From positions 1 to 64,000 of the forward strand of contig CAVZIW010000011.1 in NCBI GenBank assembly GCA_963775465.1: a DNA stretch of 64,000 bases, written 5' to 3'. The stretch comes from Candidatus Bathyarchaeota archaeon. Lineage in GTDB: Archaea; Thermoproteota; Bathyarchaeia; Bathyarchaeales; Bathycorpusculaceae. The notes under the pieces are model-generated. The model was not told the DNA's origin. It saw only the letters and a program-made list of their open reading frames with translations, and searched no databases. Shown here one piece after another: positions 1 through 64,000 of this stretch (the first letter of the stretch is position 1; every line of letters starts with the position of its first letter). The translations under genes were made by a program, and so were the position numbers.

Positions 1-1300
1 AAGAGTAGTCTTTCCTGCTCCAGAGTTGCCGACTATAGCTACAAACTCGCCGTCCTTTATGTCAATGTCCACCCCTCTAACGGCGTACACAGTGGTTTGT
101 CCTAAGGTGTAGTTCTTAACTAGGCTTCTGACTGAGATGATACTTTGAGCAGAGGCGTCTGAAAGCTGGGGAGTTTTTACATTAAAAAGCGTAGACTGGA
201 AAGCAAAGTAGGGGATATCTGCGCTAAAGAAGTCTATCCAAAGCTTTGATAGCTCTGATTCAATGAATAAATTAGAGCTCAATTCAGCCAGGTTTAGCAA
301 AGCAAGTTTGAACTCGTCTTTGGAATTAACGGTTTTTATTCCGTTCTTTGTTTCATCCAGATAATCTTTTAAGTCAATTAGGCATTCTTCAAGTTTTTTT
401 TGAACTTCTGTTACGAGATTTTTGCCTTCATCTATCTTTTGTTTTACTTCTTCAACAACTTTGTGGCATTCGGAATTTGGATTCAATAATGTTGGTTCTG
501 TTAAAGTAATCGTTCACTTTATTAAATAACTTGAATATCGAGAGGATCGCCATTTCTATGTTTTGTAGTGCACTGAGTTTCGCCGATACAATACGGAGGA
601 ACATTTCAAGCTTGTTTTGAGTTTCTTTCTCGCTGCTTTTAAAGTGGGTTCCTTTAAGACCTAACCTCAGTCTTTCTAAAACTCCATTCATATCCTTGAG
701 GCGTTTTAAGGTTGGATCAAGAAATGTTAAGAAGAAATTGAGTAACTCTGCTTTATCGACCATTCCTTCTAAATCTGTTTCCTGTTGGATTTGCAGTAGT
801 TTAAAGGCTTGATTTGGGCAAGCTGATAGATACATTTGGTCTGTATTCTCTTCATTCAAGTTCCAAATTGCAGTAAAACTATTACTTTGGATTTCATAGA
901 ATTTTATTAAAATTTCTGAGAGCTGTTTTCTGAGTTGAGTATTGAATACTTTCTGGAGTTTGGGTTCTATCTCTTTTAGGAATTCCCCTACTATCTGCGA
1001 TGTCTCTTTTAGCTCTCGGCTGTTTTTGAGCCTTTTTTCAAGCTTTGACCTGTTTTTGACATAGTATTTTTGGAGTTGATTTTGTATTTTTTCTTGCGTT
1101 TGCTCAATAGTTTTTGAATCGAGTTTTTTTTGGAGTTGCTTTTCTACTGATAGAAATATGAAGGTGTTGATTTCTTTGTGCTGTATTTTGGATCTGTGGA
1201 TTTTAAGACTTCTCTTCAAAGTCGTGGTTAGGTTTTTGGACAATTTGGAGTTTTCGGAAAGGTCAGATTTGGCCATTAGAGCGGAGTAGTAGGCTTTCAT
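1..1300 (-). CDS. Long helical/coiled-coil domain plus C-terminal LolD/MacB-type ABC ATPase, apparent +1 frameshift near 472, truncated by left window edge
   Basis: ATG at 1300 overlaps the upstream stop (ATGA). The first frame stops at 452. A second frame is open from 513 to 1 and reads ...ISVRSLVKNYTLGQTTVYAVRGVDIDIKDGEFVAIVGNSGAGKTTL (Walker A). Removing one base at 472-473 joins the two frames. Confidence 0.7.
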
Positions 1301-2037
1301 CTTTGGGTCTCCGTGTCTTTTTGGTTGTTTTCTATACCTGAGATTTGGCCATCGCTCATATGGACGATGTAGTCGCATTGTTCTGCAATCCAACGGCTGT
1401 GGGTGACCAAAATTAGGGTCTGCTGGTTGACTCTATTAATTCGGCGGAAAAGATCCATTACATCTGCGCTCGTTGAAGAGTCTAGATCACCAGTTGGTTC
1501 ATCGCCTAAGATGATCGCTGGTTGATTGATTAACGCTCGTGCTATAGCGACTCTTTGTTGTTGCCCACCTGAGAGTTCTCGTGGTAGATGGTAAAGACGG
1601 TCACCCATGCCTAATTCACGCAACATCATCTTTGCTTGTTCTCTTGCTAATCCAGAGTTTAAGCCACGTAGCAGTAGGGGTGTTTCAACGTTTTCAACAG
1701 CACTCAAGAAGGGAAAGAGATTGAAGAGTTGGAATATGAATCCGATTTTATCTCTACGAAATGTGGTTTTCTCACTATCAGATAACTTGGAAGTATCTAC
1801 CTCGTCGATTATTATTTGTCCTGAGGAGCGGCGGTCTAAATTACCTATCATGTTAAGTAGAGTAGTTTTTCCGCATCCTGATGCGCCCATGATTGCCATC
1901 ATATCACTTTTTTTGACTGTCAAGTCTACTCCTCGAAGGGCATGGACTTCGTTTGATTTGCCTTCGTTATATCGCTTATGTAGGTTAGTTATTTTGAGAA
2001 TATCTTTTTGGAATTGTATTGTTCTGTTGTTTTTCAT
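1297..2037 (-). CDS. ABC transporter ATP-binding protein (LolD/MacB family)
   Basis: Walker A GASGCGKT, signature LSGGQQQR, Walker B ILGDEPTG, H-loop VTH. Start at MKNNR overlaps the permease stop (ATGA). Confidence 0.93.
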   Translation of the reverse strand: MKNNRTIQFQKDILKITNLHKRYNEGKSNEVHALRGVDLTVKKSDMMAIMGASGCGKTTLLNMIGNLDRRSSGQIIIDEVDTSKLSDSEKTTFRRDKIGFIFQLFNLFPFLSAVENVETPLLLRGLNSGLAREQAKMMLRELGMGDRLYHLPRELSGGQQQRVAIARALINQPAIILGDEPTGDLDSSTSADVMDLFRRINRVNQQTLILVTHSRWIAEQCDYIVHMSDGQISGIENNQKDTETQR

Positions 2038-5000
2038 CCGACATACCTCAAGGCTTCTGCTGGGGGTATTCTTGATGCCACAAGCGCAGGTATTGAACCT
2101 GAACCGATGGCTATGAAAACGATGATGGAAAGGTACACTCCGATTTGTTGCCATGGAATTACAAGCGCAACATCTTGCATGTTAGCAAACCCTACGCTAA
2201 TCAGCAATCCGTTAATTGTGCCTATGACTAAACCGATTATTCCAAGGACTACCAGTTCAAAGAGAACAGATAGCACAACTTCTCTTCTTGAGAACCCTAT
2301 GGCACGCATCATTCCGATTTCGCGTTTTCTTTCAGAGACGTTACGTACGGAGATTACACCCATGCCTACTGCGCCTATGACCAGGCCAAACGTGACATAT
2401 ATTTGGAGAAAAGAGGCTATTCGATCGGTGTTTTCTAATGTGGTTTCGATGCTTGAGTAAATTAATTTGGTACTTGCAACATAGAAGTCATCTCCAGCGA
2501 GAAGACGATATCCTTGATTGTTTGTGTTTGTGAATTCCTGAATTGCGTGTGTAATATCTTTTAGCTGGGGATCATCGACTGGGAGAGAGGCTTTGACTAA
2601 AAACACATCATATTGGTCGGGTGCACGGGAAGTCGAGGTTTTACCGTTTGCTTCTCCTAGGTAATCTGTTTGATTTGTCCAGTAATTAGAAAGATATACT
2701 GAGCCCAATATCGAACTAAAGTCTCCGTCTCCTGAACCAAAGCTTAGTCCACCGCCCAATGGGAAACCTCCACCTCTTTGTGAATCAAGACTGGCTCCAA
2801 TTGTGAACGCTTGGTAGTTTGGCAATACGGTTGAGGAAGAATTCATAGGTATCCAAATTTGCATTCCAACAGGCAAGATGAAAGAATCCGTAAAAACTAT
2901 GGGGTGCTGAATTATGCTAGTTGTGTTATCTGTAAGCGGTTGGACGCCTGATAGAGGATCTTCGCTGGCTCCGCCAAAGCCCCCTGCTGATCCTAAATCC
3001 AGGCTGGAGAGGTCTCCTTCACCAGAGAACACAGAAAGCAAATCCGATGAGACATTGTAGGCAGCCATTTCATATGAGGGGTTGAAGAGTAGATCCCACG
3101 ACTTCTTGGACAATTCTTGCGCTTGACTATCTGACATATCGGAAACTACAGATTCCCGAACGCCATCTGGGAAAGTTGAGATGTAGGCGGGATAACGCCA
3201 ATCACTATCTAAGTAGGTTGAGGCATTTCCTCGAATCTGTTCTGGCTTAAATTCACTAATGCCGATCGGAAGCAAATCCGTTTTATAGTCAAAAGCATCA
3301 GACTGCGGGTTTGTTAGGGAAACGAACTTTGTAAAATCCGTCCCTGGCTTAAAAGTTTTGAACCCTATGACATCTGTTATTCGATTATCAAGTTTGTATA
3401 GTTCTTGGGTGTAGTTTGTTCCAGGTATGATTGCCTCTGGCTTGCTCAAAAACACTGTGAAGTCTACCCCGTTTGAATCCTTCTCGATCTGTGTGGCTGT
3501 TCCTAAACTCGTTGGGATAAGAGCTGCTACTAGAACGTTCAAGGTCAAGATGATTGCAAATATGGCAAAAGTCAGCGTTGAACGGGTAATATGTGAAGAT
3601 ATGAGTGCGGGTGAGAATTGCCCCGTGCCTTTTGCACCCCGAATTTTAATCAGTATTGTTCGAAGTCCCCGCATCAGGATCGATAGGTTGAGGGCAACAA
3701 ATAGGACAGAGCCGATTATTATTTCGACAATACCCAAAATCAAAATGTCAATAGATAGACCTGCGATACCTTTTATCCAGTTTCCCATGGCGTAGATGAA
3801 TAGAAATGAGGGGAATGCCCAAAGTGTTATAGCTGTAATGTTGAAGGCTTTGACGCGATCGATGAAACGCGATAGGATAAAACCAAAGCCGCCCGTTAGA
3901 AAGCCAAATCCTATCAGGAGGTTTCTCCACTCCTCTATGCTGTCCCATCCTTGGCTGCTCCAGATCACTTGCGTTTGTTTGTCAAGTACTCCGTTGTATA
4001 GTAGAACAAATATTCCTAAAACTGTCATCAAGACGCCTAGTGCTACCAAGTTTCTGCTTGATTTGGATTGGAACTTGATTTGTATTCCTCGCAGAGCCTC
4101 CACTATTTTCACCCGAGAAGCTCTTAAGGCTGGAAGAATCCCGGTTACGATGCTCAGCACTACACCGATTGTGACTGATAGGATGATTGTTGTTTCGGAG
4201 ATGACTGGTTGGACGCTGAGTTGACCCGTTCCAAATAAGCTCACAAGATATGCTGCTACGGTTTGCCCGAAAGCCAATCCGCCTAAGAGTCCTATGAGGC
4301 CTCCTATTACTCCTTGAAATAGGTTTTCGATCATTATGGAGTAGAAAATTCCTCTTCGATTTTCACCGACGGCTCGCATTACTCCTGTTTGGAATTCTCT
4401 ATCCTCCACACTCATAAGTTGAATGTTGGTGATTAGCAGCACACCCGTTAGCATAATGAGAAAACCCAACGCGGTTAGCATCGTGCTCAATAGAGTAATG
4501 AAAAATGAGGCAAGGTCAAAGAAGTTAAGTCGAGCAGAGCTGATTTGATAGATATCGATTGGTTCACCGGTGGCAAAATCTATCTCTCGGGGGATTGTAG
4601 CGTTAAGATGATCTACTTTGGTTTGCAGGTAGTTTTGATCGATTTCTTTAACAAAATGGTCTGCTTTGTAGGCGATTGAAAAAGCGCTGATGATATCTGT
4701 CTGCTGGTTTTGGTCTTTTAGACTAAGCCAATCCTGGAGGTATTCTAATCTGAATACTGCTCCTGAATATTGTGATCCTATCCCAGGGCGGTTAGAATCA
4801 TATACGCCTACTACTTGCAGATCTACTCTTGATATCTCAGAAGAATATTTCACCAGGGGTAGACGTTCAGAGCCGGTTTGGGTGGATGTTTCAAAGGCTA
4901 TTTCGGTTATGTCGAGGTTTGCGTTGGTTCCATTGAGGCTTAGAGCTGTTAGGAAGCTTGTTCCGCTCAGGGTTCTATTTGCGTAGGGTGTTAGATCAAA

Positions 5001-5843
5001 GGATAGGGAGTTTAAGGTTGATGGATCGGTTAGGTTTGCTACAGTGATGGTGGTGCCGTCGTCTAAAAGAAAGCCTAGTATTAAGGCTGCGTTTGGGGAG
5101 CCTGTGGCTGTTATGTTAACGTAGGAGTAGTTGGTTAGATTTAGATTTGGGCATTCAGTGGTGTATGTCATAACAATGCCTTGAAAATCGACAGGTTGTA
5201 CTTCTAAGGATAGGTTGGTATCATTGCTGTATAGTACGTAGTCTGCAGTAGTGAGGTTTGTGTTTATTGTCCAATTAACTAATGGAACAGTCGGGGGTAT
5301 GAGTGTTTTAGTTAGATTTGTGAATTCAGTGGTTAATTTCACAGGAAACGATGCATCTTTATTTATTCCTAATTTTTCGGCTTGATTACTTGATAATAAG
5401 ATACTTGAATTGTCAGCTAGAAGGTTATCTAAGTCCAGTTTATTTTCTGTTTTCCAATCGTAGAAACTGCCAAAAACCTCGGAGTAATCTACTGGTACTC
5501 CAGCCGCATCCATCTTCGGGTCGAAATTGCTTTCGACTAACGCTGGAATCTGAGCCGTAAGTTCCGGCATGATTCCTACAGCATCAGGAGCAAGATTAGA
5601 TATCAAGATCTGATCTTCAATTCTGAGGTAGCCGCCCAAAGTGGCGTTTGATATTTGGACATCTACTTCACCTTGACTTTGAGAAAGACCTGCCAAAAAA
5701 GCGTTATCAAGCGTAGCCGTCGTAATTTGGATACCTACAAGTAAAGTTACACCTAAAGCTACAGCAAGGATCGCGCTGAGGTTCTTGCTTTTCCTTCTGG
5801 ATAACGATCGCCATGCAATCAAAAAACTAGATTTTAACCCCAT
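2034..5843 (-). CDS. FtsX/MacB-family ABC permease with two permease repeats and large extracellular loops
   Basis: Two FtsX-type segments (EDREFQTGVMRAVG; ERKREIGMMRAIG), C-terminal ASRIPPAEALRY, many TM helices and N-x-S/T sequons. Confidence 0.9.
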   Translation of the reverse strand: MGLKSSFLIAWRSLSRRKSKNLSAILAVALGVTLLVGIQITTATLDNAFLAGLSQSQGEVDVQISNATLGGYLRIEDQILISNLAPDAVGIMPELTAQIPALVESNFDPKMDAAGVPVDYSEVFGSFYDWKTENKLDLDNLLADNSSILLSSNQAEKLGINKDASFPVKLTTEFTNLTKTLIPPTVPLVNWTINTNLTTADYVLYSNDTNLSLEVQPVDFQGIVMTYTTECPNLNLTNYSYVNITATGSPNAALILGFLLDDGTTITVANLTDPSTLNSLSFDLTPYANRTLSGTSFLTALSLNGTNANLDITEIAFETSTQTGSERLPLVKYSSEISRVDLQVVGVYDSNRPGIGSQYSGAVFRLEYLQDWLSLKDQNQQTDIISAFSIAYKADHFVKEIDQNYLQTKVDHLNATIPREIDFATGEPIDIYQISSARLNFFDLASFFITLLSTMLTALGFLIMLTGVLLITNIQLMSVEDREFQTGVMRAVGENRRGIFYSIMIENLFQGVIGGLIGLLGGLAFGQTVAAYLVSLFGTGQLSVQPVISETTIILSVTIGVVLSIVTGILPALRASRVKIVEALRGIQIKFQSKSSRNLVALGVLMTVLGIFVLLYNGVLDKQTQVIWSSQGWDSIEEWRNLLIGFGFLTGGFGFILSRFIDRVKAFNITAITLWAFPSFLFIYAMGNWIKGIAGLSIDILILGIVEIIIGSVLFVALNLSILMRGLRTILIKIRGAKGTGQFSPALISSHITRSTLTFAIFAIILTLNVLVAALIPTSLGTATQIEKDSNGVDFTVFLSKPEAIIPGTNYTQELYKLDNRITDVIGFKTFKPGTDFTKFVSLTNPQSDAFDYKTDLLPIGISEFKPEQIRGNASTYLDSDWRYPAYISTFPDGVRESVVSDMSDSQAQELSKKSWDLLFNPSYEMAAYNVSSDLLSVFSGEGDLSSLDLGSAGGFGGASEDPLSGVQPLTDNTTSIIQHPIVFTDSFILPVGMQIWIPMNSSSTVLPNYQAFTIGASLDSQRGGGFPLGGGLSFGSGDGDFSSILGSVYLSNYWTNQTDYLGEANGKTSTSRAPDQYDVFLVKASLPVDDPQLKDITHAIQEFTNTNNQGYRLLAGDDFYVASTKLIYSSIETTLENTDRIASFLQIYVTFGLVIGAVGMGVISVRNVSERKREIGMMRAIGFSRREVVLSVLFELVVLGIIGLVIGTINGLLISVGFANMQDVALVIPWQQIGVYLSIIVFIAIGSGSIPALVASRIPPAEALRYVG

Positions 5844-5861
5844 ACAAAACACCACTTCCTA

Positions 5862-6425
5862 TTAAGAAATCGAATCACGATTTGCTGCATCGATTTGTTC
5901 AATAATTTTTCTAAGCTCCATATTGGAATCATCCAAGATTCTTACTATCTTTGCGATATTTTCCTTTGTCAGAGCCTCTTTCTTAGCGTCCAATTCTATA
6001 AACGTCTGCAAGAATCTTTTCGCCGATTCTTTGGCACTGAGCAAGTTTTCTTCGTTTTTGCCAAAATAGAACCCTCCAATGAACATCGGTACAAGGTACT
6101 CCATCTTTTCCATAAATTTTCGTCCAAGCATCAACTGTTCCTGGAAAAATTCTTTCCCACCATCTGTAAGAGAATAATGCTTCATTCCACTTTCAAAAGC
6201 TGATGATTCGTGTATGAAGCCATTTTCTCTGAGTCCAGCCAGAAGTGGGTAGATTGATCCGGGACTTGGTTTCCACTTTCCGCCCGTTTCATTTTCAACT
6301 TTGTTCACAATTTCTGCACCGGACATTGGCATCTCCGATAAGAATTTCAAGACTATAAAGCGCAGAAGACCTCGAGGAACCCCTTCAGCTTGTTTCATTA
6401 GCATATCACTTGCGATATCGCTCAT
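5862..6425 (-). CDS. PadR-family transcriptional regulator
   Basis: WKPSPGSIYPLLAGL motif and YSLTDGG wing; first gene of the ABC operon. Confidence 0.9.
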   Translation of the reverse strand: MSDIASDMLMKQAEGVPRGLLRFIVLKFLSEMPMSGAEIVNKVENETGGKWKPSPGSIYPLLAGLRENGFIHESSAFESGMKHYSLTDGGKEFFQEQLMLGRKFMEKMEYLVPMFIGGFYFGKNEENLLSAKESAKRFLQTFIELDAKKEALTKENIAKIVRILDDSNMELRKIIEQIDAANRDSIS

Positions 6426-6672
6426 AAAATCAGTAGGGTAATATATAACCGTTATTTATGCAAAATATAGATCCAAAACAAACGTGAAACCCGTCATTTT
6501 CATTGTCCTCAATCATAATTGCTCCTGAGTTCTTGTTTTTTATTTGATTTTTACAATACTGTTGGAATACGTAGTAGAATCCTCCACCAGCCCATAACAC
6601 AAAAGCTCCAAAGTCATCTTCCCCATTTTTCGATGAAATCAGCACATACCACAAAATAGGCATTTAAAAAAG

Positions 6673-7158
6673 CTATTTCGAAAATCTGCCGTCATCTTTT
6701 ATGATTTCAAGATTCCCTATTTTGCCTCTAAGCCAACCTATTTTGTTTGTATTTCTGCAGTCAAAGTCTGGAACAAAGGGCTTGATGTCTAGGAGAGGAG
6801 TTCCGTCAATTATATCCACATCTTGAATTTGCAAGACGTTGTTTTTGATTCCTATTAGCCTCACCACGGATAAGCCTATTTTGTTTGGCCTAGCGGGTGA
6901 GCGTGTGGCGAATACTCCACGAAGGTTATTATCAAGAAAGGGCTTAACAAGCAAAGAACAACCCTTGATTAAATGAAAATGGTAGAGCAAAATAAGATGA
7001 GAAAAACCCTCTACATCTTGTAATCCTTCTGCATATTCAGGGTAAATTTCTAGTGTTCCCGAGGTGGATTTTGATGCTGCTGCTTGTATGGGAACATTTT
7101 TTGGCTCTTTAAACGGCGAATGCACTACGCCAATAGATTTGTAAGTTAATGAGCTCAA
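6673..7158 (-). CDS. tsaA: tRNA (N6-threonylcarbamoyladenosine37-N6)-methyltransferase TrmO/TsaA
   Basis: GVFATRSPARPNKIGLS and DGTPLLDIKPF signatures. Confidence 0.93.
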   Translation of the reverse strand: MSSLTYKSIGVVHSPFKEPKNVPIQAAASKSTSGTLEIYPEYAEGLQDVEGFSHLILLYHFHLIKGCSLLVKPFLDNNLRGVFATRSPARPNKIGLSVVRLIGIKNNVLQIQDVDIIDGTPLLDIKPFVPDFDCRNTNKIGWLRGKIGNLEIIKDDGRFSK

Positions 7159-7432
7159 TTACATCTGCTCCATCGAATAGGAATAGAAAGTTCAGCACAC
7201 AATTAAACATAATTTAAACTCTTAATAGAAAACACGCATGCTAATCGCAGTATTATTTAACCATTCTATCGAAAACTTATGCGGGGGTAACCCTTCCTGA
7301 TTAATGAATTCGCCATTTTCTTTAATTCATTGATTTCCAAAAAACGAAAAACTCAAAATATAATTAATCATAATGAAAGCGTAGATAGCAAACGTCGTGT
7401 AAAACAAGTAAAAAAAGACTCGGCGGAATGTA

Positions 7433-7870
7433 TCAGGACTTTTTCTTTTGATCCATTGCTCTTTTTGCCAGCACTACAGCTTCTTCCCTTGTTTTCCCAA
7501 ATAGTGCACCAATCTTGTCTGCGTCTGCTTTTTCAACTGCTGCACCCCCAATTATAACTACAACTTTATCTTTTAGACCTTCAAGTTCTAGTGCAGAAAA
7601 TAGCTTGGGTAGATTCTCCTTAGCTGCGCTGAGTAAAACTGAAACTACAATGATGTCGGCCTTTGCTTCTTTAGCTTTGGATGCAAAAACTGTTGGAGAA
7701 ACTCCTTTCCCAACATCAATAGTTTTGAATTGTGCAAGTTTAAGAGATTTTCTGACCATATGTTTAGCTGTATCCATAACATCTGGGTGTAGAGAACCTA
7801 TCACGACAATTCCAATTGGATTATTGGGTTCAGGTGGCTCTTTCTCCCTCATAGCTTTCAACCAAGACAT
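7433..7870 (-). CDS. Stand-alone cobalamin (B12)-binding domain protein with atypical ligand motif
   Basis: VVIGSLHPDVMDTAKHMV ... IDVGKGV ... ADIIVVSVLL ... VIIGGAAV follows the Rossmann B12-binding pattern, but DxHxxG reads DVMDTA. Confidence 0.8.
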   Translation of the reverse strand: MSWLKAMREKEPPEPNNPIGIVVIGSLHPDVMDTAKHMVRKSLKLAQFKTIDVGKGVSPTVFASKAKEAKADIIVVSVLLSAAKENLPKLFSALELEGLKDKVVVIIGGAAVEKADADKIGALFGKTREEAVVLAKRAMDQKKKS

Positions 7871-8045
7871 TTCAAAAATAACTCCTGTTTCCTTCTTAGT
7901 CTATTGTTAGAGATTCATTTTAAATTTGTTGCTATTGCCTTTATTTACGATAAAAATAGCACTTCAAAGACTCCGGGCATTTTTTAACCTATTAAAAATT
8001 ATTAGTGGAGTATTTGTTTTCGGGACACACGTAATTGGCATAGTT

Positions 8046-9680
8046 TTAGGTAGCAACGCCATTAACGTAATCAAGAATTGCCTTTAACTCCTCATCGGGG
8101 TTTCCTAATGGTTTTATATTGAACTTTTCCAGAATTTTTGGAGTAAAGAATGCTGGAAAACTTGGTCCTAAGCGAATGTTCTTTATATCTAAATAGAAAA
8201 GTGACAGAAGAATAGCTATGGCTTTTTGTTCATACCATGAAAGAATGAAAAACAATGGTAAATCACTTATCTCACTCTCAAAGACCTCTCCGAAGGCTTG
8301 AGCAACTCTAATAGCTGCGTAGGCATCGTTACACTGTCCTACATCCATCAATCTAGGGATACCGTCGATTTTACCTAAATCCTTGTCGAAAAATCTGAAT
8401 TTTCCGCAAGCCAAAGTCAGCACAAGAGAATCATTGGGAGTCTTCTCAACAAACTCAGTGTAATAATTACGACCGGGTTTAGCTCCATCACAGCCGGCTA
8501 CAAGGAAGAAGGAATTGACATGACCTTTCATTACTGCCTCAACAATAGTGTTCACCATTGAAAGAAAAGTTGTTCTACCAAAACCTACGGTCACTGTTTT
8601 GGCTTTCTCGTCTTGGCTGAACCCAGGCATCTCTAATGCTTTTTCTATAACAGGTGAGAAATCTTTGTTTTCAACGTAAACTGCACCTGGCCAAGCAACT
8701 GGTCCAGTTGTGAATATATTTGCTTTGTAGCTTTCTGCGGGTTTTTGAATGCAGTTTGTCGTCATTAGAATTGCCCCTGGAAAAGAAGCAAACTCGCGAG
8801 TTTGATTTTGCCATGCAGTTCCATAGTGCCCATAGAAGTGTGGGTACTTTTTCAACTTTGGATAGCCATGTGCCGGCAACATCTCGCCGTGAGTGTATAC
8901 GTTGATGCCTTTGCCTTCAGTCAACCTTAGGATTGCCGCTAAATCAATGAGGTCATGACCGGAAACGAGGATAGCTTTACCTTTCCTATGTCCGAGTGGA
9001 ACTTGGGTAGGAACTGGATCGCCAAAAGCTTCTGTATTTCCCGCATCTAGGAGATCCATTGCTTTGATATTGATTTTTCCACATTTCAAAGCAAGATCAA
9101 AGAAATTATCAACACTTAACGAACTGTCCAGGGTTGCTGCGAAGCCTTGCTGAATGAAATCGAATACAACATCATCTTTTTTTCCAAAATGATAAGCATG
9201 ATAAGTGTAAGCCGCTACTCCTTTTAACCCATAGATTAGAAGCCATTTCATACTGTTCAACTCGGGGTCGATTGAGGGGTCAGCCTTGATCCCGACCTGT
9301 TTTCCTTGTCTAATCATTCCTTCTTTAGTATTTTCGAGTAACATATCAACTGGACCTTGAAATCCGATATATCCCCCAGCTGATTTTACTTTTTTACGGA
9401 GGACATCGCGGAACTTTACTGCCTTTCGAATGTAATCTATTAATTTGTCTTCATCAAAGTTTACATTTGTTAAGGTAACGAAAGCTGCTTCGCAAATGAA
9501 CACATTCAGCTGCTCATCTTTGATGTTTACCTTTTTTCCCTCCAACGATAATTGGGATAATCCTCTGAGTAGGTAAATCAACAAGTCTTGAAGCGAACTT
9601 ACATCAGGATTTTTCCCGCAAGCACCAAAAGTTGTACAGCCCTTTCCCTGCGCAGTCTGCTCGCACTGAAAACAGAACAT
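8046..9680 (-). CDS. hcp: Hybrid cluster protein (hydroxylamine/NO reductase)
   Basis: MFCFQCEQT...GCT..GAC N-terminal cluster motif; hybrid-cluster ligand motifs SGHD, HGE, TNC, GCDG, LACG, GQCND, WYEQKA. Confidence 0.97.
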   Translation of the reverse strand: MFCFQCEQTAQGKGCTTFGACGKNPDVSSLQDLLIYLLRGLSQLSLEGKKVNIKDEQLNVFICEAAFVTLTNVNFDEDKLIDYIRKAVKFRDVLRKKVKSAGGYIGFQGPVDMLLENTKEGMIRQGKQVGIKADPSIDPELNSMKWLLIYGLKGVAAYTYHAYHFGKKDDVVFDFIQQGFAATLDSSLSVDNFFDLALKCGKINIKAMDLLDAGNTEAFGDPVPTQVPLGHRKGKAILVSGHDLIDLAAILRLTEGKGINVYTHGEMLPAHGYPKLKKYPHFYGHYGTAWQNQTREFASFPGAILMTTNCIQKPAESYKANIFTTGPVAWPGAVYVENKDFSPVIEKALEMPGFSQDEKAKTVTVGFGRTTFLSMVNTIVEAVMKGHVNSFFLVAGCDGAKPGRNYYTEFVEKTPNDSLVLTLACGKFRFFDKDLGKIDGIPRLMDVGQCNDAYAAIRVAQAFGEVFESEISDLPLFFILSWYEQKAIAILLSLFYLDIKNIRLGPSFPAFFTPKILEKFNIKPLGNPDEELKAILDYVNGVAT

Positions 9681-9954
9681 TTGATTCACAATAATGCACC
9701 TACTCATTCACTTTACTATCTTATCGTAAATAGGTTTCGCAGATAATCTAAGCCAGGAATTTTTCATTGAAGTCTAAGGAAGAGAAAATAAGGAGAGAGC
9801 AGTTAGAAGCCAGGTCAAATCGATTGCGGCAGTCAATCTTGATTGTTACTTTTAATGTACATATTTTTTTAGAACATTTGTTCAATTGATTTGCATTGAC
9901 TTATCCAGAAATCCAGTCGACTAAATTGTAGATATTTGCAGCATAGTTGTTTGA

Positions 9955-10176
9955 TTATTTTTTTAATTGTGAGCTAACTATTATGACATAGCCTTTTTCT
10001 GTGAGCCAGTGGTGAAACTGCCATGTGGTATAAAGGCAAGCTGCGCTGCATTTTTTCCTTGTTTTCTCGTATTCTGGAGAACCATCCATTTGCGCATTTA
10101 ATTCAAGTTGGATTGGGCATTTGACATCTTTGCAGAATTCTCTGCGTTTATATTCAACATAACCTTTAGGAACCAT
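9955..10176 (-). CDS. Small Cys-rich hypothetical protein (possible metal binder)
   Basis: 73 aa, ATG start, CKDVKC...CSAAC and HH. Confidence 0.65.
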   Translation of the reverse strand: MVPKGYVEYKRREFCKDVKCPIQLELNAQMDGSPEYEKTRKKCSAACLYTTWQFHHWLTEKGYVIIVSSQLKK

Positions 10177-10223
10177 CTTGTATCAGGCTTACTTTGATCT
10201 AGGCTTTTTATAAGCATTACCGA

Positions 10224-10769
10224 TTAACCCACTACCAGTTTTTCCCAAAGGTTGCTCCGATTCTTAATAAGTAACAAAAAGAAAAGCAGCAACATAACAC
10301 CATGAACGATGAGTGAAGCTGTGCCTTGTCCTCCTAAAAGGGGAACGATAGGACTGGGAGTCTGGAATAGAGTAAGAAAAGGCCAAAAAAGGGGATTATA
10401 GGGATGATTGAAAATATCCAACAAGACATGTGAGAGCACTCCAAGCAAAGCCGAAAAGACCAGCATAAACGATAAAGTGCATTTCTCTCTAACTCTCGTC
10501 TTATCGATAGGCAAAAATGCGCTTACCAACCACGGATAGACAAGAACCGTAAACACTACCGCAATAAGTGTTCCTAATGTTAAGCCGCCGACTAAGCTGT
10601 GAAGCACCATCCTATCCTGTCCCCAAGTTCCACTCCACAAATAGATGAAGGGGACTTCAAGATCAGGTACAAGCGAACCAACGATCAGTGCAGGAAGACT
10701 CAAACGTGCTTTCGCGTCAAGCGTTTGAATAATTTTTGCTAGGGGATAATGAAGAGGAGTTACAGGCAA
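10224..10769 (-). CDS. DUF4184-like membrane-bound metal-dependent hydrolase family protein
   Basis: MPxTPLH, GSLVPD, HS and SHVLLD motifs with TM helices. Confidence 0.75.
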   Translation of the reverse strand: MPVTPLHYPLAKIIQTLDAKARLSLPALIVGSLVPDLEVPFIYLWSGTWGQDRMVLHSLVGGLTLGTLIAVVFTVLVYPWLVSAFLPIDKTRVREKCTLSFMLVFSALLGVLSHVLLDIFNHPYNPLFWPFLTLFQTPSPIVPLLGGQGTASLIVHGVMLLLFFLLLIKNRSNLWEKLVVG

Positions 10770-10886
10770 ATGTGAACACTGAATTTTTTGTATTGCGGAT
10801 GCTATAAATGACTTGCGTTAATTTGATATGAAAACTGATTAGTCTCTTGGAATGCCTTTTTAATTTCTCAACAACTCCTATTCGGT

Positions 10887-11522
10887 ATGCCGAAGCTGTA
10901 TCTTTTGGGTGGAGAGAACGTTCTAAGGAGAAACGCAAAGAAAGTTAACGAGAGAGCTTTCCGAGACGCTAAGCAACCGATTGATGTTTTGGTTTTTTCT
11001 TGGGCAAGAGCGTCCTTTGATCGAAAATACGGGAAGAGAAAACTATTTTCCGATTATCTAATCAGTCTTGGCGCATGTTCTGTAAATTTTGTTGGTTACT
11101 CGGATTCACCTGATTTTATCGAGGATAAAATGAAATATGCCAGTATGGTTTATTTGACGGGGGGTCTTCCAAGCGTTTTAATTGAACGACTTAAGAAAAG
11201 AGGAATTGACAAGTTGCTTTTTGCTTACAAAGGGGTTATTGTTGGACGCAGTGCAGGAGCGTTGGCTTTGTGTAGCCGTTGCATAACTACTGTTCGCAGT
11301 AGCTGTAAAGTAAGAATCGTATATGGTCTTGGCTTAGTAGACATTTTGTTAAAAGTTCATTATATTCCCGAGAAGGATGATGTTTTGTTGTGTTTTTCTA
11401 AAGATGAGAAAGTCTATGCTGTTCCTGAAGGGTCAGCACTTTTTTTTAATAACGGTATATTCGAAGTTATTGGCAAAGCTTATTTGTTTGAAAACGGCGA
11501 AAAACAGATTATCTTAACTTGA
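10887..11522 (+). CDS. Peptidase E (S51)/class I glutamine amidotransferase-like protein
   Basis: YLTGG, nucleophile elbow GRSAG, VHY histidine. Confidence 0.8.
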   Translation: MPKLYLLGGENVLRRNAKKVNERAFRDAKQPIDVLVFSWARASFDRKYGKRKLFSDYLISLGACSVNFVGYSDSPDFIEDKMKYASMVYLTGGLPSVLIERLKKRGIDKLLFAYKGVIVGRSAGALALCSRCITTVRSSCKVRIVYGLGLVDILLKVHYIPEKDDVLLCFSKDEKVYAVPEGSALFFNNGIFEVIGKAYLFENGEKQIILT

Positions 11523-11540
11523 TTAAACTTAAAAGCTGTC

Positions 11541-11765
11541 TTAATTTTTTCTGCGTAGAGCCGCCAAAACCAAAGTGACAAGAACCAGCACCAAAAATAA
11601 CAAGCCGAAAACAGCCAGAGGAATCCTAAATACAGGTTCAATGTGCAAAACGTTGGTGGTTGGTAAACCGCCTAAATAGGCAACTAGGAATATGCCAACA
11701 AACATTATGCCTATGCCTTGAACGGCAAACAGAAACTGAGTTATTTGTTTTTGAGTTAAATTCAA
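11541..11765 (-). CDS. Small two-TM membrane protein
   Basis: Two hydrophobic helices and a basic C-terminus; probable TTG start. Confidence 0.6.
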   Translation of the reverse strand: MNLTQKQITQFLFAVQGIGIMFVGIFLVAYLGGLPTTNVLHIEPVFRIPLAVFGLLFLVLVLVTLVLAALRRKN

Positions 11766-11883
11766 GCTGTTCCCCAATAATAATTGGTTGAGTCCATATT
11801 TAACGCTAACCATTTGTTTAGTCACCAAAAGCTAATATATGCAATTTACCGAATCTAGTTAAAACTATCACCTAGTTGATTCT

Positions 11884-12819
11884 ATGGAGCCACAAAAATT
11901 TTACACCCCGCTAAAAATTGGCTTACTTGCAGTTGTAACCGGATACTTTCTATTCACGTTGCACGGCATGTTTACACTCTCATGGATTGGAGAATGGGAA
12001 CCCTTACACGAACCTATAAGAACGATCATTTTTGTGGAAGACATCTCGGCAACTGCATGCCTAGCTTTCAGATTCTTGGCTAGCATAATTGCTTTTTCGG
12101 CAACCATAATTTATTTTATTAAGAAAGATTTCAAAAAGCAAACTGCATACAAAGTGATCAGGTGGGTTTTGGTTTTTGAAGGCATTTATTGGCTGGGACT
12201 ACTCACAACGGCAGGGTACAGCGTTCAGGGCTTTTGGAATATCCTTTTACAGAATCGCCCGTTAGGTTCATTGCTTAACTCTTTGATAGTAGATGTAATT
12301 CCTACCGTAATGGAATCCATAGTTCTGCCCATCAGTTTATTCATTTTAGCCTTCAAAGTTAAATCGAACAAACCAATAAAATTGGCTGTAAAATGGAGTT
12401 TTATTACTGGGACAATTTTCATAGTTGTGTTCTGGCTGACTAACACAAGCAGCTGGCTTGGCATTGTAGGGCAAGCAGGAATAGAATACTTAACCGCTCA
12501 CCCTGAGCATCTCGTTAGTTTTGTCTCAACAGTCTTTGGATTGTTGGCACTAACAATCTACATAGGTTACATTGCAAAAAAATCTGCAAGGACGGAAACT
12601 TTAGAGGACCTCAAGTTAGGAGCAATAGGAATAATCATCACATCGCTCGGAGTCTATTTCCTCTGGAACTATTTTAGTTGGGTCTTCTTAGCGGGTAACA
12701 CTTGGAATTATTGGTATGCATGGTTCCTAGGCCACAACATGGATCTTTGGATGTTATCATTGCCTCTTCTTGGTCTTCCGCTCCTTTTTAGGAATAAGGA
12801 TGCTGAAAAACAGAGATAG
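11884..12819 (+). CDS. Polytopic membrane protein of unknown function
   Basis: 311 aa ORF with about 8 TM helices. Confidence 0.75.
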   Translation: MEPQKFYTPLKIGLLAVVTGYFLFTLHGMFTLSWIGEWEPLHEPIRTIIFVEDISATACLAFRFLASIIAFSATIIYFIKKDFKKQTAYKVIRWVLVFEGIYWLGLLTTAGYSVQGFWNILLQNRPLGSLLNSLIVDVIPTVMESIVLPISLFILAFKVKSNKPIKLAVKWSFITGTIFIVVFWLTNTSSWLGIVGQAGIEYLTAHPEHLVSFVSTVFGLLALTIYIGYIAKKSARTETLEDLKLGAIGIIITSLGVYFLWNYFSWVFLAGNTWNYWYAWFLGHNMDLWMLSLPLLGLPLLFRNKDAEKQR

Positions 12820-12937
12820 GAAAAAATTCCCATCTCTTTCTCCAAATCTTTACTCCGTTTGCTGATATATATTCTCGAATTCTTTTCATGGTGTCGCTTA
12901 CTTGTAAATATTTAGAGGATAGAGACCATTGACCTCG

Positions 12938-15040
12938 TCAATCAGACTTCGGCGGGTCATTTTTTGTGAAAGTGACGTACAATGATATCAATGCTAATAC
13001 TGCTAAAACGATGATTCCTCCCAATATATACCAGTTTATAGGTTCGTCTCTGCTCGATTCAACGCTAAAGTTGGGCACTAAAGTTGGTTGAGTTTCGATT
13101 ATTTGAGACGGCGCTTGGATTATTGTTGGGTCAGGAGTGGATTTTACTATAGGTTGAGGAGTTGGTAAGGGAGTTGGTGCGGTTGTCTGTTCTGGCGTAG
13201 GCGTTGGTAAGGGCTCTATTGTTGATTGAGAATTAGGTGTTGTTGAGTTTGTTTGAGTACCCAGCGCATAAATTTTACCGTCGTATGAGCCTATGTACAG
13301 TACGCCGTTGGCTATAGCCGGTGATGCGAACAGAAATCCCCCTGTACGGTATGACCAGATCATTGAGCCGTTGAAGGCGTTTAAAGCGAATATGTAGCTA
13401 TCGCATGAACCAAAGTATACTACGTCGCCCGAGACTGCAGGGGATGAATAAACGTAGCCTTGAAGTTGACGTTGGGAATAAGGCGATGTGAAGAACCAAA
13501 TTTGTGAGCCATCTGTGGCATTTAAGGCATAGTAACCGTTGCGTGCCCCAATATAGACCATGCCATTTGCGACTGCGGGAGAATCATCAGCGTGGTCGGT
13601 ACCGCTGCCGACGGAAGCTTGCCAAATTTTTGAACCGTCACTTGTATTCAAAGCATAAACAGTACCAGAGTCTGAGCAGACATAAACAACGCTATTGACA
13701 ACTGCAGGGGTAGAATAGACGTGGGACCCCGTTTGAAATGCCCATATTAGAGCGCCATTGGCTGCTTTTAAGGCGTAGACGTTGCCGTTATCTGCGCCTT
13801 GATAGAGGACTCCGTTAACTATTGAAGGTGAAGAAAAGGTTGAGCTACCCGTAAAATAAGACCAGATTAGAGCGCCATTGGCTGCGTTCAAAGCGTAGAT
13901 GTACCCATAATACGAACCGATATAAACGATACCGTTGACTACTGTTGGAGAAGACTCAATTCCACTGTTTGTTGAAAAACGCCAAATCAATGACCCAGTT
14001 TCGGCATTCAAAGCAACAACGTAACCGTTGTGGCCATCCCACAGGATACCAACGTAAACAACGCCGTTAACTACAGCAGGTGAAGATTCTACTTGACTGC
14101 AGCTGTTATATTGCCAGATTACTGATCCGGTGGATGCATTTAAAGCGTAGATGATACCGTTGTTGGAGCCTTCATAGACAACGCCGTTAACTATTGCAGG
14201 GGAGGAACGGATTTTGTCGCCGGTATTGAATTGCCAAAGTAAATTGCCGTTAGAAGCTGTGGAGGTTGTTGATCCTGCCCGCTGAATATCATGACGATAC
14301 ATTGTCCAATCGTTCGGGTTGGCTTCAGTGGAAGGCGGGGTTGTTGGCGTAGGGGTTGCAGTTGGTTCGGCGCCGCCTACTGTGATGTTTTTGTTGAGGT
14401 TTTCACTTACTGCAAAGTTGTATTCGTAGTAGGTTGGAAAAGGAGTACATTGACCTGTGTAGCTTGGGTTGAAAGTAGTTTGAGGGTGAGCGTCTATTGT
14501 ATAGGTTCCAGCGGGCACATTTATGAAATAATATCCTGAGTTGGTTGTGAAATATCCTGAACCATAAACTCCACTGATGGTTTTAAACAAAACCGCCGCT
14601 CCCACCATCGGGGTTCCTATGGAATTAATGACGTAACCTGAGATTTTGAACGCTGTCTGCAAGGTCATATTTTTTGTAACATCGGAAAAAACTGTAAAGC
14701 CTGCCTGGTCATAATTAATGTAGTTTGAATTGTATGGTGGCCAAACATTAAGGTGGTATGTGCCTGAAGGACCATAAGTTTCGTAGTAACCCGAAGTATC
14801 TGTAAAAACGCCCGGAACGATTGATGGTGCATTAAAGATTACGTCTGCATTGGGGATCCCATAACCGTTTGAATCTAAGACGTATCCTGATATTTTGAAT
14901 CTCTCTGATTGTGCTTTTACATTACTGACGTTAAGATTCCAGGCAATTGTAAACAATAGAGCAAATACCAAGAAAACAACAAAAACGCTGCCTCTTTTTA
15001 GATGCAGGTTATTAGTTGATAATTCTAATGAATTGGGCAT
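12938..15040 (-). CDS. Cell-surface protein: signal peptide, two carboxypeptidase-regulatory-like beta-sandwiches, PQQ-like (BamB-type) beta-propeller, PT linker, C-terminal TM anchor
   Basis: Two FKISGYV.. repeats; about 8 SSPA-x-x-NG-x-VY-x-GS...YALNA..G..IW repeats of ~40 aa; Pro/Thr linkers; C-terminal TM. Confidence 0.88.
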   Translation of the reverse strand: MPNSLELSTNNLHLKRGSVFVVFLVFALLFTIAWNLNVSNVKAQSERFKISGYVLDSNGYGIPNADVIFNAPSIVPGVFTDTSGYYETYGPSGTYHLNVWPPYNSNYINYDQAGFTVFSDVTKNMTLQTAFKISGYVINSIGTPMVGAAVLFKTISGVYGSGYFTTNSGYYFINVPAGTYTIDAHPQTTFNPSYTGQCTPFPTYYEYNFAVSENLNKNITVGGAEPTATPTPTTPPSTEANPNDWTMYRHDIQRAGSTTSTASNGNLLWQFNTGDKIRSSPAIVNGVVYEGSNNGIIYALNASTGSVIWQYNSCSQVESSPAVVNGVVYVGILWDGHNGYVVALNAETGSLIWRFSTNSGIESSPTVVNGIVYIGSYYGYIYALNAANGALIWSYFTGSSTFSSPSIVNGVLYQGADNGNVYALKAANGALIWAFQTGSHVYSTPAVVNSVVYVCSDSGTVYALNTSDGSKIWQASVGSGTDHADDSPAVANGMVYIGARNGYYALNATDGSQIWFFTSPYSQRQLQGYVYSSPAVSGDVVYFGSCDSYIFALNAFNGSMIWSYRTGGFLFASPAIANGVLYIGSYDGKIYALGTQTNSTTPNSQSTIEPLPTPTPEQTTAPTPLPTPQPIVKSTPDPTIIQAPSQIIETQPTLVPNFSVESSRDEPINWYILGGIIVLAVLALISLYVTFTKNDPPKSD

Positions 15041-15144
15041 TTACGTTCGCCAATTAAGCCATCAGTTTTTTTTGGCAATAAAAGACTTCTCGTAAAAGTT
15101 TTTTGACTAAACTCAGTAAACGTTTCTTGACTAAACATTAGAGT

Positions 15145-16363
15145 TCAGTTTGGTACGTTCAAAAGTTTAGCCTTCCTTTTCAAGAGTACCACAACTAATG
15201 CAAAAATAAAAATTGCACATGCTAGGCCAGTAGCAATGTATTGTAGATTTCGTGTCTGTGTTTGAGTATTTGATATGGCTGAATTAAACGCCAAGGCTAC
15301 AGCATGTACACTGTGGTGATAGGTGAACGAGACTAGCCATGAATCGCCTATAGATTGAGTAACAGGTTGCAGTAATTCTTTGTCAAAGTATACTTTTAGG
15401 TTTGAAGCATCGCTCATCATTGATTTTGATATGTAGATGTTGACGTAGCCCGTTGTTCCTGTTTCTCCGTTTACTTTGAAGTTTAACTCTTGAGTAGTAG
15501 AGTTAAAGGCAAGAGCTGTTACTGACGAATTAGAAGCCACTGAGAAAACAGAATCGTCCTGGAAAGGTAGGACTACAAAATTTACAATTGTGCTTGCAAA
15601 AGCAAACTCTGAATTGACCTCGTATGTGGCTTTCAAAAAGTAATTGCCTGTCACTAAGGGTGTCCAAACTGCTTGGAACGCACCAGTGTTATCTGTGCTT
15701 ACAAAGGTTAATGATGCCCATGAGTTGCCTCCGTCAACACTGTATGACAACAGAATTGGTGAGTCAGATAGACATGCGTTTTTTGATGTCAATGTTCCTT
15801 GTATGTTTTCTTTGAAGTTTGAGTAGGTCGTTGAGCTTTGGTAGTTAACACTAAGTGATGTTTCAAGTTTTGGGGTTGATGTGTTGGTTGATGTTGGAGT
15901 AGGCTCTGGAGTTGTGACCGGTGAGAGTGTTGGAGTAGGTGTTGGCAAGGAAGAATCAACAAAGAAGGAACCATCGCTTTGACAACGAGTGTAAGTGTTA
16001 CCGGCGAAAGTTTCGCCTGGGTAAGTAAAATTACATAAATAAGTACCCCTGATATCAGGGATCCAAGAAAAATAAAATGTCCCCGTTCCTGGTTGAGTGT
16101 TATTCACTCCTATGAGCCTATAGTTACCATTAATGTCTATAACATTAAACTGGATTCCGTGGTAAGAATATCCAGAGGGCGGTGCAGGCGAAATGTTTGC
16201 TATTATTGTAATCTTTTGACCAAAAGCTGCCGTTTTAGGTGTAATTGAGACCCCTGAAAAAGACGTGTTCACTGTTGAAGCTTGAACCGTTGAGATAAAA
16301 ACCCCAAAAAAAAAGACTAAAAATTAATAATGCCCCGAAAATAAAAACAGTTCCATTCTTCAA
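15145..16363 (-). CDS. Cell-surface Ig-like protein with C-terminal TM anchor; signal peptide frameshifted at a T9 run
   Basis: Main ORF 15145-16272. Upstream TTG at 16363 gives MKNGTVFIFGALLIFSLFF, which joins GVFISTVQAS if the run at 16306-16314 were 8 nt. Confidence 0.7.
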
Positions 16364-16598
16364 GCTGTTAGATCTCCCTAATTTTTACCCTCATAAAACT
16401 AAGTCTTCTTACTTCTTTTTTCAAGATAAGTGATGCACTTATCAAACCTTTTACGACCCTACTCAATTACCGAGTATTTGGTTAATAATATTTATTAGTT
16501 ATTTTAGTCACGGGAATGTCGACTAAATTTTCGGCTAAATAGTTTTCAATAAACAATTTTTTTATCAAAACTCCCCGTAAGCATTTTCAAAGAGATTG

Positions 16599-16674
16599 TG
16601 GTAGCCCGTGAGAGATTCGAACTCTCGTCGTCGGGTCCAAAGCCCGATATGCTTGACCACTACACCAACGGGCT
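16599..16674 (-). tRNA. tRNA-Gln(UUG)
   Basis: AGCCCGT acceptor stem, anticodon arm TCGGG-CTTTGGA-CCCGA, GTTCGAATC T-loop, encoded CCA. Confidence 0.96.
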
Positions 16675-16928
16675 GCATGAACAGTTTAAAAACTGCCCTT
16701 ATTTATGGTTAGAGGTTTATGGGTGTTTATTTTGTTAATAAGCGTTCCTGAAAAGTTTGGGATAAAAACGTTTGTTTGGGGAATCTTGAAGAGATGATGC
16801 GTTTTAGGAATATGGTTAATTGGAGGCTGATTGGCGCGCACTTTTACACTTTTTTACATTTTTCCCATGCAACTGTGAGCGGGGTTTTGAGCGTTTCGAA
16901 ATGGTTATGTGCAACAGGTTTAATAAAC

Positions 16929-16944
16929 CAAAAATCTTAAATAC
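16929..16944 (+). promoter_or_regulatory. Putative BRE-TATA element upstream of tfb
   Basis: CAAAAATCTTAAATA about 100 nt before the tfb start. Confidence 0.35.
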
Positions 16945-17044
16945 TAGAATTGTTCATCAGCTTAGTTTGCGCGGACCGAATGTACTATTTTCTGGCCACA
17001 CTGGCTTATGGTGACGGCTCTACGCATACTAAGAGGTAGAATAG

Positions 17045-17992
17045 ATGAGCATAAAAAAAGAAACTCCCCAAAGAACGTCCCAACGCACGGCAGATAAGTG
17101 CCCTGAATGCGGTGGCGTAAACTTAGTTCACGATTACGATACCGGCGAAACCGTATGTGGTGACTGCGGACTGGTTCTATATGAACAAATGATGGATAAA
17201 GGACCAGAATGGCGCGCATTCACACAAGAAGAAAAAGCCTCCAGAAGTCGTGTCGGTGTTCCAACATCTTACTCAGTTCACGATAAAGGTTTGTCAACAG
17301 CCATCAGCCAAGTTGACCGAGATGCCTTCGGAAGAAAACTACCGCTTTCAACCAGACTTCAGATGTGGAGACTAAGAAAATGGCAAATCCGAAGCCGAGT
17401 CCACTCATCCATCGATCGAAATCTCGCACAAGCCATGGCTGAACTTGACCGATTATCAGACAAAGTATACATTCCACCACCAATCAAAGAAAAAGCCGCA
17501 GTTATATATCGAAAATCCCTCGACAAAGGCTTAGTTCGAGGACGCTCAATTGCAGCAATAGCCGCCGCAGCATTATATGCTGCTTGTCGAGGAAGTGGAA
17601 CCCCAAGGACTCTGCGTGAAATTGCTGAAGCTAGCCTAGTTGACAAAAAAGATGTTGCCAGATGTTACAGGCTTCTATTGCGAGAATTGGAAGTTCACAT
17701 GCCGATAGCTGACCCATTAACTTACGTTTCAAAGATTGCAGAAAAGACAGGCATTTCAGGCAAGACACAAGGTGCTGCTATAGCAATTCTTCGAGAAGCC
17801 AGACGCAAACGTGCTGCTGCAGGAAAAGACCCTATGGGTCTAGCTGCTGCCGCCCTCTATATTGCTTGTTTGCAGAATAACGAGAAGAAAACTCAGAAAG
17901 ATATCGCTGAAGCTGCAGGTGTAACCGAAGTTACGGTTCGTAACCGCTACAAGACACTCAAAAAGCAGTTAAATCTCGAGTTGCCTGATTAG
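17045..17992 (+). CDS. tfb: Transcription initiation factor IIB
   Basis: CPECG..CGDCG Zn ribbon, GPEWRAF, two cyclin repeats, GVTEVTVRNRYK. Confidence 0.98.
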   Translation: MSIKKETPQRTSQRTADKCPECGGVNLVHDYDTGETVCGDCGLVLYEQMMDKGPEWRAFTQEEKASRSRVGVPTSYSVHDKGLSTAISQVDRDAFGRKLPLSTRLQMWRLRKWQIRSRVHSSIDRNLAQAMAELDRLSDKVYIPPPIKEKAAVIYRKSLDKGLVRGRSIAAIAAAALYAACRGSGTPRTLREIAEASLVDKKDVARCYRLLLRELEVHMPIADPLTYVSKIAEKTGISGKTQGAAIAILREARRKRAAAGKDPMGLAAAALYIACLQNNEKKTQKDIAEAAGVTEVTVRNRYKTLKKQLNLELPD

Positions 17993-17996
17993 GGCA

Positions 17997-18016
17997 ATTT
18001 CTTTCTTTTTTATTTG
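17997..18016 (+). terminator. Oligo-T terminator after tfb
   Basis: T-rich tract immediately after the stop codon. Confidence 0.5.
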
Positions 18017-18031
18017 TTTAAAAGAATAAAT

Positions 18032-18256
18032 TTAAGGCTCTTCTTCTGCGGATTGCTGTTTTTCTTCTTCAAGTTCCATCACTAAAATGCCGGTGTAACC
18101 GCATTTTTCGCAATAATATTGTCTTGGAGTTAGCCAAATATCTAAGCTGCTATTGAGTTGTATCTCTGGACTGCAGCATCGAGGACAAAAAATCTTTGTT
18201 ACTTTTCGATGTTTTGTGTTTTTAAGGATTTCACGAAGACTATCTAACTTTTTCAT
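18032..18256 (-). CDS. Small Zn-ribbon protein
   Basis: CPRC...CEKCGY motif, downstream of sui1. Confidence 0.75.
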   Translation of the reverse strand: MKKLDSLREILKNTKHRKVTKIFCPRCCSPEIQLNSSLDIWLTPRQYYCEKCGYTGILVMELEEEKQQSAEEEP

Positions 18257-18297
18257 TACTAAGATTGCACCGGATGTTTGGTTAATGGACTTTGAGC

Positions 18298-18609
18298 TTA
18301 TTGGAGTTCGATGTTTTCTTGTGGATAACCAATTTTTATTAGAAAATCTTTAACACGATCACGATGGTCGCCTTGAAGCATGATTTGTCCGTTTTTACTG
18401 GTTCCGCCACATGCACAATAGGTTTTGAGTTTTTGGGCGACATTATGTAGATTAGAAGAATTCTTGTCGTCCATACCATCAATAATTGTGGTTGCTTTCC
18501 CATATTTTCGGGTTTCAAGGCGAACGCGAATACGTTGTTGTTCTTTTTCTATTTCTCCACAAACGCATAGGTCCTTTGGTAGTCCGCATGTTGAACAAAC
18601 TTCAGCCAT
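18298..18609 (-). CDS. sui1: Translation initiation factor aIF1 (SUI1)
   Basis: CSTCGLPKDLCVC N-terminus, LKTYCACGGT, IMLQGDHR. Confidence 0.96.
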   Translation of the reverse strand: MAEVCSTCGLPKDLCVCGEIEKEQQRIRVRLETRKYGKATTIIDGMDDKNSSNLHNVAQKLKTYCACGGTSKNGQIMLQGDHRDRVKDFLIKIGYPQENIELQ

Positions 18610-18902
18610 GACACTCAACAGAGAATTAGCATCTGGTGTATATAAGAGTTTCAAACCGTCAAAGAGAATTTTTTTGGGAGTGTAACCACCTTATTTCAGA
18701 GCTATTATCTACCCAAACTCCATCAAACTGTAACAAATAATATGTCAATCTACCAATTTTTCGTTTTGGCAACCATTTTAAGTTGCTTCAGCTCGGAAAA
18801 ACTATTGGTAAATTTCAAATTTTCTTCAGAAAGCATTAAATTCTTTTAGCGGTATTATTGGTAAAAGAATTGCTTACATTAAGCAATTAGGGAGCTGGAT
18901 GT

Positions 18903-20819
18903 ATGCGTATTATAACAAAAGAGAACTTTACGGATTTTATCAATGCGCTTATAGACGATGATTCACTAAACGTGATAGGCGTAAAATCCAAAGGCGAGAA
19001 ATTTGCCTTTGACCCTTTGAACTCAGCAGATGAACTCAGGTTAGATTATGACGTTACCCTTCTGCCGCCAAAAAAATATTTCTTTCCCCAGAGGGAGACG
19101 TTGGTTACTTACAACATCGGCAAGAGTTTCTCTGCTAGAGAGTCCCCCGACCCAAATCAAACAGTAATTGTAGGAGTACACCCCTACGACATAGTAGCGC
19201 TTCTCCACATGGACGAAATCTTCAGCGAAACTAAATCTGACCCATACTATTTTGAAAAACGAAAATCATCAGTTATCATCGGCGTTAATATGCAAAGTAT
19301 GTCAAAATGGTGCTTTGCACCCTACATGGGCGCAGACACAATCGAATACGGATATGACCTTATGCTAACAGACTTGGGAAACCGCTATGCAATCGCCATC
19401 GGCTCACAAAAGGGAGAACAGCTCTTAGACAAATACGCAAAAGGATTAACCAACGCACTTGCACGAGACATCCAGATGGTTGGTCAGAAAAAACGTGAAG
19501 TCGCAGCAATGTGCAAACAAAAACTTGATTTCGCGCCCGAATTAATCCCTGAAATGTTAAATAATTTTTATGGAGAGAGTGCATTCTGGGAAAAGCACTC
19601 AGAAAAATGCTTAGCATGCGGCTCTTGCGTTCTTGTGTGCCCAACCTGTTATTGTTTTGACGTTAAAGACAACCCAGACCTTACTTTGCAGCAAGGAGAA
19701 AGAGTTCGAACTTGGGATGGTTGCTTGCTGGAAGACTTTGCAAAAATTGCTTCAGGAGAAAACTTCCGCGCAACCCGACCAACAAGGTATAGGCACAGAT
19801 ACTTCAAAAAAGGCAAGTATCTCTTTGACCGATTCGGTTTTATATCATGCGTGGGTTGCGGCAGATGCGGTTCAAATTGTCTTCCTGACATCGCAAACCC
19901 AGTTAGCCTTTTCAACGACATGTACCGTGAAACTCAACAAAGCGGTTTAGAAATAACCGCGCCAACAGCCCCGGACATAAAAATACAAACAGGAACCGAC
20001 ATAGACTATGTCCCCCGACTAGCAACCGTCATTAAGAAACATCCTATGACCTCAATGGAAACACTTTTTGAAATAAAGCTTGACGACGATTCAGAACTCG
20101 GTCACAACCCTGGACAATTCGTTGAAGTCTCAGTGTTCGGAGTCGGGGAAGCGCCCATCTCAATTTCATCGCCTCCCACAAAGAAAGGTTCCTTCGAACT
20201 TTGTGTAAGAAGACTAGGAAACGTAACAACCAAAATGCATGCCCTAAAAGAGGGTGATAAAGTAGGCATAAGAGGACCATTTGGCCATGGATTTGACACC
20301 GAACAACTGAAAGGAAAAGACCTACTGTTTGTAGCAGGCGGGCTAGGATTGGCGCCTTTGCGATCACTATTCAACTATGTCCTAGATAATCGAAAGGATT
20401 ACGGAAAAGTAACACTCTTATACGGCTGTAAAGAACCAAGAGAACTGCTATTTTCTGATGAGCTCGTAGAGTTAAGCCGGCGCGACGATGTGGAATTCAA
20501 GCCCACAGTCGACAGGTGCCCTGAATCAGAAATCTGGTCAGCCAATGTAGGTGTTATCACAACGTTGATTCCTCAAATTGAATTCAATCCAGAAAGTGTC
20601 TATGCAATAATCTGTGGTCCCCCAATAATGTACAAGTTCGTAATAGCAGACCTAAAGAAACGAAGTGTACCCGACGATCACATAATAATGTCCTTGGAAC
20701 GCAGAATGAAATGCGGAGTCGGAAAATGCGGTCACTGCCAGATAAATCATATCTACGTTTGCAAAGACGGACCCGTCTTTAACTATGCCAAAATAAAAGG
20801 CGTCCCGGAGGCCCTATAA
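18903..20819 (+). CDS. Group 3b [NiFe]-hydrogenase (sulfhydrogenase) fused beta (Fe-S) and gamma (FAD/NAD(P), 2Fe-2S) subunits
   Basis: N-half: PPKKYFFP, CLACGSCVLVCPTCYC, CVGCGRC. C-half: GEAPISISS, RGPFGHG, AGGLGLAP, CGPP, CGVGKCGHC..C. Confidence 0.92.
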   Translation: MRIITKENFTDFINALIDDDSLNVIGVKSKGEKFAFDPLNSADELRLDYDVTLLPPKKYFFPQRETLVTYNIGKSFSARESPDPNQTVIVGVHPYDIVALLHMDEIFSETKSDPYYFEKRKSSVIIGVNMQSMSKWCFAPYMGADTIEYGYDLMLTDLGNRYAIAIGSQKGEQLLDKYAKGLTNALARDIQMVGQKKREVAAMCKQKLDFAPELIPEMLNNFYGESAFWEKHSEKCLACGSCVLVCPTCYCFDVKDNPDLTLQQGERVRTWDGCLLEDFAKIASGENFRATRPTRYRHRYFKKGKYLFDRFGFISCVGCGRCGSNCLPDIANPVSLFNDMYRETQQSGLEITAPTAPDIKIQTGTDIDYVPRLATVIKKHPMTSMETLFEIKLDDDSELGHNPGQFVEVSVFGVGEAPISISSPPTKKGSFELCVRRLGNVTTKMHALKEGDKVGIRGPFGHGFDTEQLKGKDLLFVAGGLGLAPLRSLFNYVLDNRKDYGKVTLLYGCKEPRELLFSDELVELSRRDDVEFKPTVDRCPESEIWSANVGVITTLIPQIEFNPESVYAIICGPPIMYKFVIADLKKRSVPDDHIIMSLERRMKCGVGKCGHCQINHIYVCKDGPVFNYAKIKGVPEAL

Positions 20820-20820
20820 A

Positions 20821-21558
20821 ATGAAACCAAAAGTTGCATTCTTTGATTTTGCTGGTTGCGAAGGCGACCAGCTCCAAATTGCGAATTTAGAAGAAGATAT
20901 ACTGACTTTGCTAGGTCAAGTGGAAGTAGTCAGCTTCCGCGAAGTCATGAAAGAACACAGCGACAACTACGACATAGCCTTTATCGAAGGCTCATGCACA
21001 AGACTACAAGATGAAGATAGACTAAAACAGATCAGAAAGAACGCCAAAATCGTCGTTGCAATAGGGTCCTGCGCTACAATCGGAGGCATAAATTCTCTTA
21101 GAAACTATAAAGAAATCGATGATGTCAAGAAAGCTGTCTATGGAGAAAACGCAAGACTCTTTGACACATATACTGCAAGACCTATTGACGCAGTTATACC
21201 AGTCGACGCTTATGTGCACGGTTGCCCCATGACAAAGGAAGAATTCCTAAGTGTGGTCAAATCATTGTTAATGGGCAAAAAACCAGAAATACCAAATTAC
21301 CCCGTTTGCGTTGAATGCAAGAAAAACGAAAACGTCTGCGCATTTGAAAGAGGACAATACTGTGTAGGAACCGTCACCAGAGCAGGCTGCAACTCATGCT
21401 GCGTCAACGAAGGAACAATTTGCTGGGGTTGCCGTGGATTGATTGATAATCCTAATGAAAACTCGGAAAAAGAAGTCTTAATGAAATATGGTTTAAGCGT
21501 TGATGATGCAATCAACAAGTTTAAGCTATACTTCGGTTGGCAGGAGAGAAGAAAATGA
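20821..21558 (+). CDS. hydD: Group 3b [NiFe]-hydrogenase small (delta) subunit
   Basis: CEGD, IEGS, GSCATIGG, HGCP, CVEC, CWGC motifs. Confidence 0.92.
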   Translation: MKPKVAFFDFAGCEGDQLQIANLEEDILTLLGQVEVVSFREVMKEHSDNYDIAFIEGSCTRLQDEDRLKQIRKNAKIVVAIGSCATIGGINSLRNYKEIDDVKKAVYGENARLFDTYTARPIDAVIPVDAYVHGCPMTKEEFLSVVKSLLMGKKPEIPNYPVCVECKKNENVCAFERGQYCVGTVTRAGCNSCCVNEGTICWGCRGLIDNPNENSEKEVLMKYGLSVDDAINKFKLYFGWQERRK

Positions 21559-22865
21559 AAAACCAAAACTTAGACATAAATGTACACTACGTCACTCGCG
21601 TTGAGGGACATGGAAACATATTTGTAAACGTAAAAGAAGGCAAGATTGAAAAGTGCGAGTGGGCAATTCCAGAAGCCCCAAGGTTCTTTGAAGCAATGGT
21701 AGTCGGACGAAACTTCAAAGAATTACATCATGTAACTTCAAGAATCTGCGGAATCTGCTCAATAGGTCACACCCTTGCTTCGCTAAAAGCCACAGAAGCA
21801 GCGCTGGGAGTTAAAATCAGTGAACAAGACCTTAAACTTCGAAAACTAGCACTCCACGGAGAAAACATGCAAAGTCACATTCTACACTTAGGCTTCCTAG
21901 TTCTTCCCGATTTGCTCGGAGTCGGCTCCGTTATTCCACTAGCCTCGTCTAATCCAGCTGAGGTAAAAACAGTTTTACGCCTACACCGCCTAGCTAACGA
22001 AATGTCAAATCTGATCTGCGGAAGAACAACTCATCCCCAAAGACTAATTCCAGGCGGATTCTCCAAAATTCCATCAATGAAAGAATTAAAGACGCTAAGG
22101 AAAAGACTCAAAGACTCAATCCCAGACCTACAAGCAGTAGCAGGATTAATCAAGACTTTAGCACCCAAACTGCCAGACTTCACCAGAGAAACCGAATTTA
22201 TTGGCTTAACTAACCCTGACGAATACGCCCTATATGACGGGATACTCGGATCCACCGACACAGGTACCGCCCCCGTAAACGACTACCTAACCTACACAAA
22301 CGAATACATAGTTCCCATATCAACAGCGAAACGAGCAAAACACGCCCGTGACTCCTTCATGGTAGGCGCCCTTGCCCGATTTAACCTAAACTACGACAAA
22401 CTCTCTCCATTAGCAAAGAAAACAGCAGAAACCTTCAACCTCAAACCTGTATGCCATAACCCCTTCATGAATAACATTGCACAACTCGTAGAAGTCGTCC
22501 ACAGCGTAGAAGACTCTATAAAACTAATCAACGAGCTGGAAGCATCAGGCCTGAAGAGCCAATCGATATACAACAACCCAGACATTAAACCAAAAGCCGG
22601 ACGCGGAGTAGGAGCAGTTGAAGTCCCAAGAGGCATCCTATACCACGACTACACATACAACGACAAGGGCACGTGTACAAAAGCAAACTGTGTTATACCA
22701 ACAAACCAGAACCATGCAAACATAGAGTTAGACATGAAAGCGCTGCTTCCTCAAATTCTAGACAAGACAGAAAAAGAAATCGAACTCAACCTAGAAATGC
22801 TCGTTAGAGCCTACGACCCATGCATATCCTGCTCGACACACTACGTTAAAGTTCACTTTACCTAA
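21555..22865 (+). CDS. hydA: Group 3b [NiFe]-hydrogenase large (alpha) subunit
   Basis: TRVEGHG, L1 RICGIC, EVPRG, L2 DPCISCSTH with a short C-terminal extension. Confidence 0.96.
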   Translation: MKNQNLDINVHYVTRVEGHGNIFVNVKEGKIEKCEWAIPEAPRFFEAMVVGRNFKELHHVTSRICGICSIGHTLASLKATEAALGVKISEQDLKLRKLALHGENMQSHILHLGFLVLPDLLGVGSVIPLASSNPAEVKTVLRLHRLANEMSNLICGRTTHPQRLIPGGFSKIPSMKELKTLRKRLKDSIPDLQAVAGLIKTLAPKLPDFTRETEFIGLTNPDEYALYDGILGSTDTGTAPVNDYLTYTNEYIVPISTAKRAKHARDSFMVGALARFNLNYDKLSPLAKKTAETFNLKPVCHNPFMNNIAQLVEVVHSVEDSIKLINELEASGLKSQSIYNNPDIKPKAGRGVGAVEVPRGILYHDYTYNDKGTCTKANCVIPTNQNHANIELDMKALLPQILDKTEKEIELNLEMLVRAYDPCISCSTHYVKVHFT

Positions 22866-22896
22866 TACTTTCTTTTCTTTTTGCAAAAAATAAAAA

Positions 22897-25713
22897 TTAT
22901 GTGGATGCAGCTTTAGGCTGACTATCGGAATCTGCTTTGTTTTCCTTAGAAACTGACTTAGACTGAGCTTTTTGAACCTCTGCGGTGGTTGGAATAGCTA
23001 TCAAGCAGCGTTTATCTATATCTTCATCCTTCAAGTTTAAGTCAGCTCTAATTGTCCCGTCCTTTAGATACTCTATTTGGAAACCCATCTTCTTTGTTAA
23101 GCTTAACGCCCTGTAGTTATCGGGGAGCATTATTGCATACACGCTTTCAATTCCCTTGTCCTTGGCTAAATCCAGCACGTAATCAACCATCTTTGTACCC
23201 AATCCGTAGCCTTGCCATGAATCGCTCACGATAAAAGAGATTTCGCCGTTTTTCCCGTCAGATTCAAAGCTTAAACGACCTACGCCAAGAAGTCTCTTCT
23301 TTCCATTTTCTTCAGTTTCTGCAACTATTGCTATTTCACGGTCGTAATCGATGTTACAGTAGCGGACACGGACTTCATGAGGAGTATCTTTGAGCATTTG
23401 AAAAAAGCGATACCGAATCGATTCGTCAGATAGACTTTGGAACATTTCCAGCCACATAGGTTCGTCTTCTGGCTTTATTGGACGCAAGAGAACTTCATGA
23501 CCGTTCTTTAGCGACCAGAGTAACTCATCTACCTTAGGATACGGACTGATAACCATGTGTTCATGCGGCTCAAATTTACGACAGACATTATGCTTGTCGA
23601 TAACGATTCGCGCATCTAGTATACAAGCTTCTTTTTCGTTAATTAATAGAGGATTTATGTCTATTTCTTTAATTTGAGGAAAATCAACCAGCAATTGAGA
23701 AAACAGAAGTATGGTTTCCTCAAGTTTCTTAAGATTTACAGGTGCTGCATTGCGGTAACCTTTGAGCAGTTTGTAAACTTTAGTTTCCTCCATCATACGG
23801 CGAATAAGAGTAGTGTTCAGTGGAGGAAGAGCAATAGAGGTATCCCTAAAAAGTTCAACACCCACACCACCCATACCGAAAAGGATTACTGGACCAAAAA
23901 CTGGGTCAGTCTTACCACCAATAATTAGTTCATGACCAACCTTTTCAAGCATCTGCTGAACAGTAACCCCGATTATTTGAGCTTTCGGATTGTAGGCAGT
24001 AGCTCGCTTAATCAAAAGTTCAAAGCCATCCCTAACTTCACTTGGCGATTTGACGTTAAGAATTACACCGCCAGCATCACTCTTATGGATAATCTGAGGG
24101 GAGAGAATTTTTAAGACAACTGGAAAACCCATTTCCTGCGCAAACAGAACTGCCTCATCTATGTTGTTAGCTACTGCCGTGCGAACGACTGGAAAATTAT
24201 AGTAACTGAGTATTCTTTTTGCCTCATCTTCAGTTAGAACTTCACGCCCTTCAAATGCCGCGTTTCGAATCAGGACCATTATTGGGCGTTTAGGAGGCGA
24301 TTCATCAACAGGAAGCTCTTCAGGTGTTTCGTAGAGCAAATCGATGTTTCGTTGATAGTTGTACATATACATGTAAGTCTTGATTGCCTGTTCCGGAGTC
24401 GAATAAGTGGGTATATTGTTTGCGTTCAATATTTTGTTGGCTTCTTCAACGGCTCCAAAACCCATAAGTGAAGTCAAAATTGTCTTATTCTGGTAAGTCT
24501 TACTCCTAACAAGCTCGACTATGCTCTTTGCGATTTCGACAGATTCAGAAACAGCTTGCTGAGTAAACACAATCATTATACCGTCTATGTTTTCGTCGTT
24601 AAGACAAGCCTCAACTGCCGCTCTGTAACGGTCAGATTTGGCATCTCCTAAAACATCTATTGGATTGCCATGACTCCAAAAAGGAGGAAGAACCGCATCA
24701 AGCGATTCAATAGTCTTTTGGCTTAACTTGGCAAGTTTGCCACCCTGAGCAATTAAGGCATCCGTTGTCATCACACCAGGGCCGCCGGCATTAGTTATTA
24801 TAGCCAATCGGGGACCTTTCGGCAAAGGCTGTGTCCCTAACACCTCAGCGCAATTGAATAAGTCCTCGATCTCGCTCACTCGAACGATACCCGCGCGTTT
24901 GAAGGCAGCGTCGTAAATCCCATCTTCACCTGAAAGCGACCCGGTATGGGAAGCAGCCGCCTTGGCGCTCTCGGAAAACTTGCCGGACTTAACAACAACG
25001 ATGGGTTTAGTTCTCGCAAAATGCCGAGCAGCACTCATGAATTTGCGGGCTTCAGTTAATCCTTCAACGTACATCAAGATACTCTTGGTCTTAGGGTCGG
25101 AACCGAAGTAATCAATCAAATCTCCAAAGTCAACATCTATCATGGATCCAACCGAAACAAAGTTGCTAAAACCGATGTTTTCATGTATAGCCCAGTCAAG
25201 AATGGCAGATCCCAAAGCCCCACTTTGCGAAATGAAAGCAATGTTGCCAGCTTTAGGCATCTTATCCAAAAAAGTTGCGTTAAGGTTATTTCTTGGTCTT
25301 ATAAGTCCAATGCAATTTGGACCGACTATTCGAATCCCATATTTCTTGGCGATCTCTGCGCATTTCTCTTCCAATGCCTTACCTTCGGGGCCTGTCTCTT
25401 TAAAGCCGGCAGAAACAATTATTACACCTTTGACATTCGCCTTGCCACATTCTTCTATTACATCGGGAACAGTTTTAGCAGGAGTTGCAATGATCGCCAA
25501 ATCGATTGCATGTGGAACTTTTTCAACTGAAGGATAAGTCTTTACGCCTAAAATCTCTGACTTACGTATGTTAATAAAATAGACTTTGCCTGAATAACCC
25601 ATTTGAGTAAAATTCTTAACTATGGCATATCCAACTGACCCTTCAGAATCACTAGCGCCTATAATTGCTACACTGTTGGGGTTAAAAATTTTGTCTAGAT
25701 TTTTGGTAACCAT
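22897..25713 (-). CDS. ADP-forming acyl-CoA ligase (alpha+beta) fused to a C-terminal GNAT (Pat/PatZ-like)
   Basis: IGAS CoA-binding region, GPNCIG, SQSG, ASHTG, NPIDVLG, ATP-grasp HKSDAGGV/DINPL, GNAT motif QGYGLGT. Confidence 0.92.
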   Translation of the reverse strand: MVTKNLDKIFNPNSVAIIGASDSEGSVGYAIVKNFTQMGYSGKVYFINIRKSEILGVKTYPSVEKVPHAIDLAIIATPAKTVPDVIEECGKANVKGVIIVSAGFKETGPEGKALEEKCAEIAKKYGIRIVGPNCIGLIRPRNNLNATFLDKMPKAGNIAFISQSGALGSAILDWAIHENIGFSNFVSVGSMIDVDFGDLIDYFGSDPKTKSILMYVEGLTEARKFMSAARHFARTKPIVVVKSGKFSESAKAAASHTGSLSGEDGIYDAAFKRAGIVRVSEIEDLFNCAEVLGTQPLPKGPRLAIITNAGGPGVMTTDALIAQGGKLAKLSQKTIESLDAVLPPFWSHGNPIDVLGDAKSDRYRAAVEACLNDENIDGIMIVFTQQAVSESVEIAKSIVELVRSKTYQNKTILTSLMGFGAVEEANKILNANNIPTYSTPEQAIKTYMYMYNYQRNIDLLYETPEELPVDESPPKRPIMVLIRNAAFEGREVLTEDEAKRILSYYNFPVVRTAVANNIDEAVLFAQEMGFPVVLKILSPQIIHKSDAGGVILNVKSPSEVRDGFELLIKRATAYNPKAQIIGVTVQQMLEKVGHELIIGGKTDPVFGPVILFGMGGVGVELFRDTSIALPPLNTTLIRRMMEETKVYKLLKGYRNAAPVNLKKLEETILLFSQLLVDFPQIKEIDINPLLINEKEACILDARIVIDKHNVCRKFEPHEHMVISPYPKVDELLWSLKNGHEVLLRPIKPEDEPMWLEMFQSLSDESIRYRFFQMLKDTPHEVRVRYCNIDYDREIAIVAETEENGKKRLLGVGRLSFESDGKNGEISFIVSDSWQGYGLGTKMVDYVLDLAKDKGIESVYAIMLPDNYRALSLTKKMGFQIEYLKDGTIRADLNLKDEDIDKRCLIAIPTTAEVQKAQSKSVSKENKADSDSQPKAAST

Positions 25714-25852
25714 CGGGAATCCTCTGGTTAAGGTTCGTGTAAGACGGACAGATTAAAAGCTTATTGCCTAAAAAACCTTAACCGTTGAATATAACAGGGT
25801 TGTAAAAAGAAAAGCCTCTCGAAATCAAGTGGCTACTGCGGATCAGAGAATC

Positions 25853-26299
25853 CTATTGGAAGTACTTCTTAATCTCACCGAGGGAAAGTATCCTGACACC
25901 GTTTTCATTTAGCATCAATTCAGCTTTCTCCACATTACTTGGCCTTAGAATAAGAGCTATCTTTCCCTCAACGTGAACCGCCGAAGAATAAGCATATTCA
26001 ATGTTGATGCCACAATCACCTAAAATCTTGGTTATCTTTGAGAGAGAATTCTGCTCTGAGATAAAAGTTGCAGTAACCTCAGTGTTCTTCTTTGATTTTG
26101 CAAGATTAAAATCAGCTTCTTCCAAGGCAAATTGAGCTTTTTCCGGATCTTCAGTTATAAACCTAACTAATCCGAATTCGCCCTTATCAGCTATGGACAA
26201 TGCAAACACCTTCAGCTTATTTTCATCAATTTTAGACACAACTTCAAAAAGTGAACCTGGATGATTATCAAGAAAGACACTAACCTGAGTTATCGGCAC
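25853..26299 (-). CDS. Tandem ACT-domain protein
   Basis: QVSVFLDNHPGSL and GINIEYAY motifs; divergent from the paaK/ior operon. Confidence 0.88.
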   Translation of the reverse strand: MPITQVSVFLDNHPGSLFEVVSKIDENKLKVFALSIADKGEFGLVRFITEDPEKAQFALEEADFNLAKSKKNTEVTATFISEQNSLSKITKILGDCGINIEYAYSSAVHVEGKIALILRPSNVEKAELMLNENGVRILSLGEIKKYFQ

Positions 26300-26439
26300 A
26301 CTTCACACCAAGTTATTCAGTAGCAGAAGTTAATATTTAACTTTAACCAAACAATTCCCAACCAAAAAAGAAACTGCATGTTTAACCAACATTTATATTT
26401 TCTATCGGCTAATTCCTTGCTAATCGGAGAAACTAAAAT

Positions 26440-27177
26440 TTGTTAAAATGCACCGACGTTTCAAAGCATTTTGGAGGTCTCCAAGCCGTAAGAAACGTCA
26501 ATTTTAACGTTGATGATGGCGAAATAGCCGGTCTTGTAGGTCCTAACGGAAGTGGCAAATCAACTCTGCTAAACCTAATAAGTGGAGTATACAAACCCGA
26601 CTCAGGACAAATCATTTACAACGGTGAAGATATAGCAAAGTTGGCTCCTCACAAAATTTGTGCCAAAGGAATAACCAAAACTGCGCAGACGGTTCAGTCT
26701 TTTCCAGAAATGACTGCCACAGAAAATGTACTCACAAGCGCAGTGTTTAACCAGAAAAAATTGAAAGAAAAAAGCAATACCCTTCAGAAATCTCGAGAAC
26801 TGCTAGAATTTGTTGGATTAGCAAAAGAAAAATTTGATACTCCTGCAAAAAACCTCAACGTAGTCGAACTACGCCGCATTCAGCTCGCAAAAGCACTGGC
26901 CACTAATCCCAAGATGCTTCTGCTTGACGAATTACTTACCGGCTTAACGCCTAAAGAATGCGATGAAGCCATTGCACTGATCAAACAAATCAACAAACAA
27001 GGGGTTACAGTACTAATAGTTGAACATGTAATGCGAGTCATTATGGGCTTGTGTGATCGGGTGGTAGTTTTACAGCATGGAGAAAAAATCTGCGAAGGCA
27101 CACCAAAACAAGTATGCACGGATGAAAATGTTGTAAACGTGTATTTGGGCAAACGCTTCAAGTTCGGAGAAGAATAA
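26440..27177 (+). CDS. livG: HAAT-family ABC ATPase LivG-like
   Basis: GPNGSGKS, LLLDE, VEHVM, VYLG. Confidence 0.92.
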   Translation: MLKCTDVSKHFGGLQAVRNVNFNVDDGEIAGLVGPNGSGKSTLLNLISGVYKPDSGQIIYNGEDIAKLAPHKICAKGITKTAQTVQSFPEMTATENVLTSAVFNQKKLKEKSNTLQKSRELLEFVGLAKEKFDTPAKNLNVVELRRIQLAKALATNPKMLLLDELLTGLTPKECDEAIALIKQINKQGVTVLIVEHVMRVIMGLCDRVVVLQHGEKICEGTPKQVCTDENVVNVYLGKRFKFGEE

Positions 27178-27179
27178 AC

Positions 27180-27884
27180 ATGTTAGAAGTGGAAGACATC
27201 TCAGCGGCATACGGTATGGTGCAGATACTTCGAAACGTCAACTTCAAAGTTGACGAGAAAGAAATAGTCAGCATTATTGGTCCAAACGGCGCCGGCAAAA
27301 CAACCTTAGTTAAAACAATAATGGGTTTTCTAAAACCCCAAACTGGCTGCATAAGGTTTAGCGGAGAAAACATTGAAAAAACCTCCACTAACGAAATTGT
27401 AACAAAAGGTCTAACTATGATTCCTGAAGGCAGAGAAATTTTTCCTCGGATGAGCGTCTTAGAAAATCTAATGTTAGGTGCATATACCATAAAGGACAAA
27501 GAGCAGGTTAAACAGACTAAAGAGAAAGTCTACGGAATTTTTCCAGTCTTAAAAAAGAAGGAAAAAGCATTAGCGCAAACTCTTAGCGGAGGCGAGCAAC
27601 AAATGCTTGTAATATGTCGAAGTCTTATGTCTAACCCTAAGATGCTGATTCTAGACGAACCGTCGCTAGGTTTAGCGCCCATCATTGTAGAAAAAGTTCT
27701 CGACACTGTCCGAACGATAAACGACGAGGGAGTCACGGTACTTCTTGTGGAGCAGAACATCCATGACAGCTTGAACGTAGCTGATCGAGGTTACGTTCTG
27801 GAAGAGGGCAAGATAATATTGGAAGGCAAAAGTAGGGAACTTTTATCTAATAGTCACATAAAAGAAGTGTATTTAGGTCTCTAA
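27180..27884 (+). CDS. livF: HAAT-family ABC ATPase LivF-like
   Basis: GPNGAGKT, LSGGEQQM, DEPSLGLAP, VEQN. Confidence 0.94.
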   Translation: MLEVEDISAAYGMVQILRNVNFKVDEKEIVSIIGPNGAGKTTLVKTIMGFLKPQTGCIRFSGENIEKTSTNEIVTKGLTMIPEGREIFPRMSVLENLMLGAYTIKDKEQVKQTKEKVYGIFPVLKKKEKALAQTLSGGEQQMLVICRSLMSNPKMLILDEPSLGLAPIIVEKVLDTVRTINDEGVTVLLVEQNIHDSLNVADRGYVLEEGKIILEGKSRELLSNSHIKEVYLGL

Positions 27885-27903
27885 GATAGGCGAGGCAAAG
27901 ACT

Positions 27904-29220
27904 TTGGATGGCAAATACTGGAATGAAAAAATAGAAACAATGCCTGTTGAAGAATTAAAAAAACATCAGCTACAAAAACTCAAAGCACAAGTTAAACACT
28001 GCTATGAACATAGCAGTTTCTACCACAAAAAATTTGACGAGACTAACCTAAAGCCGGACGATATAAAGTCACTGCAAGACTTAGCCAAAATTCCATTCAC
28101 AGTAAAAAACGACCTTAGAGATAACTATCCTTTCGGGATGGTAACCGTCAAACCGCAAGAAATCGTGGAAATACACGCATCCAGCGGCACGACAGGGAAC
28201 CCCATCGTTGGAGCTTACACTAAAGGCGATATGGATATGTGGCAAGAACTCATGGCGCGTTCCATATATACAGTAGGCGGTAGACAAAGCGACGTCATCC
28301 ACATCGCTTATGGTTACGGATTATTCACAGGAGGCTTAGGTTTTCATTATGGCGCTCAAAAACTTGGCGCAAAGATTGTACCTGCAAGCGGTGGCATGAC
28401 GCAACGCCAAATTAAACTAATGAAAGATTTGGAAGCTACTCTCCTTGCATGCACTCCGAGTTTTGCAGTTTATCTTGCAGAAACAATGGCACGAGAGGGG
28501 GTAGACCCTAGACGTGACCTTAACCTTAGACTAGGAATGTTTGGTGCTGAACCATGGTCAAACCAAATTCGCGAACGCGTTGAACGTGAAATGGGTATTC
28601 AAGCCTTCGACGTTTATGGTTTGACAGAGCTGTGCGGTCCAGGAGTCTCAATCGAGTGCTCTGAACATGATGGACTACATGTCTGGGAAGACAATTTTAT
28701 TATCGAAACAATCGATCCAGATACGGGCGAGGTTTTGGAGCCAGGCCAAGAAGGCGAATTAGTCTTCACAACTCTAACTAAAACGGGGATGCCAATGCTT
28801 CGATACAGAACCAGAGACATCTCGAAAGTGAACATCGAACCCTGCAAATGCGGACGCACCCATTCCAGAATGATGCGTATCCACGGCAGATCTGATGATA
28901 TGCTAATTATCCGCGGAGTAAACATTTTTCCATCACAAATCGAATACGCTGTCATGTGTTTCTCTGAACTTGCCGCTCAATATCTAATAGTTGTTGACCG
29001 ACCAAGCGCATTGGATACCTTTGTTGTTAAGGTTGAATTATGCGAAAAAGCCTCTAAAGACCCGAGTCTTGACAAGAATTCCTTGAAAACCGATATTCAA
29101 AAAAGAATTCACATTGTCACGGGAATATCTGCTGACGTTGAAATTGTTAAACCAGGCGAGCTTCCGCGAAGTGAAGGAAAAGCTAAACGGGTTCTTGATT
29201 TACGTAAAGGCAAGATGTAA
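27904..29220 (+). CDS. paaK: Phenylacetate-CoA ligase family
   Basis: SSGTTG, YGLFTGGLG, GAEPW, YGLTE, RYRTRD, PRSEGK. Confidence 0.95.
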   Translation: MDGKYWNEKIETMPVEELKKHQLQKLKAQVKHCYEHSSFYHKKFDETNLKPDDIKSLQDLAKIPFTVKNDLRDNYPFGMVTVKPQEIVEIHASSGTTGNPIVGAYTKGDMDMWQELMARSIYTVGGRQSDVIHIAYGYGLFTGGLGFHYGAQKLGAKIVPASGGMTQRQIKLMKDLEATLLACTPSFAVYLAETMAREGVDPRRDLNLRLGMFGAEPWSNQIRERVEREMGIQAFDVYGLTELCGPGVSIECSEHDGLHVWEDNFIIETIDPDTGEVLEPGQEGELVFTTLTKTGMPMLRYRTRDISKVNIEPCKCGRTHSRMMRIHGRSDDMLIIRGVNIFPSQIEYAVMCFSELAAQYLIVVDRPSALDTFVVKVELCEKASKDPSLDKNSLKTDIQKRIHIVTGISADVEIVKPGELPRSEGKAKRVLDLRKGKM

Positions 29221-29231
29221 AGTTCACAGTT

Positions 29232-31424
29232 ATGACTTCCAAGATTGCACAAGATAAACCTGGCAGTTTTGCTTTGCTTAATGGAGATGAGGCAGTTGCA
29301 CGTGGAGCAGTAGAAGCAAACATCAAAGTCGCATCCGCCTATCCTGGGACCCCTTCTACCGAAATTTTAGAGGCTTTAGCTGAAGTTGCAGAAGAGAGAG
29401 AGTTCTATGCTGAATGGAGCATTAACGAAATCGTCGCAGCTGAAGTCGCTGCCGGTGCTTCAATGACTGGAGTACGTTCGATCGTTTCCATGAAGCATGT
29501 AGGTTTAAACGTTGCATCAGACGCAGTAATGACTTTAGCTTACACTGGAGTTGAAGGCGGCATGGTTATTGCTGTATGTGATGACCCAGCATTGCACAGC
29601 AGCCAAAACGAACAAGACACACGTTACTTCGCAGTCCACTCCAAATTGCCAATACTCGATGCAGGCAATCCTCAAGAAGCCCACGACATGGCAAGAGAAG
29701 CCTTTGAAATCAGCGAAAAACTTCATCTGCCGATTATCTTGCGACTCACAACAAGGGTTGCTCATGGAAAATCCAGAGTAAAATTAGGCAGCCTCCAAAA
29801 AATCAGCCGAAAAGCTGCCTTTGACAAGGACGGCTCCAAATGGGTCATGGTTCCCTCCAACGCAATTCGTCAACATAGAGTTTTGGAAGGTAGGTTAGTT
29901 GAAGCAAAAAAACTCGCCAACGACTCAAAATTCAACTCAATCGAAGACAACAAAAGCGAGATTGGTATAATTGGAAGTGGAGTGGGCTTCTATTATGCTA
30001 GGTCAGTTCTGGATACTTCCAAGTTTTCTTGGCTGAAATTGGGTTTAGCTTACCCCTTCCCAGATGAAACAGTCAAGAATTTTGCGTCGAAAGTAAAAAA
30101 ATTAATCGTAATTGAAGAATTAAGACCCTATCTTGAAGAAAACATCCAGCGAATAGGTCTAAAAACGATCGGCAAAAGTCAATTGGGTTTAGAGGAGATC
30201 GGTGAATTTACCCCCGACATCGTAAGGCAAGCTTTCGCTAAATTAAAATTAACAACCCAAGCAGAAAAACCTGAACTGGTAGATTTGCCGCCTCGACCGC
30301 CGGCTCTTTGCCCTGGTTGCCCTCATCGAGCCTTCTATTACGCTTTAAACATGACAAACCAGCATGTGAACTGCGACAACGAAAAATGTGTTGGCTGCGA
30401 GATCTGTGAGTATGCTTGTTCGTTTGAAAAGGAAAAAGTCTTTAATCCACGCAAATCGCGGATTCGGTCTGTAAGAATTGGTCAGGTAGTTAACACTGCT
30501 ATAACTTGCAAGGCCTGCAAAGACGCTCCTTGCGTAAGAGTTTGCCCCGAAAAAGCTCTAACCCAATCTTTGGAGACAGGGATCATAAAGGTTGATGAGC
30601 AAAAATGTAAAGGCTGTGATTGGTGCATAGACGCTTGCGAGTACGGAGCCATAACGTTGCATCCTAACAGCAACAAAGCCATCATTTGCGATGCTTGCGG
30701 AGGAGACCCAAAATGCATACCTGTCTGTCCCGAAAGTGCCCTGACTTTAGCAGGCAGATCCAACGATAAAATCGTCACGGGCGACATCGGCTGCTACACA
30801 CTGGGTGTTTTGCCTCCGATTAACGTGGTTCAATCATGCCTATGCATGGGGGGCGGAATTTCTCAAGCTGCAGGAATGTTCAATGCAGGGGTTAAAGACA
30901 AAGTGTTTTCAGTTATCGGTGACTCCACATTCTTCCATGGAGGAATGCCTGGATTGCTAAACATTGTGTACAATAAAGCCAATGTTTGCGTGGTCATTTT
31001 GGACAATAGTGTAGTTGCCATGACGGGTCATCAACCGACACCAGGTTCAGGAAAAACAGCAATGGGCAAAGAAGCAAAGAAAATTCAAATTAAAGATATC
31101 GCCAAAAGTGTTGGCATAGAAAAAATCTTAATCGTTGACCCTTACGACCTCCAAGCGACAACTGCAGCTATAAGAGAAACTTTGGACTATCAGGGTCCAT
31201 CAGTTATCATCTCGCAGCGAGCTTGTCCACTGCTCGTGGAAAGAGGCAAACAAAGAGAAGTCAAAGAAGATTGCAACGCCTGCGGAGTTTGCGTTAAAGC
31301 ATTCGGTTGTCCAGCCATCAGTCTTTCTAAAGAGCGTGCAGAAATCGACCCCACCCTCTGCTACGGGTGCGGCGTTTGCGAAACTGTCTGCCCATTTGAC
31401 TCGATACAGAGGAAAGAGCCATGA
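29232..31424 (+). CDS. iorA: Indolepyruvate:ferredoxin oxidoreductase alpha subunit with an internal extra ferredoxin domain
   Basis: YPGTPSTE, MKHVGLNV, SSQNEQD, LCPGCPH, GDIGC, GDSTFFH, C-terminal 2x[4Fe-4S]; insertion at about 30360-30755. Confidence 0.95.
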   Translation: MTSKIAQDKPGSFALLNGDEAVARGAVEANIKVASAYPGTPSTEILEALAEVAEEREFYAEWSINEIVAAEVAAGASMTGVRSIVSMKHVGLNVASDAVMTLAYTGVEGGMVIAVCDDPALHSSQNEQDTRYFAVHSKLPILDAGNPQEAHDMAREAFEISEKLHLPIILRLTTRVAHGKSRVKLGSLQKISRKAAFDKDGSKWVMVPSNAIRQHRVLEGRLVEAKKLANDSKFNSIEDNKSEIGIIGSGVGFYYARSVLDTSKFSWLKLGLAYPFPDETVKNFASKVKKLIVIEELRPYLEENIQRIGLKTIGKSQLGLEEIGEFTPDIVRQAFAKLKLTTQAEKPELVDLPPRPPALCPGCPHRAFYYALNMTNQHVNCDNEKCVGCEICEYACSFEKEKVFNPRKSRIRSVRIGQVVNTAITCKACKDAPCVRVCPEKALTQSLETGIIKVDEQKCKGCDWCIDACEYGAITLHPNSNKAIICDACGGDPKCIPVCPESALTLAGRSNDKIVTGDIGCYTLGVLPPINVVQSCLCMGGGISQAAGMFNAGVKDKVFSVIGDSTFFHGGMPGLLNIVYNKANVCVVILDNSVVAMTGHQPTPGSGKTAMGKEAKKIQIKDIAKSVGIEKILIVDPYDLQATTAAIRETLDYQGPSVIISQRACPLLVERGKQREVKEDCNACGVCVKAFGCPAISLSKERAEIDPTLCYGCGVCETVCPFDSIQRKEP

Positions 31425-32002
31425 AACTTGATGTAGTCTTCAGCGGTGTTGGGGGACAAGGAGTCGTAGTTTTAAGTGACATTTTTTGCGAAGCCGCCAT
31501 GCTTGAGGGTTTTGATGTAGCGAAAGCGGAAATTCATGGAATGGCGCAGCGTGGCGGTTCAATTGTTGCTTACACAAAAATTGGTGAAAAAGTTGAGTCT
31601 CCCTTGATTGAAACAGGAAAAGCAGATGCTATTGTTGGTTTTGAAATCTTAGAGACTGCCCGAGCTCTGCCGATGCTCAAAAATAATGGCACAGTTATTG
31701 TTAACAAGAAGTATATCCCGCCTAGCTGTCTAACGTCTGACGCTAAATCCTTAAAAACTCAGGATTTGATTGCGCTACTTAAAACTAAAGCGGTGGTTCA
31801 TGAAGTTGAGGGAACCGAAATAGCACAAAAACTTGGCAACCTGCTAGTCGTGAACACGATTCTCCTGGGCGCACTCTCTGCCCTTCCAGAGATACCGGTA
31901 AGTGTTGACTCCTTCAAGCAAGCCATTTCAGGCAGACTTAAAGAAAAATACATCAATTTAAATCTAAAAGCATTCCAACTGGGAAGAAAAAGCGTTTGTT
32001 GA
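31421..32002 (+). CDS. iorB: Indolepyruvate:ferredoxin oxidoreductase beta subunit
   Basis: GVGGQG and EIHGMAQRGGS motifs. Confidence 0.95.
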   Translation: MKLDVVFSGVGGQGVVVLSDIFCEAAMLEGFDVAKAEIHGMAQRGGSIVAYTKIGEKVESPLIETGKADAIVGFEILETARALPMLKNNGTVIVNKKYIPPSCLTSDAKSLKTQDLIALLKTKAVVHEVEGTEIAQKLGNLLVVNTILLGALSALPEIPVSVDSFKQAISGRLKEKYINLNLKAFQLGRKSVC

Positions 32003-32062
32003 GTTAATTTTATTAACAATATGCTTGGATATACCAGACAAAAAGCAAAAGAGGATATTATA

Positions 32063-33436
32063 TTGCAAAAGAAACTTTTAGCCGTGATAGTGGTAATAAT
32101 AATTGTAATTGCAATTGTTGCAGCAATTCAATTAAGCATGACCCCCGCACCATCTACTGATGCAAGAGACATCAAGATAGGCTTGGTTGCCCCAATATCG
32201 GGCTCACCAGTTGGACAAGACATGGAACGCGCAGCTCGCATGGCTGTACAGGAAATCAACGATGCCGGCGGCATACACGTTTCCGGTTGGAACACCAATG
32301 TCAACATAAGTTTAGTAATTGCAGACACAATAAACGATGCTCCAACCAATGCAGTTGCACCAGTAACAAGAGCTGTTGAAACAGACAAAGTTGACTTACT
32401 CATAGGCGGATACGGTAGCGCAGGCACATTGGCAAACGAAATCGTCGCCATCGAAAACAAAGTCCCATTCATTATCACCGGAGCATCAAACGAACTTGTA
32501 ACTCGAAGAGGACCTCAAGGTAACTACGGTGGATTTGGAGCAAACGGAGCAAACAGCGTCAGCGACGCCGAAGGAATGAGCTATATGTTCCACTACTGTA
32601 CCACAACCTACCATTACAGCAAAACTGTGGTTGACTTCTTCGCCAACGAAATGAAACCCATGGTAGCACCTGACCGCAACTTTAGCTTAGCAATACTCTA
32701 CCGCAATGACGCTTTTGGACAAGGCGTAGAGCAAGCTGTAAAATTCTGGATACAAGATGAAGACCTCCCAATTACTCTAGTAGCTGACCGAAACTATGAC
32801 CCAACAACCACAAACTATCAAACCGACCTAACAGCCGTTGCAACGACGAATCCAGATGCAGTACTTGTTGTTGACAACCCTGACAAATCACCCTTGATAA
32901 TAAAACAAGGATGGAACGACGTTGGATTAAAGACTGTGTACATTGTAATTGAAAACAACCAAGATCAAGCTTTCTATGATCTTATAGGAAGCACTGGTGA
33001 TGGACAACTTCTTGAGTCAAGGTTTAACCCATTCATGGAGCCCTCATACTCAACAGCAGTACAAGCATACGTTGAGAAATTCGACCAACTCTACCCACAT
33101 ACGATGCCAGGCATGATGGGCGCAGACACATATGATGCTTTCTATATAGCTAAAGCAGCCATTGAAAGTGCTGGAACAATCGACAAGGCAGCTGTGAGAG
33201 ACGCAATTGAAGCAACAAATTTGGATCAAAGTCTTATTCCAACACAATCAGGCAAGATTGAATTCAGTAAAGGCGTCAACTACCATGAAATCCTACCATT
33301 GACATTCGTTGAACAATTAAAATGGGATGAAGCAACAAGCCACCTAACGTCACAAATCGTTTGGACTCCCAACAGCAACAGTGGTCTAAAACAAGCAGAC
33401 TTCACCCTGCCAACAGGGTATCAACCTGGACAATAA
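32063..33436 (+). CDS. HAAT-family ABC substrate-binding protein (LivK-like)
   Basis: N-terminal TM anchor, IKIG, AVQEINDAGGI, NDAFG, YDA; TTG start after GAGGA. Confidence 0.9.
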   Translation: MQKKLLAVIVVIIIVIAIVAAIQLSMTPAPSTDARDIKIGLVAPISGSPVGQDMERAARMAVQEINDAGGIHVSGWNTNVNISLVIADTINDAPTNAVAPVTRAVETDKVDLLIGGYGSAGTLANEIVAIENKVPFIITGASNELVTRRGPQGNYGGFGANGANSVSDAEGMSYMFHYCTTTYHYSKTVVDFFANEMKPMVAPDRNFSLAILYRNDAFGQGVEQAVKFWIQDEDLPITLVADRNYDPTTTNYQTDLTAVATTNPDAVLVVDNPDKSPLIIKQGWNDVGLKTVYIVIENNQDQAFYDLIGSTGDGQLLESRFNPFMEPSYSTAVQAYVEKFDQLYPHTMPGMMGADTYDAFYIAKAAIESAGTIDKAAVRDAIEATNLDQSLIPTQSGKIEFSKGVNYHEILPLTFVEQLKWDEATSHLTSQIVWTPNSNSGLKQADFTLPTGYQPGQ

Positions 33437-33533
33437 CTGTCCAAACTATCCCTTTCTTTTATTTCTCGTATGTTTTAAATAGTTAACTTGAGAATTTATG
33501 TCAACCTTAACTTGAGAGAGGATTCGTTAAAAC

Positions 33534-34412
33534 ATGGATATCACGGCACCAACTATCATTTTAACCTTAATCTGGGGTGTCGCCATTGGATGCGTTTACA
33601 TTTTGCTGGCAACAGGGTTAAACATAATTTTCGGTGTCATGAAACTTGTTAACTTTGCGCATGGACAGCTCCTAATGATCGGCGCATATTTAACATGGAC
33701 AATAACGTATTCAGCTGGACTAAATGCCTATGCAGCAATAATCGTTTCCATGTTCGTTGTGGCTTGCATAGGGGTTGCAGTTGAGCGATTAACCTTCCGT
33801 AGAATTCTAGGCGGAGATAAGCTCAACGAGATTTTCGTGAGTCTTGGTTTAATTTACATTTTTGAAAACGCTGCAATGTTAATTTGGGGAGCCAATTCGA
33901 AACAGATCGTAAGCCCCTTAGCTGGACTCAGTTTAGCTTTACCAAGCATATCAATTACCTACGACCGAATAGTGGCGGTATTTGTAGTTATCGTTACCCT
34001 GATAGCTTTTGGTTTACTAATACAGAAAACAAAAATTGGCTTAGCCATGCGTGCGACAAGCCAAAGAAGCAGTACAGCCATGCTCATGGGTATAAATGTT
34101 GAAACAATTTACATGCTTACCTTCGCGATAGGCGCAGCTTTAGCAGCTGTAGCTGGAGGATTATATGGCATCATCTTTTCTTTTGATTATCAAGTCGGTG
34201 CTATTCCAACTATCATTGCTTTTGCCATCATAATACTCGGAGGATTGGGAAGCATAAAAGGTGCCATCATCGGTGGCTTGCTCTACGGGATCGTCGAACA
34301 ATTAGCAACACTGTTTTTTGGCGGCGTTTGGGGAAGCGCAGTTGCTTTTGCCATGCTTATAGTTGTGCTTATCATTAGACCTAACGGAATATTTGGAGAA
34401 AAAGGAGAATAA
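33534..34412 (+). CDS. livH: HAAT-family permease LivH-like
   Basis: GLNIIFGVMKLVNFAHG, GLAMRA, IILGGLGS. Confidence 0.93.
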   Translation: MDITAPTIILTLIWGVAIGCVYILLATGLNIIFGVMKLVNFAHGQLLMIGAYLTWTITYSAGLNAYAAIIVSMFVVACIGVAVERLTFRRILGGDKLNEIFVSLGLIYIFENAAMLIWGANSKQIVSPLAGLSLALPSISITYDRIVAVFVVIVTLIAFGLLIQKTKIGLAMRATSQRSSTAMLMGINVETIYMLTFAIGAALAAVAGGLYGIIFSFDYQVGAIPTIIAFAIIILGGLGSIKGAIIGGLLYGIVEQLATLFFGGVWGSAVAFAMLIVVLIIRPNGIFGEKGE

Positions 34413-34414
34413 AA

Positions 34415-35509
34415 ATGGAAATCAAACAGGCGCTCACGTCATTTTTGCGCTCCAAAGGCTTCCAAATAATGCTAGGCGCATTTGCCCTGTTAGCTATAAT
34501 TCCGATACTCGCCAACAACAACTTTTTCCTCTACGTCTTTACCTTGATTTTTGTTTTTGCAATCTACGCTTCAAGCTGGAATTTGCTAGCGAACTCGGGT
34601 CAAGGCTCCCTTGGGCACGCAGCTTTCTTAGGCATCGGAGGATTCGCATCGGCACTCATCGGAGGATCAATGTCGTCTGCCATAATAATCAGTTTAGGCG
34701 TGACTAAAATGCCGATTGGTGCCCTGTCTGTTTTAGTTCAAATCGTGGTGATTCTTATTGGCGGATTGCTTTCAGCAGGAATAGGTTTCTTGATAGGACT
34801 AGCTTGTGTGAGGTTGAAAGCTTGGTACCTCGCGATGGTAACTTTTGGATTCTCAGTTATTGCAAGCACTCTATCGAGCCAACTAAATGATATCACAAAT
34901 GGAATAAACGGGTTCGCACCCACAACACTCGTACCAAGCGGATACCCATTCTACATTCTAGTAATTACATTTGCAGTAACCTCGATAACCGCGATGTCTT
35001 TGATTATGAAATCACGCATAGGATTAGCATTCCGAGCGATCCACGGAAATGAAGAAGAAGCAAAAATGATCGGCATAAACACAGCAAAATACAAACTCAT
35101 CGCATTCGTCATCAGCACCTTCTTCGCGGGCATCGCCGGGGGCCTATATGCATATTTTATTAGATTCATACAAAACGATATTTTCTCTCCTGCCAACTCG
35201 TTTTTGCCGCTGATAATGACTGTTATCGGAGGCTTAGGAACCGTTGCTGGACCCATAATCGGCTCTATCTTCCTTGTCTCGCTCCAGCAAACATTAGCGC
35301 TTCCTAGCGTTGTAGAATCGATGCGTTCATCTCTTGGCGTTTACTTCCCCGGAGTAAGCAATGTTGGCCCACCAATAGCGTATCTTCTAATAGGGATTAT
35401 CTTGGTATTAATTGTGATCTTTTCTCCAAAAGGCTTAGCGCCCCTATTACGCAAACTCCTAAAGTATATAACTTCAGAGGAAAAAACCAAAGAGGCAAAG
35501 AAACAATGA
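34415..35509 (+). CDS. livM: HAAT-family permease LivM-like
   Basis: SLGHAAFLGIG, YLAMVT, IGGLGTVAGP. Confidence 0.92.
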   Translation: MEIKQALTSFLRSKGFQIMLGAFALLAIIPILANNNFFLYVFTLIFVFAIYASSWNLLANSGQGSLGHAAFLGIGGFASALIGGSMSSAIIISLGVTKMPIGALSVLVQIVVILIGGLLSAGIGFLIGLACVRLKAWYLAMVTFGFSVIASTLSSQLNDITNGINGFAPTTLVPSGYPFYILVITFAVTSITAMSLIMKSRIGLAFRAIHGNEEEAKMIGINTAKYKLIAFVISTFFAGIAGGLYAYFIRFIQNDIFSPANSFLPLIMTVIGGLGTVAGPIIGSIFLVSLQQTLALPSVVESMRSSLGVYFPGVSNVGPPIAYLLIGIILVLIVIFSPKGLAPLLRKLLKYITSEEKTKEAKKQ

Positions 35510-35868
35510 AAGGAACAGACCATTTTGCCAAAACTTTAGGCATTGAAGTCCTCGAATCAAAAGATGGCTTCGCAAAAGTCTGCATGAAAGTAGAAAAAGC
35601 GCACACTAACGCTTTAGGTTTTACTCATGGTGGCGCAATCTTTTCTCTGGCAGATTATGCTTTTGCATTAGCTTGTAACTTTGGCGATAACGTTGCAGTT
35701 GCAGTTCAAGTTGATATAAAATTTCTAAAACCTACCGTTGAAGGAGACATCCTAACAGCTGAGGCAACAAGGGTTTCTGAGGGCAAGACCACGGGACTTT
35801 ACCAAGTTATGGTGCTCAAAATAGATAAAATCGTGGCAGTTTTTTCAGGTCTTGCTTTCAAAAAATAA
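35506..35868 (+). CDS. paaI: PaaI-family hotdog acyl-CoA thioesterase
   Basis: HTNALGFTHGGAIFSLAD signature. Confidence 0.92.
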   Translation: MKGTDHFAKTLGIEVLESKDGFAKVCMKVEKAHTNALGFTHGGAIFSLADYAFALACNFGDNVAVAVQVDIKFLKPTVEGDILTAEATRVSEGKTTGLYQVMVLKIDKIVAVFSGLAFKK

Positions 35869-35955
35869 GAGTTAAAGCGAACAAACTAACGCTTGAAAAA
35901 GGATAACCAGCCGCCAACAATATTTTTATGTCAGACTCTAACCTACAGTTATGTT

Positions 35956-36031
35956 GCTGGGGTGGCCGAATGGTTCAGGCGGTAGCCTGCAGAGCTGCTA
36001 TATATGGGTTCAATTCCCATCCCCAGCTCCA
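35956..36031 (+). tRNA. tRNA-Cys(GCA)
   Basis: GCTGGGG/CCCCAGC acceptor stem, GTAGC-CTGCAGA-GCTGC anticodon arm, GGTTCAATTCC T-arm, T discriminator plus CCA. Confidence 0.95.
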
Positions 36032-36130
36032 GGAATTACGCGGATTCGTCACAAACCCTATTTTTTGATATACGAATACTTATGTAAATTAAATAACCTC
36101 CCTTGATTCTTTCTACCGCTTCTTTAGAGC
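36011..36130 (+). repeat. 120-bp direct repeat, copy 1 (tRNA-Cys 3' end plus flank)
   Basis: Aligns with 38461-38580; shared core GCGGATTCGTCACAAACCCTATTTTTTG and GCTTCTTTAGAGC. Confidence 0.92.
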
Positions 36131-36405
36131 TCCGCTTGACCAGCGCGTCGAACGTGTTGAATGTTTTTTCGCGTTCTAGGTACTGTTTACAACCCACAGA
36201 TATTTTTCTAAATACAGCCCAAACTTAACTCCTCTTATCCATATTTCACAAGGATTTGAAGCACTATTTAAAACGAAACCGCCCTCGGTTAGAACATCGG
36301 TGTTTACTGAGTAACTGATTAGTATGTGAACGGTTTTTAGAGTGCGCATAGTAAATATCCGAGTAAACAATCTCAGACAGGGGAGATAGGAGCAAGATTA
36401 GCTAC

Positions 36406-37578
36406 ATGAAACGAAACTGCCCCAAAATAATCGCCACTGTAATCATTATCTTTGGGCTTCTAGTTACAATTCCAATTGTCGATACAATAATTAGTGGACC
36501 AGTGGCCGCGAGCGATATTTTTGTGGGTTTAGATATTGGCTACGGAGATGACCAGACAGCAATTGAGCAAATCGACAAAGTCGCAGACTATATAAACCTG
36601 ATTGTCTTGGGTTCACTTGACATAACCATGAATACCGAGAATTTAACCCGGGTATGCGACTACATATTCCAAAAAGGTCTCCACTTTATCGTTTACGTGG
36701 GTTTCGGTGAGGGATCAGAAGATGCGCCGCCAAGAGGTCCCAGCTCCCAATTCTTCAATAATGCAATTGACAGGTATGGCAACAAATTTTTAGGAGTTTA
36801 TCTCTTCGATGAAGTCGGAGGCAAACTCATGGATGGCGCGCATTCAGTTAACCTCACCGCTGCGGATACGTATTCAGATGCAGCCATCCTCTATACACAT
36901 CACCTCAACTTCTACTTGGGAAACGTAAGCCAATTTTATGCACCAGCAGATTTCCCACTTTATACGTCTGATTATGCACTTTTCTGGTACAACTACGTGG
37001 CTGGCTATGACGTAGTTTTTACCGAATACGTTGGTAACCAAAGCAGGGAAATCGCCACTGGACTCTGCAGGGGAGCAGCTAAAACCTTAAACAAAGACTG
37101 GGGTGTAATAATCACATGGTCACATGAACTAGAATCCTTTGTCGAAAATCCTGAACAACTTTATGATGACATGGTGCTCGCATACCAAAATGGCGCAAAA
37201 TACATCGTTGTATTCAACTCGCCAGCCCAATTCACTCCACCCACGCAATACGGAACCCTGACTGAAAAGCACCTGGAAAAAATGCAGCAATTCTGGAACT
37301 ACATCCACCATAAACCTTCAGTGGACCTTTACCTAGCTAATACTGCCTTCGTTCTCCCAAAAGACTACGGCTACGGGTTTCGTGGACCTGACGACAAAAT
37401 ATGGGGCAAATGGGAACCAGACACGCTTTCCCCACAAGTATGGGCAAACGTCCAACAGCTCTTAGACGCACATGCTATGTCTCTGGACATAGTGTATGAA
37501 ACTAGAATCGACTCTCAAACCTTAACCCTCCCATATAATAGGTTAATCTACTGGAACGGCACAGTGATTCAAAAATAG
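36406..37578 (+). CDS. Secreted/membrane-anchored hypothetical protein, possible TIM-barrel hydrolase
   Basis: N-terminal TM; GVYLFDEVGG, TSDYALFW and VVFTEY motifs. Confidence 0.7.
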   Translation: MKRNCPKIIATVIIIFGLLVTIPIVDTIISGPVAASDIFVGLDIGYGDDQTAIEQIDKVADYINLIVLGSLDITMNTENLTRVCDYIFQKGLHFIVYVGFGEGSEDAPPRGPSSQFFNNAIDRYGNKFLGVYLFDEVGGKLMDGAHSVNLTAADTYSDAAILYTHHLNFYLGNVSQFYAPADFPLYTSDYALFWYNYVAGYDVVFTEYVGNQSREIATGLCRGAAKTLNKDWGVIITWSHELESFVENPEQLYDDMVLAYQNGAKYIVVFNSPAQFTPPTQYGTLTEKHLEKMQQFWNYIHHKPSVDLYLANTAFVLPKDYGYGFRGPDDKIWGKWEPDTLSPQVWANVQQLLDAHAMSLDIVYETRIDSQTLTLPYNRLIYWNGTVIQK

Positions 37579-37856
37579 AAAATCCTGCATACTTCTTGGA
37601 TGTTGGATTTAAACCAGGAAAGCAGCAAGTTTCCTATTACACATACACATTTATTTAATCGACGAAGTCACAACCTAACATTGGTTCAATTTCCTCTAAT
37701 TATAAATTAGAAGGCATTTGAAAGTCGCTAACATAAGCAAATAAAAGAAGAAGCCTCGGTGACTTGTCCAGTTCACCCCTAGCCGGTCTTATTTCAACAA
37801 TTACAGTAGTTAATAGGAGTTGTCGATGAGGATTCGCTAAAGATACCAAACTTGTT

Positions 37857-38327
37857 TTACTTGGTTTCTTCTGGAAAGAGTTTTCTCCCTTTTTCTGTGA
37901 ATTCAATTAAGCCAAGTTTATTGAAGAAGTCTATTTGATCATCTAGTTCTTCCGTTTCTACAAGTTTTCCATTGACTATACGGAAGAAGAAAACCATGTT
38001 CATTGTTATTTTTTTGCCTGTGGCGGGTAATGGAACACCAAAGAGGTTCCAGTCGCCACTATGCGTTCCGGTTGCTTTTACACGAACCCAGACTTTTTCT
38101 CCTTCAGAAATTATATCCTCAATTTCTTCGTGCCAATCTGGGAAACCATCAAAAGCTAAAGTAAATAATTGCTTAAATTTATCTCTGCCTTTCTGCTGAT
38201 GCGTACGATCAACAAAATCTGGCGCTACAAGTTCTTCAAATATTCCCAAGTTTCTATCATTATAGGCTTCAATAAACCTGCTAAGAATTGCCTTATTCTC
38301 TTGGATTGTCATTAAGAAATTCACCAT
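37857..38327 (-). CDS. SnoaL-like (NTF2-fold) ester cyclase
   Basis: AFDGFPDWH, IEDIISEGEKV, GTHSG, PATGKK. Confidence 0.88.
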   Translation of the reverse strand: MVNFLMTIQENKAILSRFIEAYNDRNLGIFEELVAPDFVDRTHQQKGRDKFKQLFTLAFDGFPDWHEEIEDIISEGEKVWVRVKATGTHSGDWNLFGVPLPATGKKITMNMVFFFRIVNGKLVETEELDDQIDFFNKLGLIEFTEKGRKLFPEETK

Positions 38328-38460
38328 TAAAATTGTCTAAATAAAACTATTAAATTTTTCTTTTGATTTCCTTGTCACACTGCAATATTACATACTCACA
38401 TTCGAACCCAAACAAACAAGAAAAATGAAAAATTGCTGAGGTTTTCCGTTGCATTAGATG

Positions 38461-38580
38461 CAATTCTCAACCCCAGCGCCATGTAGTATGCGGATTCGTC
38501 ACAAACCCTATTTTTTGGATACACGAATACTTATGTAAATTAAAAAAGTTCATTGATTCTTTCTGTCGCTTCTTTAGAGC
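38461..38580 (+). repeat. 120-bp direct repeat, copy 2 (degenerate tRNA-Cys 3' end, att-like)
   Basis: CAATTCTCAACCCCAGCGCCA versus tRNA CAATTCCCATCCCCAGCTCCA, followed by the same downstream flank. Confidence 0.9.
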
Positions 38581-39739
38581 CATTAATCGGTATTTTTGCA
38601 TAATCAACTTCTTTATCAATGTTTGAAAATACTGTTTCTGCTAATAATTCAGGAGTGGTTTTTGAACAAACCATTTTGACGCCGGCCTTATGACGTTGAC
38701 ACCTGCTGGACACACTAACTTCTTGTTCAAAATGCTGTTCAAGCGGAAAGTAGAGAAAAGGTTTTTCGAGAGCTGTCAACTCGAGAGTTATCGTCCCACC
38801 GCCAGAAACAATACAAAGGTCAGCAGCCCCCATGTGCCTGTAGAGGTTTGGCACATACCCTAAAACATCGATTCCTTCAGGTGCCTTAATCAACTCAGTT
38901 GATAAACGTGGTCCAGAAACCAAAATCACCCTAATATTGGGAATTCTTGATCTCACTAAAGGGTATGCTCTAATACATAAATCAAAAAGGCTTTTCCCTG
39001 CGATGGTACCACCAATCGAACAAACAACAAGGGGTTCATCTTTATAACCCAAGAGCTTTCGAGCCATCGACTTGTCCTTATATCTCTCGATATCTTCAGG
39101 AACGACATATCCAACAAAATCCACCCTCTTCTCTGCAATTTTGCGACGATTTGGAAGCATAAATCCAAAGCTTCTGTCAGGCACATCTTCAAATTCTCCA
39201 ATGAAAAAGCTCTTATCAGCAAGAGGCGGTTCACTTCTCAAGAACTTGAGCCAAAGCTTGTTAATCAAATAAGCGGCGAGATGGTCAACAGGGTTCCATG
39301 TGGAAGCGTCCAAGCCTAAAAAATCATAAATAACCACAAAGGGACATTTTTTCAATATTTGACTATTTACCATGGCAATCATAATATCGTACGGTTCATC
39401 CCCAATCCAGAGGTCAAAATCATAAGAATTCAAAATCTTCGCGTAGACTTCACCATTCTTAACCCAACCCTTTCGCACATTCATAGCCCACTGAACCAAG
39501 TTAGCTTTGTATTCTTTAGCTGTTTTTTCCATAACAGAATTTGATGAAAACAATAGGTCAGCTTCGGGCAGTAGATTTTCTCCATTCCTCTTCAAAACAT
39601 CTGATGCTGGAGATTCAGCCATCCAAGATATTTCAATTTCAGGGCGAAGTTTTCTTAAAGCTTTAGCAATTTCAATATCTCTTCCAACATGCCCTAAACC
39701 GAGTGAACCACTAATAAAGAGAATTCTCTTCAATTTCAC
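38540..39739 (-). CDS. GT-B fold glycosyltransferase (GT28/MurG-like)
   Basis: SLGLGHVGR N-terminal motif, SIGGT, GYVPNL, SGGGT..LE, HFEQ. Confidence 0.85.
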   Translation of the reverse strand: MKLKRILFISGSLGLGHVGRDIEIAKALRKLRPEIEISWMAESPASDVLKRNGENLLPEADLLFSSNSVMEKTAKEYKANLVQWAMNVRKGWVKNGEVYAKILNSYDFDLWIGDEPYDIMIAMVNSQILKKCPFVVIYDFLGLDASTWNPVDHLAAYLINKLWLKFLRSEPPLADKSFFIGEFEDVPDRSFGFMLPNRRKIAEKRVDFVGYVVPEDIERYKDKSMARKLLGYKDEPLVVCSIGGTIAGKSLFDLCIRAYPLVRSRIPNIRVILVSGPRLSTELIKAPEGIDVLGYVPNLYRHMGAADLCIVSGGGTITLELTALEKPFLYFPLEQHFEQEVSVSSRCQRHKAGVKMVCSKTTPELLAETVFSNIDKEVDYAKIPINGSKEATERINELF

Positions 39740-39885
39740 ATACCTCCTTTTGTGTCTTGTTGAGAGAACGCCTAAACCACAATTGCCTTTCTGCGTTTCT
39801 TGTATTTAGCTTGTTTCCCTTAAGGGATCAAACAGCATTTCAAAAATAAAAACGGTTTCGGAGATTTCTACACTATCATTGAACG

Positions 39886-39905
39886 CAATTCCCAGCCCCC
39901 GCCTC
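39886..39905 (+). repeat. Third degenerate copy of the tRNA-Cys 3' end (att-like)
   Basis: CAATTCCCAGCCCCCGCCTC matches tRNA 36011-36030 at 16/20; preceded by CATT-n4-G as copy 2 is. Confidence 0.55.
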
Positions 39906-40108
39906 TTTTTCCGAACTCCAATCTCTCAAGTGACTATTTGCATTTTCTGAAAAGCTTTCAATCGTCTATTGCACAAACATATTCGAATGCGTTTTCGATT
40001 AGCTGGCTAGTCCGTGAAGCGTTTTGGACCAAACTATAAGGTGCACTTCAGCATTTTTGTTTTAGCATATTTTAAATATCTAACCCCATTAACTAGTATT
40101 GGGAAAAA

Positions 40109-40312
40109 GTGTTGCAAGTACAAAATGCATGCTTCAATGATTTCCCTGATCAATGTGCAGAATGCCCAGATTATTGCGAAACAAAGGTAGAACCCCTAAG
40201 CCAATACCCGTGGCTCGCCGAGATTGTTACGATGTACCCGCCTAATTTTGCTAGTAAAGTGGTTAAAGAATGCAAGCGGTACCACAAACGAAAAGTTGAA
40301 TACTCACAATAA
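40109..40312 (+). CDS. Small Cys-rich hypothetical protein
   Basis: 67 aa with CAECPDYC motif; TTTAAATA about 35 nt upstream. Confidence 0.5.
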   Translation: MLQVQNACFNDFPDQCAECPDYCETKVEPLSQYPWLAEIVTMYPPNFASKVVKECKRYHKRKVEYSQ

Positions 40313-40612
40313 CAAGAAGCCAAAACAACTTTGAAATACCAAAAGCCAAGAAATTTGACGTCGAATGAAAATTATCGGGGAAGAGCATCAAATTCTAGGG
40401 GACTTCTTGTATTGCGAAACGCACGAAATCTGAAATCCGTCCGCTAAAAATCCACTTATTCCCCTCTGAAGGTCAAGAGGTAAAGCACGTGGGCCCGAAA
40501 AATTCGTCAAAAAATTTCGGGGAGTCTTGCAATCTTAGATGTTTCAATGAAGGAGATTGACAGCACTAATTTCTAGCAAAAAAGTTATGTTCCAGCACAA
40601 CTGATATTCAAA

Positions 40613-40894
40613 TTGGTTAATGCCTTGTCAACGTTATCGACCAATCAGCGATTAAGGATCGCGTTAGGAGGATTTGTTTCCTTCACTGGATTCTTAGTTT
40701 TGGTCATTGTTATTTTGGTTGCCACGGGTTCAGTAGAAATTCAAAGCCTGTTTCAAAGTGGAGTTATGGTTGGGGCAGTGGCATTTCTGGGTTTTTTGGA
40801 TGTTTTCTGTGGATTTTTCTTGGTTTTTAGAGAAAAAAGTTTGAAAGAATTATTCTCGTCCGAAAAAAAGAAAACCGACAATAATATTGAGTAA
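40613..40894 (+). CDS. Small two-TM membrane protein
   Basis: Two TM helices; resembles the convergent neighbour. Confidence 0.65.
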   Translation: MVNALSTLSTNQRLRIALGGFVSFTGFLVLVIVILVATGSVEIQSLFQSGVMVGAVAFLGFLDVFCGFFLVFREKSLKELFSSEKKKTDNNIE

Positions 40895-41185
40895 ACCTAC
40901 GAACACCCACAATCCCATACTCAGCGAACCACTTTCTGATGAAACCAAGATACCCGCTGTTTTCCCTGTTACACCCATAAATGCAAATAATAAAACAAGC
41001 AAAAACCCCGTTGCAATAACGGTTACACCTATGTATCTACTGATTTTCTTTGGAAATTGAAGTACTTTAAACCTTTCTTCTTCTAGAGACTTTTCAACTG
41101 TCTTTTGATATTGTCTTTCCTCAGAAACAGCGGGTTTGGAAGGCGCTTTGACAGTTATTTCCTTATTTTCTTCTTCTGAAGACAT
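40850..41185 (-). CDS. Small two-TM membrane protein
   Basis: GGAGG RBS, charged N-terminus, two TM helices. Confidence 0.7.
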   Translation of the reverse strand: MSSEEENKEITVKAPSKPAVSEERQYQKTVEKSLEEERFKVLQFPKKISRYIGVTVIATGFLLVLLFAFMGVTGKTAGILVSSESGSLSMGLWVFVGLLNIIVGFLFFGRE

Positions 41186-41315
41186 ACAAAGCTCGCCTCC
41201 GAGACATTACCATTTAATGTTTACAAGTTAAAAATTCTTTGCCTTCAGTCCCATTCGTTGGAACCAAAGAGCAAGTCTTATAGCTCTCTAGCGGGATATC
41301 CAGTTAGGTTGATGG

Positions 41316-42956
41316 TTGACTGCTTTGCAAAAATCCACGGAAAAAACCATTCTGCCTTTTGCGACTTATCAAACCAACGAAGTCTTCAACGACGATGCCG
41401 AGAAAGCTGCAGTTTTCTGTACCGCAGAACTAGATAGACAAAAAGGCGGAAGATTCTTCAAGAAACAAGATTCCGAAAAAATAGTTTTCATTTCGAAAGT
41501 GCTTTACCCTTTTTGGATCGTACCTCTAAAGGATTTAAGTATCCTAATAGATGGATTAAACGTTCCTTCTCATACAATAAGCTACCCTATTTTACCCGAC
41601 CTCAAAGCATTCATAGAAAAACTAAGAGACCCGTCAATGACACGTCAAGTTCATGCAACCTTTTTAGCCAATAACCAAAACTACTTCCAAAATTCAAATT
41701 CGGTCCAGACCTTAAAAATTGAAGGTTTAATGAACGATACCGAATTTGTTAAGGAATTTTTAGAATATGCAAAACAGGCAGCAACAATTGATTCACCAAT
41801 AAACGATTCTGTCCTAGTTACACCTGCTATGAATGAAGCTAATGTTTCAAAAATTGTCCAAAACATCGAAAACACAAGAACACAACTATCAGAAGAATTA
41901 GGAAGCCTTAACGAAATTATCAAGCTCTTGAACAATAAAACTCGGGAATCTCAAACTGCCTTAAACAAAGAAATCAAATCCGTTGAGGATGAATACAAAT
42001 TCAAAATCCAAAAAGTTAAAACTGTTTTAAAGATTAATGTCGCTAAAATCAATAAGGCATATTCAGATCAGGTTACCCAAATCACTAATAAGTTCGAACA
42101 AAAAATGGCAAACCTTCACAAAGATTTTGTGAAGTTCGAAAAGGATAAAGAAAAGTTAGATATCGAAATCGAGCGAGCTGAAGCAGAAATAAAGACTTCA
42201 GCAATAAACAAAGATGACATAACTGAGCAAAAATGGAAGATAAAACGAAAAAAGCTGAAAGAGAAACAGCCAGAAATAGCTTCAAATTTGAAGGAAATTC
42301 AAAAACAAATAAATGAAGCGGAAGAAATTCAAAAAAACGTCATATTTCAACTCAAACAAGATACAGAGCTGAAGATTAAACAAGCCAGCAAAGATCTGGC
42401 TGAACTTGAAGCTTCCCAAGATGCAGAAATCAAAGTTTATCAAAATCAAATAGAAAAGATTGAAGAGTTAACTTCAAATATAATCAAAAAAGTCGACGAA
42501 TTAGCCATAAGTAGAGAAAATACTTTACCGGAATTTGACCAGTTGGGAGTAAAGGAGAAGAGAGAAATGAAATCGCTGGTTTATATGCCATTTTACCTTT
42601 CATGCTACCAATCTAAATCCAAAAAACGCTTCGCATACTTGGCTCCATCAATTGTAAACAAAGATTGTTTAAGCACTAGGCTAAAAGCTTTGGGAAAAAC
42701 CAAAATCAGGCAATTACTTGAACCGAAGTCAAAAAAGATAACTGCAATATTAAATGGGTTCATCCGCCTATTGGAAGAAAATATTGTTTTTAACCGAGAA
42801 ATTTCGGAAGCTTGCATGAAAGCAAACCTCTTAAGAACCAGAAACGCAAGTGAGGCTACGAAGAACGGACTAAACAAATTAAAGCAAGAAGGTTGGCTAT
42901 CAAACAGTGAAAGTGAGGATCTCAATCAAGCGGTCATTCAGTATTTTTCTGACTAA
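41316..42956 (+). CDS. Long coiled-coil hypothetical protein
   Basis: 546 aa; central E/K/Q heptad region flanked by globular ends (LYPFW and VYMPFY). Confidence 0.8.
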   Translation: MTALQKSTEKTILPFATYQTNEVFNDDAEKAAVFCTAELDRQKGGRFFKKQDSEKIVFISKVLYPFWIVPLKDLSILIDGLNVPSHTISYPILPDLKAFIEKLRDPSMTRQVHATFLANNQNYFQNSNSVQTLKIEGLMNDTEFVKEFLEYAKQAATIDSPINDSVLVTPAMNEANVSKIVQNIENTRTQLSEELGSLNEIIKLLNNKTRESQTALNKEIKSVEDEYKFKIQKVKTVLKINVAKINKAYSDQVTQITNKFEQKMANLHKDFVKFEKDKEKLDIEIERAEAEIKTSAINKDDITEQKWKIKRKKLKEKQPEIASNLKEIQKQINEAEEIQKNVIFQLKQDTELKIKQASKDLAELEASQDAEIKVYQNQIEKIEELTSNIIKKVDELAISRENTLPEFDQLGVKEKREMKSLVYMPFYLSCYQSKSKKRFAYLAPSIVNKDCLSTRLKALGKTKIRQLLEPKSKKITAILNGFIRLLEENIVFNREISEACMKANLLRTRNASEATKNGLNKLKQEGWLSNSESEDLNQAVIQYFSD

Positions 42957-44500
42957 TACCGCTTTTGTTTGGTACGGTCTGTTCAAACCGATTTTTCTTT
43001 TTTCCTGCGCTGATATTAAAAAAGCCTGTCACAATGAGAATCAGGCTTACGGAAAGCTGGATGTAGTTTGGAATAAAAGGCAAGATATTGAAAAACGAAA
43101 AAATTGCTAGAAAAACACCTACACCGATACCTATGCCGCCTAGAGCAATTTGCGTGCGATAACGACCCACCATTCTAAGATAATAACTAACAAGAACTAT
43201 CCCTGTAAGCCCAATGCTCGAAATTAAAGCGTCAATCGCATTTCCATCTCCAATAAGTACAGGAATAAAGAGAAGAGCAACTGAGAGAATGACCCCTAAA
43301 ATTGGCGTAAAGGGATAAAGAGGTGTTTTGAAAGGTCGATCCATGTACGGCTTTGTTTTCCGCAATCGAATCAAAGAAAGGTTGACAACTGCAAAAACCA
43401 GAAGAGAGCCAAAACTAGCAGCATAACCTAGAAAAGGTATAGCACCCAGAGAGCTTAATAGCATAATGAAAACTGTTCCAACCATGACAGCGACATGAAA
43501 AGTTCCGTATTTCGAATGGATCGAGAGAAGAATTTTAGGAAAGTAGCCGTCTCGACTCATACCGCGGGAAATGCTAGATTGAATAGATAGAGAAGTTCCG
43601 AGTGCAGAAAGACAAGCCGCCATTCCAGCAATTGAAAAGATTATGCTACCATAGCTGCCAAATACTCTGCCCGCTGCAAAACTCAGAAGAGGAACCTGCT
43701 CAAGAACTTCAGCAGGAGTTACGGTACTGACAGCCACTAATGCCTAGAAGAACATAAATGGGGATAATAAATAATGCAGATATTATAAGTCCTCGGGAGA
43801 TGTCTTTTTCTGGTCTTTTAGATTCTGAAGCAGCCGCTACTATAGCTCTAGTTCCAATAAACATTGGAAAAACGTAAACTACTGCAGCGAAGATACCCGA
43901 TATACCGCTTCCCAGGGGAGCAGGGGTAAGGTTTACAGTGGTGACACCCTGGAGAAAGCCTCCGATAATAAAACCTACGAACAACAAGATGAAAGCAAGA
44001 ACAGCTATGTTTCCAATTTGCCTATACCCTCGAACTTCCACAAGACCCATGGCGATAATGAGAACTATTGAGATTATCCATGATTGAGCCAAAATACCGT
44101 TTTGGACTTGAGGGGAAATTGCTGAAAAAAGATACGAGAGTTGCAGGACAAAAGCCACGGCCGCTAGTGCAGCAGCAAAAATACTGGCAAGCCATCGGAA
44201 GCACCCAAAAATGAAGCTAATGTAACCGCCATAGGCTGTTTTAATGTAAGTGTATTCACCGCCAACTTTTGGCATCGCTGTAGCTAATTCACAGTAGCTG
44301 AGCATTATTAAGAAATTGATCACTCCACCCAATGCAAGAGCAATAAGCATGTTAGGTCCTGCTAGATGAAAATAAGCATAATTTAGAAGCACAAAGATTT
44401 CAAAGCCTATTGCGCCGCTCAACCCTGCCATTACGATGTCAAATAATCCGAATCCTTTGGTTTTCTTGGTTGGGTTTTGGCTCACAGGTTTTCCCGCCAT
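42934..44500 (-). CDS. APC-family amino acid permease split by a +1 frameshift near 43743
   Basis: N-half: GAIGFEIF, YCELATAMPKVGGEYTY. C-half: SRGMSRDGYFP, RPFKTPLYP. Deleting one base gives continuous ...YVLL-ALVAVST... Confidence 0.85.
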
Positions 44501-44712
44501 TCATAAATTAGAAAGATGCCGCTTATCAGAAATACAATGCCGAAAATAAAAAGCATAGTTACAAAGAAAAAGACTGTTTGATCTGGAATATTAAGCCATG
44601 ATTGAACGCCGAATAAATTGAAATTCAAGAATAATGATAGGATTAACGCGGAGAGAGCGATAATACTCTGGATTGACGCAAAAATGAATTTGACTGTAAT
44701 TCTTCCGCCCAC
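44482..44712 (-). CDS. Small two-TM membrane protein
   Basis: Two TM helices, GGAG RBS, overlaps the permease start. Confidence 0.65.
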   Translation of the reverse strand: MGGRITVKFIFASIQSIIALSALILSLFLNFNLFGVQSWLNIPDQTVFFFVTMLFIFGIVFLISGIFLIYEWRENL

Positions 44713-44802
44713 ACAGCTCCACTCTTCTAAATTGGGAATATTTAACTATATAATTGATTCGGAGAACACCAAGGTAGCAGAAAATTCTTTCTTAGGTGGA
44801 TT

Positions 44803-45213
44803 TTATTCGTTCTTGAAATATTCCTTCAGTGGATTCCAATAAAATTCTGTCCAACCCTCTTCAATCTCATAGGCTTGCGCTTTAGGAACATTAGAGTGTA
44901 CCATACATATTTCTGTGCCATCAGGGACTTTGGTAAAGGTCATCTCCAATTTTGAAGCAGGGTAGCCTTCTTCCCAATCCGTAGTAGTCCATTCTTGAAT
45001 CAAACGTTTACCATCTTCTAGCAGCAAAAATTTGCCAAAAATATACCCATCCCAAGCAGTAAATTTTCCGTTAACCGTGGGTTTTCCCGTTGCTTTGCTG
45101 TCAGTAAATTCTTCTTGTTTTTTTGGGTCCACATAGGAATCGTATACTTGTCTAGGAGAAACATTTGGGATTATCACTTTCTGTGTTATTGTTGTCACTT
45201 CAAGCTTTTTCAA
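44803..45213 (-). CDS. SRPBCC/Aha1-domain protein
   Basis: GKFTAWDGYIFG, LIQEW, GWTEFYW. Confidence 0.88.
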   Translation of the reverse strand: MKKLEVTTITQKVIIPNVSPRQVYDSYVDPKKQEEFTDSKATGKPTVNGKFTAWDGYIFGKFLLLEDGKRLIQEWTTTDWEEGYPASKLEMTFTKVPDGTEICMVHSNVPKAQAYEIEEGWTEFYWNPLKEYFKNE

Positions 45214-45283
45214 AACTTCACAACCAATAAGGTATAAGCTGGAAGGTTTTTTAACCTTGACGTTTAACTATCGTTTGATAAAA

Positions 45284-45484
45284 ATGGGAAGATGCACAGC
45301 TACTAGAGGTCAGCGCAGGATAGGCAAAACAATTCATAAGCTTGAGAACAGTGTAGAGTTAAGCAGTAAAGAAGGCAAAGCAAAATTAGCGGAGCAAAAA
45401 TACAAGCAGAAAACTCGAGAAAGCCAGGGATATACTGATGATTATCCAGTTCAAAATTTGCGTGACGCGATAAGAAGAAAATAA
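45284..45484 (+). CDS. Small basic hypothetical protein
   Basis: ATG start, K/R-rich 66 aa, TATA-like tracts upstream. Confidence 0.55.
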   Translation: MGRCTATRGQRRIGKTIHKLENSVELSSKEGKAKLAEQKYKQKTRESQGYTDDYPVQNLRDAIRRK

Positions 45485-45623
45485 TCAAAGTTGCCTAAGG
45501 AGAAAAATGCTAACCTAAATCTTCAATGATCCGAATGGTTGTCATTAGCTGTGTGATTGCACCTTGAAACAACAAACCGTTTTAATCTAAACAAACAATA
45601 TACAAATCACAGGCGGCTAGAAA

Positions 45624-45854
45624 ATGTTTAATATGGCTTGTTTGTCGCCCAATTTCACACCAGAAATTGAATGCCAATGCTTTGACCAAAAACCCTGTGA
45701 CATACACATAGATGATGGTGGCAACTTAGTTTGCAGACATGGAAGCAATGAAGGTCAAATTGACGGAATTGCTACTGTTATTTGTCCCTTAGAAATAGCG
45801 AATGAAAGAAAGAATTGGGAAGAGTTCCTAAGACAGGAAATAAATGGACCATAG
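45624..45854 (+). CDS. Small Cys-rich acidic hypothetical protein
   Basis: 76 aa with 6 Cys; ATG start. Confidence 0.55.
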   Translation: MFNMACLSPNFTPEIECQCFDQKPCDIHIDDGGNLVCRHGSNEGQIDGIATVICPLEIANERKNWEEFLRQEINGP

Positions 45855-45995
45855 TTCTTAAAGCTACAAAGGAAAGCTCGCTTCAAAATTGGTAAGGTAG
45901 CCGTAACTCTGATCTGAGCAAAAATGACAAGCTAAATTTAGCTAAAAAAGTAAAATAGTGTGTAACTTACCTTAGTGTGCGGGAGTTAAATCTCG

Positions 45996-46337
45996 TTGGA
46001 TGCAGAATGGAACTTTAGATTAACCGAGCAACGTCTAGTAATATTAAAAACCAAGAATGAAAGTGTACGTAAAGCAGCTGCACTTGACGTTTTAACTAAC
46101 TTACCATTCGCTTTGAACATCTCGTCAGACATAGCCATAGAAAGCTTGTGCAACGAAAAAGAATACTGGGCAACAATCAATGTTTACTCCTCAAACAACC
46201 TTGAAGGAGTGGATAAGAATTTTGTTAATTTTTTTACAGCATCGGATATTAACCAAAAAATTGAAGACTTTCTTAAAATATTTTGGATTTATCCAGGAAA
46301 AATCCGTTTTGAACTGATCAATTTTGAAGAACCATAG
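45996..46337 (+). CDS. Hypothetical protein
   Basis: 113 aa ORF with GGGAG upstream, convergent with ftsY. Confidence 0.55.
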   Translation: MDAEWNFRLTEQRLVILKTKNESVRKAAALDVLTNLPFALNISSDIAIESLCNEKEYWATINVYSSNNLEGVDKNFVNFFTASDINQKIEDFLKIFWIYPGKIRFELINFEEP

Positions 46338-46338
46338 T

Positions 46339-47244
46339 TTATCTTAAAACCATATTAACGAATTTTTCAGGGTTAAACAGCTCCAAATCTTTGTAAGTCT
46401 GCCCAACGCCTATGAAGAGAATCGGTTTCTGCGTAACGTAAGTCACGCTTAGCGCTGAACCACCTTTCACGTCTGCGTCGACTTTGGTCAGAATCGTAGC
46501 GTCGATGCCGACAGCTTTGTTAAATTCTTCAGCTTGCATAATTGCATCGTTACCGATTAAAGAGTCAACGGTAAAGACCGTCAAGTCAGGCTTCACAACT
46601 CGTTTAATTTTTATAAGTTCATTCATCAAATTCTGGTTTGTTTGCATTCTCCCTGCAGTATCGATTAAAACTATGTTGATACCGTGAGCTTTTGCATGGT
46701 TAACTGCGTCATATGCAACTGCTGCTGGGTCACCGCCGTATGTGCTTTTTATTACACGTATACCAAGGCGCTTTCCGTGTTCTTCTAACTGTTCAATGGA
46801 GCCAGCGCGGTAAGTGTCAGCACCACATAATACCACAGAATAGCCTTTCTCACGTAGAAAATGTGCAACTTTAGCGATGGTTGTGGTTTTTCCCGTTCCG
46901 TTGATTCCTACAAAGAGTAAAGAAAATGGTTGATTTTTCTTGCGTTTTTCCTCTGCAAGCGTTAGTAAATCAATTCGACAGTTCGTTAACATTACTTCTA
47001 AAAGCACTTGCTTTAGGTTTTCTTCAATGATTTTTTTTCGGTCTTCTAATCGTTTAACTGAAACGCCCACCAAACGTTTTTCCAGTTCATCGCAAATTTT
47101 ATCTGCGACAGGAAAAGCTACATCATTTTCAGCTAAACCCATTTTAAAATCTGATAAAAGAGGGGTTAAACTCTCAGTTTTAAGCTCAGTTGTAGTAACC
47201 TTACTAACTAATCCTTTAAATCCCGACTTTAGTTTCTCAAACAT
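46339..47244 (-). CDS. ftsY: Signal recognition particle receptor FtsY
   Basis: GINGTGKTTT, DTYRAG, DTAGR, TKVD, GVGQ; start at MFEKLK. Confidence 0.96.
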   Translation of the reverse strand: MFEKLKSGFKGLVSKVTTTELKTESLTPLLSDFKMGLAENDVAFPVADKICDELEKRLVGVSVKRLEDRKKIIEENLKQVLLEVMLTNCRIDLLTLAEEKRKKNQPFSLLFVGINGTGKTTTIAKVAHFLREKGYSVVLCGADTYRAGSIEQLEEHGKRLGIRVIKSTYGGDPAAVAYDAVNHAKAHGINIVLIDTAGRMQTNQNLMNELIKIKRVVKPDLTVFTVDSLIGNDAIMQAEEFNKAVGIDATILTKVDADVKGGSALSVTYVTQKPILFIGVGQTYKDLELFNPEKFVNMVLR

Positions 47245-47248
47245 CGCT

Positions 47249-47689
47249 TTAAGGTTTACCTTCTCGCGCGTTTGAAAGCAAACTTTCAAGTCTGCCTCTG
47301 CCGCTATTGATTCTTTCAGCGACTTGGGCAAACTGTTGTTGAGCAGAATTCATGGTTTTCTCGAGGTCGTCAAGGCGTTCTTTTAAGATCGCTTTGGCGT
47401 CTGGAAGAGGCTTTTCAATGCTTACACCTGAACCCATTCCAACGATTACTTTGTTTGAGTCGGCGAGCTTTACTTTCACGTAAGAACTACCGCCAATTGG
47501 AACAAGCATTTCAATGTTTTCTTTTTCTTTTTCAATACCATCTATAGTGGCGTTTGCGTAGGTTAAGTCTGTGATAGCTGCGTTCACCATATTGATACGT
47601 TGCTGTAAGGCTTCCGCTGTTTGTTCAAGGTAACGCATTTCCATGCTGAGTCTACGAAGTTCTTCTTCAGCTTTAGCTCTCTGTGCCAA
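47249..47689 (-). CDS. pfdA: Prefoldin alpha subunit
   Basis: LVPIGGSSYV and VIVGMGSGVSIEK hairpins flanked by coiled coils; conserved gene order. Confidence 0.95.
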   Translation of the reverse strand: MAQRAKAEEELRRLSMEMRYLEQTAEALQQRINMVNAAITDLTYANATIDGIEKEKENIEMLVPIGGSSYVKVKLADSNKVIVGMGSGVSIEKPLPDAKAILKERLDDLEKTMNSAQQQFAQVAERINSGRGRLESLLSNAREGKP

Positions 47690-47693
47690 AAAA

Positions 47694-47921
47694 TTACTCT
47701 CCAGTTACCAATTTCTTTAAAATCGGATTTTCGATCTCGTCAGCCTTCATTTCTTGAACGCTGGCAATCTTTATGTGGAAACGTTTTACTCGGTGTTTGC
47801 TGCCTATTTCAGCATAAACCTTCTCAACTGCATGTTCACTTTTGTCGGCAATAATTTCCTTAGCGAATGGCGTGGCAAGATTTGGCTTGTGGATTTCACC
47901 GGTTACTTTGAAAGCTTTCAT
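47694..47921 (-). CDS. rpl18a: 50S ribosomal protein L18Ae (LX)
   Basis: EKVYAEIGSKHRVKR motif; lies between aIF6 and pfdA. Confidence 0.94.
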   Translation of the reverse strand: MKAFKVTGEIHKPNLATPFAKEIIADKSEHAVEKVYAEIGSKHRVKRFHIKIASVQEMKADEIENPILKKLVTGE

Positions 47922-48601
47922 TTTTCATCTTCCTGCACAACATCCATTGCATTCCCAATTATAAACATCTCGGGTCCAGTTGTCATAGATCCTGCAACAG
48001 CTGCATGACTATTCGCTATAAGGCCAGTGCCAACGTAGGGAACTCCGCAGTTCACGGAACCCACATCAACGGGAACCTTGAAGACACTTTCAAGAGTTTG
48101 CTTTTCTTCTGTTGTCAACATAGGATGAGCTAGAACGCCTCTATTAGTTGCAGTAGCTAAGGATCCGACGTAAGGAAGTTGGGCGATTTGAGTTGGCACT
48201 ACTTCCACGTCTAGTGCCTCGGAGATTTGTTTGATTTCTCCTGGTTTGAATCTGGGGTCAACCACTGCACCTTTGTCGTTGGCTAAAACTAGGTTACCAT
48301 AAGCGGTTTTTTTGGTTTCCATGATTTTGATGTTTCCTTCAAAAACTGATTCGATCAGTTTCAACTCTTCGTTGCGAATGGAGCTTGGAAGTAACATCCC
48401 GTTGGAATTTGCACATGCCAATGCACCGATGAGAACTGAACCACCGATGTGAGTGTGAACTAGCTTAACATTTAACCAGTCAGCAAATTCCCTTGCTTTC
48501 TCCTCGGGCACCATGACGGGAATAAAGACTAAGTTTTCGTTTGCTAGTGAATAAACGCCTATGCTTGCGCTTCCAACTATGCTAGATAAATAAACAGCCA
48601 A
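47918..48601 (-). CDS. eif6: Translation initiation factor aIF6
   Basis: GNLVLANDKGA, GSVNCG, TTGPE. Confidence 0.95.
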   Translation of the reverse strand: MAVYLSSIVGSASIGVYSLANENLVFIPVMVPEEKAREFADWLNVKLVHTHIGGSVLIGALACANSNGMLLPSSIRNEELKLIESVFEGNIKIMETKKTAYGNLVLANDKGAVVDPRFKPGEIKQISEALDVEVVPTQIAQLPYVGSLATATNRGVLAHPMLTTEEKQTLESVFKVPVDVGSVNCGVPYVGTGLIANSHAAVAGSMTTGPEMFIIGNAMDVVQEDEK

Positions 48602-48718
48602 GAACTGATCCTCCTTCGAAATTGTTAATGCGTTGTTTTCCTTGTTCTACCTATTTTAGATTGCGGTTAAATCAAACAATAAAAACATCATTTAAATGAT
48701 AAAATGAAACTTGGTTTA

Positions 48719-49198
48719 TTATGTTTCAGCCAGGTAGACAGTGACGTTTCCGTCTTTGTCTTTGGTTATTCGCACTTTGATTTTGCGTGGAGGTTTCTCG
48801 ATTCCTCTGCCCCAAATCTTTTCGTTAACTTCTTGGCTAACGATTAAATGAGGCAGTTCTTCTTCTTCCTCTTCTTCTGAAACTTTCATTTCAAGTTTCA
48901 TGTGCTTAGTTACAAAGACTTTAAGCAATTGCATTGCACGTGGAGCACGCTTTTTGGGAGGACGGACAAGCGCTCTCTGCAACGGGATTGTGTAGAATCT
49001 TTCTTCAACGATTTCATCTTCTTTCTTTTTTCTTTTCGGTTTTGCTTCCTCTTCTATCACGGGGGCTTCTTCTGTTTCCTCTGCAGCAACTTGCTCTTCT
49101 AGTGAAGCCTCTGTTTCTTCCTCTGGTAGCTCTGCTAATTCTTCAAGTTCTTCGTCCTCTGGTTTTGTTACTTGTTCTTGTTTAGTTTCTTTCGTCAT
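48719..49198 (-). CDS. rpl31e: 50S ribosomal protein L31e with acidic N-terminal extension
   Basis: ERFYTIPL, KRAPRA, VNEKIWGRGIEKPPRKIKV. Confidence 0.95.
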   Translation of the reverse strand: MTKETKQEQVTKPEDEELEELAELPEEETEASLEEQVAAEETEEAPVIEEEAKPKRKKKEDEIVEERFYTIPLQRALVRPPKKRAPRAMQLLKVFVTKHMKLEMKVSEEEEEEELPHLIVSQEVNEKIWGRGIEKPPRKIKVRITKDKDGNVTVYLAET

Positions 49199-49215
49199 TG
49201 TAATCTGTTTTCTCC

Positions 49216-49374
49216 TTAGGCCTTTATCTTTCTAGTTCGCCAATTGCGTCTTTGCTTTGGGTTATTTCGGACCTTTCCGTCAGTTCGAGCGATAACCCAT
49301 GTTGGAACAGATTGTGATTCTTTGCCAGCTTTGGCTAATCTGAGTTTTTTGGCTGTTGGTTTTACTCTTGCCAT
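49216..49374 (-). CDS. rpl39e: 50S ribosomal protein L39e (absent from the ORF track)
   Basis: Manual translation [52 protein letters not shown]. Confidence 0.95.
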
Positions 49375-49377
49375 TTT

Positions 49378-49707
49378 CTATATCCTTCTGATTTTTGTTT
49401 CTCGCTTCCGTGATTGAAGCTGAAGTAGGATAGATTTAAGTTGTGCATCTGACAGCGGAATGGGTAACTTACCTGTTTGTGCCATCTCGATCAATTGCAA
49501 CTCAATTTGCTCTGCGAAGTCAGGCTTAACCATCTTTAGGTTATTTAGCCTTTGCCGAGCTTCAGGCGCTAATATCTTTGCTAACAACGCCTGTTTCTGT
49601 TGTTCTAATTGCTGTTGAGCTTGAGCCTGTCTTTGCTCGTCACTCATGCGACTTTGCATTGACAAAAGTTTTCTCTTACGTATCTGCTCAAGTTCATCAT
49701 CAGACAT
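49378..49707 (-). CDS. PDCD5/TFAR19-family DNA-binding protein
   Basis: DDELEQIRKRKL, EARQRLNNLKMVKP; conserved position after rps19e. Confidence 0.93.
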   Translation of the reverse strand: MSDDELEQIRKRKLLSMQSRMSDEQRQAQAQQQLEQQKQALLAKILAPEARQRLNNLKMVKPDFAEQIELQLIEMAQTGKLPIPLSDAQLKSILLQLQSRKRETKIRRI

Positions 49708-49711
49708 CTTA

Positions 49712-50176
49712 CTATTCGCCTTGATACTTCTTGAGTTCAGGGACAGTTTTAACTATTTCTTTTGCCAAATCGCCAGCTACTTCTTGAAGAAGCTTGCGTC
49801 CTTTAGGAGCCATTATTCTTCCTTTCGGCCGTGTAATCTGAATGAAACCAGCGGTTTCAAGTTGCTGAAGAGCTTTGCGGATACCGCTTCCCCCGGCTTT
49901 AACGACGCGGTTGGGTTTGCTTCCTCGGTTTTTTCTTCCGCCATAATCGGAGCGTAAGTTTTCAAGACCAATGGGACCGTGAATGTACACTTTACGCAGA
50001 ATACTTGCGCTTCTTGTATACCACCAGTCAGGATTCTGGGGCTGGTGTTGAACATGAGTACCTGTTTTAGTGAAGGGTGCCCAAATGGGAGGTTGGACAT
50101 CGTCAACGTTTTCCTTTAGATACTTCGCTAATCGATCGATGAATTTTGAAGCCGGAACGTCATGAGGAGTAGTCAA
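49712..50176 (-). CDS. rps19e: 30S ribosomal protein S19e
   Basis: DWWYTRSASILRK, YGG, IRKALQQLE; probable TTG start at 50176. Confidence 0.96.
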   Translation of the reverse strand: MTTPHDVPASKFIDRLAKYLKENVDDVQPPIWAPFTKTGTHVQHQPQNPDWWYTRSASILRKVYIHGPIGLENLRSDYGGRKNRGSKPNRVVKAGGSGIRKALQQLETAGFIQITRPKGRIMAPKGRKLLQEVAGDLAKEIVKTVPELKKYQGE

Positions 50177-50524
50177 AGATTCTCTATCCTTTAGTTTTTC
50201 CTTGCAGTAAAACAATGAAGCCTAATATAAATATTCTCTGAATACAAAGCAAACTCCATACCCAACTTCACCCACCCCTTCTCCATTTGTAAACACCAAA
50301 GTTACAGAAGGTTTCAATGGGGTTAGTGGACTCAGGGTCTATTTTAGAGCTACTTTAATGTTGTTTATTGTATAATTAAGCGTTTCATACGAAAATACTG
50401 TTAATTGCAGAAGAAAATCCTGCTCTAATCAATTTCAACTTATCTAACAAATCACTTCTGAATAGGTTCAACTTAGCGATATTCACAAAAGCATTAGCGA
50501 ATAGGCATTGAAACTTTATAGCTT

Positions 50525-50827
50525 CTATTGTTCGGTTTCTGTTAACGCTCTTCGTTTCCTAAACAGAATAAACACGTGACCTCGTACTTCAACCAATGCA
50601 GCATTAGTCGAGTTTGCTGCTTCCGAGGCTATTGATTCAGCTGTTGTGGATTTCTGAAGTGCAGCTGGTAGAATTCGAACTTTAACCATTTTGTTCTTCT
50701 GCAGTTGTTTTTCGATTTCAGCCACTAGTTGAGGTGTCAAGCCTTCTTTGCCAACCCAAATTGTCGGGTTCTCTTCTTTTAACACGTGCCTAACGTGGCG
50801 TTTCATTCTGGTTGTTATTTTGCTCAA
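50525..50827 (-). CDS. yhbY: YhbY/CRM-domain RNA-binding protein
   Basis: IWVGKEGL, MVKVR, VRGHVFILFR. Confidence 0.9.
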   Translation of the reverse strand: MSKITTRMKRHVRHVLKEENPTIWVGKEGLTPQLVAEIEKQLQKNKMVKVRILPAALQKSTTAESIASEAANSTNAALVEVRGHVFILFRKRRALTETEQ

Positions 50828-51146
50828 TTCTGATTTGCTCCTTTTTTCTTAACATTATCCTAGTATGATTCCCACAGTTTAAACAGGTAATTACAACATG
50901 GGGCTCCCTTTTCTGCTTTACCCTAACTCGACAGTTAAGGCTATGCACAAATAGGCTGTTACATTTTTTGCATGTTTGACGCCTAAACTCTGCAGGCAAC
51001 CGAATCCGTGCAGCCATGGCAATTCGACGTGCGGAAGCAACGTATTGGGTCGCCAATTTTGGATCTTCTCTGTAGACTTTTTGGGCTTGATCTAAGAGTA
51101 TTCGGATACGTTGCTTAGCTATTTGTTTGATGTTGGTTTGTTTCAT
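50790..51146 (-). CDS. rnp4: RNase P protein component 4 (Rpp21)
   Basis: IAKQRI, CKKC...CLNCG Zn ribbon. Confidence 0.93.
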   Translation of the reverse strand: MKQTNIKQIAKQRIRILLDQAQKVYREDPKLATQYVASARRIAMAARIRLPAEFRRQTCKKCNSLFVHSLNCRVRVKQKREPHVVITCLNCGNHTRIMLRKKEQIRIEQNNNQNETPR

Positions 51147-51335
51147 CAAGTCTATCAGATACGCCAAAGAAATATAGTTCGGTTAGATAATTATTACGCT
51201 ATTAGTTAGATTCTGTGTATAACTCAGATTTAAGTTGCCCTGTTGCGTCAGCCGCTTCAGCTCATTTTTCAACCTATTCTGGCTTTGAATGTTTGCGGAA
51301 TCTACTTAATCCTTTTAGAGAGCATTTTTGAACAC

Positions 51336-52343
51336 CTAATGAAGTCTACCTAGCTTCCAAGGAGTCGGATGCAATATTACGTCAGTTGCAAACGGAGTCC
51401 ACCAATGTTCATTTTCAATATACCACTTAACAGTAGATCTTAATGACTCCTCAAAGCTGAACTTAGGTTTCCAACCAAGCTCGTTTCGAATTTTTGATGA
51501 ATCTAAACTGTAACGAACATCATGCCCTGGGCGATCTTCGACAAATGTAATTAAGCTCTCAGGTTTTTTGAGTTCGTTCATTATTCTTTTAGCAATTTGC
51601 AGATTGCTTAGTTCGTTGCCAGCTGAGATATTGTATATTTCACCTGGTTTTCCTTTTTCTAGCACGACACTAATCCCTTCGCAGTGATCCTGGACGTAAA
51701 TCCAATCTCTTATGTTGTTACCCTTACCGTAAATGGGAATCGGCAAGTTCCTCAGTGCACGAATAACGGTTTTGGGAATTAGTTTTTCAGGCATCTGATA
51801 TTTTCCAAAATTATTAGTACATCTCGTAATTGAAATATTTAATCCGAAGGTTTTATGATAAGATAACACAAACATATCCGCGGCCGCCTTTGAAGCAGAG
51901 TATGGATTAGATGGTTTAGGCACAGTCGTTTCGGTGAACGAACCCTCTGTGGTTTCACCGTAAACTTCATCGGTGGAAACTTGCAAAAGCCGAGCTTTTT
52001 GGTTATGTCGTCTTATAGCTTCCAAAATTGTAAAAGTGCCCAATGTGTTGTTCTGTAAAAACAAATTGGGGTCAGATATGCTCCGGTCAACATGCGTTTC
52101 AGCTGCAAAGTTAACTATAACATCGACCTGGTGAATTAGACGATTCATGAGGTGTGGGTTGCATATGTCGCCTTTAATGAAGGTGTATCGTTTGTCATTT
52201 TCGATGTCACGCAGATTTGCCGGGTTAGCGCCTATTCCAATTTTGTCCACGTTTATCAATTCGTAGTCTGAGTGGGTTGCAAGCATAAGCTTGACAAAGT
52301 TGCTTCCGATAAATCCTAATCCGCCGGTCACTAACACTTTCAT
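51336..52343 (-). CDS. rfbB: dTDP-glucose 4,6-dehydratase
   Basis: GGLGFIG, AAETHVDRS, STDEVYG, YSASK, DRPGHD. Confidence 0.96.
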   Translation of the reverse strand: MKVLVTGGLGFIGSNFVKLMLATHSDYELINVDKIGIGANPANLRDIENDKRYTFIKGDICNPHLMNRLIHQVDVIVNFAAETHVDRSISDPNLFLQNNTLGTFTILEAIRRHNQKARLLQVSTDEVYGETTEGSFTETTVPKPSNPYSASKAAADMFVLSYHKTFGLNISITRCTNNFGKYQMPEKLIPKTVIRALRNLPIPIYGKGNNIRDWIYVQDHCEGISVVLEKGKPGEIYNISAGNELSNLQIAKRIMNELKKPESLITFVEDRPGHDVRYSLDSSKIRNELGWKPKFSFEESLRSTVKWYIENEHWWTPFATDVILHPTPWKLGRLH

Positions 52344-52345
52344 AG

Positions 52346-52600
52346 TTAATCACTTGTAAAGAAATAATTCCAGTCCCAACTTTTTTCGACCCGTGGTTCA
52401 TCTTTGTTGCTGACAAATTTATGGATAAACGTTGGATCGTTCCAAAGGCATTTTTCTCTGTCTGGAGCTTTAGCTTTATGCGGATTTGGGGTAAAATAAA
52501 GCAATATAGAAAGTTGATCGCCTAGCAGATTCATGTATTGAGCTCCTTTCTACACTATGCAATACTCTGGGTATTATTACTTGCTGTTGCCTTATGCTTT
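52346..52600 (-). pseudogene. Probable degraded remnant of an archaeal dTDP-4-dehydrorhamnose 3,5-epimerase (RfbC-like)
   Basis: Residual ORF ...LLYF..PD....WNDPT....DEPRVEKSWDW resembles, from memory, the C-terminus of archaeal RfbC-like cupins; directly upstream of rfbB; N-terminal part missing. Confidence 0.45.
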
Positions 52601-52604
52601 TGAG

Positions 52605-54197
52605 TTAAACGTGGAATATCTTCATCAACATCTCAATCAAGGTAACGAAAACATTCAGTAGCTTAGACAAGGGACCGAAACCTTTTGCTATTTGCCTAAT
52701 GTTAGTTAAGTCAGTTCTGTTGATGGTTCTGGTAATTATAGATATCAATATGAAGGCAATCGCAAAAATTAGTACACCGAATATTAGTTGTGTAAATAAT
52801 TGAATTAGACTACTTGATGGCAATAAAGATAATGAAAAATAGGTTAATAGCCCAGACAGACCTGAAGAAAACAGAATTTTTATTGAAGAACGCCAATCGA
52901 CTGAAACCCCAAAATTTTTCTTAATGAACCGCAGAGCAAAATACAAACTTGGAATACCAACAGTTGACGTAGCGACAATCAACCCAATAATACCAAATTG
53001 AAAGACCATCACAAAACTGAGAGGAAAACCAACTGCAACGGTAAGTATTGTTAAAATTAGATTGTATTTGGTGTATCCTTGTCCATTTATTAGGTTACCT
53101 GCACTGAGGCTTCCAAGCGCAGTAAATAGATAAGCCACAGATTGTAAAACAAGGAAAAGTGGTGCTTCAGGATACTTTGAACCAAAGAGAATAAAAATGC
53201 CAGGATGAGCAAGAGCCATAACTAGAAATGTAACTGGAACTACAATAAGAGCAGCATACTTTACAGAAAATTGAAAAACACTTTTAAGCAATTCACCTTC
53301 TTTCGCAGAGTCTAACTTAGAAAAAGCAGGAAAAAGCATTGTTGTTACAGGCGTAGCAAAGAAAGTTATTAAAACGACAAAGTTTGTTGAAACGGAATAA
53401 CTACCGATAAGAGAATTGTCAGTAACAAAATATGCCATTACGGCACTATAAAAATAGGCTAGAAAACCAGCTAGGATAGTGCCGATTGAAAGCGGTAGAC
53501 CATATTTAATCATGGTTTTTATGGTTTGCATTAATTCCAACTTAACGTGATTTGGATTAGGAAATTCACGATACATTGTAAAAACCAATAATACTCCAAC
53601 TATTCCAGCCGTTAAGACTGCTAAAATAAAACCGTCAATTGCTCCAAGAGTTCCTAGTCCTAACAAAACTAACCCAATTATTAAACCAGTCTTGAAGACT
53701 GATTGAATAATCAGCATAACACTGTTAAGATGCATTTTTTCCATGCCTGTGAATGCAGCGGTTGCTGTGCTTACTAATGCACCAGTTAGGATGAAAAATG
53801 AAGCTATTTGAATCAATTGTGTAATGGCAGGACGATTGTAAAATGTAGTGGCGAGAAATCCTGCAAGAACAAGAGATAGCAAAGAAAGCGCTAAACCCAA
53901 TATGATTTCAAACGCAAACCCAGCGACTAAAACGCTGCGGATTTTTGCTATGTTGTTTTCGCTTCGGTATTGCGCGGAATACTTAACAATGGCAGTGTTT
54001 ATTCCCCAATCCCTAAAATTTGCAATGAGGTTGGGAGCTGCAAGAGCAATCGCATATAAACCTAAATCACCAGGTGACAAGAGTCCGGCAAGAATTATTG
54101 TACCTACTGACGATACAACTGTGGATGCAACGAGACCCCATAATAGGTGAAAGCCGCCTTTCGCAGAAACTTTCGCCATCTCGGTTGCCTTAGACAA
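52605..54197 (-). CDS. Oligosaccharide flippase (Wzx/MOP family)
   Basis: About 14 TM helices; DWGINTAIVKY and LFPAFSKL motifs. Confidence 0.9.
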   Translation of the reverse strand: MSKATEMAKVSAKGGFHLLWGLVASTVVSSVGTIILAGLLSPGDLGLYAIALAAPNLIANFRDWGINTAIVKYSAQYRSENNIAKIRSVLVAGFAFEIILGLALSLLSLVLAGFLATTFYNRPAITQLIQIASFFILTGALVSTATAAFTGMEKMHLNSVMLIIQSVFKTGLIIGLVLLGLGTLGAIDGFILAVLTAGIVGVLLVFTMYREFPNPNHVKLELMQTIKTMIKYGLPLSIGTILAGFLAYFYSAVMAYFVTDNSLIGSYSVSTNFVVLITFFATPVTTMLFPAFSKLDSAKEGELLKSVFQFSVKYAALIVVPVTFLVMALAHPGIFILFGSKYPEAPLFLVLQSVAYLFTALGSLSAGNLINGQGYTKYNLILTILTVAVGFPLSFVMVFQFGIIGLIVATSTVGIPSLYFALRFIKKNFGVSVDWRSSIKILFSSGLSGLLTYFSLSLLPSSSLIQLFTQLIFGVLIFAIAFILISIITRTINRTDLTNIRQIAKGFGPLSKLLNVFVTLIEMLMKIFHV

Positions 54198-54528
54198 TCA
54201 ACTTTATCTCCTTGTCATCCATTAAATTAGATGTTCTTGTTAGCGAGGTTCTGTTTATCACTTTTGGTTTTAACTGGAAAAACTAAGGTTTGATTCAAAG
54301 GCACCAGAGCTTTCCTTTACTCGAAAAGTATTAAATTCTGGTATAACAGTCAATCGCCATAAATATGGCTCTGTAAAGACTGTGATAACCAGTTATTAAC
54401 TAATTTTTTAAGAAAGAAAGATGCAAACGAAGCAAGCTGGGTCTTAACATTCTAATTGAAAAACAGCGACATTTCCATTATGACAATCCTTTTATCACTA
54501 AAAAAGTCACTTGATTAAATGGATGTTT

Positions 54529-54957
54529 ATGCCAACAATAAAAGATATTATGACTAAAGAGGTTGTAACAATCGAAACTAGTAAAACCGTTTTTGAAGCG
54601 GCTAAGCTAATGTCCTCTAAGGGCGTAAGCTGCCTAGTCGTTGTTATTCAAGCCTTTCCTGTTGGAATCATTACTGAACGCGACATTGTTAGAAGAATCG
54701 TAGCAAAACGGAGCTCTCTTGACGTTAAAGTTACTGAAGTTATGACTAAGACACTCATAACAGTCGACCCGAACTCCTCGTTAAAAGAATCTGCAAGAAT
54801 AATGTCAAACAACAAAATAAGACGATTACCCGTTCTAAAGAACAATAAATTGGTCGGAATTGTAGCGGCTTCAGATTTTGTGCGAAACGTAGGTAAAAAA
54901 ACAACAACAGAAGAAATCTTGGATGCACTGGGACGTAACTCAATAAAACCCAAGTAG
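54529..54957 (+). CDS. CBS-pair domain protein
   Basis: IKDIMT..VGIITERD and EVMT..IRRLPV..LVGIV. Confidence 0.92.
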   Translation: MPTIKDIMTKEVVTIETSKTVFEAAKLMSSKGVSCLVVVIQAFPVGIITERDIVRRIVAKRSSLDVKVTEVMTKTLITVDPNSSLKESARIMSNNKIRRLPVLKNNKLVGIVAASDFVRNVGKKTTTEEILDALGRNSIKPK

Positions 54958-54986
54958 CAACTTTTCGTTTTTTAAGCTCTTTATTT

Positions 54987-55499
54987 TTAGATTCCGCAAT
55001 AGTTACTCCCCCTTGAGACTATTGTTTTATTTTTTCGTCTCATCACAAGCAGTATTAGAGCAGAGCCAAAGATTGAGAGAAAGATGGGTATTATCAGGTA
55101 ATCAAGAGATATTCTAGATGGGTAGCTGTCCCTTTTTCCTTCGAACAGTTCAGGTGTTGTCTGATAACTAAAAGTCACCGAAATTGTATTTTGGAGATCA
55201 TTTTCAAAGTTTAAGATGTAAGTACCGTTCTGTTGTGCAACTAATCCGAAGCTGGTCGGTACGTCGATTAAGCCCAAATTGATGACTTGTTCGCCGTTTG
55301 GCGCATTCATCCAAACACGGACGCTACCGGTTGCTGAAACAGAACCGTTAAAGATTGATCCGACCGAAAGTACATACAACAATTGCCCAGTTGAATGATT
55401 GAGATTAAAAGGTTCAACTTCGGTAGCTTGTGCAGGAAAAACCAGAATAATCATCAGAACTACGAGCAAAATAAAAGTTAACACTTTGGTTTTCTTCAA
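54987..55499 (-). CDS. Secreted beta-sandwich (GOLD-like) protein with C-terminal TM anchor
   Basis: Signal peptide, GTYILNFEN motif, C-terminal TM plus basic tail. Confidence 0.65.
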   Translation of the reverse strand: MKKTKVLTFILLVVLMIILVFPAQATEVEPFNLNHSTGQLLYVLSVGSIFNGSVSATGSVRVWMNAPNGEQVINLGLIDVPTSFGLVAQQNGTYILNFENDLQNTISVTFSYQTTPELFEGKRDSYPSRISLDYLIIPIFLSIFGSALILLVMRRKNKTIVSRGSNYCGI

Positions 55500-55594
55500 G
55501 CCTAATCCCTTTAAACATTAGGAAAGTAGAGACCGCCCTTATTAACAATCTCACAAAAGATCAAGAAATGCTTAAAAAATCAATTGTGACACCT

Positions 55595-55672
55595 TGGCGG
55601 GTCCGATGGGATTTGAACCCATGACTTTCAGCTTAGAAGGCTGACGCGCTATCCGTACTGCGCCACGGACCC
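55595..55672 (-). tRNA. tRNA-Arg(UCU)
   Basis: GGGTCCG acceptor stem, TCAGC-CTTCTAA-GCTGA anticodon arm, GGTTCAAATCC, encoded CCA. Confidence 0.96.
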
Positions 55673-55789
55673 ACAAGAGCTTTGATTATGTGGAGACACT
55701 TGCACATATAATTTTACCTGTTGTTTTGCGTTAAAACACAAAATCTTTCAACCGGAAAACGAAGCAATTAAAAGCCAGAACAAAAAAAG

Positions 55790-56899
55790 TTAGGTTTTCC
55801 AATCTGGCCCAGCCTTTTTGCCCAAAGCCAACACTTGAATGTGACCGATAATGATTATTATCATCCATACGCTGGAGTAAAAGAAGTAATATACAAAGAG
55901 TTCATGCAATTTTACTTCTCGAAAACCAAGCTTTCTAGCGAACCCATAGAAGATAGCGGCAGTTATAGCAAACCCAGATAGGGATATTAGAAGTATTTTG
56001 AGGGCGTCTGCAGTGGCTAAAGAGAGGAGAAAAACTGGGAGAGCAAAGTTGAATTTCACTGACAAAAATAGTGATACAACTAACAAGGAATTGTACATCC
56101 AAAGACTAGGAATTACTGCACTTAAAACGAAAACGGCTACAGATGGATACAAGAAAAAGAGGCTGGGTAAGAAAACTTGAGGTTTTCTAATGAACCTTTT
56201 AGCAAGCGGTTTGTACCAGTCTTTTAGCCATAGTGCTTGTCCAATTGCCCACCTTCTTCGCTGAGTAAACCATTTCTTCCAACCTGAATGTACAACGTTT
56301 TGGACCTCAACATCATGTGTATAAGCAAAAGAACTATCATCAAGAAAAGCTCTTGTAGCAATATCAATATCTTCAGCAACAACTTTTCGAAAACCATGAA
56401 CCTGCTCGAATTTTTCACGTTTTATTGCAAAAGCGGCACCGTTTACTGCTGGACACTTGTGCATAAACCTCGAAGCTAACCAGGCGCTTATGTTAAAAGT
56501 CAAATACTCATAATATGCCATTTTGGAGAGAAACGAATTGCCCTTGGTGACTTTCTTTTTTATGTCCAGAACATCAGTTTGCTGCATTTTCATTACAATT
56601 TTCCGTAAATAGTCAGAATCGTTTGGTATTCCAACATCAGAATCCAAGAAAAGAAGCACTTTTCCCGAGGACAACTTTACAGTATTATTCAACGCGTTAG
56701 CCTTTCCAACACGTTCTTTGTTTTGAAGGAACTTCACATCTTTTTGTTCAAGTTGCCTGATTTCTTGACTAAACTCTTCGGTGGGTTGGTCTACGGTTAC
56801 AAAAATCTCTTTAGAAACATTCTGTGAAACCAGTCTTTTTAGCATCCCCGATAGTTGATCGGATTGCTTGTAAACGGGGATGAAAATGCTGATGTCCAC
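55790..56899 (-). CDS. GT2-family membrane glycosyltransferase
   Basis: IPVY, GKANALN, DSD, AED, QRRRW (D,D,D,QxxRW pattern), C-terminal TMs. Confidence 0.9.
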   Translation of the reverse strand: MDISIFIPVYKQSDQLSGMLKRLVSQNVSKEIFVTVDQPTEEFSQEIRQLEQKDVKFLQNKERVGKANALNNTVKLSSGKVLLFLDSDVGIPNDSDYLRKIVMKMQQTDVLDIKKKVTKGNSFLSKMAYYEYLTFNISAWLASRFMHKCPAVNGAAFAIKREKFEQVHGFRKVVAEDIDIATRAFLDDSSFAYTHDVEVQNVVHSGWKKWFTQRRRWAIGQALWLKDWYKPLAKRFIRKPQVFLPSLFFLYPSVAVFVLSAVIPSLWMYNSLLVVSLFLSVKFNFALPVFLLSLATADALKILLISLSGFAITAAIFYGFARKLGFREVKLHELFVYYFFYSSVWMIIIIIGHIQVLALGKKAGPDWKT

Positions 56900-57002
56900 A
56901 ATTATTCCTCAGTCAGTCGAATAAACGTACAAAGTTAATTTTAAGGGTTGCCTTTTTAAATCATTCGATAATTAAGTGACAAGTCGATGGTTTTTCATGA
57001 AG

Positions 57003-57560
57003 TCAGAGAGGAATGCATCTTTGCATCTGCCACAATTTTTCAGCAGCAACCTGCGAAATTGGCCCGACCCGAACAAGAATTTCAGCTTCATGACCATCAT
57101 TTTCGAAATCTTCTTCACTAAACAAAAGTTTTTCCTCACATTTTGAGCCTAAGAGCTTTGCTAATTTCAAGAAGTTTTTTCTAGACGTTTTGTTTGAAGG
57201 ATTTACCGTACCCTCGAAATATTTCGCATTTACCCTTCTTATTTGGTAAAGAAGCAAGCGTAATTGTAGACCATGTCCTCGGTAATCTTGATGAACCACT
57301 ATTTCCCAACTGAAAAAAGTGTTAGGTCTATTCGGCGGTACATAACCTGACGAAAACGCAATTATTTTGCCTTCATGTTCAGCAACGACGCAAGTATTTG
57401 AGAAATCTTTTGCTAAAAGAAAATAGGTGTAGCGGGAATTTAACCCAACGTATGGTCTGTTTGTTATTAGCAACTTGTAGACTTCTTTTACGTCTTCAAT
57501 TTTTATGTTCCTGATATTGAAAATCAAGATTTCTTTGTTTTTAGACATAAAACACTTCAT
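57003..57560 (-). CDS. ectA: EctA-like (diaminobutyrate acetyltransferase family) GNAT
   Basis: [53 protein letters not shown] closely follow the EctA consensus. Confidence 0.82.
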
Positions 57561-58897
57561 TGCTGCTTAACTTTTTTGGCTCTTCGCTCTAAACGCATGT
57601 TTCCACGGGGTACAAGCGAAATTTCGTCATTTGAATCAGTTAATAACCTTTCAATGCCTATAGTTTTTGTTTCGTCACCCTCATCCAATTTCAACTGTAA
57701 GTGACAGTCATCACATTTTCTGTCGCAGAAAATTGGTTCATAGCTGTCAGGTTCTTTGTAGGTGGTTATGATGCCCTCGTAATTTCTTAAGACAACTTTG
57801 TTTGTGGACCAAGAAACGATGTAGTTTGGCATTACTGGGATTTTTCCGCCTCCACCTGGAGCATCGATTACGTATGTTGGTACTGCAAACCCGCTTGTGT
57901 GCCCTACTAAGCTTTCGATTATTTCTATACCCTTTCCGATGGGTGTTCTGAAATGAGAGAGTCCTTCAGAGAGGTCACATTGGAACAGATAATAGGGTCG
58001 AACCCTGTTTTGTACGAGTTTTTGATTGAGTTTTTTCATGATTCTGGGACAGTCGTTAACACCTGCCAACAGCACAGACTGGTTTCCGAGCGGAATTCCT
58101 GCATCTGCCAACTTACGTAGTGCTTCCTGAGCCGAATGTGTAAGTTCCCTGGGGTGGTTAAAATGAGTATTCAACCAAATTGGATGATGCTTTTTGAGCA
58201 TGTTCACTAGTTCGTCGGTTATTCGATATGGAAGAACCACTGGGATTCTTGAGCCAATCCGTATTATTTCTACATGTGGAATCTTTCTTAATTCTGTCAA
58301 AATCCAGTCCAAGTATTCATCAGGCAACATGAGAGGGTCTCCACCTGAAAGCAGAACATCACGGATTTGATGGTTGTTTTTGATGTAGTTTATTCCTTCG
58401 AGTATTTGTTTTTTTGAGGGGATAAGTTCAGGGTCACCGACTTTTCTTTTCCGGGTACAGTGCCTACAATACATTGAACAACGATTACTGACCAAAAAAA
58501 GCACTCTATCAGGATACCGATGGGTTATCCCTTTAGTAGGACTATCCTTGTCTTCGTGCAAGGGATCAGACATATCGTATCGTGAAATAGTAAGTTCAGC
58601 AGGGTCAGGAAATGATTGTTTGAATATTGGGTCATTGCAATAATTCTCTTTCTCTATTAAAGAAGCATAGTAAGGAGTTATGTTGAGGGGGAATTTGCTA
58701 ATTGTTTTTTCAAGTTCTCTATGTTCTTCTTCTGTAAAAGTAATACCTGTGAACTTTTCAAAAGCAGAAATGGTTTTAATCGAATTGGCTAGCTGCCACT
58801 TGTAATCTTTCCATTCGCTAAGCGTTATGGGCTTATCAACGTTTTCTGCCATGTATGAATGAAAACTCTTCAGCTTTTCAGTTTTTTTAGAAATCAT
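57557..58897 (-). CDS. kamA: Lysine 2,3-aminomutase (radical SAM, AblA/KamA)
   Basis: [38 protein letters not shown] (PLP Lys), C-terminal CDRKCDDC. Confidence 0.96.
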
Positions 58898-59141
58898 ATA
58901 ACTAATTTCCTCTACTTAGAATAATTTTTGAATAAGCAAATCACCACTTTTATATCTTTTTTGACAAATATCCGTTTTTCAACAAAAAAAACACAAATTG
59001 CTGTGAAAAGGATAAAGCTTCAAAAACAAAACAGCGCCCAACATATGTGGACCTTTATTCAAATTGTTCTCAGTTCATCTCTTTTTTATAATGATTCCTA
59101 TAGGTAAATTATTATTCGTGGCAACCGAATCTATCAACACT

Positions 59142-60152
59142 ATGACGAAAGTCAAGGCTATCAGTTTACTTTCTGGTGGATTAGACAGCATCCTTGCCAC
59201 AGAACTCATCCGGCGACAAGGAATTGAAGTGATAACTCTTAACGTTAAAACACCTTTCGGGATTCCTAAAAAAGACGGTACAAGTGATGCTGCCGAAGCT
59301 GCCAAACAACTAAAAGTTCCCCTAAAAGTCCTCACTGCCGAAGGTGATTACATTCGGATGCTGCGTAAGCCAAATCATGGGTATGGCAAAAACCTAAATC
59401 CATGTGTAGACTGCAAAATTTTCATCTTAAAAAAAGCAAAAAAATACGCTAAAGAAATCGGTGCTGACTTCCTCTTTACCGGAGAAGTTTTGGGTGAGCG
59501 TCCTATGTCCCAACATTTTCTCGCCCTCAAGATTATTGCAAAAGAATCTGGGTTAAAAGGAAAACTCTTACGTCCACTGTCAGCAAAACTATTGCCCGAA
59601 ACAGAAGCAGAAAAAAAAGGGATAGTTGACAGAAACAAATTGCTAAACATTCAGGGCAGGTCGAGGAAGCCTCAGCTTGAGCTTGCCAAGAAATATGAGA
59701 TTACAACTTTTCCGTCTCCCGCTGGCGGATGTCTATTAACTTGCGAAGAATATACAAAGAAACTTCGAGATCTATTCAACAACAAAAAACGCATTTCGAT
59801 GGCGGATGTTACTTTGCTTCGTTTTGGCAGGCATTTTAGACTCGGAAAAAACAAGATAATCGTCGGAAGAAATGAATCAGAAAACAAGTTTTTGGCCAAT
59901 AATAAAATGCCAACAGACTTTTCTTTTGAACTCTCTGACGTCGTGGGACCCACAACTCTTTTGCAGGGACCAAAAACCAAAAAAGCCATTGAAACCGCCG
60001 CTAAATTAACAGCTTCTTACTCAGACGCCAAATCGGGTAAAGTTACTGTAAAGTATGGTAGAGACTACCTCAACCAAACAGTAATTGTAGATTTGCCCCA
60101 GAAGGCTGAGGTAGAAAGACTACGAGTGGGAAATGAAAAAACCAAAAAATAG
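59142..60152 (+). CDS. PP-loop tRNA thiolase (ThiI/MnmA-like, DUF814-type C-terminus)
   Basis: SGGLDS, NPCVDC, GEVLGERPMSQ, PAGGC, GRHFR. Confidence 0.85.
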   Translation: MTKVKAISLLSGGLDSILATELIRRQGIEVITLNVKTPFGIPKKDGTSDAAEAAKQLKVPLKVLTAEGDYIRMLRKPNHGYGKNLNPCVDCKIFILKKAKKYAKEIGADFLFTGEVLGERPMSQHFLALKIIAKESGLKGKLLRPLSAKLLPETEAEKKGIVDRNKLLNIQGRSRKPQLELAKKYEITTFPSPAGGCLLTCEEYTKKLRDLFNNKKRISMADVTLLRFGRHFRLGKNKIIVGRNESENKFLANNKMPTDFSFELSDVVGPTTLLQGPKTKKAIETAAKLTASYSDAKSGKVTVKYGRDYLNQTVIVDLPQKAEVERLRVGNEKTKK

Positions 60153-60215
60153 TACATAATAAAAAACCAGATAATTCCCTGCCTTTCTGGAAAGACCCAA
60201 TTATCTTTAATAAAA

Positions 60216-60926
60216 TTATTCTTTCCTCATTGCATCTACCTTCAGATCTTTAGGCATCAGTTCAATAGCGTACCTCAAAGCGATTCGCGGCATAATTTTG
60301 CGGTTCTTAATAACATAGTTATAGACTTCCTTGAGGTGTTTTCTGCTTTCCTCTTTGAGAAGCCACCCATAGCCCTTCTGCACCATATCATCCTCATCTA
60401 CCAAAAGTATGTCACAAATTTCGAGGGCCTCCTTTAGGAACAAACCTTTTTTGGCCGGAACAATAAGTGAAACTGAGGAAGCTCGTTTGAGCCAGCGATT
60501 ATCGCTTTTAGACCAACGCTTTAATTCAGTGATAGTTTGTGGATATTTTTGGATTAGGTCGCCGATAGTGTGATTACAGAACCCATCGCATTTAGCCCAA
60601 TTATTAATATATTCTTCAATCCAGCATTTGAAAATCAGCAAGTCAGCAGGCTCGAGGCATTCAATGTAGCGTGGAAGCCAAAATGCAACTACAAAAGCTT
60701 CTTCGGTGTAGTCTGAACGATATAGTTCTTCGCATATCTTGAAAATAGCTTGTTTGTCGAGAGCTTTCACTTGAAGCCAATATTTTTTAGCTATTTTCCC
60801 AACTGTCTCTGTTTTGACACCGTAGAATTTTGTCTGTTCTTTGAAGAAACGTTGAGTACTTTTTTTTACTTTTTCATCAGCGTTTTCTTTTAGGTCTGCT
60901 CTTATTTGCAGCAGGATATTATTCAT
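60216..60926 (-). CDS. AlkD-like DNA alkylation repair protein
   Basis: NNWAKCD, WLKRA, VQKGYGWLLKE, LRYAIE. Confidence 0.9.
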   Translation of the reverse strand: MNNILLQIRADLKENADEKVKKSTQRFFKEQTKFYGVKTETVGKIAKKYWLQVKALDKQAIFKICEELYRSDYTEEAFVVAFWLPRYIECLEPADLLIFKCWIEEYINNWAKCDGFCNHTIGDLIQKYPQTITELKRWSKSDNRWLKRASSVSLIVPAKKGLFLKEALEICDILLVDEDDMVQKGYGWLLKEESRKHLKEVYNYVIKNRKIMPRIALRYAIELMPKDLKVDAMRKE

Positions 60927-60991
60927 GAAAGAAAAAGTCTTCTTTTAAAATATGAGCTTTTCTTAAAAAATGAAATTAAAGAAAAGAGGGA

Positions 60992-61288
60992 TTAGAAATC
61001 TTCCATCTGGTAGAGACCAAAATCAACGTCTAACGTTTTTTCTGATCCGCAACTGTCTTCTAAATCATAAAGATGACTTGTTGTTTTCTCTAACTCACTT
61101 TTCTTAACTGTCAATTTTGTCTTAACCATCCTTGATTTTACTTTACCTTTTGGTTTACGGATTACATTGGTTGAATCGATGACAATGCTGTCATCGATGA
61201 TTTTTGGTATGACCTCAACTTTGACGTCGTCCACGCTTAAATCGCATTTCAAATCATCATGAACATGGTCATGTTCTTGTTTAGTCAA
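60992..61288 (-). CDS. Hypothetical 98 aa protein, possible FtsZ-tail-like relic
   Basis: TTG start overlapping the RHH gene's stop, GGAGG upstream; low-complexity body with an acidic-hydrophobic tail. Confidence 0.6.
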   Translation of the reverse strand: MTKQEHDHVHDDLKCDLSVDDVKVEVIPKIIDDSIVIDSTNVIRKPKGKVKSRMVKTKLTVKKSELEKTTSHLYDLEDSCGSEKTLDVDFGLYQMEDF

Positions 61289-61436
61289 CGCCTTTACGCC
61301 TCCAGACTTCAGCGCTAATCAGGTCTCGAATTGCGACTCGGATCGCTTCGGCACGGTTAGGATAGAACCGCTCGCCAACCAACTGGTCCAAAGCTTTTAT
61401 ATACGTTTCAGGCAGATACAGAGTAATTAATTTCAT
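61281..61436 (-). CDS. Ribbon-helix-helix regulator, CdrS-like (absent from the ORF track)
   Basis: Manual translation MKLITLYLPETYIKALDQLVGERFYPNRAEAIRVAIRDLISAEVWRRKGVD; GGGAG RBS. Confidence 0.88.
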   Translation of the reverse strand: MKLITLYLPETYIKALDQLVGERFYPNRAEAIRVAIRDLISAEVWRRKGVD

Positions 61437-61642
61437 ATGGGATATAACTCCCTAAGTTTTATGAACATACAACGCTAATTGTAGGTTATACTTCTATATA
61501 TCATGTGGCAAATATGAATATAACATGTTCGTTCCTTAACTTATAAATCAAGAAACATGTATTTTGCAAGTTCCTGTTAATTCATGCACCTCAAAGACTA
61601 CGTTTTTATTTCTTGTTGAAGCAACTAACTACTTAGATAACC

Positions 61643-62929
61643 ATGTACGGTTCGGTTTTCGTCAAGAATTTTGGATGTTCCTCTAACACAGCGGATGGCG
61701 AAGTGCTAATAGGGTGCTTGTCAGAAGCGGGTTTCAAGATAACTTCTTCAGAAACAGACGCTGACCTGATTATCTACAACACCTGTGCAGTCAAAGGACC
61801 AACAGAAAACCGCATAATCAACCAAATAAAAAATGCGCCAAAAGGGAAAAAAATCATAGTTGCGGGTTGTTTACCTAAGATTAGTTTTGAGCGATTAGAG
61901 CGAGAAACCTATTTCAACGGCGTAGTCGGTCCAGCATTTGGTGCAAAAATAGTTGAGGTTGCCACACGAGTTTTAGCTGGTGAAACAGTAATTAACGTTG
62001 AAGATTCAGAGAAGCCGCTTTTGAGTCTTCCAAAAAGAACATCCAATCCAGTCAGAAGTATAGTTCCAATTAACTTCGGTTGTGTAGGTAGTTGCAGTTA
62101 CTGCTGTGTGATTCAGGCGCGCGGTCATCTGCGAAGCTACAGGATTCAGGAAATTATGGAACGTGCGCAAAAAGACCTCTCTGAAGGTGTAAAAGAGTTA
62201 TGGTTGACCTCGCAAGATACAGCCAGTTACGGCAGAGATCTAAATACTGATCTTGCAGAGTTGCTTTTTGCACTTGATCGTATAAAAGATAACTTTAAGA
62301 TTAGGGTGGGCATGATGACTCCGAATTTAGTATTGAAAATGCAAAGTAAACTGATTCAAGCATTCGAATCAAATAAAGTCTTTAAGTTTTTGCATTTGCC
62401 TATGCAGAGTGGAGACGATACAGTGCTTCGAAACATGCATCGGTATTACACATCAGCAGAGTTTAAAGACATTGCCAAAGCCTTCAGAATCAGCTACCCA
62501 AATTTGACGATTGCTACTGATGTGATTTTAGGGTTTCCAGGCGAAACTGAGGAGGCCTTCCAAAACACGCTGAAAGTTTTAGAAGAAGTTAAACCTGATG
62601 TAGTTAACGTTTCAAAGTTTTTTGCTCGACCCAAAACTGCCGCTTGGAAAATGAAAGATGGTTTGGTCGAGAAAGAGGAAATTAAACGCAGAAGCACCCT
62701 TACGTCAGATCTTTCGAAGCAGCTTTCTGCTGAACGCAATCGACAATGGCTGAAATGGATTGGAGAGGTACTCGTAGATGAAAAAGGAAAAGTTGAAGGC
62801 ACATGGATTGGGCGAAACTTCGCCTACAAGCCAATCGCTGTAAAAAGCACTGGCAATTTGCTTGGAAAAACTTTGAAGGTTGAAGTTGTAGAAACTTTTG
62901 GAACCTACCTAAAAGGTGAAATAGCCTAA
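61643..62929 (+). CDS. mtaB: tRNA t6A37 methylthiotransferase (MtaB/e-MtaB)
   Basis: UPF0004 cysteines (GC, NTCAV, AGC), CVGSCSYC, GMMTP, QSG, GFPGET, C-terminal TRAM domain. Confidence 0.9.
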   Translation: MYGSVFVKNFGCSSNTADGEVLIGCLSEAGFKITSSETDADLIIYNTCAVKGPTENRIINQIKNAPKGKKIIVAGCLPKISFERLERETYFNGVVGPAFGAKIVEVATRVLAGETVINVEDSEKPLLSLPKRTSNPVRSIVPINFGCVGSCSYCCVIQARGHLRSYRIQEIMERAQKDLSEGVKELWLTSQDTASYGRDLNTDLAELLFALDRIKDNFKIRVGMMTPNLVLKMQSKLIQAFESNKVFKFLHLPMQSGDDTVLRNMHRYYTSAEFKDIAKAFRISYPNLTIATDVILGFPGETEEAFQNTLKVLEEVKPDVVNVSKFFARPKTAAWKMKDGLVEKEEIKRRSTLTSDLSKQLSAERNRQWLKWIGEVLVDEKGKVEGTWIGRNFAYKPIAVKSTGNLLGKTLKVEVVETFGTYLKGEIA

Positions 62930-63341
62930 AGACAAGTGCAATTTTTTCTATAGCACCCTGCTTGTAAGAGTTTGTTAAATGTTACAGTATACTGTAAACA
63001 TGTATTATTAAACCAAGGACCAGAGCGAAACCCCAGATTAAAAAAGTGGGAATCATCAATCTCCACTTTTTTGCAGCAAAATTGATCCGATAACTTGAAT
63101 AGCAGAAACTACATTCCCTTGAAAATCAAGCACCAAAATCTTTTGCCTCTGTGATTTCAAATATTAAAGACCTAAACTATTTTAATCGTTTTATCAACCG
63201 AAAATAAGAAAAACAATGTGGAATAAAATACAAAGCAGATAAGAAATTACTTGGAACTGAAACTGCCGGAATAAGCGAGTTGGCTAACGATTATATGAAT
63301 ACTTAAATAATTTCGGTTCTGTATCTTGTTCGGCTGAGAAA

Positions 63342-64000
63342 GTGATTAAAACACAATCGAGTATCTGCTTTTTTAACACTCTAACACGCAAAAAGGAGAC
63401 TTTCAATCCTTTAGAAAGTGGAAAAGTGAAGATGTATACGTGTGGACCCACGGTTTACGATTTTGCACACATCGGGAATTTTCGTGCTTTTGTTTTTGAG
63501 GACTTGCTTAAGCGTTGGCTGTTGCACCGCGGATTCAAAGTTAAACATGTTATGAACTTAACCGACATTGATGACAAAACAATAATGGGCAGCCAAAAAC
63601 AGGGCATTCCCCTGAAACAATTCACAGATTTTTACGTGAAAGCTTTCTTTGAAGATATAAAAGTCCTAAACATAGAGAACGCCGACGTCTACCCTAAAGC
63701 AACCGATCACATCTCTGAAATGGTTACTTTAATCAAGACGCTTATGGCTAAGGGCTTTGCATACAAAGGTGAAGATAACTCCATTTATTTCTCTGTCTGC
63801 AAATTCCCAGATTACGGCAAACTATCCCACATCAAAGTAGACGAACTTAAGGTTGGCTCACGGGTTAGCCAAGACGAATACGCCAAAGAGGAAGCACAAG
63901 ATTTTGCACTTTGGAAAGCGTGGACCCCTGATGATGGCGACGTTTTTTGGGAAACAGAGTTAGGCAAAGGAAGACCAGGGTGGCACATCGAATGCTCCGC
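63342..64000 (+). CDS. cysS: Cysteinyl-tRNA synthetase, partial (runs off the right edge)
   Basis: Manual translation: MYTCGPTVYDFAHIGNFR, NLTDIDDK, DFALWK, GRPGWHIECS. Confidence 0.96.
   Translation, partial: MIKTQSSICFFNTLTRKKETFNPLESGKVKMYTCGPTVYDFAHIGNFRAFVFEDLLKRWLLHRGFKVKHVMNLTDIDDKTIMGSQKQGIPLKQFTDFYVKAFFEDIKVLNIENADVYPKATDHISEMVTLIKTLMAKGFAYKGEDNSIYFSVCKFPDYGKLSHIKVDELKVGSRVSQDEYAKEEAQDFALWKAWTPDDGDVFWETELGKGRPGWHIECS

Follow-up and report, generated by a model that had tools for sequence, protein, structure and literature searches.

In this Bathyarchaeia genome, a gene for a lysine 2,3-aminomutase (AblA) is tightly coupled to one for a GNAT acetyltransferase of the EctA family. We propose that this two-gene cassette probably makes N-epsilon-acetyl-beta-lysine, its predicted product, with the EctA-family enzyme in the role of AblB. 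As the acetyltransferase falls in the EctA family and not with AblB, this would be a non-orthologous replacement of AblB. Given the coupling of AblA to an EctA-family GNAT, acetyl-beta-lysine is probably made here by a route that databases currently mislabel as the synthesis of ectoine. Bathyarchaeia are uncultured archaea, commonly considered abundant in soils and sediments. A full-text literature search, with most subscription journals and supplements outside its coverage, returned no paper on an ablA-EctA-like pair; under the same coverage it returned none on aminomutases in Bathyarchaeia.

Gene layout and coupling of the pair

Both genes lie on the minus strand of the window (the whole 64,000-nucleotide stretch analyzed here; Table 1). 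The plus strand reads tcat at 57557-57560, corresponding to a minus-strand ATGA in which the ATG of the GNAT gene overlaps the TGA of ablA. The two open reading frames and the tcat were read directly and agree with the overlap between kamA/ablA and a 185 aa GNAT gene that an earlier note on this DNA had claimed. A second in-frame ATG of the GNAT gene (Met5) lies 8 nt past the ablA stop. Because the alignment with relatives begins at about residue 5, the two genes may overlap by 4 nt or be separated by 8 nt, and they are tightly coupled under both start choices. Among 27 same-strand pairs drawn from 31 long related loci and the window, the longest GNAT ORF starts at -32 to +16 nt from the ablA stop.

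Table 1. Features of the ablA-GNAT locus, in window coordinates
Feature	Position	Strand	Basis
ablA/kamA, lysine 2,3-aminomutase, 446 aa, radical SAM + PLP enzyme	57557..58897	-	TIGR03820, Pfam
EctA-family GNAT of 185 aa, put forward as a beta-lysine N-acetyltransferase in AblB's place	57003..57560	-	TIGR02406
ATGA start/stop overlap of ablA and GNAT, translational coupling	57557..57560	-	sequence read
Intergenic region 5' of ablA, divergent from a PP-loop ATPase gene	58898..59063	-	sequence read

Upstream of ablA, the minus strand carries a ribosome-binding-like site (AGAGGA, 58908-58913, 10 nt ahead of the ablA ATG) and a TATA-like element (GATATAAAAG, 58947-58956). From this reading of the sequence, the region may hold a candidate promoter 5' of ablA. 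In two metatranscriptome runs, 8% of the sampled words were present. The contigs that fell on ablA and the GNAT 3' end (2 and 4) were short, three of them at 90-95% identity, and none in these two libraries, where DNA carry-over is possible, bridged the ablA-GNAT junction. This signal does not suffice to claim that the pair is transcribed or co-transcribed.

The first gene encodes a lysine 2,3-aminomutase

The product of the first gene matches the AblA equivalog model TIGR03820 at 780 bits (cut-off 525.4) over model positions 3-417 of 417. It has Radical_SAM and LAM_C domains in Pfam (LAM_C, PF12544, E 7e-46) and matches the solved enzyme of C. subterminale (2A5H) at 511 bits. Cys140, Cys144 and Cys147 align with Cys125, Cys129 and Cys132 of 2A5H, so that the CxxxCxxC cluster is kept, and Arg149, Asp308, Asp345 and Lys352 align with Arg134, Asp293, Asp330 and Lys337. 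In 2A5H we take these to be the CxxxCxxC cluster, the PLP lysine, and an Asp pair and Arg that hold the lysine substrate. By its sequence, this protein is an equivalog-level AblA-type lysine 2,3-aminomutase in which the catalytic and lysine-binding residues are kept.

The second gene encodes a member of the EctA family

The acetyltransferase passes the EctA model TIGR02406 only marginally (130.4 bits, cut-off 120.6), and EctA is the sole model that it matches; there is no match to the AblB model TIGR03827 at E<=1. Among 45 genomes in the genus with a copy of the GNAT, 34 have one that passes the EctA cut-off. In comparison, ectABC-linked EctAs of the same phylum, encoded 1.3-1.7 kb from EctC, score 159-182 bits. 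Passing NCBI's EctA equivalog cut-off counts, in itself, against a beta-lysine substrate.

Comparison with known structures agrees with this family membership. In sequence, the GNAT matches the solved EctAs 3D3S (E 2.4e-25) and 6SJY/6SK1. With its AlphaFold model (pLDDT 94.3) as the Foldseek query, ranks 1-10 are all EctA chains (E 7e-17 to 3e-14, target-normalized TM 0.81-0.90), and further matches have E >= 5e-9. In the phylogenetic tree, the clade of GNATs is monophyletic (SH-aLRT 99) and is distinct from the EctAs that this phylum encodes in ectABC loci. The GNAT is a member of the EctA family by sequence, by fold and by its place in the tree. The motifs on which the earlier note had based its EctA assignment (LNSxYxYxLL, FxxTCVVAE, GYxPP, TVxPSN, HExE and GP) are all present, on EctA-conserved columns, and the profile scores, with no AblB match, and the tree bear that assignment out. 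One longer relative of 486 aa with FtsX-type permease domains occurs on a single 2.9-kb contig and was set aside as a fusion that may stem from gene calling or assembly.

Sixteen family-conserved residues are kept in the GNAT (D23, N41, S42, Y44, Y46, F53, P76, F83, W85, V89, R94, T118, N123, H157, E160 and P167), and its relatives are labelled diaminobutyrate acetyltransferase by both NCBI and JGI. Together with the EctA fold and a score above the equivalog cut-off, these features are what would be expected of a true L-2,4-diaminobutyrate (DAB) acetyltransferase. Such an enzyme would form N-gamma-acetyl-DAB as a minor solute, and two distinct solutes would then come from the one operon. The conserved positions and genomic evidence described below bear on this alternative.

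Two near-invariant EctA positions are changed throughout the clade

Elements of the alpha1-alpha2 loop and of strand beta4 form the acceptor site of the GNAT fold. In the window GNAT, Gly39 replaces a near-invariant Asp/Glu of EctA and Glu86 replaces a near-invariant Gln. Gly39 lies in the alpha1-alpha2 loop (L-D/E-x-N-S in EctA), together with a one-residue insertion, and Glu86 lies in strand beta4 (F-x-W-Q in EctA), where residues 85-86 read WE. At the Gly39 site, 122 of 150 EctA-family representatives have Asp and 16 have Glu. The change of WQ to WE that had been noticed in this single sequence is real and clade-specific: the Glu86 site is Gln in 140 of the 150 representatives, as against Glu in 31/31 clade members and 120/120 close homologues. 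Gly39 accompanies Glu86 in all of these 31 members and 120 homologues (the signature contrast is between the 31 clade members and 88 representatives). On the alignment, Gly39 is a second, reciprocal change beside Glu86 and goes beyond what the earlier note had seen. In the alignment with 6SJY, Gly39 and Glu86 correspond to Asp33 and Gln80. In EctA itself, Asp33, Tyr38 and Trp79 may be residues of importance. The beta4 Glu could act as a catalytic base and not as a substrate contact.

Outside the clade, the Gly/Glu signature was found in one sequence only, a sister sequence (P0125). The metagenome scan gave no locus for its context and a search gave no longer relatives; an atlas look-up led back to a Bathyarchaeota cluster.

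The stem branch of the clade is long (0.72 + 0.51 substitutions per site) and 22 positions are conserved differently in the GNAT clade and in EctA, leaving room for altered regiochemistry. The GNAT might thus use beta-lysine but acetylate its beta-amino group, or use another acyl-CoA, giving an undescribed solute or metabolite, and linkage to ablA would fit such an enzyme equally well. However, EctA is known to acetylate the distal amine, the core motifs for acetyl-CoA binding are conserved in the GNAT, and the pair has no conserved third enzyme next to it. We regard this outcome as distinctly unlikely and favor acetylation of the epsilon amine.

Linkage of ablA and the GNAT gene across genomes and metagenomes

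Across 101 genomes of the genus, the two genes are adjacent in 43, the GNAT occurs without AblA in 2, AblA never occurs without the GNAT, and 56 genomes have neither. The kamA-ectA synteny that had been read from one locus thus recurs in 43 of the 45 genomes that carry the GNAT. In metagenomes, AblA lies directly upstream at 72 of 80 loci; at 6 of the remaining 8 there is not enough upstream sequence to hold it, which leaves 72 of 74. Separate surveys of genome loci found AblA adjoining the GNAT in 17/19 and 31/33, and a scan of genome contigs found four loci, all in Bathyarchaeia. This pairing is far beyond chance.

No genes other than ablA and the GNAT gene are shared by every one of the 31 long loci (the next-best gene is present in 12/31), and neither an MscS-like gene nor a third conserved partner was found beside the pair in these loci. 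The sole PurD-like gene of the genome is found next to purF, on a different contig, and is no ligase partner for the pair.

The exceptions to this linkage are few. The two GNAT-only genomes are 56% and 66% complete and encode GNATs with an intact signature in another context, and two metagenome contigs likewise carry a GNAT with an intact signature in another context, without ablA. Because of these four cases, the GNAT may have a role that is independent of AblA. A sub-lineage that keeps the GNAT with no ablA nearby is compatible with an enzyme whose substrate is alpha-lysine or some other amine, such as ornithine or a polyamine, with AblA either serving another purpose or working on the acetylated compound. 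Solutes of this kind are known, as N-acetyl-lysines and N-acetyl-ornithine are made by single GNATs according to PMC9049628. Two observations speak against this alternative, which we consider quite improbable: AblA is never found without the GNAT in the 101 genomes, and AblA keeps the Asp pair aligned to Asp293/Asp330 of 2A5H. In 2A5H these two residues presumably bind the free epsilon-ammonium group of lysine, and AblA should therefore need unacetylated lysine. Beta-lysine remains our preferred substrate for the GNAT.

Searches for ectoine, AblB and lysine fermentation genes

The source genome is a Bathyarchaeia MAG with a 2.42-Mb assembly that is 92% complete. EctC is absent from it, and no EctB is over the cut-off; the best EctB-like match is an ArgD/LysJ that lies inside a LysW lysine/arginine operon and was rejected as an EctB. 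In the genus, EctC is over the cut-off in 0/101 genomes, while the same search found it in 5/5 genomes with true ectABC. AblB was not found in the genome, and is over the cut-off in 0/101 genomes of the genus and in 0/401 genomes sampled from the phylum; the positive controls, B. subtilis and M. acetivorans, were both matched. The absence of ectB, ectC and ablB that had been recorded for the window therefore extends to the whole assembly, and the possibility raised with it, that EctB or EctC might be encoded elsewhere in the genome, is not borne out.

These results weigh on the DAB acetyltransferase alternative. No source of DAB was found (no EctB over the cut-off, with ArgD/LysJ as the nearest match, and no EctC over the cut-off in any of the 101 genomes), the GNAT is gained and lost strictly with ablA, and each member of the clade departs from EctA at two near-invariant positions. 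We judge a true DAB acetyltransferase, despite its EctA-like score and fold, to be very improbable.

Bathyarchaeia are widely seen as fermenters of amino acids and proteins, and KamA initiates lysine fermentation in clostridia. On this precedent, beta-lysine could be formed on the way to lysine fermentation products or to a secondary metabolite, with the GNAT as a detoxifying or regulatory accessory. The 92%-complete genome has no match to the 3-keto-5-aminohexanoate cleavage enzyme Kce/BKACE (PF05853), for which the control was matched, and none to KamD of beta-lysine 5,6-aminomutase (PF09043), a weak result as no control genome was matched. As only ablA and the GNAT are conserved in the 31 long loci, we find a fermentative or accessory role highly improbable.

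Proposed pathway and its significance

In the favored pathway, L-lysine would be supplied by the LysW-type pathway and converted by AblA to beta-lysine (3,6-diaminohexanoate). We infer that beta-lysine is the substrate of the coupled downstream GNAT, which would acetylate its distal (epsilon) amine with acetyl-CoA, much as EctA does with the distal amine of DAB, a shorter diamino acid. The acidic side chain appears to have moved from the alpha1-alpha2 loop to beta4, and these two switches may have re-tuned the acceptor pocket for a longer beta-amino substrate. The acetylated beta-lysine may then serve as a compatible solute. The recruitment of an EctA-type enzyme for the AblB step, as put forward in the earlier note, is supported by the in silico refutation checks, with beta-lysine as the inferred substrate. 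The description of the pair as a hybrid pathway holds for its non-orthologous second enzyme but slightly overstates the case, in that the predicted product is a known solute.

N-epsilon-acetyl-beta-lysine production through kamA-ablB under salt stress has a precedent in a freshwater archaeon, as described in PMC11337218. DNA of the present locus was found in runs labelled wetland and soil metagenome, environments that are not evidently saline, a point that speaks against the proposed solute.

A bolder reading is that the Gly39/Glu86 clade is an unrecognized, beta-lysine-specific branch of the EctA family whose product may be an undescribed one. The candidate products would be N-beta-acetyl-beta-lysine or another acyl-beta-lysine. 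We consider this unlikely; if true, the pair would represent the minimal form of a widespread and unstudied family of stress metabolites derived from beta-lysine.

If the AblB-replacement pathway is correct, it would give a first handle on how Bathyarchaeia withstand osmotic or drying stress, and would show cleanly how, in a pathway of two steps, one enzyme can be displaced by a non-orthologous one. The two residue switches would also offer a testable model for how an EctA-type pocket that fits a C4 diamino acid is re-tuned for a C6 one. There are consequences for annotation as well. Since the GNAT passes the NCBI EctA cut-off and carries a DAB acetyltransferase name, gene-centric surveys would wrongly score ectoine potential in these genomes. 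Surveys that search for ablB (K21935), such as that of PMC11337218, would miss their acetyl-beta-lysine potential.

Comparison with known systems

The pair differs from the clostridial lysine fermentation route (KamA-KamDE-Kdd-Kce), as neither KamD nor Kce was matched here, the KamD search being without a control. It resembles kamA-yodP of Bacillus subtilis in that an aminomutase gene adjoins a GNAT gene, an adjacency that we take, like its sporulation context, as given. YodP belongs to the AblB family, whereas the window GNAT belongs to the EctA family; the B. subtilis control genome is over the cut-off for both AblA and AblB.

With EctA of the ectABC(D) systems (solved structures 3D3S, 6SJY, 6SK1 and 6SLL), the GNAT shares its sequence family, its fold and most family-conserved residues, and presumably its distal-amine chemistry. 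Unlike EctA, which is encoded beside ectB and ectC, the GNAT is never encoded beside either gene, and the carrier genomes yielded neither of the two. Its clade stands on its own and is marked by Gly39 with the one-residue insertion and by Glu86.

A close parallel is the AblA-AblB pathway of methanogens, Methanoperedens and some bacteria. It shares with the pair its first enzyme, at the equivalog level (AblA, 780 bits), and its operon logic, in which the aminomutase gene is directly followed by that of a GNAT dependent on acetyl-CoA; the predicted product is also the same. No MscS-like gene is attached to the pair here. The second enzyme there is AblB, whereas here it is an EctA-family GNAT that has no match to TIGR03827 and is a single domain of about 175 aa, compared with the 266 positions of the AblB model. 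The pair is a new version of a known pathway, one in which the second enzyme differs.

Genomic organization of the ablA-GNAT pair

The ablA gene and a gene encoding a GNAT acetyltransferase are arranged in tandem on the minus strand. The ablA product is an AblA-type lysine 2,3-aminomutase (TIGR03820, 780 bits vs. a cut-off of 525.4) with Radical_SAM and LAM_C Pfam domains; the glutamate and arginine 2,3-aminomutase models are next best, far under their cut-offs. It aligns to the solved Clostridium subterminale enzyme (2A5H) at 511 bits and retains the CxxxCxxC cysteines, Arg149, Asp308, Asp345 and Lys352 (Cys125/129/132, Arg134, Asp293, Asp330 and Lys337 in 2A5H).

An earlier note had described the GNAT as EctA-type and its gene as overlapping ablA, and both observations are confirmed. 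The GNAT start overlaps the ablA stop (tcat at 57557-57560 of the + strand, ATGA on the minus strand), and the only significant NCBIfam match of the protein is EctA (TIGR02406, 130.4 bits vs. a cut-off of 120.6), with no match at E<=1 to AblB (TIGR03827), the usual beta-lysine acetyltransferase. Solved EctAs are also matched (3D3S, E 2.4e-25; 6SJY/6SK1, E about 7e-20). For an AlphaFold model built from a 120-sequence alignment (mean pLDDT 94.3), a Foldseek search of the PDB puts EctA chains in each of the top ten places, and generic GNATs come next with E-values some five orders of magnitude higher. The TIGR02406 score is formally above the equivalog cut-off, a point against a role on beta-lysine.

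A second in-frame ATG (Met5) lies 8 nt past the ablA stop, and the alignable part of the GNAT relatives begins at about residue 5; thus, the two genes either overlap by 4 nt or are separated by 8 nt. Across 27 same-strand pairs (the long related loci and the window), the distance from the ablA stop to the start of the longest GNAT ORF is -32 to +16 nt. The motif AGAGGA, 10 nt 5' of the ablA ATG, may be a ribosome-binding-like site, and GATATAAAAG, about 50 nt 5' of the same ATG, a putative TATA-like element.

A glycosyltransferase and a PP-loop ATPase flank the pair in the window. The nearby dTDP-glucose 4,6-dehydratase (471 bits, over cut-off), together with the flippase-like protein and the glycosyltransferase, suggests a cell-surface glycan locus adjoining the cassette.

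Features of the window, its assembly (G000) and related loci
Feature	Location	Strand	Basis or content
ablA, 446 aa	window 57557..58897	-	ORF listing
GNAT gene, 185 aa	window 57003..57560	-	ORF listing
Family-2 glycosyltransferase with membrane tail	window 55790-56899	-	weak PgaC/IcaA-like match
PP-loop ATPase, divergently transcribed	window 59064-60152	+	weak ThiI/MnmA-like match
dTDP-glucose 4,6-dehydratase and multi-pass flippase-like membrane protein	window 51336-54197	-	
LysW-type amino-acid biosynthesis operon	G000:C2:25636-28745 (L003:639-3748)		[LysW]-aminoadipate/glutamate kinase, ArgD/LysJ transaminase, [LysW]-lysine hydrolase
226-aa GNAT	L013:1501-2181 and L158:490-1170 (G028 and a metagenome contig); also G009, L137		

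Linkage across relatives

Going by the names of close homologues and of four genome records, the window belongs to Bathyarchaeia. Linkage is given here as plain counts, since related genomes are not independent samples. The GNAT is present in 45 of the 101 genomes of the genus, and kamA-ectA synteny is upheld in 43 of these 45, where an AblA-type gene directly adjoins it on the same contig; the other two have a completeness of 56% and 66%. An AblA-type gene is missing from all 56 GNAT-less genomes; in six of them (G012, G024, G029, G455, G476 and G503) the only KamA-family member is another paralogue, at about 265 bits. A paralogue of this kind is also found in the source assembly, outside the window (408 aa, G000:C1:217755-218681, or L159:1732-2958, + strand); at 265 bits to the AblA model it is under every equivalog cut-off and passes only the TIGR00238 subfamily.

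Beyond the genus, the pair is found in two further genera of the same family and, within the order, in one genus of another family. The ablA gene adjoins the GNAT gene in 17/19 genome loci, in 31/33 of an overlapping set, and in 72/80 metagenome loci; of the eight others, two genuinely lack ablA and six offer <150 bp of upstream sequence. All 31 loci that are 6.5 kb or longer contain both genes. Next in conservation come the membrane glycosyltransferase (12/31) and the PP-loop ATPase (11/31), which thus probably do not belong to the cassette.

Splits or in-frame stops affect one or both genes in seven genomes of the genus (G471:C18, G487:C69, G468:C14, G499:C10, G501:C20, G014:C1 and G481:C12), for example ablA with seven stops in G487, the GNAT gene with two TAG in G499, and both genes disrupted in G471. 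Either these cassettes are decaying or the assemblies are in error. Two genomes have the whole pair twice on different contigs (G004, C8 and C24; G450, C3 and C4), and a further GNAT fragment (G016:C7:329794-330150, 60% identity, one TGA) lies about 40 kb from an intact pair. Duplication, or mixed strains in the bins, could explain the extra copies.

Absence of the ectoine pathway and of AblB

The earlier note saw no ectB, ectC or ablB in the window, and none passes its cut-off in the whole assembly. Profile searches of the source assembly (2.42 Mb, 15 contigs, 92% complete) gave no match to EctC or AblB. EctC is over cut-off in 0/101 genomes of the genus, and in 5/5 control genomes from another family of the phylum with genuine ect clusters (192-199 bits, 1.3-1.7 kb from EctA). 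AblB passes its cut-off in 0/101 genomes of the genus and 0/401 of the phylum, with Bacillus subtilis and Methanosarcina acetivorans as positive controls.

The best EctB candidate of the assembly (217 bits vs. a cut-off of 552) is ArgD/LysJ, not EctB. It sits between a LysW-type kinase and the LysW-lysine hydrolase, and this operon accounts for the weak EctB match; the gene serves lysine/arginine biosynthesis, not diaminobutyrate (DAB) formation. The operon is probably the source of the lysine used by AblA. No match was found in the assembly to Kce/BKACE (the control was detected) or to KamD (a weak result, as no control genome was detected). Accordingly, beta-lysine does not appear to enter lysine fermentation of the clostridial type. 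The sole PurD-like gene of the assembly adjoins purF, on another contig; no PurD-like ligase accompanies the ablA-GNAT pair.

Phylogeny and residue changes of the GNAT

Searched exhaustively with HMMER, a set of 1.84 billion cluster representatives yielded 1146 relatives of the GNAT at E<=0.001. Those of Bathyarchaeia form one cluster plus fragments with 59-71% identity to the window protein; all others have at most 46% identity and 124 bits. A maximum-likelihood tree (quick search, SH-aLRT support only) was built from 90 rows: 19 members of the window protein's clade, itself included, the cluster representative P0125, five same-phylum ectABC-linked EctAs, and 65 representatives (150-235 aa, then each second one removed). 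The clade comes out as monophyletic (support 99) and has a long stem, with P0125 as the single intermediate and sister (support 97). It is set apart from the ectABC-linked group by one branch (support 97 as listed, 89 at the drawn node); the tree backbone is unresolved.

Comparison of 31 clade members with 88 representatives identified 16 positions conserved in both, indicating that the catalytic scaffold is kept, and 22 fixed differently. The WQ-to-WE change remarked on earlier is real and clade-specific: the position of Glu86 is Gln in 140 of 150 representatives. A reciprocal change accompanies it, the loss of an acidic residue at Gly39 (Asp in 122 and Glu in 16 of the 150), next to a clade-specific one-residue insertion. 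Both changes occur in 120/120 close homologues; among the 150 representatives, only clade fragments and P0125 combine them. In the GNAT fold the alpha1-alpha2 loop and strand beta4 form the acceptor site, and the AlphaFold model places Gly39 in this loop and Glu86 mid strand beta4. The pattern reads as relocation of an acidic side chain, although Glu86 could act in catalysis instead. A relocated acid would suit a longer substrate, with its proximal ammonium one carbon further from the carboxylate.

A sub-lineage encoding a 226-aa GNAT, lengthened at the C-terminus by about 50 aa and with the Gly/Glu signature intact, has no ablA beside the gene, which is a point against the proposed role. It comprises two incomplete genomes (G028 and G009; ablA was not found in these GNAT-only genomes, 56% and 66% complete) and two metagenome contigs. 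At the two of four loci where context was read (L013 and L158), translation and kinase genes lie on one side and an HD-domain gene on the other (RIO-kinase-like, aIF1A-like and HD-domain genes at L013). Longer forms were also seen. In P0271 (486 aa, on a single 2.9-kb contig), FtsX-type permease domains are linked to a segment with 63% identity to the window GNAT, possibly through a gene-calling or assembly fusion, and P0160, P0168 and P0245 (363-418 aa) are EctA-family representatives with the normal Asp/Gln signature and an extra 200-250 aa.

Proposed pathway and comparison with known systems

We propose that lysine from the LysW pathway would be converted to beta-lysine by AblA, and that the coupled GNAT would acetylate its distal amine, giving N-epsilon-acetyl-beta-lysine that would accumulate as a compatible solute. 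The idea that an EctA-family enzyme may stand in for AblB is supported by all in-silico tests available, short of proof. A role of the GNAT on beta-lysine, of whatever kind, is quite likely, and we lean towards N-epsilon-acetyl-beta-lysine as the product of the cassette. The window DNA was found in wetland and soil metagenome runs (confirmed at at least 99% identity in two, X1 and X12), habitats that are not evidently saline, a point against the proposal. RNA matches to the locus are a few short contigs only.

We found no description of an ablA-EctA-like pairing in a full-text literature search that most subscription journals lie outside. A 2018 review of ectoine goes no further than stating that close paralogues of EctA work in unrelated pathways (PMC5924519), and the kamA-ablB operon of a freshwater Methanoperedens is described as induced stepwise by salt (PMC11337218). 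The latter study screened GTDB genomes using KEGG models for kamA and ablB, a design blind to an ablA-EctA-like cassette. The route proposed here from lysine to N-epsilon-acetyl-beta-lysine matches that of the kamA-ablB operon of methanogens; the pathway and its probable product are already known, and what is new is the non-orthologous second enzyme and a pathway unreported for this clade.
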